A stretch of 63,576 bases of DNA, counting the filler, from Atractiella rhizophila (Eukaryota): assembly GCA_021432655.1 (NCBI GenBank). It is 6 parts of 6 records of this genome, joined end to end, with 100 filler letters (N's around TTAATTAATTAA, not from the genome) between each part and the next. Parts side by side here need not be neighbours in the genome. Positions count along the whole stretch, not along the records: positions 1 to 24,037 come from MU271625.1; 5 more parts are not named here. One strand, written 5' to 3'. The notes beneath the pieces are model-generated. The model did not search any database. It saw nothing but the letters and a program-made list of their open reading frames with translations, and was not told the DNA's origin. Shown piece after piece: positions 1-63,576 of the stretch. The position numbers and the translations under genes were made by a program. The stretch's first letter is position 1. Each line of letters begins with the position of its first letter.

Positions 1-3000
1 GCAAAGGAGATGGCATTCATGAACTCCGTGGTGTTGGGCACCAAGGCGAACAGAGTGATACCCAAGAACTTCTCAGGGATGGCAGCATCCTCCAGTACAA
101 CGTCAACACAGTCAACCAGAATCTCTGTTCATTCACAGCACGATAAACGATCCAGGCAGACAGCAGACAGGGAAAAGCAACGCACCAGCAATAATAGCGT
201 AAAGGACGGTGCAGCCCATAAGGACGCTGGCGCTCTTCGTCCTGCTCCAGTTGGGTGCGTCATGTCCTCCATGGCCACCTTCATCGTGCTCCTCAGCGTG
301 CACGGAGATGGCTTGTGGAGGTCTGGAAATAGAGGGATCTCTGCGATGCTGAGCCAACTCTGGGTGTTGGATTATCGTCGAAGCAACGACTTCCAAAGCT
401 TGCGACATTTGAGCTGAGGTCATTCCCTCCGGGATGCTTTCTTCAGGAATCGTGATGGGAACGGAGACCTGACCTCCGCTCGTGCGTTGGCTTTGTGGGG
501 CGATGGACGCGCGATGACCAGATGTTCCCTGACTATTTCGATTTTCGCCTGGGTTGGTGTTTGCGACGAGTATGTTTTTGAGGAAGTCGGTTGCCGGATT
601 CTGGGCAACGACGCGCTTATAGATGGACATGCGGTTACTGTTAGCAGTTGGGATGTTGGATGGAGGGACATGTTCGGCAGGCGCCTGGACGTTCTGCCAG
701 ATCTGAGAAGCGTGCGTCTTCAATGAGAACCACAACCCTGTGAGGTACGACTAAAGCATGGGCAAACAATAAGCATTGCTCCGGTTGGGGAAGGAGAAAG
801 CATTTACGAGCACAAGGAGGATTGCACAATAGTATGAAAGCTTCCTAACCGTGTTTTGATAGAATGGGTCGTCGGCAGGTTCAAGGTGCTCGTAGTGGCA
901 TCGCTTGCATTGCCACTGACCATTTGCGCCTGGAGGACATCCTTCGCAGACTAGTTGAAACTAATTTCACGGATATCAGTTTCTATCACAAAGAGAAAGG
1001 AAGCGCGAAGAATACTCACCGTGCCGTAAATTTCGTAAAAGAGGGTAGGTGTCAGGGTCCCAATGATGGCCATAATCAACATAGTGCTCGTGACACCTGC
1101 ACTTTTTGCATTGAACTTCTGCTCCTTCCTCCTGAATGCCCCTCCAATCATACTGAATCCAGGCATCAACAGCACACCAGCGAGCAAACTGCCAACAATC
1201 GAACCCTCCACCAATGCCGCCTTTCCATCAATCAATGCTATGGCGTACAAGAGAATCTCGATCAAAGATCCAAAAGTCGCATTGATCACGGCTCCCATTC
1301 CGATAGAAGATTGAGCAGATATAGATGCGACCGCCATTCCGATGAAATAGGAAAGTGGGATGACGGAGAGGAGAGCGAGTATGAAGATTGTTCCTTGGGA
1401 GGTAAGGATGGCCAAGAATCCTTTTGCATGTTTGGGGTGTTCGAGAAGGTATTCACGGATGAACCAGTCGTCAAAAATAACAAAGAAGACCAAGGGAAGG
1501 AGGAGGATGAACATGATGTTGACACCGTCGATGGTGTATTTGTAATACTGCAACCCAACGGCGCGATAAGTGCAAAGCAAAACGGTACTGTTGGGTCCAT
1601 GCAACCTTCCAGCAGCCCGAGAGGCGGCGTACGTCTTCCTCGAATGCCTAGGTGCCCTCTGTCCAGGCGTGAGAGCAGGCATAAATTTGGAGCCTTCGAC
1701 TCCAGACGATCCCACAGACGTAGGTTCTTTCGCCTCTCTATGAGAGTAAAACTTGGGAGGGGAGCGGAAGTGGAGAGCGAGCGGTTCGACGGCGAGAAGA
1801 CAGACGAGTTCCCACATGAGTTTCGCCATAGGGATAGAGAAAACGAGTGCCCAACAGATGCCGCAGACGAGGATCATGAGTGGCGCGATGAAGATATAGA
1901 ATGTTGTCCAGTACATGAGCCTGCCTAACGCTCGAACCCGGAAACCGCTGCGAGTGTGCGTCGAAGAAGAATCGGTATCGACCACATTGCCTTTCCCCAT
2001 GATCGTCTCCTCACTACCACTGGAACTAGGCAGGCGCTTCCCGTTCTCAGGAAAGCTTCCATAGCGAGCCCCATTCCCTCCCGCAGCGGTCTGTAGCAAG
2101 CTCTGTCCCTCCGCTGCAGGTCTGAGCGTTCCAGTCCCGCTCCCAGTGCTCCTGCGAAGTTCACTACCAGCCCTACGTCCATATGTCCTTCCATCGTATT
2201 CGACGTCCCTTTCTCCTTCATCTTCTTCGTCCTCCTCTTCACCCTCCTCAGGGATATCATCCCACTCTCCCTCTCCCTCTGCCCTTCTATTCTTTGGCAA
2301 CGCATCATCGAATCCCTCGACGTACTTCCCAAAAGGCCAGAAAAGGTATCCGGCAAGCTCAAAGACCACTCGTCCATACTTCTCTCCACCAAAAGGTACG
2401 AGCCAAAGCAGACCGGAGAGGATGACAAAAGCGAGGGCGAGCCACCAGCCGAAGAGAAGGGTCCAAAGAATATTCCCCAAGTGAAATGAGGACTGTTCGG
2501 TGGCGCTGGGAACTACGTGAAGAGCGGTCTCTGCATTGCGAGTGACGGATCGAGACTTCTTGTACAGAGCGGGTTTCCAGATCCTCAATCCAAAAGGATG
2601 CTCAATGTTGATGGCGTCCTGCCTGTCCTTCAACGTATACTCGACATCACCATCGTCCTCCACATCGCCATCATATGCCTCCTCCTCGTCATGCTCTTCC
2701 CCACGCGCTCCGCCATCGGAATGAGGCCCGTCGTCTCCCTCTCCTTCGTCTTCATGAGCGGAAACAGAGTGCGCAACAAGGCTAGGCTCTCTCTCCCTCC
2801 CTCCTCTCCCCGTAGCAGTGGAGGAGCTGACGTAGCTCCTCCCTCCAGGGCTCATGGGCGTTCGCAGAGCTTCGGCGTGTATCGCACTCTCACTAGGCAT
2901 CGGTGGGACTCCCAAAGACCTCGGCGTGAGATTTGGCGTGAGGAACGGATTGACGGTTTCGGTCTCGTCCTCTGAGAGCACGCCATCGGATGGAGTGCTG

Positions 3001-3896
3001 GAGGAAAACGAATGCATTCGAGAGCGTGGGGCGCGAGATTCGGGCTCCAATGATGCTCCGCGGGAGTGCACATCATCTGGAGGGAGTGGGAGTGGCGGCA
3101 CGGGCTGAGGAGGTACAGGAGAGGTGCCTAGTTGTGCATTGGAGATCTGGCGAGAGAGCCGGCGGGTAAGGTTCGCTTTGCGTTCTGCTTCCTGCTCCGT
3201 CCCACAACTGCTCAGCAACTTCGCGACAGCGAGTAAGGAAGAGAATACCTTCTTGGCCTTGGCTCTCTGTCTCATCCGCTTCCTTACAAGTTCTTCGCCT
3301 CTATCCACTCGCTCCACTTCATCGTCTTCATCTACCTCCACCGCTCCCTCAAAATCACTCGCGTTGATAGCCTCAGTCTCTTCATCTTCATCATCACTCA
3401 TCGGACCCCTCCTCGCAAAACCACCGACTCCAACCTGAACCGGCCTATTGCTAGTGGAGCGTTTAACAGGCGGTCGTGACCCGCTTCGTCCCTTTCCCTT
3501 ACTCCCACCTGGCGCGCTCCCACTCGTCGCAGAAGCGGCACCTACGCTACCCTTCCCCTTCACACCTGCACCTCCTTTCGAAGGCGGTTGAGCGAACGAG
3601 ATCGCACCTGGTCTCGCACCGCCCGTTCCAGTCGACGCTCCGGACTTGGACTTAACTGTGTTCTGACCTGAATCCGAGAAGTAATCCTCCTCTCCCCTCC
3701 CTGAATTTCTAACGGCCGTTGGCGAAGTATGTGGGCTCATAGCTGGTTCTCTAGCCTCTCCAGCGTTGGGAGATGTGAATGTGCTCGCATCGGAAGGGGC
3801 TGCAGGGTGCCCATGTCCCAACTGAGATTGCACCTGTGAGCCTACGCTGGACTGGCTTATCGTGCTTGACGGCTGAATGGAGTCGCGTGACTCCAT
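1..3896 (-). CDS. VNX1: Vacuolar monovalent cation/H+ antiporter, CAX/Na_Ca_ex family (Vnx1-like); multi-exon, 3' end runs off the window
   Basis: Motifs TLKDRQDAINIEHPFGLRIWKPALYKKSRSV, GNILW..FGWWLA, YYKYTIDGVNI, GMGAVINATFGS..EI, GSLL..VLLMPG and LVPNTTEFMNAISF. GT-AG introns at 3192-3248 and 961-1019 plus two further ones near 750-805 and 125-185. Confidence 0.93.
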
Positions 3897-4529
3897 CGCT
3901 GGTCGCTACGTGGTGGACTGACTGGGGCTGGCACTGAGAATATCACGCAAGAAGAGAGGAAATGGTGGGAAGTCGCCCCTAATCACCAAAGGTTCGCGGT
4001 TCGTTTTGCACCAGATGTTTGTTCTCACGAATTAGGAAATGCCGAAGCGGCTATTTACTACTCCTACAACCATGACGTAGGCAGGTGAAAATGGACTCAA
4101 TGGAAGGTGGGCAAGCAAGCAGCTTGAGCACTCGTATATTCTCTTCACCTGAAATTGCAAGGAGCTCGACGGTGTACTGTATACAAGCTATTTGTCATTC
4201 GTGCCAGGCGACGAATGACACTGGTTGCTTTCTGGCCATTGGTCTGAATCGCGGGCTTGCTCCATTGCCTTTTTTATATCGCACAGTATCGGATGCTTCG
4301 AACCATTTCGACCTCTCGACAAGTCTCGCTGAAGCTGGTCGTATGAGCGAGCATGATGTGTTATCAGGGGCCGTGAAACAATCCTTCACACTAGCTCGAT
4401 ATTCTTGTTATCTCTCAAATCTAAATCATTTTCTTACTTATTTCTGGATTTATAATATCCTTGCCTCTACACGCATATGTTATCCCTACCTAAATAACAA
4501 CAAATTTAGATTGAGTGATAAAGGTATAG
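1555..4529. repeat. Segmental duplication copy A (VNX1 5' part plus upstream region); direct repeat of 5673-8647, offset 4118 bp
   Basis: Near-identical sequence; ORF coordinates shift by exactly 4118 (3896 to 8014, 4085 to 8203). Confidence 0.97.
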
Positions 4530-5671
4530 GTTATCAGCAGCGAATCTTATTAGGAACTTAAGGTGCGTGGTTTTTAAGGAACTCAATTGCGTCTTGCATG
4601 GTCTAAAACATCAGTGCAATACATGTAATAGGTTTGTTGAAGGCGATTTGAAGTCTGCTCAGTTACAGTATACAGCACAATTTTTATCTCCGCACTAATT
4701 TTGACAAGAAAAACAGCTACGTGAACTGAATATGCACAAAAAAATTGAAGTTGGGGACCTGAGTGCCCAGGATGCTGCAAAGGAGAGACGAACTGTCGCC
4801 AAACTTGGTAATTTGATAAGGTCATTGGGTAGCCTCGCTTTGCTTTGATTTCTGGTGACTGTCCACAACCTGATGGAGCACTCCCGGCTGTAAAAGAGTC
4901 TCGAGAAAGGCCAACAGCGTCCAGGCATCCTGATCAGAATCAGAGTGACGTCCAGTCCGATAACAAGAAGAAACCCATACCTTGAAATTAGAAGCGAGTC
5001 CAAAAGAGACTCGACAGAGACCGTCAGCACGCTGTCCCAATGAAGACAGCATGTCTTGACTTGTGTCGCCTGCCTTCACCTGCCGCATCAAATGTTCGAC
5101 ACCCATCAGCACCGCGGCTCCTCCTATTCGAACAACGGTCACGTATCCGATCAATATGTGCGGAGGGGACACCAACCTGGATTGCACATGCAGCCAGATC
5201 GGAAGCAGATGCCCTGCATCCCGCATATGAGTCTGCATCAGGATAGGGACTCCAACATACCTTTCTACCCGCTGCCTGTTCCACCACCTCAGAGCTCACG
5301 AAAACTCCCTGTTCATCCATGATCTCGAAAGTGATAATGGCTCCATAGTGATCCCTCAGTGTGTTCAGATCCAGATTAGCCTGGGGGCTTCTAACCACGA
5401 CTAAGGGTGAACCAGATGAATGCTTCAGGAGAGCCATATTTTGGACGGTCCAATGGACGAGGCATGGGAGTCTCCTCCTCATGTCGTTCATGTGTGTCTG
5501 CAAAATATCGAATCCAAGAGGAACACAAATGGTGCTCAGAAAGTTGATGGTGCCGTCCATAAATCGTTCTGCCCCTCTTTCCAATGTCACGACGTCTCCG
5601 GGACACTGTGCAAGCTCTACAGTGCCCCCGCTAAACCAGGGTTTCTTCAGTTCCGAGAAAAGTGACTTTTT
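4079..5671. repeat. Copy 1 of ~1.6-kb unit (downstream flank plus 3' half of sulfurase-like gene)
   Basis: Matches 8197-9839 and 9856-11468. Confidence 0.95.
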
Positions 5672-8014
5672 ACCAACGGCGCGATAAGTGCAAAGCAAAA
5701 CGGTACTGTTGGGTCCATGCAACCTTCCAGCAGCCCGAGAGGCGGCGTACGTCTTCCTCGAATGCCTAGGTGCCCTCTGTCCAGGCGTGAGAGCAGGCAT
5801 AAATTTGGAGCCTTCGACTCCAGACGATCCCACAGACGTGGGTTCTTTCGCCTCTCTATGAGAGTAAAACTTGGGAGGGGAGCGGAAGTGGAGAGCGAGC
5901 GGTTCGACAGCGAGAAGACAGACGAGTTCCCACATGAGTTTCGCCATAGGGATAGAGAAAACGAGTGCCCAACAGATGCCGCAGACGAGGATCATGAGTG
6001 GCGCGATGAAGATATAGAATGTTGTCCAGTACATGAGCCTGCCTAACGCTCGAACCCGGAAACCGCTGCGAGTGTGCGTCGAAGAAGAATCGGTATCGAC
6101 CACATTGCCTTTCCCCATGATCGTCTCCTCACTACCACTGGAACTAGGCAGGCGCTTCCCGTTCTCAGGAAAGCTTCCATAGCGAGCCCCATTCCCTCCC
6201 GCAGCGGTCTGTAGCAAGCTCTGTCCCTCCGCTGCAGGTCTGAGCGTTCCAGTCCCGCTCCCAGTGCTCCTGCGAAGTTCACTACCAGCCCTACGTCCAT
6301 ATGTCCTCCCGTCGTATTCGACGTCCCTTTCTCCTTCATCTTCTTCGTCCTCCTCTTCACCCTCCTCAGGGATATCATCCCACTCTCCCTCTCCCTCTGC
6401 CCTTCTATTCTTTGGCAACGCATCATCGAATCCCTCGACGTACTTCCCAAAAGGCCAGAAAAGGTATCCGGCAAGCTCAAAGACCACTCGTCCATACTTC
6501 TCTCCACCAAAGGGTACGAGCCAAAGGAGGCCGGAGAGGATGACAAAAGCGAGGGCGAGCCACCAGCCGAAGAGAAGGGTCCAAAGAATATTCCCCAAGT
6601 GAAATGAAGACTGTTCGGTGGCGCTGGGAACTACGTGAAGAGCGGTCTCTGCATTGCGGGTGACGGATCGAGACTTCTTGTACAGAGCGGGTTTCCAGAT
6701 CCTCAATCCAAAAGGATGCTCAATGTTGATGGCGTCCTGCCTGTCCTTCAACGTATACTCGACATCGCCATCGTCCTCCACATCGCCATCATATGCCTCC
6801 TCCTCGTCATGCTCTTCCCCACGTGCTCCGCCGTCAGAATGGGGCCCGTCGTCTCCCTCTCCTTCGTCTTCATGAGCGGAAACAGAGTGCGCAACAAGGC
6901 TAGGCTCTCTCTCCCTCCGTCCTCTCCCCGTAGCAGTGGACGAACTGACGTAGCTCCTCCCTCCAGGGCTCATGGGCGTTCGCAGGGCTTCGGCGTGTAT
7001 CGCACTCTCACTAGGCATAGGTGGGACACCCAAAGACCTCGGCGTGAGATTGGGCGTGAGGAACGGATTGACGGTTTCGGCCTCGTCCTCTGAGAGCACG
7101 CCATCGGATGGAGTGCTGGAGGAAAACGAATGCATTCGAGAGCGTGGGGCGCGAGATTCGGGCTCCAATGATGCTCCGCGGGAGTGCACATCATCTGGAG
7201 GGAGTGGGAGTGGCGGCACGGGCTGAGGAGGTACAGGAGAGGTGCCTAGTTGTGCATTGGAGATCTGGCGAGAGAGCCGGCGGGTAAGGTTCGCTTTGCG
7301 TTCTGCTTCCTGCTCCGTCCCACAACTGCTCAGCAACTTCGCGACAGCGAGTAAGGAAGAGAATACCTTCTTGGCCTTGGCTCTCTGTCTCATCCGCTTC
7401 CTTACAAGTTCTTCGCCTCTATCTACTCGCTCTACTTCATCGTCTTCATCCACCTCCACCGCTCCCTCAAAATCACTCGCGTTGATAGCCTCAGTCTCTT
7501 CATCTTCGTCATCACTCATCGGACCCCTCCTCGCGAAACCACCTACTCCAACTTGAACCGGTCTATTGCTAGTGGAGCGTTTAACAGGTGGTCGTGACCC
7601 GCTTCGTCCCTTTCCCTTACTCCCTCCTGGCGCGTTCCCACTCGTCGCAGAAGCGGCACCTACGCTGCCCTTCCCTTTCACACCTGCACCTCCTTTCGAA
7701 GGTGGTTGAGCGAATGAGATCGCACCTGGTCTCGCCCCTCCCGTTCCAGTCGACGCTCCGGACTTGGACTTAACTGTGTTCTGACCTGAATCCGAGAAGT
7801 AATCCTCCTCTCCCCTCCCTGAATTTCTAACGGCCTTTGGCGAAGTATGTGGGCTCATAGCTGGTTCTCTAGCCTCTCCAGCATTGGGAGATGTGAAGGT
7901 GCTCGCATCGGAAGGAGCGGCAGGGTGCCCATGTCCCAACTGAGACTGCACCTGCGAGCCCACGCTGGACTGGCTTATCGTGCTTGACGGCTGAGTGGAG
8001 TCGCGTGACTCCAT
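4822..8014 (-). CDS. Chimeric gene: VNX1 N-terminal region fused in frame to C-terminal half of Moco-sulfurase-like protein (or chimeric pseudogene)
   Basis: ORF 5024-8014 switches from ..CTYRAVG (VNX1) to KKSLFSELKKPWFSGG (sulfurase) at 5672. The three downstream sulfurase introns keep GT/AG ends, giving GICFRSGCMCNPG...RVSFGLASNF..SEATQ* (stop at 4822). Confidence 0.7.
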
Positions 8015-8647
8015 CGCTGGTCGCTACGTGGTGGACTGGCTGGGGCTGGCACTGAGAATATCACGCAAGAAGAGAGGAAATGGTGGGAAGTCGCCCCTAA
8101 TCACCAAAGGTTCGCGGTTCGTTTTGCACCAGATGTTTGTTCTCACGAATTAGGAAATGCCGAAGCGGCTATTTACTACTCCTACAACCATGACGTAGGC
8201 AGGTGAAAATGGACTCAATGGAAGGTGGGCAAGCAAGCAGCTTGAGCACTCGTATATTCTCTTCACCTGAAATTGCAAGGAGCTCGACGGTGTACTGTAT
8301 ACAAGCTATTTGTCATTCGTGCCAGGCGACGAATGACACTGGTTGCTTTCTGGCCATTGGTCTGAATCGCGGGCTTGCTCCATTGCCTTTTTTATATCGC
8401 ACAGTATCGGATGCTTCGAACCATTTCGACCTCTCGACAAGTCTCGCTGAAGCTGGTCGTATGAGCGAGCATGATGTGTTATCAGGGGCCGTGAAACAAT
8501 CCTTCACACTAGCTCGATATTCTTGTTATCTCTCAAATCTAAATCATTTTCTTACTTATTTCTGGATTTATAATATCCTTGCCTCTACACGCATATGTTA
8601 TCCCTACCTAAATAACAACAAATTTAGATTGAGTGATAAAGGTATAG
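5673..8647. repeat. Segmental duplication copy A'
   Basis: About 98% identical to 1555-4529 by manual comparison. Confidence 0.97.
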
Positions 8648-8988
8648 GTTTTATCAGCAGCTAATCTTATTATTATTTAGGCATAACTTATAGGTGAGAT
8701 CCTGAATGTGGTTTTTGAGGAATTCAATTGCGTCTTGCGTGGTCTAAAACATCATTGCAATACATGTAATACGTTTGTTGAAGGCAGTTTGTTTAGCATT
8801 CCTAAATTCACACATTTGAAGTCTGCTCAGTTACAGTGTACAGCACAATTTTATCTCCACACCAATTTTGACAAGAAAAACAGCTACGTGAACTGAATAT
8901 GCACAAAAAAATTGAAGTTGGGGACCTGAGTGCCCAGGATGCTGCAAAGGAGAGACGAACTGTCGCCAAACTTGGTAATTTGATAAGG

Positions 8989-9839
8989 TCATTGGGTAGC
9001 CTCGCTTTGCTTTGATTTCTGGTGACTGTCCACAACCTGATGGAGCACTCCCGGCTGTAAAAGAGTCTCGAGAAAGGCCAACAGCGTCCAGGCATCCTGA
9101 TCAGAATCAGAGTGACGTCCAGTCCGATAACAAGAAGAAACCCATACCTTGAAATTAGAAGCGAGTCCAAAAGAGACTCGACAGAGACCGTCAGCACGCT
9201 GTCCCAATGAAGACAGCATGTCTTGACTTGTGTCGCCTGCCTTCACCTGCCGCATCAAATGTTCGACACCCATCAGCACTGCGGCTCCTCCTATTCGAAC
9301 AACGGTCACGTATCCGATCAATATGTGCGGAGGGGACACCAACCTGGATTGCACATGCAGCCAGATCGGAAGCAGATGCCCTGCATCCCGCATATGAGTC
9401 TGCATCAGGATAGGGACTCCAACATACCTTTCTACCCGCTGCCTGTTCCACCACCTCAGAGCTCACGAAAACTCCCTGTTCATCCATGATCTCGAAAGTG
9501 ATAATGGCTCCATAGTGATCCCTCAGTGTGTTTAGATCCAGATTAGCCTGGGGGCTTCTAACCACGACTAAGGGTGAACCAGATGAATGCTTCAGGAGAG
9601 CCATATTTTGGACGGTCCAATGGACGAGGCATGGGAGTCTCCTCCTCATGTCGTTCATGTGTGTCTGCAAAATATCGAATCCAAGAGGAACACAAATGGT
9701 GCTCAGAAAGTTGATGGTGCCGTCCATAAATCGTTCTGCCCCTCTTTCCAATGTCACGACGTCTCCGGGACACTGTGCAAGCTCTACAGTGCCCCCGCTA
9801 AACCAGGGTTTCTTCAGTTCCGAGAAAAGTGACTTTTTA
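8989..9839 (-). pseudogene. 5'-truncated copy of sulfurase-like gene (3' exons only)
   Basis: KKSLFSELKKPWFSGG...SEATQ* with no upstream coding sequence; homology to 10617-11468 stops at GACTTTTT (9838). Confidence 0.88.
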
Positions 9840-10616
9840 ACTGTATACAATACTGAGGCAAGTAAACGGACTCATTGGAAGCTAGGCAAGCAAGCAGCTT
9901 GAGTACTCGTATGTGCTCTTCACCTGAAATTGCAAGGAGCCTGAGGGTGTACTGTTTACAAGCTATTTGTCATTCGTGCCATTAAAGATGCGAGGGCAAC
10001 GAATGAGACGGGTTGCTTTCTGGCCATTGGTCCGAATCGCGGGCTTGCTCCGTTGCCTTTTTTATATCGCACTGTATCGGATGCTTCGAACCATTTCAAA
10101 CTCGACAGTCTCGCTGAAGCTGGTCGTATGAGCGGGCATGATGTGTTATCAGGGACCGTAACACAGCCGTGAAACAATCCTTCACACTAGCTCGATATTG
10201 TTGTAATCTCTCAAATCTAAATCAATTTCTTACTTATTTCTGGATTCATAATATCCTTGCCTCTACACGCATAGGTTATCCCTACCTAACTAACAACCAA
10301 TTTAGATTGAGTGATAAAGGTATAGGTTATCAGCAGCGAATCTTATTAGGAACTTAAGGTGCGTGGTTTTTAAGGAACTCAATTGCGTCTTGCATGGTCT
10401 AAAACATCAGTGCAATACATGTAATAGGTTTGTTGAAGGCGATTTGAAGTCTGCTCAGTTACAGTATACAGCACAATTTTTATCTCCGCACTAATTTTGA
10501 CAAGAAAAACAGCTACGCGAACTGAATATGCACAAAAAATTGAAGTTGGGGACCTGAGTGCCCAGGATGCTGCAAAGGAGAGACGAACTGTCGCCAAACT
10601 TGGTAATTTGATAAGG

Positions 10617-12544
10617 TCATCGGGTAGCCTCGCTTTGCTTTGATTTCTGGTGACTGTCCACAACCTGACGGAGCACTCCCGGCTGTAAAAGAGTCTCGAG
10701 AAAGGCCAACAGCGTCCAGGCATCCTGGCCAGAATCAGAGTGACGTCCAGTTCGATAACGAGAAGAAACCCCGTACCTTGAAATTAGAAGCGAGTCCAAA
10801 AGAGACTCGACAGAGCCCGTCAGCACGCTGCCCCAATGAAGAGAGCATGTCCTGACTTGTGTCTCCTACCTTCACCCGCCGCATCAAATGTTCGACACCC
10901 ATCAGCACCGCGGCTCCTCCTATTCGAACAACGGTCACCTATCCGATCAATATGTCCGGAGGGGACACCAACCTGGATTGCACATGCAGCCAGATCGGAA
11001 GCAGATGCCCTGCATCCCGCATATGAGTCTACATTAGCAATACAGACTCCAACATACCTTTCTACCCGCTGCCTGTTCCACCGCCTCAGAGCTCACGAAA
11101 ACTCCATCTTCATCCATGATCTCGAAAGTGATAATGGCTCCATAGTGATCCCTCAGTGTGTTCAGATCCAGATTAGCCTGGGGACTTCTAACCACGACTA
11201 AGGGTGAACCAGATGAATGCTTCAGGAGCGCCATATTTTGGACGGTCCAATGGACGAGGCATGGGAGTCTCCTCCTCATGTCGTTCATGTGTGTCTGCAA
11301 AATATCGAATCCAAGAGGAACACAAATGGTGCTCAGAAAGTTGATGGTGCCGTCCATAAATCGTTCTGCCCCTCTTTCCAATGTCACGACGTCTCCGGGA
11401 CACTGTGCAAGCTCTACAGTGCCCCCGCTAAACCAGCGTTTCTTCAGTTCCGAGAAAAGTGACTTTTTGATGATGAGAGCTCCCAGACCGGTAGGGAATC
11501 CGAATAGTTTGTAGATGCTCAATGCTATGGCATCGATGGATGGGAAACGTTTTAGAGAGATACGGCTAGTACCAAGCAAAGCAGATGCGTCGAGAAAGGT
11601 GGCGTATCCAAGTGCGGAGGCTTGCGCAAGGAGAGAGAGTGGATACTTGATGCCTGTAAGATTCGATTGGCCAGTCAGTACGAAGAGACCTCTAGATTTG
11701 GTCGTGAGAGTTGAAGGTGAAGTTGCAACAAGTCCTTCCTGTCGCAGGGCAAGTTGAATAATTCGTCCTTGAGGAAGATGAACTGACCTTCAAGGAGGCT
11801 GCTGCTTTTGAATACTCCCCTTCGTCCATCGACAAATAAACAACGTCCGCTCCCGCCGCCTTTGCAAAGCACCTCATACCGTTCACGCTGTCTAACCCGT
11901 CCAATCAACATTCAGTCCGCCAAACTTGTATCGAGTGCCAACGTACTGTGAGAGTCGACCCCAAGGACGAGTTTCATGCCTTCCTCATATGCAAACCCCT
12001 CGCCAACAATCCGCAATGCGCCAGTCGCATTTGGTGTCCAGACAACCTCGTATTCATCTTCGTCAGCGACATCGAGGAAGCTCAACAAAGCTTTCCTCGC
12101 CGCCAAATCTCCACGGTCACTGCTTTTCGAGCATGGGTTCGAAGAGTGGGGATTTCCGTAAACATTATTCTGTAGCTGCCCGGCGAAGGAAGTGATCAGT
12201 CTGGATGGGTACAGTGCTGCTCCTGTGTAGTCGAGGTATGTTGTTTGTGAGACCGAGGAAGAAGGTACAGGAGTGTCCAAACGGGAGAAATCCGTTCTAC
12301 GAAGGGAGTCGAGGGAGGGGGAGGCATAGGCGGGATATGTAGCAATGAAGGAAGAGAAATCTTGGTGAAAATTGGAGACATGTCCTACTGCTACGGCCAT
12401 CGAAAGAGAAATAATTTCAGGGAACATGAGAGTGGACCTCTCAATATCCAGCAAGCGGGGCGCAATACCACGATGACGCTGCACCCATCTCGAGAGCAAG
12501 CGCCAATGGAACTTTTTCTTGTCTTTCAGCTCCAACTCTGTCAT
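10617..12544 (-). CDS. Molybdenum cofactor sulfurase-like PLP enzyme (aminotransferase class V / NifS-like domain, no MOSC domain), copy 1
   Basis: YLDYTGAALYP, YGNPHS, spliced SHNSVNG (intron 11892-11946), GQSNLTG, LDASA, SIYKLFGFPTGLGAL (PLP Lys), spliced RSGCMCNPG (catalytic Cys; intron 11010-11057), RVSFG. Confidence 0.88.
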
Positions 12545-13500
12545 TTCTCCGGCGACTTCGGAAGAGTTGTAAGCAAGGCAGAGTTTGCCACTGTAAGCCT
12601 ACGCGGTCGCCACAAGATCACGATGTTCTTTTGAATGTTCTCCCCCGAGGTTTTTGGGAGGCAAGAGTTGAATAATTTTTGGGTTTTTCGAGCTGCTTGC
12701 CCTCTTCGAGGGGTTTTTATATGTTTGCCCGGCCCTCCTTCTGATGCATGGTGTTCCAAATAGGTCTCCTCATATTTCATTCAAGAGGAGATGGACGATC
12801 TTGGGAGCGGAGAGCCGTGACAAACGGATTCCTCCAAACCCGTTCGAATCCTGCAGGCAGGAGTGGGTCGGGTATTCCGCACTGTCCTCACCAGTTGTGG
12901 TAGTTCGACAGTTATGACATCGCGATTCAAAGGTACAGTAACGGAAATATCCGAGAAGGGTCGATCGCTCTGCAGAGCTTGGTATTGTCCAACTGATTTT
13001 CAAGAGCTAGGCAACGGGCAACTGACGGAGCTGGGTCGATTAATATTGCAACATGAAAACGACTAGAACGGGGCTTTACGCTCGGTCCTCCCACTTGGTG
13101 TAAGCATGAAATAATCAAAATTAGCATCCTCACTACACAAAGACACGGTCCAAGGAGCCAAAGGTGGACAAGAAAGATGAATGAGCTTCTATTTGCATTC
13201 TCCTCTAAAGCCTACATATTGGACTCAGTCGGCGTCCCATCTCAGAATTATTTCTTCACAAAGGTTCTAAAGGTTCTGCGGCGCCGTTTCAGGATCATTC
13301 AGAACCGCCCGACATTGATGCTTTGCCAATGCTCGAGCGTCGGGTGAAATGTCGCAGCCTTGGCGGCTGGAACCCTGTGAGCGTGACAGGCAGGCTATGC
13401 CATACTCACCGTTCACATGAGGTATGAAGTTTTCAACTTCGTCAATCAATCACATATTTAGGAGCACTGAAGCGAACTGGAAAACTGCCGAGTAATTTGA
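12545..13500. repeat. Upstream region of sulfurase copy 1, homologous to 16044-17000
   Basis: Collinear blocks, e.g. CACTACACAA.GACACGGTC..AGGAG.CAAAGGTGGACAAG at ~13131 and ~16639. Confidence 0.8.
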
Positions 13501-14128
13501 AGTTGTTAATGAGTAGCTTCACTTCACGCACCCTTCACTAACATAAATAATGATTGTTCCCCTTTGAGCCTAGTACGCCGTCCTCCCTACCCAGCTCACA
13601 CCATTTTCGCATACCGCATATCCTATATCACGCCTTCATGCTTCACGTACGTGCTTCGCATCCCATGGTTTTTGATTGAACGAGAACAACCCAGCTGTAG
13701 CCAATCCCGCCCGCCAAACTTACCTGTTTGAGCTTATTTGAGACACCCAAAGCATCAAGATGTATCGATATCGATATAATACATTATAGCTTGAAAAATG
13801 TCTGTGGTGGATGAAGAGACAACGTGCAATCAGTGAATGACCACAGGGTCGATCACCGTGGGCGGTCTGAAATATTACAATATTTGAGCAGCTTAATCAT
13901 TCGGCTGAAGGCGCTTCATGTGGGATGCTGAAGTTTTGTAGGTTCAAAACCTGATCTTGACTCTTCGTCACTCCTAGAGTACTATTTATACACAACATAG
14001 TTTATATGAACGCCTATTCTGAAAGGAACTCGGTCACTCAAACTTATATTCACAAAAAAAACTTGAAGGTGATGATATCGAAATGTGAGAGAGGAACTGT
14101 GCCTCAAAACTTGATAATTTAAACGAAA

Positions 14129-16043
14129 TCATTCGGTAGCCCTGCTTCGCACTGATCTCTGGTGACTGTCCACAACTTGACGGAGCACTCCGGGTTGTAA
14201 GAGAGTCTCGAGAAAGGCCAACAGTGTCCACGCATCCTGGTCATGATCAGATTGACCCCCATTTCGGTGACAAGTATGGACCCCATACCTTGAAATTAGA
14301 CGCAAGTCCAAAAGAGACTCGACAGAGCCCGTCGGCGCGCGGCCCCAATAAAGACCACATGTCCTGGCTTGTATTTCCTGCCTTCACTTGCTTCATCACC
14401 TGTTCTGTGCCCATGAGTACCGCGGCTGCTCCTATTTCAAACTGTTAGCTGTTGCCTGGACACGACGGAGACTAGCCTGGATTGCACATGCAGCCAGAGC
14501 GAAAGCAGATGCCCTGGACGTATCATGAATCTGGATATCGAATGCAACTGCAAGCTTCAACATACCTTTCTACCAGCCTCCTGTTCTACCGCCTCAGAGC
14601 TCACGTAAACTCCATGTTCATCCATGATTTCGAAAGTGACAATGGCCCCATAATGGTTCCTCAATGTGTTCAGATCCAGATTAGGCTGAGGACTTCTAAC
14701 CGCGACTAAGGGTGAACCGGACGAATGCTTCAGGAGCGCCATATTTTGTATCGTCCAGTGCACAAGACAGGGTAATCTTCTCCTTATATCGCCCATGTGC
14801 CCCTGCAAGATATCAAATCCAAGCGGGACGCAAAGGATGCTCAGAAAGTTGATCGTCCCGTCCATAAATCGTTCTGATCCTTTTGCCAGTGTCACGGCGT
14901 CTCCGGGACATTGCGCCAGTTGGACGGTCCCACCGCTGAACCAAGGTTTCTTTAGTTTCAGGAAGAGAGATTTCTTGATGACGAGAGCTCCTAGACCGGT
15001 AGGGAATCCGAATAGTTTGTAAATGCTCAATGCGATAGCGTCGACGGATGAATAATGCTTGAGGGAGATACGACTCGAACCAAGCAGAGCGGATGCGTCG
15101 AGAACGGTCGTGTATCCAAGGGCAGCAGCCTGTGAAAGGAGAGAAAGTGGATACCTGATGCCTGTAAGATTCGATTGACCAGTTAGTACGAAGAGACCTC
15201 TGGATTTGACTGTAGGCGCCGAAGTTGAAGCTGCTTCAAGCCCTTCCTGTTGAAGGCGTGAGCTTGAAGACGTGGTTCCTGAGGAAGCCGACTTACTTTT
15301 ACGGAGGCAGCTGCTCTGAAGTAGTCACCTTCGTCCATTGATAGATAAACAACTTCTGCCCCCCCTGTCTTTGCGAAGCACCTCATACCATTCACGCTGT
15401 CTAATACGTTAGCGATCAGTTCCAGCCAGCCAAAACCTGTATCAAGAACCAACGTACTGTGAGAGTCGACTCCTAGGATGAGTTTCATCCCTTCCTCATA
15501 CTCAAATCCCTCGCCCACGATCCGCAACGCACCAGTCGCATTTGATGTCCAGACGACCTCGTATTCATCTTCGTCAGCGACATCGAGGAAGCTCAACAAA
15601 GCTTTCCTCGCCTCCAAGTCTCCCCCTTCACTCCTTTTCGAGCATGGGTTCGAAGAGTGCGGGTTTCCGTAGACGTTATTCTGTAGCCGATCGGCGAAGG
15701 AAGTGATCAGTCTGGATGGGTAAAGCGCTGCACCAGTGTAGTCGAGATATGTCGTTTGCGAGTCGGAGGAAGGTGCAGGTGAGTCCAGACGGGAGAAGTC
15801 CGTTCTTCTAAGGGAGTCGAGGGATGGGGACGCATAGGCGGGATATGCCGCGATGAAGGAAGAGGACGCTCGCTGGAAATTGGACACGTGTCCAATGGAA
15901 ATAGAGATAATTTCGGAGAACATTAGACTCGACCGCTCGCTGTCCCGCAAGCGGGGCGCCACAGCACGATGACGCTGCATTCGCCTTGACAGCAAAAGCC
16001 ACCACCGTGACCCTTTCTTGCCCTTCAACTCCAACTCTGTCAT
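14129..16043 (-). CDS. Molybdenum cofactor sulfurase-like PLP enzyme, diverged tandem paralog (copy 2)
   Basis: Same motifs and intron positions as 10617-12544; ends DAWTLLAFLETLL...RATE*. Confidence 0.87.
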
Positions 16044-17313
16044 CTCTGCTGCGACTTCGACCTCTCCAAATTCCTTAAGTAGCAGGATATTGTAGCCAGA
16101 GAAGATTTGTCACTCACTCTACAGCTACAAGCCCACCATGTACTTTTGAATGTTCCCCGAGGTCTTTGGGAGGCAACAGGTGCTGAAAATTTTGGGTTAT
16201 TCTAGCTGCTTTCGCTCATCGATGGCCTTTTATATGCTTGCCCAGCCCTCTTTCTGAGGCACGGTGTTCCAAATAGGCCCTCGTCATGATTCAGTATGCG
16301 ATGGGCAACTTTTGTTACTCGAGAGCTGTAACAAATGGATTCCAAGAACTAGTTTGAATCCTACAGGCAGGAGTGACATGTTCCGCTCAATCCTCCTGGT
16401 CGTGGCATTTTCACAGCTGTGACTTTTCGCGCTGTGTCACAATTGTACGGGTGAAGGTCATGGAAAAATTCGAGGACACTGGATCGCTCTGCAGAACTTG
16501 GTTATCATTCTAACTGATTTTCAGCGGGGATCAACATGAAAACGATCGAGAGTTGTCGGTTGTAAAAGTAGAAACCAGGCTTTACGTCTAAGCGCTCTCG
16601 CTCGATGTGAGCATGAAATAAATCGATATTGTTATCCTCACTACACAAGGACACGGTCGCAGGAGTCAAAGGTGGACAAGGAGGATTTTATTGTGTGCAG
16701 TTTATTCTCCTAAAGCCACATACATTGGATCAACTCCTCTGGAGTCATCTCATATGTTTCTCCACACAAAGCCCCAGGCATCATTTCAAAACCATTCAGA
16801 AACAGCAACTGCTTGGAAGCTCTGCTCTGGTCTGCCGTAGGGGGAATCGTTGAACGGAGCAAACCCTGAGTGGAAGGCTATGCCCCTCATCACCTCATCC
16901 TTCATTTGCAGTTACAGCTTCGTCAATCAACCGTATGTGTGGCATACTAAGATGTTAAGAACGCTAAAGCGCAGTGGAAAACTGTCGACGCGAGTAATCT
17001 CAAGCTGTGAAGGAGGAGCTTTACACACCGTTTGCTTCAAATATACAGAAATGGATATTCTCCAAGGTTCTGCCATTTAAACCAACCATTGTACTCCCGT
17101 GTTCCCAGTCCCTGCCCCAGTCTAAATGACCTATGCTGCGCTATTCTTCCCTGTCGTGCTCAGGCAGCTTTAACTTTCTGGATTCCGTCGTGCATCATTC
17201 GTCTCCTTCTACTGACTGACTTTCGGTGGCGGATCCCGCCCGCTGCCAACACCAAGCGATTCTGAATTGTCTCTCCAGCCTCGAGCCTCGATATATATGC
17301 GATAGCTTGACAA

Positions 17314-18469
17314 ATGTCTGTGGTATTCATCACTGGCCCTCCATCCTGCGGGAAGACCACGCGTTCTTCCGAACTCAGCGCATTCCTCGCATCACGCTCT
17401 CTCTGTCCAATCATCATCAACGACGAGTCGCTCTCCCTCTCTCGCAGCGCTTACGATGGTATGTATCCAGACCATCTTCGTGAGAGATCGCAGTGTTGAT
17501 GTTCGTGAATGGAAACAACAGATTCGAAAACCGAAAAACCCGCTCGAAACGCCTTTTTCTCTGCCGTGGTGAGGGTGTTGTCGAATGAAGCGGATGGAGG
17601 GAAGAGAGTGGTCATCGCGGATGGAATGAACTACATCAAGGGCTTTAGGTACCAATTGTACTGTGCAGCGAGAGAAGCGAGGGTCAGACATGTTACTGTG
17701 AGTTTTCGACATCTACCGTAGCTCTAAGAATTGTAACTGATGGAGCGATTTGGGATAGGTCCAGATTGCTGCTCCTCCTGATGAATGCAAAAAGTGGATC
17801 GCTTCTCGTCCCCTTTCAGAGCAATACGGCGAAGCGACGTGTGTCTGCCTCTTCCAAATTATCATTCCATCATCTGATAGGTGGATGGAAGCCTCGAGAA
17901 CCTGATTGGTCGTTACGAAGAGCCCATACCGTCTAATCGATGGGACTCTCCACACTTCCTCATACCCTGGATCGACGGAGAAATCTCCTCTTTACCGATC
18001 GCAGAAGACATCTTGACAGTTCTCACAAGCGGAGAAGTGAAGCGACCCAACATAGCCACCATCGCTGTTAGTTCCCTTCCTTATCACCTTCCATCTTTCA
18101 CAACGACAAGAAATTTATTGATTTCATCCCAACATCGTACAGACACCCGTCTCGACGACAGACTACCTCCACACGCTGGACGGCACGACCACCATACTAA
18201 TCCGGTCCCTGCTCGCCCTCCAAACCTCTCTAGGGAGCGGGCAGACGTTATCCGGCACCTCCCTCGTCCTCCCTCTCGACCTCTCCTCTCTATCCGGTCC
18301 CTCCTCCTTCTCTCTCTCCCTCCCTCCTCTTCCACCAAAGACTCTCACCCTCCCGCTACTGAACAGACACAAACGCGTCTTCGTGCAGATGTCAAAAGCG
18401 AATGGGGTGGAGTACAAGCCGGAGAAGGTGGCGGAGCTGTTTGCGCTCTACCTCTCCACGGTCCTTTGA
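17314..18469 (+). CDS. KTI12: Elongator-associated protein Kti12 (PSTK-like P-loop)
   Basis: MSVVFITGPPSCGKTTR, VIADGMNYIKGFRYQLYC, RYEEP..NRWDSP; multi-exon; C-terminal LTLPLLNRHKRVF..AELFALYL*. Confidence 0.92.
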
Positions 18470-18549
18470 CCAATCCTTCATCTCGACCCAGATAGAGAGA
18501 TAGAAGTAGGAGGGTTGAGTCAGAAGAGGGGAGGGCGGCGAGGTGATGA

Positions 18550-20242
18550 TCAGGCGAAACCGACCAACGCCTCTCTTCCTTTTCGATCGATCCTCAATAC
18601 TCTCCTCCCCACAAGCCTATACACAGCCTTGGTGACTTCTCCTCCGTCCACCGCTCCGCCTTCACCAGACCCAGATCCAGCAGCCAAAAAGGCCTTCAAC
18701 CCATCCATCGATACGAGGGCCTCGTTTCCGTCTCCATCTCCTCCTCCTCCTAATAACGAGGCAGAGAGGCTAGGTTTGACATGCACAGGTAAGGAAGAGG
18801 AAGATGTGAAGTGATGTTGAAGAAGGGTGCGGAGGATCATGCCTTCGGTTGTTTGAGGGAGGAGGGGGAGAAGAGAAGAGTAGGAGGAGGGGAGGGAAGG
18901 ATGAAGGTGTTGGATCCTTGCCTGTCGTGTCAAAGAAAATAGGTCAGCCTGAAATGAGCGGATGAAGAAGGAAGGGAAGGGATACGAACGATGGCTCGTG
19001 AGAGGCTGTGAGATGTAAGACCAGGGAGCAAATCGGATGTAGGTTTAGACTGAGAAGTAGTTTTGGTTGTCGGTGCTGGAGGAAGGAGGGGCGGAGGTGC
19101 CGGAGTGATTAGAGTTGTTGGAGTCGTCGGTTCTGCCTCAATGGTCGGCTGCGTAGCTGACGATGCAATCTTTATCGTCTCTTCTTCAGTCCTTGCCTCC
19201 TCCTTCTGAGTTTCCTCAGCAACATCCACAGATGTGAGACCTGAGCTCGTAGTTGCACTCGCGACCTTCGGCTTTGGCGCGAATGCAGCAAGCTCCTCTT
19301 CCTGCTCCTTCGTCAACGGGGCTCGTTCCTTCTTCGATCCTAATTTGGAGGAAGGAGCAAAAGCCTTGAGCTCCTCTTCCTCCTCAGCAGTCATCGCCTT
19401 CTTCGTCGCCTTCTTCCTCTCCTCTTGTTGAGGGTGTCTCGAAGATGATATTTCATCAATCTCTCCCCCTTTCGCCTCCTGCTTAGCTCGAATGCCGCCC
19501 ACCTTAGATGGGCGGCGAACAGCCGACTTCTTCTTCTCCCGAGACGCTGCCGCCTGACGCGCTTGCTCGACTTCACGTTCCAGGGCGGCAATGGACGCTT
19601 CTTCCGCCGCTATGAGCTCTGAGAGAGCCGTGGAAGAAGAGGAAGAGGAAGAGCCGTTGAGGATGTGTTCGGAGCGAGAGATGGATGACTTGACGGAAGA
19701 TAAGGCAGTGGTGAGGGCGTGAACGCGTTCTTGGAGGTGCGGGATCGGGCTGGTGCATCCCCCTTTCACCATTTGTAGCGCGATAGATGAGAGAATACGA
19801 ACCAAATGTCTAATAACCTCGCCGCCTCAGCCAGGTTTCGTCCACAATCTTCCATCCCATCTCCCGTCCTCCCACCTCCAACGCCCAAACTCTTCGTCCG
19901 CACACTCCTCCTCCCTCCACCAACCGTGCTTCTCCTACCCACGCCCTCCTCTCCTCCTCCCATACTAAGCGCCGCGACTCCCCTCTTCCTCGGCGTCTTA
20001 GCTCTCACATCCGTCGGCCAGATCCCGTCCTCCTCGTCCTCCAACGGCTCTTCGCCGTTTCCGTGTGCGCGCGGCTCGGAGGGCTTGAAGAGCAGGAGCT
20101 CGGAGGGAATGGGGTCCCGGATGCAGTGTTGTTCGAAGGTCTGGGGTGGGAAGAGGGCGGCTGTGGAAATGACGGGAGTGTAGGGGAATGGATGACTGAA
20201 GAGAGCGGAGGAAGAAGCGATGGATGTGAGGATGGTGCTCAT
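18550..20242 (-). CDS. SPC34: DASH/Dam1 complex subunit Spc34-like
   Basis: N-terminal SIASSSALFSHPFP..IRDPIPSELLLF resembles Spc34 (IRD..E..LF), followed by AARLLD, a coiled coil and C-terminal KAVYRLVGRRVLRIDR; introns near 19760-19800 and 18920-18985. Confidence 0.65.
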
Positions 20243-20363
20243 CGTTTATCGGATTATCTGCACAAGTTTGAAGGAGATATCTACGAAAAGTGTAACAAGG
20301 GACTGATTGTTTTTGAGACGCGACGCATTTCTCAGCCAGTATTAGGCGAACAACGCAACCACT

Positions 20364-21211
20364 ATGGCTGCACTTCCACTGCAGTGAGTATCTTTGTTCC
20401 CAACCAGAAGGTACTCTGAGAGGCATAAAGAAACCAGATCTCCATCCATCCCTCCTCAGTAGTGGCAGCCGACACCGATTTACGAGGCATAATCACCATC
20501 GGGCCTCAATGTGTCCTCCATCCCAAATGCACCATTCTCTCTCCCAAAGGTCCATTGATCATAGGACGAGGCAACATCTTCGAAGAGAACACGGTCCTCA
20601 TCAACCGGTTTGTTTATCTCTAATTGGCAGGGAAGGAAGAGGATGAAGTAGAGATGAGGAGGCAGGAGCGTGACGCCCATGCGAATAGGCGATTGGAACC
20701 TCTTCGAAGTCGGAGCTCGCATTGAGTCCCCTGTCATCGGTAACCATAACACCTTCGAGCCCAAATCACGCACCACGTCCCTCGTCTCTATCGGTTCCAA
20801 CTGCTGTATCTCTGCCGGCGTAATCCTCCTGCCGCAGATCACAACAGAAGCCAGTTCCCCGGCTCCGCTACCATCTTCGTCATCATCTGAGACTTCTGAG
20901 GGCGAGGGCGAAGGCGGAGGGATGGAGGTGGAGGTGCAGAAGAAGGAGAAGAAGGTGGAGGAGGAAGCGGAGATGTTGCCTGATTTTACTAGCGTTTTTG
21001 GATTCGGACCGGATGTCGTGAGGAGGAGGTGGACGGGAGAGGGGGAGGGACAGGCGAGAGCGTTGCATGTTAAGCATCTCGAGTATTTACGCGAGGTTCG
21101 TGGCTTACTTTATGTGTGGAGAAAGATAGCTAAAGGTGTTTGGTGCAGACTTTGCCCAAGTTCAATAAGGTGCGACCAACGGATGGAGCAAAGACGCCTG
21201 TTGCTCGATGA
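20364..21211 (+). CDS. DCTN6: Dynactin subunit 6 (p27), left-handed beta-helix
   Basis: Spliced: VAADTDLRGIITIGPQCVLHPKCTI..GPLIIGRGNIFEE, MRIGDWNLFEVGARIE, HVKHLEYLRE|TLPKFN. Confidence 0.88.
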
Positions 21212-21353
21212 GCACTTATGAAGTTGTGACCATGTATGGTATGGGTACAGAGGAGACGAAGGGAATGTGGATGTACTTTTGTATTGCCATTTTACACGAA
21301 CAAGAACAGAACGACACACCTTTCCTTCTCTTCTCCTCCTCCTCGCCCAGCAT

Positions 21354-21936
21354 CTACCGTCTCCCTCTTCCTCCCCTTCCCATACCAGGCCGACTTCCAC
21401 CTCTCCCACCCCTTCCCCTCGGTCCACCTCTAGGTGCACCACCTCTCTCGCCCTCTTTCCGCTGCCATCCCCACCAAGTCCTCATCACCCCACCCTTCTT
21501 TTTCTGACTATTGAAGGCGGAAACACGCACCTTCTTGGGCTTAGGCATATCATCCACCAAGAGCGTATCGAGCGGCAACGAGTCCGGAAGAACGAAGTAG
21601 CGGATGTTGGCTCCTCGGATGGAGAGGGAGTCGAGTGATTGGGGCGAACGGTTCTTCACCGTCATTTTTACCGTCTTTAGATGGGTGTTCATCGACACAT
21701 CCACTCCTAAACCAAACCAATCCCAATACAGACAGAGTCAGTTTAGAATAAAATGTGGAATACGGAAGTGGTGGAGAGACAGACCTATGATCGTTCCATG
21801 TACAACCGTGCCATTCTTCAATTCCACAGTCACAGTCTCGTTGTTCAGCTTTTGGAGGAACCTGTTCCCATGCCACCACCACCCTGTTCAGTAACATTCA
21901 CAAATGGATAAAGTGCACGGACCTGATCAACTTCAT
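21354..21936 (-). CDS. SMD1: Small nuclear ribonucleoprotein Sm D1
   Basis: [62 protein letters not shown] with RG-rich tail. Confidence 0.95.
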
Positions 21937-22562
21937 CTTGCTGTTGCAGTCGCGAGAAGCGGTAGTGGCAAAAGTGGCTTGTCCAATAAAGTTTGTTTGG
22001 AAACTAGACATAGAGTTTGCTGCGCGACCCCTTGTCTTGTTTTCATCATGGACAGTAATGCAGAAGTCTGGTTATTCCGGGTATTGGATAGAGCTGATCT
22101 GATACATACAACTGGGTTACGAGAGTGAGCAGGTGGGCTATTACATTCCTCTAATTGATGAGCAAAACCGCGTGTATGAGCAAGAGGCTGTTATGGAAGG
22201 CTATCGATGAAAATGGCGTAAAGCTATTGTGCTTATTTTACCTGCATTGTTCGGGATGAGCATTGTTCGCGACCCTAACGTGAACAATTAATAATTTCTG
22301 ATAGGAATAATATCCTCATGGGAAGTGACACCTAGAGACGTCCATGGAGCTGTCGAAAGAATGGAGAATCGATTAAATAGTTCTCAGCAATGTTCCTTGT
22401 GGTATGATCAATCCATCGAGGAAGAAGCTTCAACTGCGAGCTCTAGTAGTCAGTCATTGATATGACTTGCCTAATAATTATTTCTATCTTGGATAGATCC
22501 TGTAACAGGGCAAATATTACTTAGGCACACAAATCTACCGATTCTCTATACACTCATCCGAA

Positions 22563-23600
22563 ATGGGAGAACAAGCCAGCGGAGAGATATTGCAGCGGGA
22601 GTTTATGGAGCTCCGTCACACCGTTGGCCATCTGACGAAGGAAATAAAGAATATGAAAGACGAAGTGTCCGAGCTGAAGACCCTGATCCAGAAGCTGTTA
22701 GAGTTGCAGCAAACACCCGCTGTTCCTCTTCTGTCCACTGAGGCATCACAGAAACAACAGAAACCACTTGAAGAAATAGAACTTCCGCAAGGTCAAGATG
22801 AACGGAATAAAGAAAATGGCGCCTATGATGGAATACGTTATGGTAGTGTGATTCAGTTTGTGCTTGGCACTCTGGGAGGTGCTCCCATTGGATTGGTTAT
22901 GATAAAGGTGAGCTGGAATCAACTGACTAAGTTCCATAGCCTGAAGCTAACTCGTAAGTAGCTTGAGACTGCAAGTGGCTCTGATTTGGTTCTTGTAACT
23001 ATTGGTTCCCACGGTGTACTGTATTTTACTTACTGACTCGCAGGATTCTCTCAAATTGCTTCTTCAGGAGCTGAATCGCAATAACGAGAAACACGAGCTC
23101 CGAGTAGAATCACTTATTTGGTACGTTCTCCGCCATGGTATGCTAAATCAATCAATTCACCGTGTGATTCAGCTCCATGTTTTGCGACAGCAAGGACGAA
23201 ACTCTTCACGAATCGCCTTTGCATAATCTAGGAGCGCCATCACAATTCTCAACAGGTGAAATCTTCCTTGAGTCTTTCAAATCACGAGGTAAGTGGTACG
23301 ATGATTGAACAACAAGCTAGGGCTAAACGGAGCGATTATTTAGAGCTTCGACTGGGCTTCATTCTTGAACCGCAGGAATATCCTGCAGTAAATACAGCAC
23401 CAAGCAGAATCTTTCGCCTCGGGAGAGTTATAGATGGAATGGACGTTCTTCATGATTTAGACGTTGGCAAGTCCTATTTTGTGCAGCACGTAGGCATTTT
23501 TCAACCCTGATCATTTGTGCGCGATGTTGTGGCTCCCAATCACTCCTTTTGCTTAGGCGAAGATGTCATGATATTACCACAAATCCAAAGGATCATACTG
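22563..23600 (+). CDS. Hypothetical multi-exon protein with a coiled-coil segment; boundaries uncertain
   Basis: ORF 22563-22961 has heptad-like ELRHTVGHLTKEIKNMKDEVSELKTLIQKLL, followed by several GT..AG intron-like stretches. Confidence 0.3.
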
Positions 23601-24037
23601 TATTTATGCCATATTTTGAGGATGCCTTGAATGCGATTAGGTCAGGCTAGTGCTTGTTTAATTTGAGTAACGTTTCAATTTCCAGATCTGGAAGATCGCC
23701 TAAGTTCGCCTGCTGCGCCGGGGAGCGTTTGTTCTGACCATTGGATCCAAACATTGGTGGCAACATTTCATACAGTCAGGACATCTTCTACCCCAAGTAC
23801 ACACCTACGACGACTTGCGAAACTGCTTTCTTATATCCCTGATACTTAAACTGCGAAAAACATGCATTCCACCAGCTCCCACCATTCCGCCGACACCTCC
23901 CCACCACCTCACTCTGGGGGAGACCAGTATTTAGAGGGTATGGCAGAGGGCTCTGAAGACCTTGAAATGGTTGGGAAGTCGAAGAAACGTCCCAGATTTG
24001 GCCATGGGCAGTGGGCTAGGAACGCCATGGCATGCAC

Positions 24038-24137
24038 NNNNNNNNNNNNNNNNNNNNNNNNNNNNNNNNNNNNNNNNNNNNTTAATTAATTAANNNNNNN
24101 NNNNNNNNNNNNNNNNNNNNNNNNNNNNNNNNNNNNN
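24038..24137. other. Artificial contig linker (44 N + TTAATTAATTAA + 44 N)
   Basis: All-frame stop spacer inside Ns. Confidence 0.98.
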
Positions 24138-26190
24138 CGCCCATGCCATGCTACTGGGGAAGAGAGAGAACCGTGGAAAGAGTTTAAGAGAAGGGGTCAA
24201 GGACAGCCGTGTTACTACGACTGTATCGGAAGTTACCATTGTTTAGTAGTTGCGTCGGGTCTTAGTGGGTCTTGAGACTTTTTTTCTTCTTTCGTCGTAA
24301 TAACAGGAAAAGAAACCTATAAAGGACTAAACCAAAGCGCTATCTGTAATCGTGATCGTCCGTAACTTTACAAGGTTTAACGCAACTTATCCTGTGGTAT
24401 AAAGGTCTATAGAGTATATAGACGGAGACGTGCTACAAACCAACCTCTTTCTTTACTATTAAAGCCTTCTCTGCTCTTGTTTACATGTCGCAATAACGTA
24501 AACGTACAGCTTTAACCTTGCATTTAACTTCGATCGTCCCGTATTTGTAGCACCTGTCCTTTCTACTCCTTGATAGTATGTTAATCTTTTAAAACTCTCT
24601 TATCTAAATAGCCGTACTGGCGTGAGGAATTCGGATTTGTCCTCGCAATACTACTCAACCAACCCATGGCACGCGGGGTATGGGACCCGGTAGTCTAGCC
24701 ATACGCACCCACCCGCCAAGTCCTAACATTGGAGAAGCAGCAAGCGGCTGCCCCTCTTAGTACAAGCGTAACAGTGAGCAATGAGAAACTGCAACCGTTA
24801 GTATCAACTGTGAGTGAGAAACGACTTTTAAATGTCGTCGCTTTTCTTCGGCAAAACTCCCTCTCCAACTTGCGTACCAGCATATCATCTTCAAAGTCAG
24901 CCTCATTTCCGCTGCTCCCGTCTCGCTACCAACCCCATCGCGTTCTCCCAACCACTCATTTGAGGACGACTCCCTCCAGTCAAGATATCTGTTTCCTGTT
25001 GATGTGTGATAGTAAGTGACTAATGTAATGACACAATTATTTGCAGACGAGTTGAAAGTAGAACTGCACCGGGTGACTAGCACACACTTTGTAATACGAA
25101 TAACATAAATGAGCATTCTTCGTACTTTATGAGTCATTTTCTTTTGTCGCAGTCTTGCTTCCGTGACCCTGTTTCTCTCCCTCACACACAACCACCATCT
25201 TCTCTGAGCTTGCCTGTATTGAGGTATAGCTAGTGCTGTGTGTGAGGTGAGTACTCGTTAATTTCTACCTTTATTGTGCTTTGCTCATCGGGCACTTGTT
25301 TAAGGTCACATTTCATCTCCCTTTCCGAGTTCGAGGTATTTTATCGTTCTAGAACACTCAAAGAGGGTGTGTTATTTCCTTTTCACCCTCTTCTCGCTTA
25401 TTCATGCCCGTTCTCTTTCGTAGGGCTGTGCCAACAGCCTTGTCCGCTCTCTGTTAGCCCTCGCGGACTCTTTGGGTGTTTTAGGTACGCATACTTCATT
25501 GTTACTTATGCTTCTATGTTCCTTTTCTTATACTATGCAAACCATGTTTTAGAACCCATTATTTCGAACTCACCGCCGCTAAACGAGCCTTGCCAGCTCT
25601 CACTTAGTCGCGTTATACACTTGCAGAATCAGATTGTTGATTGAAATTACATTTGGATGTAGACGGCCAGTGATTTCGGTACAATGTCCATGGTCATGGC
25701 GAGCTCTTTCCCTTCACATCTTCATGCTCAAGTCACGGTTTCAGGAAAGAATATCTTCCCTCGCATTGTTAGATCTCCCTGAGCCCTACATTAACTCTCC
25801 CTCCACAAATCCTCCTCGACAAGCTCCGTGGAGGGTCTCAAGAGACCGATTACATTTAACTGAGAAAGTCTTCGTCTCGGTTCCTCCTCGAATCTTTTTG
25901 GGTCGAGTATACTCAGTTAACTTGAAACCAGGCTGTACTGCAAAGTTTTAAGCAGCTCGAGGATCAACCTACAATAACACAAACGAATCTTAGGCAGCAG
26001 GTTCGAGCTCGTGCATAGTTCAGTCGGTTTTCCCGTTGAAGGAGCAAGATGCTGAAATGTCCAGAACTTAAAAATGCACCGATAGCTCTAGTCATTCCAA
26101 TATTCCGTATTTTCACATTGAGTTAGATTGAGATGGAGCTACAGCAATTCCCTACAACCATTTTTCGTAGTTTGTGTATACATAATCCAG

Positions 26191-28619
<2,429 letters not shown>

Positions 28620-28867
28620 CGTTTCTGTGTGAGTTTCTGGCTTCTGGGGGTATCGTGTGAAGATGTTGAGGCCAGGTGAGGTGGACGAGTGCTTAAGTAC
28701 TGACGTCGTGTTGAATCAGTTTCTACAGATGAGATCGATGAGATCGCCAATCTTTGCGACCGAAAAAAATTGGTTGCGTCCTCCCGCGCACTCTTTGAAC
28801 CTTCTAGTACTTTACCAAGCTTTCGACGAATATTGAATTTCGAGCTCGCTTGAAGGTTCTGTATCCC

Positions 28868-29971
28868 ATGGCACCTACAGAACTTACGAAATCTCGGAAA
28901 GCGGAAGCGGGCCGATTCAGGCGAATCCTCCTCATCCGACGACGAAGCAGCAGCAGTTGCACCTCCAAAGCCTCCAGCGCTTCAAAAACCGGGACGGCCA
29001 TCTACAAGCAGAAAGTTCTGCTGCTATGCTCTCGCGGCGTCACATTCCACCACCGGCATCTCGTCTCGGACCTCTTCTCGCTCCTCCCGCATTCGAAGAA
29101 AGAGAGCAAGCTGTCAGACAAACACTCGCTGCCCCAGATCAATGAGCTTTGTTTCCTGAGCTCGTGCACTGTCGCTATGTTCTTTGAGAGTCGCAGACAG
29201 AACGATATGCTCTACCTTTGGACGGCGCTCGCACCTAATGGACCGAGCATTCGGTTTCAGGTGCTGAGCACCAATACGATGGAGGAGCTGAGGTTCGAGG
29301 GGAATTGCTTGAAAGGTGGAAGAGGGATCGTGCTCTTTGGACAAGAGTTTGAGAGCTCGGATATGTGGAAGACATGCAAAGAGATACTAGGACGGGTGAG
29401 CTTTTCTGTTTTGGTTCTGTATATCGGTGTTGAGGAAAGGGGCATGTGAAGGCTTTCGCTGTACCCAAAACGTCAAGAAGGGTAAAACCCTTCATCGATC
29501 GCATCATCAACTTCTCCATTCTAGACGGCAAGATCTGGTTCCGGCACTACCAGATCATCGAAGAGTCCTCTCCAGCTTTAAAAACGAAAAAGTCTAAAAC
29601 TGCCCCGACTTCCGACCAAGCTGGAGCGGAGGTAGAGGAAGAGAAGGACGGTATGCGGCTCGTCGAGATTGGACCCCGCTTTGTCCTCCTCCCAATCAAG
29701 ATCTTCGAAGGTAGTTTCTGTGGCGCAACCGTGTATGAAAACCCTGGTTCGTCCTTCTCCACCTCTTTCTGAGGTTTTGCTAACGGCACGAGCAGAATTC
29801 GTCCCTCCCTCTCAGATCGCGGCTGCAAAGCGGCTCGAGAAGGCAGACAAATATTTGAAGAGGAAAGGAAAGCAGATGGAGCGCACGGCGCGGGAGGCAG
29901 AGATTCAGGAGATGTTGGAAGAGGAGAGGGAGAACCAAGGGTTCATGGAGAAGAGGGCTGTCTTTGCTTAG
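28868..29971 (+). CDS. BRX1: Ribosome biogenesis protein Brx1 (Brix domain)
   Basis: KQKVLLLCSRG..HRHL..LLPHSKKESKL, PNGPSIRF, TMEELRFEGNCLKG, KPFIDR..DGKIWFRHYQI, LVEIGPRFVL..IKIFEGSFCGATVYENP. Confidence 0.95.
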
Positions 29972-30205
29972 CCACATGTGGTCGAATATATTCAGATTTT
30001 CCTCTCACAATCGCTCTTCCGCTCCGTGCTACTGTCCTTCCGTTAAAGCGCTCGCAAACAAGGATAGAGCACAGCTTGACACAGCCACGTGACCCGGAGC
30101 GTCAAGCTGCTTCGCGACTTCACAACGACCACATATATAAGACCTTACAGTATTTGCCTTGCTTATTCTCCTCCCAAGCTTCACGACAATCTGGTATTCC
30201 GCAGA

Positions 30206-30835
30206 ATGGCATCCACCCTCCCCTCTAACCTCTCCGTGCTCCTTTCCCGCCCTGCCCCAAGCCTTGCTCCTCCCACGTCTGTTTATGACCCGGATTTGAC
30301 GGTGCAGATTGAAAAGGCCGGAAAGGGGAAGGGGAAAAATTGGAGAGCCGGTACGTCCCTCTTCTTCCCAGAATTTGAGAGTGCCACTGATGGAAGCTGA
30401 GACAGCGCTGCATCTGCTCAACGACGATATCAATGCTTGCCACGAACTGGTGCAGTCTCAAGAAGGGGTCAGTCGTTCCTCTCTCCGACTCCGTGGAGCA
30501 GTAGCTAAAGAGTAGATGTAGAATATGATCAGCGACTCGATGCACGCGATGCTTCACCGCCGTGAAGGTATGTGCATTCTCGATTCCTCAGATGCCTTAG
30601 TAATCTTACAAACCCATCGCCAGGAGAGTACTGGAACAGCAAATGGTGGCTTTCTCGAATCAACAACCCGGTCTTTAAATCTCTTCATGGTTCTTCCTCT
30701 GGAGCAAAGAGCTTCGTGGATCGAGTAGAACAAGCTGTCCTCAACAACCGGGGAGATAGCGAGGAGGAGCTGAAAGAACTCCAGTGGACGGAACTGAAGG
30801 AGGTTGCTGAGCAAGCATTCAATGAATCTCGATGA
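30206..30835 (+). CDS. Conserved hypothetical protein (ALHLLNDD..HELVQ / HAMLHRREGEYWNSKWW motif)
   Basis: Four exons join in frame across GT-AG introns; His/Asp-rich motif. Confidence 0.7.
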
Positions 30836-30945
30836 AGCCAAGGTTTGATAAAGGAGTGAATGCATTTCTTTCATACCTGGACCTTGAAGATGATGTAGCT
30901 TTCTTCACCATCACACTACCATATTTTAGATCCCATCACCAGGCG

Positions 30946-32645
30946 TTAGTGATAGTGATAAATAGTGTACGGGCGCGTCCTCGCGAACCCTACACGCACT
31001 TTCTCAGAATCCCAAACGGTGTAATAATGCTGCAGACCACTAAGCTGACATGGACAAGGACAAAACGATGTTAGTCAAACGCACCTTGAACAAGGAAGAA
31101 CCGATAATGGGAGGTAACTCGTATTGTCCTCCATCGATAGTAATGAACGCAGCATCATTGATAAAGGTTTGTAAATACCCTTCTTGACCCGTAGCGGGAC
31201 CAACGGTCAGCTCGCTGGAGGGGACGACGAGAACAGTGTCATTCCCTGATTCGTCCTTGAAGCTGAAAGACAGTTTGGAGAGTAAATTTTTAGCGTCCCC
31301 TTTCTTGATCATGTACGTTCCCAGTTCGGATGGATTGGGAACTATTTTCTTAGAAATAGAGGAGTATATGGCCTGGATAGCCTGTTTGAGTAAATTTTGC
31401 GTCTATAAATCACTCACACGAGTGATATTCTTCGGCAAGTTCATGGTGGATGTGCCTGTACAGTAAGGACGTCAACAACAACAGACAGATCCCATAGACA
31501 TTACCAGAATCAAAGATGATACTGAGTGGGACTTCAAAGCCTGCAACCGCTTTGCCTTCGTTCACCTTGAGAGACGTGGCATTGAGGATCCAATATCCGT
31601 CCGAATTATCAGCAGGGATGTAAGTAGGCTCTCCTCGAAACTTGCTGTAGTCGATGCCCCCAAGAGTCAGCTCTGCACCGCCGACACGCGCAGGCGTAAA
31701 GTAAAGTGAGAAGACAGCTGTGAAACAAAAATGAGCATAGATCCTGTCACGAATGAGGGATGCTGCTGGCGCACAGGGTAGACCTTGCTCCACCAGTTTT
31801 CCAAAAAACGAGCCAGGAGCAGAACCGAGGCCCAAGAGAGCTTCAATTGGTATATCTCGCCACAAAGGGGTCTCACTACCACCATTCTGTGAGCATCAGT
31901 CGACGATAGACGCTCGATGCTTACTCCTCTATGAGCCAAAAGTCAACGTCATCCACAATAAAGTTTGCGAGTTGGACGCGGTCTGTTGCGCCACTCAGCG
32001 TCAAAGTCCAATCTGTAGTCTACAGGTTCTATCAGCTTGATAGAATCTCGCGCAGACGACATACTGTGTTCGTGATCTGTTGAACGGGGTGCACACCAAC
32101 GCCGGTCGTGAAAGGCAAGACCATAGTATCATTGCTTCGCGCTCGAAATGTAGAGCTTTGCGACGCATTGAACTGTCGATGATTGGCACAAGATGCGCAG
32201 GAGGAACCTGCATTTCCAATAACCCAACCGTTGAAATGTATTAATGCTTGGCTTACTCGGAATTTCCAAGTCAAAGCTTCCACTTTAAGGAAAGTAAGCT
32301 TTTCCTGACCAGGAAGTCAAGAAAAGAACTCGCGTGTCGAAAACAACTGTGAAGGTTTGTGGTGGTGTTCCCACATGAATCTCGCCATACCACCTAGCCA
32401 CATACGGTAAGTTATGTATGCTCGCTCAAATCTGAAGCTCACTGAAGGTCAGTTCCATTGAAATAATCTCTGAGGCGGACACTACTAGCTTTCAATGGCT
32501 TTGTCTCCAAATTTCGCCTTCCCGATCCGAGCTGTATCTTTCTTGAGGTGAGTTCCACAGTAAGCGGCTGTATCTTTTGCTTTGAAATAGCAAAAGGACG
32601 AGTCGCGAGTAATGCAATAAAGAAAAGGACGAGCGGAGGAATCAT
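30946..32645 (-). CDS. Secreted aspartic protease, pepsin (A1) family
   Basis: Signal peptide MIPPLVLFFIALLA; WYGEIHVGTPPQTFTVVFDT|GS; GAELTLGGID..YW; IIFDSG|TS; IIG..F|HYYTVWD...VGFA. Confidence 0.92.
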
Positions 32646-33648
32646 GATCTGGGGGGTTGAATATTTGGGAGGCGACGACAAAAGTGAGTGTTATGTGAAC
32701 GCCCCCCTACTTATATCGTTCATAAGGAGGCCAAAGTGCAGCTAATTACATACTGGATTGGATGTGGGGCGTAACGGGGAGAGCGGATGGAGCATTAGCA
32801 GAGGTGCAAGAGAAAAGGTAGCCGATACAGTGTGGCTGTCCATGAACTCGAATAAAGCAACGCGCCAGATACAACCATAATGGCAGGCCAGAGCCGCTGA
32901 TTCACACCCCCGCTCAGTGCGGCGGCGGCGGTGCCCCAACCAGGATAGAGTAGACTCGGAGTGGAAAAAACGGAGTGGGAGTCAACGCTGCACTCTGCCA
33001 GGTCCTGAAATGATCCTGGGAAAGAGCAGTGCTTCAAGAAAGAATATGTGGAAGATTGAGCTCGGCGCGAAGTAAGGACAGGAGGAAACAGTCAGGAAAA
33101 ACGCATCAACGGTAAGCTTTCCTGTCATCAGCTTTTCTTGAGTGACTCGGAATGCCGTGGCAGGGGTGAATCTGTCGGATGTGATAAACATTCCTTCGAC
33201 ACATTGTAGTATGATTTTAAAGGACGAGTTGAAAGCCCGACAATCTACGTTGCAAAAGAGAGCGATCTGTCAATAAAAAGCTGTACAACTACTAGCGGTT
33301 TTAGAATTACCTTCATGCGTAACGAGGAAGGAGAATAGAGGAGCAATGAGTGAAGTATAAGGGTGGCTTTAATAGCACCCTCACTGTGAGTGGATAACAG
33401 ATGGATTCTCTCTTTGCACCAGAACTGATTGTCATCAATAGGAATACATGTTGGACCATGAACACAATGGAACAACGTTACTGAGCCTAGAATTCATCTG
33501 GAAGAATTAGACCATGAGGAAGACATTGATCACCAAGCAAAGCAGAAGCGCTCAAAGCTGAAGGAATGGTGTGTTCCTTCTTTATATGTGTCTGCAACCA
33601 GTTCTCTAATTCATCATCCATTGCCTACGTGTGTAGCTCATCAAATCA

Positions 33649-34132
33649 ATGGACTCCAAAGCACCCGGAGGTGCAAAAAACATCGTTGATCTGACAGGAG
33701 AAACCGTCAAAGGCGACCCAGATATCCTAGCTTCAAAGGAGCTACAAGTGCGATTACTTATGTGGTTCGTTCCCTCTTAACTCCTCCAACCTTCTCTCAA
33801 GTGACAAAATCGTTGGTTAGCATGGAGGTTTGCGTGATCAGTGGGGTGATGCTCTGAAGATCGTCAGGAAAGAGTTTTGGAATGAAACTGCTAGCAATTG
33901 CCAGACAGCTTGCTTGAAGAGAGAATCAAACTGGAGGCAGATTGACTTTAACTGGCCCAAGGAGCTTCATGAAACTCACTCACAACACGACAACCAACGG
34001 TGAGGCTTGGGTGCGCCTTTCCTCTTTCTTGTGTATGGCACTAGTTCGATAAGTGATGAGGAGAATGAAGTGATATGTGAACAATGTCGTAGAGCCGGCT
34101 GCTTCAATGCGTGGCGTGCAGTGGGAATATAA
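33649..34132 (+). CDS. Small hypothetical 3-exon protein
   Basis: MDSKAPGG..ELQ|HGGLRDQW..HDNQR|SISDEENEVICEQCRRAGC..GI* joins in frame via two GT-AG introns. Confidence 0.35.
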
Positions 34133-34370
34133 GCAAATTATGCTACTCTTTTGCCAAAAACTGTATGATGTCTTTAGCGGTAGAACATGAATAAATCATG
34201 CACGTTAGCAGAGATATATCAATGCTTTCCCTACCTACTTTATGCATAGAGTGACAAAGGAACGAGAGGACCAATCATTGAAGACAATCGACGCATCGCA
34301 AATCTCACTAAAAGCAGGTTCTATCGCTGGCCCGTCTAGCCATTAGGTACAAACACAACTGATTAACATT

Positions 34371-36093
34371 TCACAAGGTTTCATACAAAAAATGGTGGTC
34401 GGAACAACGACGGTCGATAGGCGGCAATGTTGTCAATATCCCAAGATCCCTACAGACCGAAAATAATTTCTTGTCGTGGAAATTTTGGTAAAGACGCGCA
34501 TTCACCACCAAACGTCGCAATTGGGGATGGAGTCCATGCAGCAGATCCTGAACCCAGCAATCCCACCATTCCGAGCTGACATTGAAGTCGGTCCGAATTA
34601 CTTCGATCGTTGATGTAATCTGAGGAATAAGCCCTGGCGAAAAGGTGGAACCACCACATCGTAGCTCTCGAAGCTGCTTAAAGCGTTGGACAGCCGTCGT
34701 CAAAATCGATCCAACTTCGTCTCCTCCCGTTTCGAAATGCTGGTATCGAAGAGCTCGAAGCGTAGGTGTTGTCGCTAGGAAAATGTCCGGCACAGACTCG
34801 ACAGGACAGTCCAAGCAGTGGAGAGCTAATGCCTGTAGACGCGGCGCATTGCGGAGGATGACGAGCAGCTCGGAAACTCGTGTTGGACCAACTTTGCTGC
34901 GCGACAAGGCGAATGTACGCAAGTGAGGGAACGTTACAGGCTCTTTGTCATGACTTTCGAACGCGGTCCATCCAGAAATCTTCAGATGTTGTAGACCGGT
35001 TAGAGGACGCAAGATATCCAGCGGGAACTGGATTGAAAGACGGGACGGTGAAGGCTTGAAATCAAAGGAGGTGAACGTTTTCATGGCGCCAAGAAGGTCG
35101 AAAACATTACGCAATGGTCCCATTGATTTACGTATGGTTGCGTCTGGCGGATCGAACGAGAGGTGCTGAAGCATCGGACATTGCTTCAGAATACGGATGA
35201 GCCGTTTCGGATCGACGTAAGGGCAGCGCAAGTCGAGAGATCTTATGAGAGCACCAATATGACTGTTCGCCTCCAGGCGAGCTCTAAAAGTCTCCAGCTG
35301 CCCCGATTCAAGATCGATGTTCTCGTGCATCAAAAGTCGCGCGAGAGAGCACCAGGAACGTCGAACTAGTGACAGTTCCGCCAGCTCGATATGGGCGAAC
35401 CTTGCGGTCGTGTACCCGGTATAGACAACCATCCGGAAAATTCGAAGGAGGAGTTCCCGCGGTAGCATCGATAAAGACTGGGTGTCGTTCTGGTGTTCCC
35501 AGCACTGCAGACCAATCACCATGGATGTCATTCTCACATTCTCAATCAAGGAACGAACCATGTCAACATCCTCCTCAGCTTTTGCAGGTGATGAAGGAGC
35601 AAACAAGGAATCGTCGTCACTCATGTCCATATCGTCGCATTCGGTGGGATTGCTAGTAGAATATGAACCGATAGTCTGTCTCGAACTCGTCAGATACTGC
35701 CACAGCCGCAAAAATACGTACTTGTAACGAAAGGGGTGAATTAGCCATAAAATCTGAAGATGGTGGTGCAGAAAAGGTGATCTTGTTGACGCTATTTGAA
35801 GACTTCTGCTTCCGCACAAATTCGCTCAGTGATCAACTCAATAAGAAGAGAAGAAAATCAAACCTCTAAACAAAGAGGGACATGTAAGACAGGTGCGAAA
35901 GCGAAAGATGAAGGAAAGCTGTACTGGGGAGTTTGGTTGTTGGCTGCCATTGGAACGCATGAAGAAACCCCATCCTGGGACGATGTCTCAGTTCGAAGGT
36001 TTCAGTTGTTACCTCTCGACTCACCTGCTGGGCTGTTTGGGGTGTAAAGATATGGTTTCCAAAGTGTGCCTGTGCACAAAGTGGTTGGAACAT
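34371..36093 (-). CDS. F-box-like / RNI-like LRR protein (5' exons approximate)
   Basis: LPRELLLRIF..LSLVRRSWCSLAR F-box-like segment, CPMLQHL, LQHLKI, LRTFAL, LQALAL repeats; upstream donor site conserved with the paralog at 43279. Confidence 0.72.
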
Positions 36094-36899
36094 CGTGAAA
36101 TTAATGGAGTATTGGTCTAGAAAAAGCCTGAGCGATAAACATGCCCTTCAGACACTCCCATCACTAGTGAAGGGAATAACTCACCTTTGCTCCAATTAAT
36201 GCAGAAAGTTGCTGTTCTGTGCTTACTGCGCTTACTCTTGCTATCAACAAACCCTGTGGCCGCTCTTGTTGTCGGTTTGGTCGTCTACAATCTGACAGGT
36301 CTGATTACATAACATGTAAAGTTGTGGTGGTAACACGTGATACCTCGCGTTAACCAGGCATGCGATTTTACAGATTCGATGCCACATCTAGCAGGGTACC
36401 AGAGTTCCATTGCAACTCAATCCATTAGTACTATCGTACGTGTTGGAGATCGGTAGATGTCATCTGTTTGTTTCGTTTGCCTCGCGTTCTGGATGCCGTA
36501 CCAAACATATGCACCTCACCGCAAACCCGGGCTTATAAGTATGGCTTCATATGTTTCCCTTCTTCTTCTTTTCCTCAATCAATTTGTATCGCTTGCACAC
36601 TGATAAGTGATTGCGGACTATTATTGCAGAGTGATAAGAAATGAGCGTTCAGCAATGGTTAATGGGGTGGCATTTTTGGATTGGTGCCGAGAGGGATATC
36701 TACGCTTCCTTTTTCCCCCTTGAACTCTTGAACTATTATGTAGAGCCATCACGTATGAGCCGAGGAGAGAAGCTCTGCTCTGCTTCCCTTTCCCGAATTC
36801 TGTTGAAATGACTGTGCACTCTCCAAGAACGAACTGGTGTTGTATGCCTTCCTCTATCAGAACGGTCACTACGGCAGCGAATTCATATATATCATGGTT

Positions 36900-37180
36900 C
36901 GCCGCTACGACTGTCCCATCAATCCTGCCTCAAATAGAGCAGCACCTCCGTCGTTACATATGGCCATTCATCGGCAGCCTCTCAGCTAAAGAGTACCGCC
37001 AAACAACTCGAGAGATCATGGTTCTCGTCTTGCCAGTTGGAAGGATCGTGACGAAAAGGATGCGAGGAGGACGTGGCATTCGTCGACAAAGCAGAAGGAG
37101 GACAAGAAGAACTGAGTACACTCGACCCTCAGCATCGTATACTCTCTCCTCACCTCACGTTAGCTCCTCTTACGCATTAG
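36900..37180 (+). pseudogene. Degenerate internal fragment of the 40675-42685 gene
   Basis: ILPQIEQHLRRYIWPFIGSLSAKEYRQTTREIMVL vs LLPGIEEDLHRRIRPFIRRMLGKEYRKTTPDVIVL. Confidence 0.7.
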
Positions 37181-37334
37181 GGAGAAAGACCAGGACCAAG
37201 CATCTGAATACTAGATGAGCGGGGCATAGGAATTTGGGACATGGGGACTGGTGATAGGGTGAACGAATATGTAGAGACACCATTGACAAGACAATCTGTC
37301 GCCTAGTCAAGGAACAAGCACAAATGTGCCTTGT

Positions 37335-38959
37335 TCAATGTCCTGAACCCTTCCTCAACATGGCCCAAACTTTATCAACAAATTCCTGGCCAAAAGCGCT
37401 CCCAAATACCAATTCTAGCTTGCGCTTACCCTCCGTGACAAGCTCGGCAGCTTCCGCTTTCTTTGAGATCCACGTGAAAAAGTCCCTCCAAGCCTCTTTG
37501 GCTTCTTCGTCAGATTGCCTCGGATCAGGGTACGGCCCTCCCTTTCAAAAACGTTAGTGACATACGGAACAGGAGTAAACAGAACCAAATACTCACCCCA
37601 AGTTTATCGAAGATAAACAAAAAGCTAATCTGAGCAAGTTGCGTTTCTGACAAAGACTTTTCTGCGATCAGGTCCAAAATGCTCGACGCAACCTTCTCGT
37701 CATCCAGATGTTTCACCATCTGTAGGATCTTATGGTAGTCTGGATGAGCAGCGTTGTTCCGAATGCGACGAGTGACTTTCGTAAGAGCATCCCTTGCATC
37801 TTAGCCGCAGATTCAGCTTGAGTATTCGACGAATAAGGACAGAAATGACCTACGAAGGTCCGGAACGCGTGCTACCGCCTGCTTTCGTTCGGAGTCGCGT
37901 ATAGCGCCGGGGAGACGCCCTGCCGTTATAGCGACCAAGACTTCTTGAGCACCAAACAGACTCAATGGCTGATGAGCCTAACGTCGACTGAGCAAGCGAT
38001 TGAATCACAAGGTAGGGAACGTACAAGCCCCTACCAACGATTGTTGACAAAGCTCGATGAAAAGAAAGACCACGAAACCACGCACCATAGCCGCGAGCGT
38101 TTGTCTGAGCTTTTCCGCCAAAGAAATAGCGCGCGTTTCGACCTAAGCCATCGCAAGTAAGCTGACTGAACTCAAGCGTTACAACGCAACTGCGCATACC
38201 TCGTCCCTCTCTTGCATTGCTCTAGATAATTCACAACGCAACTCATACTCCGTTCGGGTGTCAGATTCCTATCCCATATCAGCCACAAAACCTTTTGAAA
38301 AATACCGTAGCTTGCCATAGCATCCTGCCCAAATGACGGGAAAGCACTTAATGTTCAGAATCATTGTGAAATTAATTGAGCACTCACAGTCGCTCCTATG
38401 ATCAGAGGAGGTATCTCGTAGTCAACTTCCATTGGAATCGCCGGATCGTTGTCAAACGAGAGCTATCGACGGTTTCAGCGGGGTCTGAATTAATGTAAGC
38501 GCTCACTCCGTTCTAGAAATGTAAAATTGGAGTCAGCAACGAGCGAAGACGAAGTCTATGACGAAGGAAACTCACTATGGCATCAGACATCGGGAGGTCG
38601 GTTTTCAACGCCTGTGTTCATATTGATGCCATGCCGACCGACAAGTACCAGCGTACCTCATAGGTTTTCATCGCCACTTGGGCCTGTAAATAAGCATGTC
38701 ATTAACCAACAATTTAAAAGGTAGAGGAAGTTCATACCGTAAGGTGATACTTTTCTGCACCTCTTTGGAGCATCACCATTTGATCCCCAGCGGTCGTCAC
38801 GCTGCCGGAAAGGACGGTATGTTGGCTTGTTGCGGCATTCAGCTGGTTTTGCAATCTTAGTACAGTCGGATCTGACTCGAAGTCGTCCTCGGCTGGGCTA
38901 GGAGGATGTGGGGGAGAGGGTGGAGACTCGAAAGGCTCTGGTTGGCGACGACTGGACAT
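37335..38959 (-). CDS. Hypothetical multi-exon protein
   Basis: MSSRRQPEPFESPPSPP..LQNQLNAA exon, many short GT-AG introns, final exons DYHKILQMVKHLDD..DKLG and WRDFFTWI..KVWAMLRKGSGH*. Confidence 0.5.
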
Positions 38960-40674
38960 CCTGAGAGGTGGCAAATTGGAGAAGGGGATTTCACGATGGA
39001 ATCGAGCTGGGCCATATTTGTAGGATTTCGCCGTTCCTTCTCCTTTCCCAAGGCTGGCACTATGTTGGTTCTAGTTGGAGAAGCTCTATTGAGGCGAGTG
39101 CGAGTGAAACCTGTTATTCTCCAAATTTCCCACGCTGCTGCACTTGCCACCGACGCGATTTCTGAAAGTGGTTTCGACGGAGAAAGAAATGCATTTTCGC
39201 GTAGAAATTGGGGTGCAAATTAATCATGTTGTGGGAGCTGGGAAATGAGGAGGATGCGGAGAGATCCTGTGCTTGCATCGAGCAACTTCTTAGTTAATCG
39301 TGAGACGAATGACATGCTTCAGTACTTTTCGAAGTCGACTGACTCGCTCCCAAATGCCAAAGCGCTAACGATGAAATTCGTGCTTCGTTGCCAAATGTAA
39401 ACCGAAGTATCACTGCAGGTAATATTGCACGTAAAGATAGAGGGGATTGTTACAGTTTAAAGTCTAGATGCATGACTTCACAATGATAATGAAATAGATA
39501 AGGTGCTAATGACCATTTCAAGTGGAATCATGGATCATTAACAGTGTTAACTAACCTCCGAGACAAACAAGAATGTAATGATGAGGTAAAGAGGTGCGGA
39601 GAGCGGAGAACTCTAAAGAAGTGACGTGATTAGGCGCTGAATAAGTGACTATGCTCCTGCATAAGCAGAAAAGCAGCTGCCGTGAGCAGAGATCTGGGAA
39701 GACTATCGTGAACTGAAAACAGAAAGAGTTCGCCCATGTAAAGGTTTAGGGCCGCACAAGTCGGTTAGCAGACATGAAATGAACCAAATGCGCAAAGTTC
39801 AAGACTTATGTCACGTATTGGGACAGCCTAGTAAATTGAATCGAGCTCCTCCTTTGCAAAGGAAAGATTCAAAAAATTGAAAGCTATTTCCATCAGAGCT
39901 TTCTCAGTTTATATCAACGATTTCCTACCATCCATCTCACGGAGCTGAGAATCGGGCTCCATTTTGATCGTGGCTACCGCAAGAACACAAGAGCGCGGTC
40001 AAAAATCAAGGGTAACCTGTCCTCAAGCGGACTATAGCTCTCTAAACACATCCAATGGGGCTTGAGATATTGAGCCTCCTGATGCACATCCTGATTCTGA
40101 ATTCGTCTGGAGGTATAAAATCAATATACGTATGATAGTCGTTACTGCTTCACCTCGAGATGGACGACTGAACAATGAGCTCATGAATGATGAAGCTTAT
40201 GTAGGATCAAACCTTCAACTTGAACGCCACTTATTACTTATAGTTGTAACGCGCAACGTTTCACACGGACTCCTGAGCCTCTTTCCTCTCTCCGAACAAT
40301 ATAAATGACACGGATAAAAGGCTAACTATCGTATTGATGGAGAGTCACACCGACTTCCCTTAAACAATAACTGTCCTGCTACAATGTGACTCCTTTCGTG
40401 ATCCCACATTCGAAATATAACCCGAAGGCGTCGTTGGGACTGGAAATAGCTGGCGCCATCGTAATATGTGTACATGAGAGAACAGAACGAAATTATTGAT
40501 GGTCGTCTTACTCTTCAAGTTTCCGGTGATCGGGGCTGAAGAATTCCAATTCGACCACCTCAACAACGCCTTCCTTGTGTCTAAGCTTGCATTTTAGGCT
40601 ACGAGTCCCTTTGGGCTGCTTTGGTCGAAGGATTCCCCTTGGGATTTGGTGAGGAACTAGCGTAGTTGGAGGAG

Positions 40675-42685
40675 ATGGACCTTTATCACCACCTGCGACA
40701 TCTCACCCTCACTCGGCGACTCGTCATCTCCCTCGTCGTTGCAGTCATCGTTGGCTTCTATACGCTTCCCTCAGGACCTTCGTATGTTTTCCAATTCTCA
40801 TTTTAGCAGCTTGGGGTAACAGGTTTTGAATGTGGATTGATTGCTACATGAACAGCCCCGAAGCATCCAGCGTACGATGTACTACACCCAGGAATGACAT
40901 TCTTTCTCCTGGCTTACTGCTTCTCAACCTTTCACATCCCTTCAAAACGCATTACTCTCCCTTGTTCCTCTCCCAAGCAGCCTTCTCGGATTCAGATTCG
41001 TTACCTGAAGCAAAAGCGAATCCAAATCTCCTCCTCTCCCTCTACCTCGATTGGCGTTCGCAGTCTGGAATTCAGCGTACAAAGGGTTGGGATTGGGAAG
41101 GCGGACCGGAAGATGTAGAAGGTGTGAGTGTAGAGATGGAAGAGATGGTTAGTTCGCTCGGAGAGGAAGTGGATGGGATCTTTTCGGAGCAGCGAGTGAG
41201 GGAATCTTTAGGCTGGGTACGAGGTTCAATCATTCGAGAAGGAGAAGGAGACGGAGATGGAATAGAAAGTGAAGGGTGGATATGGCCTGACGGGATGGGA
41301 GAAGAAGCCCTTTATTCTCCTCCACTCCCTGAATCTAGCGTCTTATCCCCACACAATCTCTCTCCTCTACGCACCCGAACAATCCTCTACCTCTCAACTC
41401 CCTCGGTCTCTCTCCACCTTCGTACTCTCTGCTCTTACTTCCATGCGCCTGTGCGCACTATTCCGCTCTCCTCCCACTCGTCCTCTGCATCTTCATCAGG
41501 AGAGGATGGAGAAGAGATGACAGTCTGCGAGCTCCCCCACTCCAAACTCCGCCTACTCTCCCTCCCTCTTCCCATACCCCTACTCGCGCCTCCATCTCCA
41601 CTCCTCCCCGGAATAGAAGAGGATCTCCATCGTCGCATACGACCTTTCATACGCCGCATGTTGGGGAAAGAGTATCGGAAAACCACACCGGACGTGATCG
41701 TCCTCTCCGCTTCAGAAGAAGACTTGGATCTGCTGCAGGACGCGAGGCTGCCACCGCCGCTGTTGGAGTTGGTTTGGGAGGAGGAAGGAGTAAGGAGGAT
41801 GTGGAATTCTTCTTCGTCGGAAGAGGAGGACGGAGAAGGAGGAGAGGAAGCATGGGAACTCGTCGATCGCTTGCCTGACCCGAATCAGTACTTGGGACAC
41901 CCCATGTCACTGTCTCCCGATCACCTCTTATCTTACACCCTCGCTTTGAAATCCACACTCCATAGCCTCCAGCGTGCCTTTCCCTCTTCCACCCTCTCAC
42001 TTCTTCTAACCCCTCGCCATCAATCACCTCTGCCCATCGCGCAAGGGGCGACTGAGAAGGAACAGGACGAAGCGTGGAGTGTAGGTGTAAGAAGTCACGA
42101 GATGAGAGAGGCGGAAAAAGCCGTTTGTGAGGATTTGAGGAAGGTGTGGATGCACGGAGGTGGGGTGCAATGCTTGGATGTTGGCGGCATGATCGAGGGT
42201 TACGGAGGCGTATTTAGGAAGGTCAAACACGATGCTGAGTGGGGACAAGGAGAGCGAGTAGAGGAGAGATTTGTGAGTCTTTCTTCCTTCTATTCGTGGA
42301 CGTCGCAGCCGCAGTTATGTTCCTGAGAGAGGGAATGAACTCCTTATAAACTCGGCGAAAGCTGCGGGAGTGAAGGAACGCGTCGGATTTCGTCGCCGCG
42401 AACCTGCGGCGGGATTAACCCAACTCACCCATTGATTCATTGGTATTGCGGATTGCTGACTTTCTTTCGTCGGATTGGTGCGCAGAATCCTTCTGGCGTA
42501 CTACTCATACAGTCCTCCCTCGAGGTGCTGTATCGACGTGTCGCCGGGAGCCGGTGGTGGGGATGGATGGACCGTTTGCGCGTCGATTGATCCGTTCACA
42601 TCTCGTTGAGCAGATGATATCTGAGCGCAGGCATCGAGGTCCTCCTTCAATTGAAGGATGGAAAATGCCAACCGAGTGTGCATAA
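40675..42685 (+). CDS. Hypothetical type II membrane protein, weak resemblance to Cryptococcus CAP64/CAS3-like family
   Basis: N-terminal TM anchor (RRLVISLVVAVIVGFY), 498-aa ORF, motifs LRTRTILYL..LC, PDVIVLS, FWRTTH; family assignment is inference. Confidence 0.5.
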
Positions 42686-43278
42686 TTATAACTCTTTCAT
42701 TCGCCATTTCATTCTTGGATCCTCACATTCTTCCTCTCATGTTTCATGGTCGTGAAAGTAACAGGAACTTAGGAGTGATGCATTGATGCATTCTTGTATA
42801 AGTTCGCATAGGTTGATTATTTATCTTCGTCCATCGCTACTAAGGAACTGGGTAATGCATTAGTTCTTAATCCTGTATTTGATCGCGAAAACGTCACTGT
42901 TTATTGCTACCGAACATCGAACATCAGCGCAGTAATCAGCTATGAGAGCCTGCAGAACTAGTGGAAGTATTCTGTCAGTACCAGTAAGTGTTGTTTATCA
43001 CACCGTTCTGCGCCGTCTCGCACTCGACTAACCAAACCTCACGCATTTCCCGAATTCTGAGGCCTGACAACGCACACGACTAATCACCATCATCGCATCA
43101 TTGACGGTAAGAGTGCGCGCAGAAACATATAGCATCAGCATCAACGCTTTAGAAACGCTGGATTGTTGCCTTCATACAGTGCGTCATCCCTTGCCAAGCG
43201 ATTGGGTGTGGTAATAGCTCATTGGAATATTTACCACTTCAGACTTGTTTTGAAACAAATATCGCTGCAATTTACGCG

Positions 43279-44996
43279 ATGATTCAACCATTCAAAGCGA
43301 CGAAACAGCTCGTAAACATTTCTCAGCAGCCGTTCCAGGCGGTCCAGCGGGTGAGTGGAGACTTGCAGGTGCCACTGAAACCTTTGAGCTGAGACATTAC
43401 CCCAGGATGTAGCTTTATGCTTTTCCACAGCGGTCGCCAATCAACCTCCTCAGTACAAGTCCCTTTCATATTCCACTTTGACACCGTTCTCACATGGCCC
43501 TCGTTCTCCATAGGTTTAATTCCGTTGCCAATCGTAGCATGTGGGCAGACACAAAAGCCTTCCTCTCCCTCAAGCAACACGGATCAGCTATCCACGCATT
43601 CCTCGTCACCTCACACGCCCCTTAGGCTGGAAGTGTGTATTTCGCCCGCTTTTTCACAAGTATTCAATTCATGGGACACAGACGAAGAGCTCTTACTCCA
43701 CCAATAGCGGCAGAACTGCCAACGAAGTCGACGAAATGGACACCAGCGATGATGATTCCTTGTATGAGCGGTCTTCGCCCGCGAAGAGTGAGGAAGATGT
43801 GAATACGGTTTGTTCTTTCTATACATGTTCAATGGTCCCTAACAAAAACTTGCAGGTAGTGTTGGGAATACCAGAACGATACGCAGTCTCTATCGCTGCT
43901 ACCTCGCTCCTCCTCCGTATCTTCCGGATGGTCATCTATATGGACTATTTGGACCCCACGACTGCTCACCAAGAACTTGCGAAGATTTCACTCGTCGGCG
44001 CTCTTGGTGCTCCCTCGCGCGACATTTGATGCACGAGAACGTCAGTCTGAGATGGGATCAGCTTGACAGCTTCGCAGATCACCTTCAGACAAACAGATGT
44101 ATTGGTCCTCTCATAAAATCTCTCCATGTGGAGTCCCTCAACCTCGATCCAGCGAAGGTCATTCCTGTTCTCAATCAATGTCCAATGCTTCAGCATTTCT
44201 CCCTCGCTCGGCCAAACCACGAGGAATACGAAGCAACAGAGGGATTGCATGAAGTTGTCAAGATCCTGGCCGCAATGAAAACGGTAGTCTCCCTCGACTT
44301 GACCACCTGGGCTTCGTCATCCGATGATGACCAACTCGCATTCTCGCTGGATATCTTTCGCCCTCAAATCGGCCTACAGCACCTGAAGGTGTCGGGATGT
44401 ACCGTCATCGAAGGCCATGATAAGGCTTCTGGAACTCTAACAGTCCCTCTCTTGCGTACATTCGTCTTGTCCCACTGTAAACTCGATGAAGCACATGCTT
44501 CCGACCTGCTCGACACCCTTCGCAATGCGCGGGAACTCAAGCATTGTCCCTGGTCAACTTGGACTGCCAAGTCGGGATTTTAGAGCAAATCTTCGAGGTG
44601 ACGACGCCTAACCTTCAGGCTCTTCGATTGGAGCCTTTGAGATGTGGGGAGACTTTAGTGGGATTGGATGGGCTGTCTGTGTCGGTGTTGATCACTTCAA
44701 GAATCTCAGGGAACTACACTGTCGCGGCCATGTTCCCATCGGTCTTTCTTTCTGCGATTGCACCAACGATTGAAGTCGTTGGGATGGACTGCCACGTCAA
44801 TCCGGATTGGCACGATTGTTGGGTCCAGTTTCTGCAAGAGGGACTTTATCCCCAATTGCGATATTTGGATGACTCAGCTTCTGAGCAACATTCCCACGAG
44901 AGACTCTTTTCACTATGTAGGAGTCTTGGGATCTCGACAACGTTACCTTCGCGGCTCGTTTATTCAAGCGACGACTTTATGTATGAAGCTTTGTGA
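43279..44996 (+). pseudogene. Frameshifted F-box/LRR paralog of 34371-36093 (inverted orientation)
   Basis: DEMDTSDDDSLYERSSPAKSEEDV, MHENV, QCPMLQH, WHDCWVQ, DDFMYEAL* collinear with the paralog but split over at least three ORFs by small indels. Confidence 0.72.
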
Positions 44997-45619
44997 ATGT
45001 CTGTGTCTGTGTTTGAATGTTACAATGACAATACCACCCCACAGTGTGAATACGATACAGTATGAATGCTCCGTCTTCAGCGCCGTTTCATTTCCTTGTG
45101 CTTTCACTACATCTACATAATTCGGCGTACTCGACGTTTATGACCGATACGAAAGGGACTGATCCGGGACGTCACAATAGAAGATCCTTCTCAGTGGCAT
45201 CTGCACCGTAAGTGGATTTGTATGTAAAGAAATGCGAGTAGCAGTAGACAACCAGCAAGTTTCAATACACGCTTGCTGCTTCACGTACAACATGCTCTGA
45301 CAATACATCACTAGCCCCCACATCGTTCGTCTTGACTTTAGCGTTCGAAAACTACCCTCATTTTACCCCCTTACGTGTTCTGAGGGCGAAAATTGTCGTG
45401 ATCATGGTGCCAACTCAACTCTAGATAGGTGCTAGCACAAACTTCTCTCCGTGCAAATCTAGGTAGCCACTAGGACACAACGAGCAACATATTCAGGATG
45501 TATTCCACAACTTGCTATCTCCTCTCGGCAATATATTACCTTCATTTCACGGATAATATATGATCTACGCGCATAGAAATGTCTTTACGCAAGCCTTTAT
45601 TACCGCGCCGTGTCCCTGT

Positions 45620-45960
45620 TTAGTTCTTCCCAACCTTAGACATCCGCAATATTCTCCCTTATTTCTCTCCCAAGTATGTAGAAGGTGTGGGTGTGTGAGT
45701 GTAGAGATGGAAGCGATGGTCGGTTCGCTCAGAGAGGAGATGGATAGGATCTTTACGGAGGAGCGAGTGAGCATCTTGGGACAGGTACGAGGTTCAATCT
45801 TCGAGAAGGAGAAGGAGGTGGAATAGACAGTCAAGGGTGGATATGGCCTGACGGCATCGGAAAAGAGGTCCTTTATTATCCTCCATTTCTTGAACCCAGC
45901 ATGTTGTCAGCGGACGACCTCTCCCTCTCCGCACCTCAACAATTATCTACCTCTCAGCGA
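45620..45960 (+). pseudogene. Deleted fragment of the 5' part of the 40675-42685 gene
   Basis: GTGAGTGTAGAGATGGAAG.GATGGT.GTTCGCTC and GGGTGGATATGGCCTGACGG match ~41123-41293 with internal deletions. Confidence 0.8.
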
Positions 45961-46345
45961 TCTCGACTCCCACGGTCTCTCTCCGGCCCGAACTCACGGC
46001 TCTTACGCCCATACACGGCAGGTTGAGTTTGGAGTCTAGGAAATCCACCTCAGGACTGTAATGAGGGGAATCTCAGCGTCGCTCGGTTTGCGATTTCGAT
46101 CAACTCGAAATTGAATTTTATGCGGGTATTCCTGTCGTACATCCCGCCGAGGAAGCCAATAACGACATCGTGAGGGACTCAAATTTTGGGTCCCCAGTCA
46201 TCATCTTGAGCAGTCTTCATGTTTCGCTGGCATTTGGTCCGGCCAGCTATGGCCGCAACAATCAGCCCTCCCCTTCGTAACCGCTTCCGTTTCCTTCGAT
46301 CTTCCAGTTGGCACTATTTCTCAGTATACATTGAAAAGAACATTA

Positions 46346-46445
46346 NNNNNNNNNNNNNNNNNNNNNNNNNNNNNNNNNNNNNNNNNNNNTTAATTAATTA
46401 ANNNNNNNNNNNNNNNNNNNNNNNNNNNNNNNNNNNNNNNNNNNN
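46346..46445. other. Artificial contig linker
   Basis: N44-TTAATTAATTAA-N44. Confidence 0.98.
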
Positions 46446-47148
46446 CCTTGGTGGAGCTGATACCGCCAAGTACTCTGGATCTATCTCTTACACTCCTCTC
46501 ACCTCTGCTTCCTACTGGGCCACATCTGGCAAGCGCTCTTGTGTACGTCAACGCCTCTTCCTCATTTGATTCCATGACTGAAATTTGAGTATAGTAACGG
46601 TGCCACTGCGTGAGTTATCTTTCTTCATCTCGTAATAACAACAAACCGACATTCTGGTCGAAAGTCTCCACCACCATGATCATCGACACCGGAACCACTC
46701 TCATCGTCGGAGCCACCGCTACCGTGAAGACTTTCTGGTCCAAGGTTTCTGGCTCCAAGGCTTGCACTACCGCGACCTGTGGCAGCGGCTCTACTGGATA
46801 CTACTCTTCCCTTGGTACGTTGACTGCCCTGTTCTTGGAATGCTGGCTGATGGTTTTGCTACAGCAACTCTGCTCCTACTGTCTCCTTCTCTTTCTCCGG
46901 AAAGGCCTGGGCCATGAGCGCTGATACCTTCAGTCTCGGTGAGCTTTCTGTCTGCCATTTTACAGTCGAACCCCAGAACTGAACATGGAACAGGCCAAGT
47001 CTCCTCTGGAAGCTCCTCTTGCGTTGGCAGCATCGTCGGAGAAGATCTCGGATTGAACGCCTGGATTGTCGGCGACTCCTTCCTGAGGAACGTCTACTCC
47101 GTTTACGATTACACTAACGAGCGCGTCGGATTCGCGACTCCCAAGTAA
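46446..47148 (+). CDS. Aspartic protease (pepsin family), C-terminal part; 5' lost in gap
   Basis: LGGADTAKYSGSISY..YW, IIDTGTTLI, WIVGDSFLRNVYSVYD...RVGFA. Confidence 0.92.
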
Positions 47149-47597
47149 ATTGCAACCCAATGTTGTATACTTTACCTTCCTCTCTCTTTCGCAAATACCA
47201 AATACCCTTGCTCGGAATGCATGCTCTTGTTGTTGCAACAACCAATTCTTGAAACCGGGAAAGCATCGTATTTCACAAAAAAAAATGTTGGCAATGGAAA
47301 CGTATCTGCGACGACCGAAAGAACAAACAGCTTGTAAGTATCTTGAATATCGACAGACTCGCATGAAGCTCAGAATTACACTTCATTTCTGTAAGAAAGG
47401 TATAAAGCTCTGTGTGTATCCTCCCCCCCAACGAACTTTGAAACAGACATCAAGCAACGTAACTTCGTGACTTCGTCGTACAAAACAATTTCGTGCATCC
47501 GAACGACAGAAGAAACTCAACGCATCATGTGGAAAGTGACGGAGGTATCTTTCAGTGTCCTGAGATCCTCCGTTGAAGTGATGGGAAAGGGATATAC

Positions 47598-49858
47598 CTA
47601 GTCCTCACCAGGACTAGCTCTGCCCATGTCCTCCCAACTCCTTGAACTCGAAGTGTGACTAGCCTGACTCGTAGTTTCGAAATCGCTGAGTCCCTCCTTT
47701 TCCCAACTCTGCATCTTCTCCATCCCAACTGCTGTCACATCACCGTCCTTCTTTTCCGCATAGTCCCTCTTCACCTTCTCGTCCAAAGCCGTATTCGCCG
47801 TAGGAAGCTTGACAGAATCCGACGATTCCCCAATCATCTCGATTGGACGCATAGCCAATTTGTCACTCGACACTTCACTCTCTTCCTTCTCCTGAGTCGG
47901 CGTAGCCTCTGGCAGATCGGGATATGTGGGCAAGACGTGCTCCTTATCCTCCGGCAACTCCACCTCCTCTCCCTCCCCGACGCTCTTTGGGGCTTCTCTC
48001 GCATCACTCGGCATCTTGGGCAGTATTCCTCCGTCCTCCGCCTTTTCCTCCTTTGGCACAACTTCTTCCTCTGTTCTCTCTTCTGCAGGACTTTGCACCA
48101 CCTCTCCACCTCCAACAACCGGAGTACTGCATCCTTTCTCCCCCTCGTCTTTCGAATGATTTCGCTCCGCACTCAAGCTCTCGAACTCTTTACGAAGTGC
48201 AATCAACTCCTTCTCAAACCTCCGACCCCACACCTCCACGTAGAAAGATGCACCGTTCCATACGGCAACAGAGAACATGGAAGCGACGAAAATGGCGTCG
48301 GCTGTCTTGTGGTTGAAATAGAGGATTGATGGAGAGACAGTGAGGATGGTCTATACTCGATATTAGATAATTGTCTGCTAGAAAAAAACATACGAACGTA
48401 GATCATTTGGCCAATCATAAATGACAATTCCTTGTAGGCGCCGGGAATATAAGTAAGCATCTTGCCAATCGTCCCTTTCTTATCATTCAAGAGGCTAATC
48501 AACCATCAAGTTAGGATGGTCTGTATCTATGAAGCCAAGGGGAGGACGAACTAAGTGAACGAGGTGATCCTGCCCTTCGCAATCTTCTCCCTTCTCTTCT
48601 CAATCACAAAATACCAATAACCGCCTTGCCAGATGATATCTGCAACGTCGCTTCTCAGTTTCTTTCTCTCCTGGAAATGACAGGAGACCAGGACAGACGC
48701 ACAAACAACGCTAGTAACCGCGAGGAAGCTCTTCCAGCCTAACCAACCTCCTTTCAAAGCCGGATATCTCGCTTCTGCGAGACCAGGAGGGTAGAAATGT
48801 TTGATAGTCATTAGCACCAGTGGTGGGTAGAGGTGGATGTAGAGACTGGTCACTGTTACGTACTGTGTCAGTAATCGGCGGGATGAGGAAGGCAGAACAA
48901 ACCTTTATCAATGCTATGAAACACAAGGGAATTCCTCCACGTCAAGACCGCCGTTGCGAGTGGTCCTGTGGATTTCATCAGTTGGGCGATATGACATAGT
49001 ATCCGGAAGGTGTACCGTTGGCTAGTCCCCAGACCGCAGCGAAAAGCAGGGAAGAGGAAGGGAAGACCCAGAGCCAGAGGAGCAGGAGTCCGTTGATGTA
49101 ATCTGTGGCAACAGTTGGAACATTACGCGGGAGACCTCTAAGGGAACGAGCATACAACAGAGGTCGAACACTATAGCGAGTTCAGTTGTCACTGCGAACA
49201 AAAGATTTGAAAACACGCACAAAAGTAGTGCCATGCTTTCTTCTTGTATGTGTACAGTCGCCAGGGAAGGAGGATGAGCGCTTGTATCGTGTAGAAGAGG
49301 GGGATGTAGGTCGGGTAGAAGCCTTCGCCCCGTTGTTGTCAGTGTTTAGAAGTTAACTATCTAGTAGGAGACAAACCGAGGAGAAGCACCGTAGCTACGA
49401 TCTGTCCACACAAATACGTCATCGGCTGTCTTGGTTGGCAGACTGCATGTTGGCAAAGGACGTACGTTATTGACACCGAAGAAGAAGCTGATCTGTTCCC
49501 TCAAGCTTACGATCTTGGTCTCGTTCCACTTCAAGCTGAGCGCCTTCATCCTCTCCTCCACCCTCAACTTCAGTCTCTCAACCTCCCTCTCAGCCTCACC
49601 CCAACCTTCTCTCTTCAGCAACTCTTCCAAGGCTCTCCTCCGCTTTTCCATGCCCCTCTCCACTCTCTTCCCTTGCTGCCTAATTGCACGAGAGAGTAGC
49701 TCGATAGTCGCATCGAAGGAAACCAGGAGATCGACAAGAGATAAGTCGCTGAATGGCGAGTCGGGAAGGGAGAAAGAACCAGATGGTGAACCATTAGAAG
49801 GTGTAACGCTTCCCGAGTGATTTCGGGAGTGCGTCAAAGACGAAGAAGCGGTAGACAT
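47598..49858 (-). CDS. GPC1: Glycerophosphocholine acyltransferase (DUF2838)
   Basis: REQISFFFGV, YTYKKKAWHY, FDLC, SLYIHLYPPL, RITSFT, WNGASFYVEVWGRRFEKEL; multi-exon. Confidence 0.85.
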
Positions 49859-51124
49859 CTTGCTTGCTTTGTCGCCACTGTTGATTATTGTGAAATGAAA
49901 ATGTCAATGACCCCGGGCAAAGGCCACGATGAAGTGTTCTTTGAATGAATGTGTCAGTCCTTTTCGTCCTGCTGCCAGAGAGACTCACATTATTCCTTGG
50001 ATTTAAATGGCTTAACTCGTGTAATCTCGTTGTTGATTATGCTGAAGCGTTTAGCATGTATAATAAGGCGTAGACTGGGGTCGTCGTCGACGTCGTTGTT
50101 TCGTCGTTTTCACAAGTCAGCCAACGGAACCGAATGGGAAGCGGATGCTCCCCTTTGGGGTTGAGAACTGAGACCTGTTTGTGTTTGTCAGGAGGTTGGG
50201 AAATTCAACAAGCAGAGTAAAAGGCCGTACCATAAATTACATAGAAAGATCGTCAGTCACATTGAAGTGGAGGATGTTTTGAAGACTTTAGAGCAGCTAA
50301 AATGGGACAGGAACACAGCAAGGAGTTTGGAGAACGATTCGTGCGAGATATTGTTTTAAACTTTCCTTTAAACTCCAAGGCTTCGAGCTCTACTGCTCCA
50401 TCCATTCACTGCGTAACCGTGGTTGTTGGATTCACTGCGATTTTTATTTGCAATTATGCTGAGGGCCAAAGCCATAGCGGGTCCACTACTGGATATCGTA
50501 ATTCTGAGATGCTGTACACGCAATATAGGTTGTGTCAAGCATCTCGTTCTCCCATCACAAAGCTACATTTTCTATGGCACATTGAAGCTATATCGCTTCC
50601 TTTGTACAAGTGGAGGCCAACAACTCCTTGAGCTTTGATTTGGGTTCTGTACCTGTCTCGTCTAAACGTGAAGGTGAACTTCAAATATCATTGTTCTCTA
50701 GCAAGGCTCAAAAGGCTGGGCTCAGAACAGAAAAAAAAAATTCACATCAAATTAGGTTCCGGATTGTGGGCTTGGTCCTTAACAACTTAAAGTTTAGTGC
50801 ATTTTTCAAAATGCACTTGCACAGCCTTGCATTCCTGATTGTTGTCGGACGGGATCAACCACCGTTGAAATGCAGTTTCGGAAGTGCGGAGAGCGCGTAC
50901 TGATTGAGTTCAAATCACGTTTGGCTTCCGATCGCGTTCTGCATAACTCACTTTCGAACTCCGCCAGTTTTGACTCAAACACAGCATGTAAAAGCGTGCT
51001 GTGCTCCTGAGCTGGCCTCTTGTCATAAAGAACAAAGGGCTCATTTATGACTCGCTCGCACTGATCTCAGATCGTTGTCTGCCAGTGTCTCAGAAGTAGG
51101 TAAGCCCTCCCTTTGTATCCATCA

Positions 51125-52101
51125 ATGTCGTCGCGGAAACCGTATGGTTATGCGGCAGACAATATGTTTTACCCCACCTCGAAGAGGGAGAGGGAAGATT
51201 TGGCGCAAAATTATGGAGCGCTCCAATACAAGATTGATGATCAAAGGCGTTCTTCTCCGTCGAAGAGAACTTCGTCAAGATCGAGCTACTTGAAGAAGAA
51301 TCCGAACTCTCAAGAGCTCTCTTCTTCTTCTTCTTACACTTCTGAGACCTCATCGTATTCCCCCACCCTTTCTCAGCGATCTTCAAGCTCCTCTAGAGCT
51401 TCATCGTATTCTTCCTCTCCCAGTTCAATATCCATTACATCTCCCTTGCACTCACCGCCCCAGCGGAAAGTGCAGCGGAGTGAATATAGGTATCAATCGA
51501 CAAGATCTTCCCCCCTCTCACTTCCGCGAGATTCATTTACGTCGCAGAATCCCTCCGTCTCTCCTCCCAATTTCCAAGGTGGAGCCGCAAGTGTATCTGC
51601 TCGACGAGCAACACAATCTCGTCCAGTCGGACATCGGTACGCGTCGGAGTACTTGGTATCTCCCTCTTCGACTTCGCAACCATTCCAACCAGAGCGTTTC
51701 CAACAACCTTTTTCCCGCCATTGGGTATCCATCCAGCACCACTACCTCACCCGAAACCGAAGGTCTATGCAACGCAGGACACAGGTCGAATGGGGCTGGA
51801 AGGTCGGAGGAATGGAAACAATGAAAAGAAATCGCGAACAGAGAAACGAACACTATTCCGGCCACAAACATTGAACTTCGAGCAACGGGAAAGGAGAGAA
51901 ACCTCTAAGCCAAATTCAGTGTCAAGGCAGATGACGTTGAAGCAGACGAGCGTTTTACAAAACCCACGAAGTGTGCAGAAACTCCATTCTCAGCAAAGAC
52001 AACAACGCCTTGGTGAATACTGTGATAAGTGTCCTGATGGACGTCTGCTCAATGGAAACCGAGTCGTCTGCTCCCATTGTGGAAGAACAGTGTATTTGTA
52101 A
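51125..52101 (+). CDS. Ser/Pro-rich hypothetical protein, structure uncertain
   Basis: 253-aa low-complexity ORF overlapping a second ORF ending in CDKC..CSHC; probable intron or frameshift between them. Confidence 0.35.
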
Positions 52102-52291
52102 TGTCGATGGCCACTTCGGGATGTGTACTAGGTAAAGCTTGTAGTTCTGCTGTTGTTTGTACAAGACCTGGTGTTTGAATTGATTGTGCATATTTATCTC
52201 ACCACTTGACGCAACATTGTGTGGCAGATGCCGAGCAAAGCACTTTTCAGCTGAGGGGCATTGGATTAATTGCATAGAGAAATGGTAAAAC

Positions 52292-53731
52292 TCACGGAAA
52301 GTCACAGGCAAACTCTGGGACATCTGGTAAACCCCACTCAGCTCCATAGTCGTAAAATCGCAATCCTTGAGACTGTAGAAAGAACCTCAAATCAAGGATA
52401 AGTGCAGGCGGTCGATCTGTCGACGGTGTCCAGGTCATGATAACGGTACGCAGTCTTGGGAATAATCCTCGAGCTCCTATCATCTGCTTCACAACTTGTA
52501 AATCTCCTTTATTTTCCCATCTAAAGCCAAGTTCCTTCACATTCTGGAAGACTGTCTCAAAAGGGAGCTTATCCAACAAATGTCCAGATAAAGCAAGTTT
52601 CTTGAAGGGAAGAGCGCGCAAAATGGTCCGAAAAAACCGGGTCACGAATGCTGATGGACATGGCGTTTGGAGCGAATCGTCTACAATATTAGGTTGAATG
52701 CGCAAAGTACGCAATTGAGGACGATCACAAGAAAGGATACTCTGTTGCAGGGCCATGAAGGTGGATGTGGTATCGCGTCCTTCAAAATTCAGACTCTGCA
52801 AATTTGGGCAGCTTCTGATGAGCACCGCGGATGTCTTAGCCCCCATCCGCTGTATGATGGTCAATTCTTGTATCGTGGGGCACTGAAAATGATGATGAAA
52901 ATCCGTTATCAACCCATCGTGACGGAAGATGAGGTTAAGCCGTCGCAAATTTCGATGTAAGGGCAACTCCCGGTATAAATCAAAAGGAATGGGCTCTCGA
53001 GGTCCAGAAGAGAGACTAATAGATAGACCCATCAAAAATATACTGCGAGTTGCCTGGCAAATCGTCGTTTGACCGTGAGTACCGTAGGATTCCAGGCATG
53101 GACACCTTTGGATGATAGCTTCCGCTATCGCAAGCTCGTCGTCCCTGCCATCCACGGTGTAAATGAAGTGGATGTTTTTCACAAAGGCTCCGACGCCATC
53201 TCCAGCCGAAATACGTTCGAGAAATATCGACATCTCGACGCTCCCAAGCAATCGGGGAAACCTGTAAAGCCTCGGGAGGAGAGCTAGGTATAGTCTAGAG
53301 TGGCAAAGTACAACGTGTAAAATATCGCGCGCTGAAATGATAAACTCGCAGATCCACCATAAAATATCATTAGGGAGCTCCTGGAAGTTGACACGAGGGT
53401 GATTTACAACATCAGCAGGACGCACAGAGCGTGGTCGGGATCGAGAGCGAGAGCGAGAGCGTGACCGTGAGCGAGAGCGAGAGCGTGACCGTGAGCGAGA
53501 GCGAGAGCGTGACCGTGAGCGAGAGCGAGAGCGTGACCGTGAGCGAGAGCGGGGTCGAGGAGTAACAGACGCTCGCCAGCGTTCGACTTAATGAGACACA
53601 GTAATGTGAGATTGGCCGGTCAGTAAGCGAAGAAGGAGGAGATGCTCACTTCTCGATCGAATTGCTCTCGGATCACCGTGTGCGATGTTTGACTCGCTTC
53701 TCAATCGCAGCTGCTTAGAGTTTCGATCCAT
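52292..53731 (-). CDS. F-box/LRR protein with N-terminal RS-dipeptide domain
   Basis: ATG 53731, intron 53587-53649 (GTGAGC..CTGAC..AAG), then an RS repeat in frame with FQELPNDILWWICEFI..LC.SRLY..LPRLYR and LRR-like CPCLE/CPNLQSL/FPRLRT. Confidence 0.7.
53445..53551. repeat. 24-bp minisatellite (GAGCGAGAGCGAGAGCGTGACCGT) x~4.4
   Basis: Four perfect units plus a partial one; encodes (RS)n on the minus strand. Confidence 0.97.
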
Positions 53732-54035
53732 TATTTTGCTCCGTCCTGGAACTTGCAAGTAAAGCGCAAGGCGTGGAGGACGTAGAGAGAACAAAGGGAG
53801 AGCAGCCCCTTGTTCTGCTCGCAACCTCTTGGCCACGTGACCGTGCCACTCAATTCCTTTCCTTGACAAAGCTGAAAGGAGGCTTAAGCGCTTCGAAGAG
53901 CCACTATACCCTGAGTGTATGGTAAGCAGTGCGAGGAGAACTCTGTGAGCCCAATTTTTCTGAGTTTCTCTTGCTCCTGTCCCGATAGAGGCTGCCAAGA
54001 CATAGAATTAATTATGTGAGTGCCATGCATTTGAT

Positions 54036-54135
54036 NNNNNNNNNNNNNNNNNNNNNNNNNNNNNNNNNNNNNNNNNNNNTTAATTAATTAANNNNNNNNN
54101 NNNNNNNNNNNNNNNNNNNNNNNNNNNNNNNNNNN
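54036..54135. other. Artificial contig linker
   Basis: N44-TTAATTAATTAA-N44. Confidence 0.98.
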
Positions 54136-54336
54136 CCCGCTTCTCCTGCAACAGCAGAGACGAACGGCGAGACGAGCGCCACGAACACGAACAAAGAAAG
54201 GTGCTGTCCTTCTTGCCCTTCTTATGGCCTTCTCTACTTCAAGTCACGAAATACTGACAATATATATTACAGCACACCCGTCTTTGGTTCGACCTCAGCT
54301 GCTGGCACAAGCGCTTTCACGTTCTCCTCCACGCCT

Positions 54337-56637
54337 ATGCCGCAGAAGCCTCCACCAGCACCACGAACGAAATCTAACGCTAACGGCAAACCAAAGGAAG
54401 GGATACGAGCACCTAGTAGCGATAGCAGCGATATGGGACAGGAAGAGGAAGAGGATGTGGAGATGAAAGATGTGGAGGCGGAGGCAGAGGTGCTGAGTGA
54501 GGCGGAAAGGGCGGAAAAGGTCAAAGAGGAAGGGAATGATTTCTTCAGGAAGGGAGGGGAGGACAACTGGAAAGCTGCGATTGGGTGCTATACTAGGGCT
54601 ATTGGTAAGCACTCAGTCTTCACTATAATGCGGGGCGTTCTACTTGTTCCTTTACAATGCCATGGAAGACCCTGTCGTAGCTGTCTGAGCAGTGCGTAAA
54701 CAATAGGAGGACTTGTTTCTCTTTCTATGGGCATATTTAATCCTATTAGTACATTGGTTCCATAGCATTACAGATGGGCAGATTGATTGCATGCAACTCA
54801 TGCAATGGACAAGCAAGGCTGGCACCTGTCCTTTTTGATGCTACTCTGTCAGGGATGACCCAGGACAATTTACAATGTCAATGGGGTTGACTTCAAACAT
54901 GCCACATCATTTCATCCCCTTACTCTGGCTAGCCTCGCTTCCTTGCTTACATCACTCTGTCCTTATCCCCAAGACGGGGTGGCGCGTGCCGTGCGCATAC
55001 ATTCAAAACAGTCACTACAGCGGTTAACTCTTGTTTTAATCAGAACTATGTCCCACCAACTCTTCCTACCTCTCCAACAGGGCAGCCGCCCTCGTCTCCC
55101 TACGTCGACATTCCGAAGCAGCTGCCGACTGCGAAGCCGCCATCGCACTTCCTCACTTCCTCACCCTTCCCCCCGCCACACGTCTAAAAACGCATCTTCG
55201 ATTAGGACGGTGTTACCTAGCACTCGCAGACCCCTTACGCGCACTATCACAGTTTTCTGTAGCACTGGGATTGGATGCGGCGAACGCACCGGTAAGGAAT
55301 GAGATGAGGAGGGCGGAGATGATGAAGGCTCATTTGGAGAACGTGAAGAGGAAGAGGGAGGAAGGAGATTGGAGCATGGTCCTCTTTGCTCTTGATAAGG
55401 TCGAACGGGAAGGAGGGGTGGAGCAAACTCCGTTGGAGTGGAAGACGTGGAGGTTGGAGGCGCTGGTTAATCGAGACAGGTTCGATGACGCGCGGGGTCT
55501 TGCTACGTACGTCTTTCAGCTGCTTCTTTGAGATTGTTGAGAGTGTGACTGTTGGTTGCAGGGATTTGTTGAGGGCCGCACCATCCAATCCGGAGCTGCT
55601 ATACCTTAGGGGTCTCATCTTATACCATACCGATAAAAGCATGCAACAAGCAATATCACATTGTCGAAACGCTTTACAAAACGATCCGGACTTCACCAAG
55701 GCGAGGTATGCTATTCCACTTCCTGCCATCTCTTCTCTGTTCTGATAGAGCTGGTGTGGTGGCGTGAAGATTGCTGATGCGTCAAGCACAAAAGCTGGAA
55801 AACTTACGGACGGAGGGGAACGACTTTTTCGCGAAGAAGGAGGATAGGAATGCAGTGGAGAAGTACACGGAGGCGTTGGGCCTGGAGTTGAAGAACCGGA
55901 CTGTAGTCCAGATCCTTTATTCCAATCGTGCACTATGCTATCAACGGGTTCGTCGTCCCATCTTTCCCTCAATGCGAAGGATTTGATTCGAATGTGATGT
56001 TTGGGGTTAAAGCTAAAGGAATGGGACCTCGCCCTTGCAGACTGCAACTCTTGTCTCGCCATGGACTCGTCTAACTTCAAAGCCCTACGCACACGAGCGC
56101 GGGTATACCAGGCGATGGAGAACTATGAAGCGGCAGTCCAAGATTTTAAAGCTGCTTTTCAGGAGTCGGGCGATGGAAGTGCAGAAGAGGGGAAGTTGAG
56201 AAATGAGTTGAGGGAGGCGGAACTGCTTTTAAAGAAGAGCAAAAGGAAGAATTATTATAAGATTCTGGAGGCATACCAGAGACGGCGACGGACGATGAGA
56301 TCAAGAAGGCTTATAGGAAGGAGAGTTTGAAACATCATCCGGATAAGGGAGGAGATGAGGACAAATTCAAAGAAGTTTGTTGTTTTTCTATAAAAAGGAA
56401 ACTGAGTTTGATTGATGTTTGGCTTGTGAATGTAGTTGGGAGAAGCATATGCCGTGCTCTCAGATCCTCAACGGCGTCGTCGATACGATGCAGGCTATGA
56501 CGAAAAGTGATCCATCAGGAGGGATGGAAGACATGTTTGGTGCTGGAGGAATGCATGGACATCCTGGCTTCGGCGTCAACTTGGAGGATTTATTCGGTGC
56601 CCAATTTATGGGAGGGGGCATGGGAGGCGGAGGTAGC
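54337..56637 (+). CDS. DNAJC7: TPR + J-domain co-chaperone (DNAJC7/TPR2); 3' end in gap
   Basis: AEKVKEEGNDFF..YTRAI, YLSNRAAA, EGNDFF..YTEAL, LYSNRA, FKALRTRAR, KKSKRKNYYKIL, IKKAYRKESLKHHPDKGG. Confidence 0.92.
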
Positions 56638-57006
56638 NNNNNNNNNNNNNNNNNNNNNNNNNNNNNNNNNNNNNNNNNNNNNNNNNNNNNNNNNNNNNNN
56701 NNNNNNNNNNNNNNNNNNNNNNNNNNNNNNNNNNNNNNNNNNNNNNNNNNNNNNNNNNNNNNNNNNNNNNNNNNNNNNNNNNNNNNNNNNNNNNNNNNNN
56801 NNNNNNNNNNNNNNNNNNNNNNNNNNNNNNNNNNNNNNNNNNNNNNNNNNNNNNNNNNNNNNNNNNNNNNNNNNNNNNNNNNNNNNNNNNNNNNNNNNNN
56901 NNNNNNNNNNNNNNNNNNNNNNNNNNNNNNNNNNNNNNNNNNNNNNNNNNNNNNNNNNNNNNNNNNNNNNNNNNNNNNNNNNNNNNNNNNNNNNNNNNNN
57001 NNNNNN
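56638..57006. other. Scaffold gap (369 N)
   Basis: Run of N. Confidence 0.99.
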
Positions 57007-58652
57007 AGCGAGAGGTCGTTCTTGGTTCCAAAGAGGATCGTTCTGACTGCTCGATTCACGTTGTATGCTGGCCATGCTTTGCCTGATCAAGTCTGAACGT
57101 CAGTGCAGACCTATGTGCGACTGGAAGAGGACTTGCCGTATTGGAAAACGGAAGGTAGTAGGTCGAAAGGTAGGAGGGAAACGGAGACATTGGTGAGGAG
57201 GATGAGAATGAAAAAAGGCGGTAGGTATCTTCATTACACCTTCAGTGAGCGGATGAGCATCAGAGGTATGAAGGGCTTACAGTGTTGTAACGAGAGTAAC
57301 GACACTTTGGAGCGATAAACCTATGGCCGTAATGCTCAAAAAGAGAGCGAGCCAGTAAAGCAAGAATCCTCCTCCGCCGAAACTATCAAATTGTCAAATT
57401 GTCAAATTGTGAACAGGTATGGGAACGTCGAAATCGGACTCACTGTCTGTAAAAGTCCCCTCGGAAGGCGACACCCAGGATGGCAAATGACCATGAGATC
57501 CACCAATAATACCAGAAGCTGATAGCGAGACGAACGAGGATCAGGCTGCGAGTGTTGAGCCAAGATGCCACTATCACTTGCATGTTCGTCGTGATAAGGG
57601 AAGTTTGAAAAGCAAAGACCATCACATAGATGAGTCCGACCTAAACATATTTCTGATTAAATCACCTTTCTGAGAAAATGCAGTGAGACGTACGAAGGTC
57701 AAAGCCGTGGCGAGGGGAATATCATAAGGGTGCAAATTCACCATGGTGTAAGAGACCGGGTTGACCAGAAGGTCGATAGGGGTTTCATTAACTCTTGCTG
57801 TGTTGGAAGAATTCGCGAGCCAGTTCGTTGTGTACTCCCTCCTCAAATCCAGCGAAACATTCTGCAAAATCGCTGTCGTGAAGGGTACCACGAAATTTCC
57901 CGCCGCCAATTCGTTCCTCGCCTGACTGTAGACGACAGAGATCGTATCTTCAGGAACCCATTGATCAGCACCGTTCCCCTGCAAGGCAGCCTCCAGCTCA
58001 GCAGTCGCATCCCTCTTAACGACCACGACTGCCCAAGCGTGCTCTTTCTCAACTGCCCGCTTCGCCGCTGCAAGTGCCTCATTCGTGCTCCAAGAGGAGT
58101 TGAATTCAGTTTCTGGGAAAGAATGCCACCCCAGCCAGAACTTGGAGTGAGCAGGTCCAGTACCGTGCACGTGTGTCCCTTTGTTCGATGAGAGGAGAGC
58201 ATTGGATACAGCGTTCCCGACGGTAGCGTTATCAAGGGAGAGCACGAGAGCTCGGAGGTTGGGGACAAGAGCGTATTCGCGGTAGAGAGAACCCCAGTAA
58301 CTGTAGAATTTGAAACAACTTTAGGTGCGATCAAGGATTTCAAGGAGATGATGACATACAAAGGCATAGCAACGAAGAGTTGCAATAAAAGGATCGCCAA
58401 CGCCCTCAGAAACGCCGCCTTCAGGTATATCCTCCGCTGAGGTGCTATTGCAGGATCCCAAAAGTTGTGACTGAACTTCTGAGGTTGATTTGGCTGTTGC
58501 GCTCGCTGCTTCTCCAAATCTGTTTCCCGGAGATCCATCTCTTTCTTCTCCGCCTCTTTCCCATTCACCAAATCCTTTCGATCGTTATCTGTGGACTGGA
58601 CCGTCAACGAGCTTGATCGGCTCATTGCTTCTGGGCGTTTCTCTTCAGACAT
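57007..58652 (-). CDS. SNG1: SNG1-family (DUF3533) multipass membrane protein; 3' end in gap
   Basis: FWDP..R..Y, MPLYWG after splicing, LSLD, V..EHAWAVVVV...AT..L, YSQARNE, NLHPYD, several TM segments. Confidence 0.75.
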
Positions 58653-59290
58653 CTTGACTTGGGCTAGATGCAAATTCGTAAATGACAGGCAAACTGAGGA
58701 GACATCGTGCTTTTATCCGTCTCAGATGAATGTCGAGGCAGGTAATAGAAGGTGAAATGGTGCATCGTGCACAAGGATGGAAGAAGCTGATGATGCATCA
58801 GCACCCTCGGCGTGCACGGTCCGCGCTTCACCTTACCATCAAATAAACAAGTAGTACCTCGATAGATACGGCTACAACGGAAGGATTTTATGGACCCATC
58901 TCTTACGAGGGATTTGCTGATGTGTTAGCCTACTCAGCGAACACTCAGCATGACCACGGACAGACAGCTGAACCACTCGCACCAACATTGGACGGGTATT
59001 TCGGCGGACATGGGCAGTTGCGACCCCACCGAAGACGGGTCTCAAAGGGGCGTCTTCCTCAAATCCCAAACCGTTCTTCAATCAATCTGCTTCAATTTTC
59101 TCCATCGTCGGCTGTCTCGTCGAAGTTGCGGTCGCTCCGATGACTCACTCCGAAGTTGTTCTGCGGCGAGGACTAGATCTGTCAAGCCTGCGTCGCAGCG
59201 GATTGTAGAGTATATAATGTGTGCTCTTGGAAGTAAGAAGAAATCGCCCTCTGGATCCTTGGAGTGAAAATCTGAAAGGGTCCCAAAGAA

Positions 59291-59658
59291 ATGCACTTCT
59301 TATCGAGATTTGCCATTCTTCTCTCAGTCATAATCTTCCCACTCTCCTGTAAAGCAATCACAGCTGGCGTTGAGATTATCTGTCCAAACGACGTGACAGA
59401 TGATTGTGGACGTTGTTCATGTAGTTGGCTTGGGGACATTTCAAGCTTGTGCGTCTCTTTTCACTTTTGTTTGTTCAGGTTATAACAGTCCAGTAGACAA
59501 AACGATTGTCCTTCCACTTGTATATTCCAATCCACATCCGGTCGGATCAGTTAAGCTAACGAGATACCGCAGGCAATCAAAAATGCAAATGCGCACGGCA
59601 GGAAGTCCAATTTGTGTCCATGTATTTCAAACGGAAATCGATAGAAGGTTTCACCTGA
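59291..59658 (+). CDS. Small secreted cysteine-rich protein (88 aa, 3 exons)
   Basis: Exons 59291-59448, 59497-59519, 59573-59658 give MHFLSRFAILLSVIIFPLSCKA-ITAGVEIICPNDVTDDCGRCSCSWLGDISSLQNDCPSTCNQKCKCARQEVQFVSMYFKRKSIEGFT*. Confidence 0.62.
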
Positions 59659-60386
59659 ATTCTTTGGCATCAGCAAAGTAAGCCCGGACAGGGTTATTTC
59701 GAACTGAAGACCACAGACATCAAGTGAAGGAAGCTCCTTTGCGATGATGAGATCATCTTAAAGAAGCATAAAGCGAGGCGAACAGTTCACTGAAAAACAT
59801 CGCGGGAAAGCGACTTTGTTCGCACTCCGATGTTAGCATTCGAGCTATAGAAATGCACAAACCCCGCACATTATTGCCCTGTCACAATCAATGCAGAGTA
59901 TAGTAGCCTTCTGACCCGAAATAACGACGAAACATTCTCTGGGCTGTTGTGAAAGAATTCCGAACCAACTTGCGAAGAAGATACTGCCACGTTCATAAGT
60001 ATAAATACAGTAATGTTATTCCATATTTTTGGAAACAGATCCAGCCTGTTTGACCACACACCTATCGAAATCACGTTTCACGGTTTAATGTTGTGCAAAA
60101 AGTTCTCTGTCGGCGTTAATATCATCGGAGCCGATGGAAATATCCAGCATCTTCCTTACCGTTTACAATCAATATGGCGCTATTGGAAGGGATGTATGTT
60201 TAAACAAGCGGCCGCGGTATTCTTGTGAGGTTTACATTACAGACTCATTTCACTGCTCAGAGTTGAACTCGTCGACACGACATGTTTCTGGATTATGATC
60301 TTGCAGAAAGATCATGCTATAACCATATACCAATTGCGTTGCGTCAGCGTGAACCTCACAGGGCGTTTTCAATCCTTGTCGTAATC

Positions 60387-60486
60387 NNNNNNNNNNNNNN
60401 NNNNNNNNNNNNNNNNNNNNNNNNNNNNNNTTAATTAATTAANNNNNNNNNNNNNNNNNNNNNNNNNNNNNNNNNNNNNNNNNNNN
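60387..60486. other. Artificial contig linker
   Basis: N44-TTAATTAATTAA-N44. Confidence 0.98.
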
Positions 60487-60949
60487 GGCTGGGGAAGAAG
60501 TCTTCCGATTGGACTGCAGCAAGTTTGACTTCCAATCTGCTGAGATTAGGAAGACGCGGAATGGTATACGTCAGTATCCCTTGTGATTCGGTACTCAAAA
60601 TGAGAGTTTGAAGATCTGGAAGCAACGTGAGCAGCCTGCAGGCAAAATCTGAACCATCCGCCTCGACGCCTTTGACTTGAAGCCTTTTGTCCGGGCGGGA
60701 AGCTAACATCTCTATAAGCTTCTCGCCTTTCTGTAAGCCCAGGTGCACAGGTATGGAGATCCATGAGAGTAGAAGGCGTGAGATTTCGGCGGACCACCTC
60801 TTGTTCACCTGAGAGAGAGAAGCGAAGTGACTGCATTCGTTGACCCGGGGGAAGTTGTAGGACAATATGAGATGAAGGATCTCAGAGGGTATCTTCTCCT
60901 CAAAATCAAAAGGTGGATCTCCTGCTCGGGTATCGGCGCTTAAGGACAT
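60487..60949 (-). CDS. F-box-like/LRR protein, N-terminal part; 3' in gap
   Basis: KIPSEILHLILSY..SLSQVNKRWS, LPDLQTL, LPNLSRL. Confidence 0.6.
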
Positions 60950-61968
60950 CTTAAACGCTGCTCGTGAACACAGTATCAGCGAATACATCCATAGCCAATT
61001 CCTGGAGAGACGTACCAATCAGGCAATGACTACTTACCGAGATCGCAAATTTCAAGAATTGCCAGGGTCGGTTTTTACAGGGTTTGACTAAGTGCGACCT
61101 CTACTGTAGATCGCCCAATGTCTGGTAAAATTGAGATGTTTCGGAGCGGAATTGCGTATGAGCTCGAGGTCGTAAACAACCTCAGAATTACAGAACGGTC
61201 TTAAACGACTCCAGGAAGTTTTCCGTGAAAGTACGGACTGACCCCTTGGTGCATATGGAACAAGTCATATCAATATTTACTTTCAACAATGGACAAAAGC
61301 AATAAAACATGGCAGGGTTCCTGCTGGTGCTCTCTACCACAGCAACACCTAATTTTGCGAACCTGCGACAGCAGGAGAGCAATATGGTAAGAATTCAATT
61401 CACGAATATGGGTCTTCTATCGTCCATCGTCCTAATACAGCGGAAGCTGCATGGAGCGTCTGAAGCATTGACGATTCTTCCAGGGTCATCTTGGCAAGGA
61501 GCTTTCACTCTCTTTTCGTTCAGCAACAGCAGTAACACTCTCTAGATTGGCCTACCATCGCTTAACGACAAGGCTCACAACAGCAGTCTCAACGCTTGTC
61601 TCCCGATCCTCGTAGAGAATCTATCAAACTGGCTTGTGTATTCCAGAATAAGACAGGCTCCAGCTCTTTTGAACATTGTTGTCCCAATAGATGTTCCTGA
61701 AAGACCCTAACTTTACTCTGATTCGATCCGCTTGAAAAACTTGATTTAAGTTTGGCACAACTCGCCGAAGCAGAAATGGCTGGTAATGGACGTTGCAACC
61801 ATGATATCGCTTTGAATCAGAAATCCATCGGCCATCAATTAACAAGATTCAAGAGACGATGTGCCAGGATGTCGGGTCGCCTCTAGGGTAAAACTATCAA
61901 GTCTTTCGGCGTTGTGGCCTGGGAGCTCCCCATATAACCAATCACGTTATAGAAAGAAGTTGAAATTG

Positions 61969-62068
61969 NNNNNNNNNNNNNNNNNNNNNNNNNNNNNNNN
62001 NNNNNNNNNNNNTTAATTAATTAANNNNNNNNNNNNNNNNNNNNNNNNNNNNNNNNNNNNNNNNNNNN
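61969..62068. other. Artificial contig linker
   Basis: N44-TTAATTAATTAA-N44. Confidence 0.98.
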
Positions 62069-62799
62069 GGGAAAAAGCGTGTGTCCCGGTCTGTACTCAA
62101 CTACTATCGAAGACGAACTCCTGCCTAAAGGTTCCGCAACTTTGACCTGCTGTAAATTCCGGAGGTACTAGTACTCTTCCTTCTCTCGTATGTACATAAA
62201 TAAAAGGAACAAGAAGTAGCTGTTGTGGAAAAGTTAGCACTAACGCCGCATCCATACCTCGTGTCGTACAAGTCGAACTTCTGAACCGTCATCGTAACCT
62301 TACTGTCGGTTATTGACGAGAAAGCTGTTGATCAAGAGCGTACTCATTTCAGTTTGCAGTTTCATTTTTACGAGTGGACCAAAGCCTTCCACTTTTCCCA
62401 TGAACTATCGTAGGCGAAAGTGCTACCTACTCGACGACCTAAGACCTTCAGGCGGCGTTGCACCAAGCACTTCTTCAGCTGCTACAAGTGGTCGCGTAAG
62501 CAGCGGCATTGTGGTACGATGGTTGTGATTTCAGTTATGTGACAGCAGAGTTAAAGTGTTTTCTGAATGTCGGACTCTTCTCCATGCACTCCGCTATGAC
62601 CACTCATTTTTGTGACGGCACAGGAAGCTGAAGGTCAAACGGAACCCTAGACGTAACATAACGATGGTAGAGGGGCAGTCGAGGTTGAGAGGTATCTTTC
62701 AGTCTCCTCTTGAGTGTAACTCTATCTGGAGTTACATAACACATTACTAACGTCAGTGAACTCAGAGTTTGACGAGGTAGTTTCGGAAGCACTTAACAA

Positions 62800-63576
62800 C
62801 GCCAGAACAGATAGCAGCCAACGACAACCTGATGAAATGTAGGTTCCTTCCAGCGTTTAAGACTGATACTGACATAAAGTTGTTGAAGGCGTAATGCGGA
62901 CCCTCATTACCACTCGACAAGGCTTAGTACCTATCTTCCCAGGAATCCTGCAACGTCTTGTCAAGATAGTTGCTGTCATATCTAAGAATCCTAGCAATCC
63001 CAAGTTCAGTCACTACAGCTTTGAGAGCATATCGATATTGATCAGGTGAGTTACTACCCGCTTTGTTACAGGATAGGATTGATGATTTCTTAGGTTCGTT
63101 GTGCCGGCCAATCCGGAGAGCCTGGGTCAGTTTGAAGAAGCGCTCCTTGGAGCTGGAGCACCATTCCATTCGATTTTGCACGAAGAAGTATGGGGTATGC
63201 TATAATCTTCTTCAGCTGCGGAAGAAATCTTGACGGACTCCACAGAATTCGTCCCCTTCGTCTTTCAAATCGTGTGCCAACTGCTCGACCTGCACAAGGA
63301 CACCATCCCTGAATTTTACCAAACGCTTTTGCCTCCCATCCTCCAAGTCACATTGTGGGAGCAGCGAGGAAATATTCCAGCTTTGGTTCGATTGGTGAAG
63401 ACGTTCATTCTTAGAGAACCCAACGCCATCGTAGCAAACAATCAACTGGAACCTGTTCTCGGAATTTTCAGATCTCTCATTGCCAACAAACTGAATGACC
63501 AGTACGGCCTCGATCTGTTGGAGGCAATATTCCGATCCATTCCTGGGTAATTTTTCGTCCTTACTCAAGGACAAAA
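62800..63576 (+). CDS. CSE1: Exportin-2 (Cse1/CAS) C-terminal region; appears 5'-truncated, continues past the window
   Basis: PEQIAANDNLMK, ISKNPSNPKFSHYSFESI, EFVPFVFQI, LWEQRGNIPALVRL. Confidence 0.85.

Follow-up and report, generated by a model that had tools for sequence, protein, structure and literature searches.

In the Atractiella rhizophila assembly, the 5′ half of a VNX1-like antiporter gene is joined in frame to the 3′ part of a NifS/MOCOS-like enzyme gene, and the chimeric ORF so formed is most likely a young and inert by-product of tandem duplication. The window, i.e. the whole stretch of DNA that was analysed, comprises 63,576 nucleotides. In the course that we propose, nested tandem segmental duplications would have hit a co-oriented gene pair, the NifS/MOCOS-like PLP enzyme gene followed by the VNX1-like CaCA antiporter gene, and the head-to-tail join of the 4.1-kb unit, junction J1, would have fallen in frame by chance. 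Judged from its sequence, the chimera would most likely be selectively neutral (or mildly costly) and not a working gene.

The array consists of two copies of the unit and a third, partial one, with two junctions:

1555..5672: copy 1 of the tandemly duplicated unit; 97.3% identical to 5673-9839 across 4168 columns
5673..9839: copy 2 of the same unit; 97.3% identical to copy 1
9856..11469: third unit, incomplete; covers a portion of the intergenic region and the 3′ part of the enzyme gene
5672..5673, minus strand: junction J1, placed by alignment to both canonical contexts
9839..9856, minus strand: junction J2, where the third unit's intergenic sequence (..ACAGT) abuts TAAAAAGTC

Copies 1 and 2, which J1 joins, differ by 64 substitutions and 51 indel columns, and the third unit (9856-11468), contiguous with the intact enzyme gene, showed identities of 94.6% to 4079-5671 and 90.9% to 8197-9838 in the self-comparison. 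The remaining 47 kb of the window showed no further duplicated block. Because positions 1-24037 contain neither N nor spacer, J1 lies inside a contig. The genes and gene parts concerned are as follows:

1..3896, minus strand: intact VNX1-like gene, copy c1; ATG at 3896, continuing past the window start; 98.7% identical in amino acids to P0001, the protein of a relative
5673..8014, minus strand: VNX1-like 5′ half, second copy c2; PF03733 YccF (E 1e-15), no Na_Ca_ex
4822..5672, minus strand: enzyme 3′ part, copy c1; parent residues 325-556, GCMCNPG present, K311 absent
8989..9839, minus strand: orphan enzyme fragment, c2, with neither a start codon nor a fused upstream ORF
10617..12544, minus strand: intact enzyme parent gene, c3; encodes a stand-alone class-V aminotransferase (NifS/MOCOS-like, 556 aa) that has K311 and C469
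14135..16043, minus strand: older paralogue of the enzyme gene, also in tandem; nucleotide identity of 77% across 2.6 kb

Along the minus strand, the order is the intact enzyme gene c3, part of the intergenic region, J2, the enzyme 3′ fragment c2, the intergenic region, the VNX1 5′ half c2, J1, the enzyme 3′ fragment c1, the intergenic region and the intact VNX1 c1. The VNX1 start was copied together with its upstream region, as the sequence-only reading had stated, 3897-5672 corresponding to 8015-9839.

At J1, the VNX1-like sequence ..CGTTGG abuts the enzyme-gene sequence TAAAAAGTC.. with no microhomology. A further novel junction, J2, falls at 9839/9840; it shows an imperfect microhomology of 9-of-13, and its enzyme-gene breakpoint is identical to that of J1. 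In the junction alignments the fragments at both junctions begin with TAAAAAGTC, where the intact enzyme gene reads CAAAAAGTC. At this shared breakpoint, the base is non-canonical and identical in the two junction copies. The shared enzyme-gene end could reflect two backward template switches in succession, both from a single stalled 3′ end, or alternatively a later deletion ending at J1. A hairpin acting there as a replication barrier was considered and rejected, as its AAAAG-TCA-CTTTT stem (-3.4 kcal/mol, z 0.5) was equalled by 137 of 200 shuffles; the other two breakpoints were likewise unremarkable. Going further, one could suppose that the array is real and stems from one replication-based event, the strand stalling twice at the same enzyme-gene base and switching backwards into VNX1 and then into intergenic sequence, and that it yields an expressed, strain-specific gene whose membrane-tethered cysteine-loop domain takes persulfide sulfur from the parent enzyme; we regard this combination as very improbable indeed.

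Chimeric genes born of tandem duplications that span parts of neighbouring co-oriented genes are documented in Drosophila and other eukaryotes. The present case resembles them, in that the downstream gene contributes its promoter and 5′ part and the upstream gene its 3′ part, the junction is the head-to-tail join of the unit, and both parents stand intact on either side. It differs from them in its nested array, in two different junctions with one breakpoint, and in copies of different allele types.

By minus-strand translation and splicing, the chimera is laid out as follows:

4822..8014, minus strand: chimeric ORF; spliced CDS of 2985 nt, with one stop, which is terminal
8014-7367, 7309-5261, 5213-5177, 5123-4981 and 4929-4822, minus strand: exons of the chimeric ORF

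The ORF runs from the ATG at 8014 to the TGA at 4824-4822 in five exons and encodes 994 aa, so that the end at 4822 given by the sequence-only reading stands, and its length of ~1,000 aa is corrected to 994. The product comprises 761 VNX1-like residues, a junction Gly and 232 enzyme residues, in agreement with the earlier description of a chimera at a duplication breakpoint, with a VNX1 N-terminus and an enzyme C-terminus. Also as described there, the frame passes 5673/5672 without a stop, reading ..CTYRAVG and then KKSLFSELKK..; in the junction Gly codon GGT (5674-5672), GG belongs to the VNX1-like gene and T is a third codon position of the enzyme gene. All four introns have GT..AG ends, namely the single, in-frame, 57-nt intron of the VNX1 part (7366-7310) and three in the enzyme part (5260-5214, GTATGT..CAG; 5176-5124, GTTGGT..TAG; 4980-4930, GTATGG..CAG), the latter three having been correctly noted before. 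A new GT is created at J1 and opens the hexamer GTAAAA, compared with GTATTC, GTATGT, GTTGGT, GTATGG, GTACGT and GTCAGT at the local donors. A join has a prior of 1 in 3 of being in frame, and that the frame stays open past J1 is uninformative because the enzyme fragment is near-identical to its sister copy (2 synonymous differences, protein identical). If the junction exists, transcription and splicing into the 994-aa protein would be expected, since the fusion would carry the complete VNX1 upstream region together with the introns and 3′ end of the enzyme gene.

Yeast Vnx1 is a vacuolar monovalent cation/H+ antiporter, and relatives of the VNX1-like gene carry the source name Ca2+:H+ antiporter. 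The intact VNX1-like gene has the domains YccF and Na_Ca_ex, the latter at residues 837-970 of the unspliced translation 3896-951. The breakpoint corresponds to residue 781 of the unspliced VNX1-like translation, i.e. residue 762 of the spliced protein; Na_Ca_ex is lost from the fusion because it is located past this point, which bears out the earlier statement that the CAX repeats are missing. Correspondingly, the domain search with the 918-aa fusion exon returned YccF only (PF03733 at residues 473-524 of the unspliced translation), with no Na_Ca_ex and no PF00266 at E <= 0.01. The fusion thus has the N-terminal YccF-type region (PF03733) of the fungal VNX1-like subgroup of CaCA/CAX antiporters; unlike these, it ends just before the Na_Ca_ex membrane domain and lacks the transport core, i.e. 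the PF01699 membrane repeats. Its first 761 residues share 98.7% amino-acid identity with the protein P0001 of a relative over the shared part. Among the 120 homologues listed of 159, PF03733 and PF01699 occur together in almost all, two being noted with PF01699 only.

The enzyme parent matches Aminotran_5 only and ends directly after the NifS-like domain, MOSC_N and MOSC (PF03476, PF03473) being absent; its nearest fungal homologues are 447-574 aa long with PF00266 only, and proteins named Moco sulfurase have both PF03473 and PF03476. The 556-aa parent is therefore no true Moco sulfurase. It resembles the NifS-like domain of MOCOS/ABA3/HxB and the cysteine desulfurases SufS/CsdB: it matches Aminotran_5, aligns with solved cysteine desulfurases around the PLP-lysine motif, and has GC.CN.G, which recurs in proteins named Moco sulfurase; unlike MOCOS/ABA3/HxB, it is devoid of the MOSC_N/MOSC domains, and the fusion retains only its residues 325-556. 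K311 of the parent (SIYK) aligns to the lysine of the SGHK motif in solved cysteine desulfurases, which we take to be the PLP lysine. The fragment starts at K325, 14 residues further on; the lysine, located just upstream of the breakpoint, is thus lost, as had been claimed, and with it the large PLP domain. The conserved C-terminal cysteine loop GCMCNPG (parent residues 468-474), presumably holding the catalytic cysteine, is kept inside the retained 325-556, again as claimed; it is present in c1, c2 and c3, and GC.CN.G was found in 20 of the 25 enzyme homologues. The enzyme fragment alone gave no significant Aminotran_5 match in the domain search.

The predicted product would accordingly begin with a disordered N-terminus, followed by two hydrophobic membrane segments of YccF type (454-486 and 641-684 of the spliced protein, by hydropathy) and by a soluble tail made of the last ~35 residues of the PLP domain and the small C-terminal domain with the cysteine loop. 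Such a protein would be unable to desulfurate cysteine or to transport cations because it lacks the PLP-binding and transport domains; the inertness that we infer is read from these missing domains only.

The opposite reading is that of a functional newly born gene, expressed and retained, whose membrane-tethered cysteine-loop domain would accept or relay persulfide sulfur or interfere with a parent. In its favour, the frame is open with all splice sites intact, the upstream region was copied in full, and nonsense-mediated decay would not be expected of a transcript whose stop codon falls in the last exon; the conserved cysteine motif is also retained, and the VNX1 halves differ almost only synonymously. 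However, allelic variation of the intact gene accounts for that synonymous bias (see below), the two sites separating the enzyme fragment from its sister copy leave no time for selection to show, and the fragment has no PLP domain and no Aminotran_5 match by itself. Nor was a similar architecture found among the 159 hits (120 listed), no protein among these hits, of which the listed ones are all VNX1-like, spanning >52% of the junction region, and the literature search found no paper combining ‘VNX1’ and ‘cofactor sulfurase’. We therefore consider a functional gene improbable, and the sequence-only proposal of a membrane-anchored sulfur acceptor or a dominant-negative product is not supported, the fragment lacking the whole PLP-binding domain.

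Comparison of the VNX1 halves c1 and c2 yielded 48 differences, 43 of them synonymous, with a dS of 0.082 and a dN/dS (omega) of 0.035, which at face value would argue for constraint and was counted against an inert by-product. This apparent purifying selection is allelic variation and not constraint on the fusion. Zero differences were found in the 57-nt intron and one in 633 bp upstream, and along the VNX1 half the differences per 300 nt were patchy (12, 14, 1, 12, 5, 2, 1 and 1). Across the three copies, all 83 of the 83 variable substitution sites are biallelic, with c3 odd in 60 columns, c2 in 23, c1 in none and no three-way column. Moreover, at the 8 sites that discriminate c1 from c2 within 5673-6635, related sequencing runs carry the c1 letter at 5909, 6308, 6311 and, in X2 alone, at 6608, with the c2 letter found at 5840, 6512, 6527 and 6530; the c1/c2 differences are standing variation because their letters recur in related runs. 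The low dN/dS was thus rejected as evidence of selection on the fusion, given the near-identical intron and upstream region, the biallelic sites and the recurring letters. Dating of the duplication by copy divergence was rejected as well, the divergence being patchy and the three copies forming a mosaic of two types. Standing variation between the copies fits a recent duplication event. Two allele types over three copies are not predicted by one recent event in a haploid genome; they require either that homologues exchanged sequence or that the isolate is heterozygous and its haplotypes were mixed by the assembler.

The latter possibility leads to a rival reading, in which the isolate is heterozygous (dikaryotic, diploid or mixed) and a short-read assembler built a false tandem array out of the two haplotypes of one single-copy locus or out of a few chimeric molecules, so that J1 and the ORF would not exist. 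The presence of only two sequence types at every variable site, with c1 never odd, agrees with this, and so do the related runs. The run search returned 19 runs, the top four containing 0.76, 0.69, 0.46 and 0.21 of the sampled words and none being clearly the source of the window; these were compared as contigs (X1-X4, of which X1 and X2 are one sample). Paired variant contigs occur in them at the same places (e.g. X1 records 2 and 3, 7 and 8), and the variant contigs carry both c1/c2-type and c3-type letters. In X1, X2 and X3, the contig that arrives at 5673 through VNX1 sequence continues for up to 255 or more letters as canonical VNX1, and the one that arrives at 5671 through enzyme sequence continues for 15-36 letters into the canonical enzyme gene. 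No bridge over 5672/5673 was found among the listed contigs of X1-X4, which drop variants and so cannot prove absence, and X4 has zero cover from 5306 to 5771. Contig depth in the related runs was set aside as a copy-number measure, depths not being copy number. A metagenome scan with a 30-base J1 word gave 0 matches and was uninformative, the control word of canonical VNX1 context also giving 0.

The window itself is built of short contigs joined by N44-TTAATTAATTAA-N44 spacers, and exact repeats of up to 608 bp within the units, likewise counted against a by-product, could be mis-threaded. Against a false array, the sequences that meet at J1 are non-homologous and do not overlap, J2 adds another specific novel join, and assemblers of the graph or overlap type depend on reads in which such joins are present. 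The order c1-J1-c2-J2-c3 is, besides, the exact outcome of a nested tandem event, and the remaining 47 kb is free of other duplicated blocks. Duplicated haplotypes are known to trouble the assemblies of heterokaryotic fungi (PMC10995626), and the present locus resembles such cases in its adjacent near-identical blocks, allelic-level differences and fragmented assembly; unlike them, its blocks adjoin at an exact, non-homologous junction within a contig and not at a gap. False haplotype duplications lie mostly at gaps or contig ends, yet 1-24037 is uninterrupted. Taken together, we hold an assembly artefact to be unlikely, though a serious contender, and prefer a real but inert product of duplication. 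The claim that the locus is the best candidate for a newly born gene in the window was not upheld, as the selection signal between the VNX1 halves is allelic and the contigs of three related runs are canonical at J1.

As a general lesson, a low dN/dS between duplicates can be allelic variation and is not to be taken as selection on a new gene. As it stands, the chimera is a putative feature of a single fragmented assembly, and its predicted product retains the catalytic parts of neither parent, hence its biological weight is modest. If the junction is real and transcribed, it would be a very young chimeric gene whose parents, junctions and allelic background are all still readable. It would then offer a clean natural example of tandem duplication creating new ORFs in a little-studied basidiomycete lineage, and its two junctions with one breakpoint would bear on the mechanisms of replication-based rearrangement.

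Both parent genes lie on the minus strand, and the frame opened by the ATG at 8014 first encodes a VNX1-like N-terminus as far as ..CTYRAVG and then passes, stop-free, into a fragment of a NifS/MOCOS-like enzyme gene (KKSLFSELKK..), the join falling between 5673 and 5672 within a Gly codon (GGT, 5674-5672). The spliced CDS comprises 2985 nt, encodes 994 aa and terminates with a TGA at 4824-4822. Its introns are as follows.

Introns of the chimeric ORF
7366-7310, minus: VNX1-like part, 57 nt, in-frame
5260-5214, minus: enzyme part, GT..AG ends
5176-5124, minus: enzyme part, GT..AG ends
4980-4930, minus: enzyme part, GT..AG ends

The open frame across the join, the GT..AG introns and the terminal TGA verified the structure and coordinates that the sequence-only reading had given for an in-frame chimera at 4822..8014. 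A 101-base contig of a ~95%-identical relative (run X4, record 22, window 5176-5305) has no counterpart of the 47-nt intron 5214-5260 and is broken at the 5176/5177 exon edge; taken as a spliced form it supports the intron model, the kind of run (DNA or RNA) being a guess.

Self-comparison of 1-20000 revealed a tandem unit, 1555-5672, repeated at 5673-9839 (97.3% over 4168 columns; 64 substitutions, 51 indel columns), and a third, partial unit at 9856-11468 (94.6% to 4079-5671, 90.9% to 8197-9838). The copies (c1-c3) are listed in minus-strand order.

Order of the copies
12544-10617, minus: intact enzyme gene (c3), followed by part of the intergenic region and junction J2 (9840/9839)
9839-8989, minus: enzyme 3′ fragment (c2), followed by the intergenic region
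8014-5673, minus: VNX1 5′ half (c2), followed by junction J1 (5673/5672)
5672-4822, minus: enzyme 3′ fragment (c1), followed by the intergenic region
from 3896, off the window start, minus: intact VNX1-like gene (c1)

The self-comparison and this order identify J1 as the head-to-tail join of the 4.1-kb unit, a type of join that falls in frame one time in three, and the parents, the VNX1-like gene and the enzyme gene, are intact on either side of the chimera. The orphan enzyme 3′ fragment at 8989-9839 (minus) has neither start codon nor fused ORF, and it encodes the same protein sequence as the fusion's fragment. At 14087-16686 (gene ~14135-16043, minus) lies an older tandem paralogue of the enzyme gene, which shares 77% of nucleotides with 10578-13178 over 2.6 kb, including ~630 bp upstream, and its main exon matches contain no stops (tblastn with the c3 protein). 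At least three duplications have occurred at the locus, their periods being ~3.51, 1.63 and 4.12-4.17 kb.

J1 reads ..CGTTGG followed by TAAAAAGTC, J2 reads ..ACAGT followed by TAAAAAGTC, and the intact enzyme gene reads ..ATCATCAAAAAGTC at the breakpoint. The two fragments thus share their starting base, both with T versus C in the intact gene; relatives' contigs, at their loose ends, also carry C. The canonical sequences can give rise to J2: the intergenic and enzyme sites have an imperfect 9-of-13 microhomology, and the intergenic side would supply the T. Alignment of J1 with its canonical contexts yielded no microhomology. One end used twice could reflect one event in which the template was switched backwards twice from a single stalled 3′ end, or a triplication with a later deletion that ends at J1, at a shared GTAAA, or else a synonymous ATT/ATC allele plus a recurrent break. 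A hairpin at the breakpoint was discarded, its small stem folding no better than shuffled sequence.

Between the VNX1 halves there are 48 differing sites, of which 43 are synonymous (2, 3 and 43 at codon positions 1 to 3), giving a dS of 0.082, a dN of 0.0029 and an omega of 0.035. Read at face value, this omega would point to constraint on the fusion, but four observations speak against that reading. First, the copies show no difference in the 57-nt intron and one in the 633 bp that precede the ATG, where tens would be expected if a dS of 0.08 measured the time since duplication. Second, divergence is patchy (12, 14, 1, 12, 5, 2, 1 and 1 per 300 nt). Third, just two sequence types occur at any site in a mosaic arrangement: among 83 substitution columns in the 1670 common to the three copies, c3 is odd in 60, c2 in 23 and c1 in none, and none is three-way. 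Fourth, of the 8 sites discriminating c1 from c2 within 5673-6635, relatives' contigs carry the c1 letter at 5909, 6308, 6311 and 6608 (X2 only) and the c2 letter at 5840, 6512, 6527 and 6530. The differences therefore represent allelic variation already standing in an intact, constrained VNX1 gene and distributed over the copies, and not mutations gathered while selection acted on the fusion. Compared with its sister copy, the fusion's enzyme fragment has 2 synonymous differences, and compared with c3 it has 7 synonymous and 8 non-synonymous ones. In an intergenic/3′ UTR patch (8649-8863 versus 4530-4696 and 10326-10492), copy 2 alone deviates, by 13 substitutions and indels of 2, 10, 1, 10, 27 and 1 bases, copies 1 and 3 being identical; outside it copy 1 agrees with copy 2, again a mosaic of two types. 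Over 5673-6635, runs X1-X3 (X1 and X2 being one sample) yielded two variant contigs at several places, e.g. at 6494-6635 one with 0 differences and one with 6, as well as VNX1 letters absent from both window copies at 5768, 5786, 5798 and 6184. High polymorphism or heterozygosity marks the species or complex.

The first contig (1-24037), which begins inside the VNX1-like gene, holds no N or spacer, and the window beyond it consists of short contigs linked by N44-TTAATTAATTAA-N44 spacers, indicating a fragmented assembly.

Spacers and gaps
24038-24137, 46346-46445, 54036-54135, 60387-60486 and 61969-62068: 100-base spacers (44 N, TTAATTAATTAA, 44 N)
56638-57006: 369-N run

Atractiella rhizophila P0001 has 98.7% amino-acid identity to the VNX1-like gene, and P0121, a PLP-dependent transferase, shows 62% identity with the enzyme exon. 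The best public runs contain just 0.76, 0.69 and 0.46 of sampled window words. In X1, X2 and X3, the contig reaching 5673 runs on into canonical VNX1 (loose end up to at least 255 letters) and that reaching 5671 enters the canonical enzyme gene for 15-36 letters; the canonical arrangement is therefore present in these relatives, with or without J1 beside it. In one sample the enzyme fragment is covered by contigs of the c1/c2 type and of the c3 type alike, which may represent alleles or additional copies. A metagenome scan matched neither a J1 word nor the control word, so it carries no weight on J1. Haplotype duplication is known to cause trouble in assemblies of heterokaryotic fungi (PMC10995626), and the join might be an artefact from assembling a heterozygous isolate, which we consider unlikely. 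J1 is probably present in the source DNA, because two such specific joins of non-homologous sequence within a contig require reads that contain them, and because the nested copy order is what duplication produces.

The only Pfam match of the fusion is YccF (E 1e-15); its intact VNX1-like neighbour has YccF plus Na_Ca_ex, the latter lying beyond the break and so absent from the fusion. Hydropathy indicated two long hydrophobic stretches (spliced residues 454-486 and 641-684). The parent enzyme (10617-12544, minus; 556 aa) matches Aminotran_5 and lacks MOSC domains, and the homologues nearest to it are fungal, 447-574 aa long and with PF00266 as their sole domain, so it is a stand-alone NifS/MOCOS-like PLP enzyme and not a Moco sulfurase; proteins named molybdenum cofactor sulfurase, with PF03473 and PF03476, match more weakly (31-36% identity). 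This small fungal group has the GCMCNPG motif in common with true Moco sulfurases, and GC.CN.G occurs in 20/25 homologues. In alignment with solved cysteine desulfurases the parental SIYK lysine (K311) falls on their SGHK motif, and the fragment begins at K325, which removes this lysine and the whole PLP domain and keeps the GCMCNPG loop. The YccF-only match, the hydrophobic stretches and the lost PLP domain thus predict a chain that is anchored in the membrane and has a non-catalytic tail, for which neither cation transport nor cysteine desulfuration would be possible; a role as sulfur acceptor or dominant-negative is purely conjectural.

Among 159 protein matches none spans over 52% of the junction region, those listed (120) all being VNX1-like, and our literature search found no paper combining 'VNX1' and 'cofactor sulfurase'. 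For the newly born functional gene that had been proposed, nothing beyond an open frame speaks in support, and this is the least likely reading, quite improbable, with an assembly artefact ranking second. The most likely reading, held with somewhat better than even confidence, is that duplication left the fusion as a young, strain-private by-product, catalytically inert. Chimeric genes are well known to arise where a tandem duplication that covers two co-oriented genes has its junction. The fusion would be a further case, with the unusual detail of two junctions sharing one breakpoint, and the locus carries a caution, namely that differences between copies are allelic.
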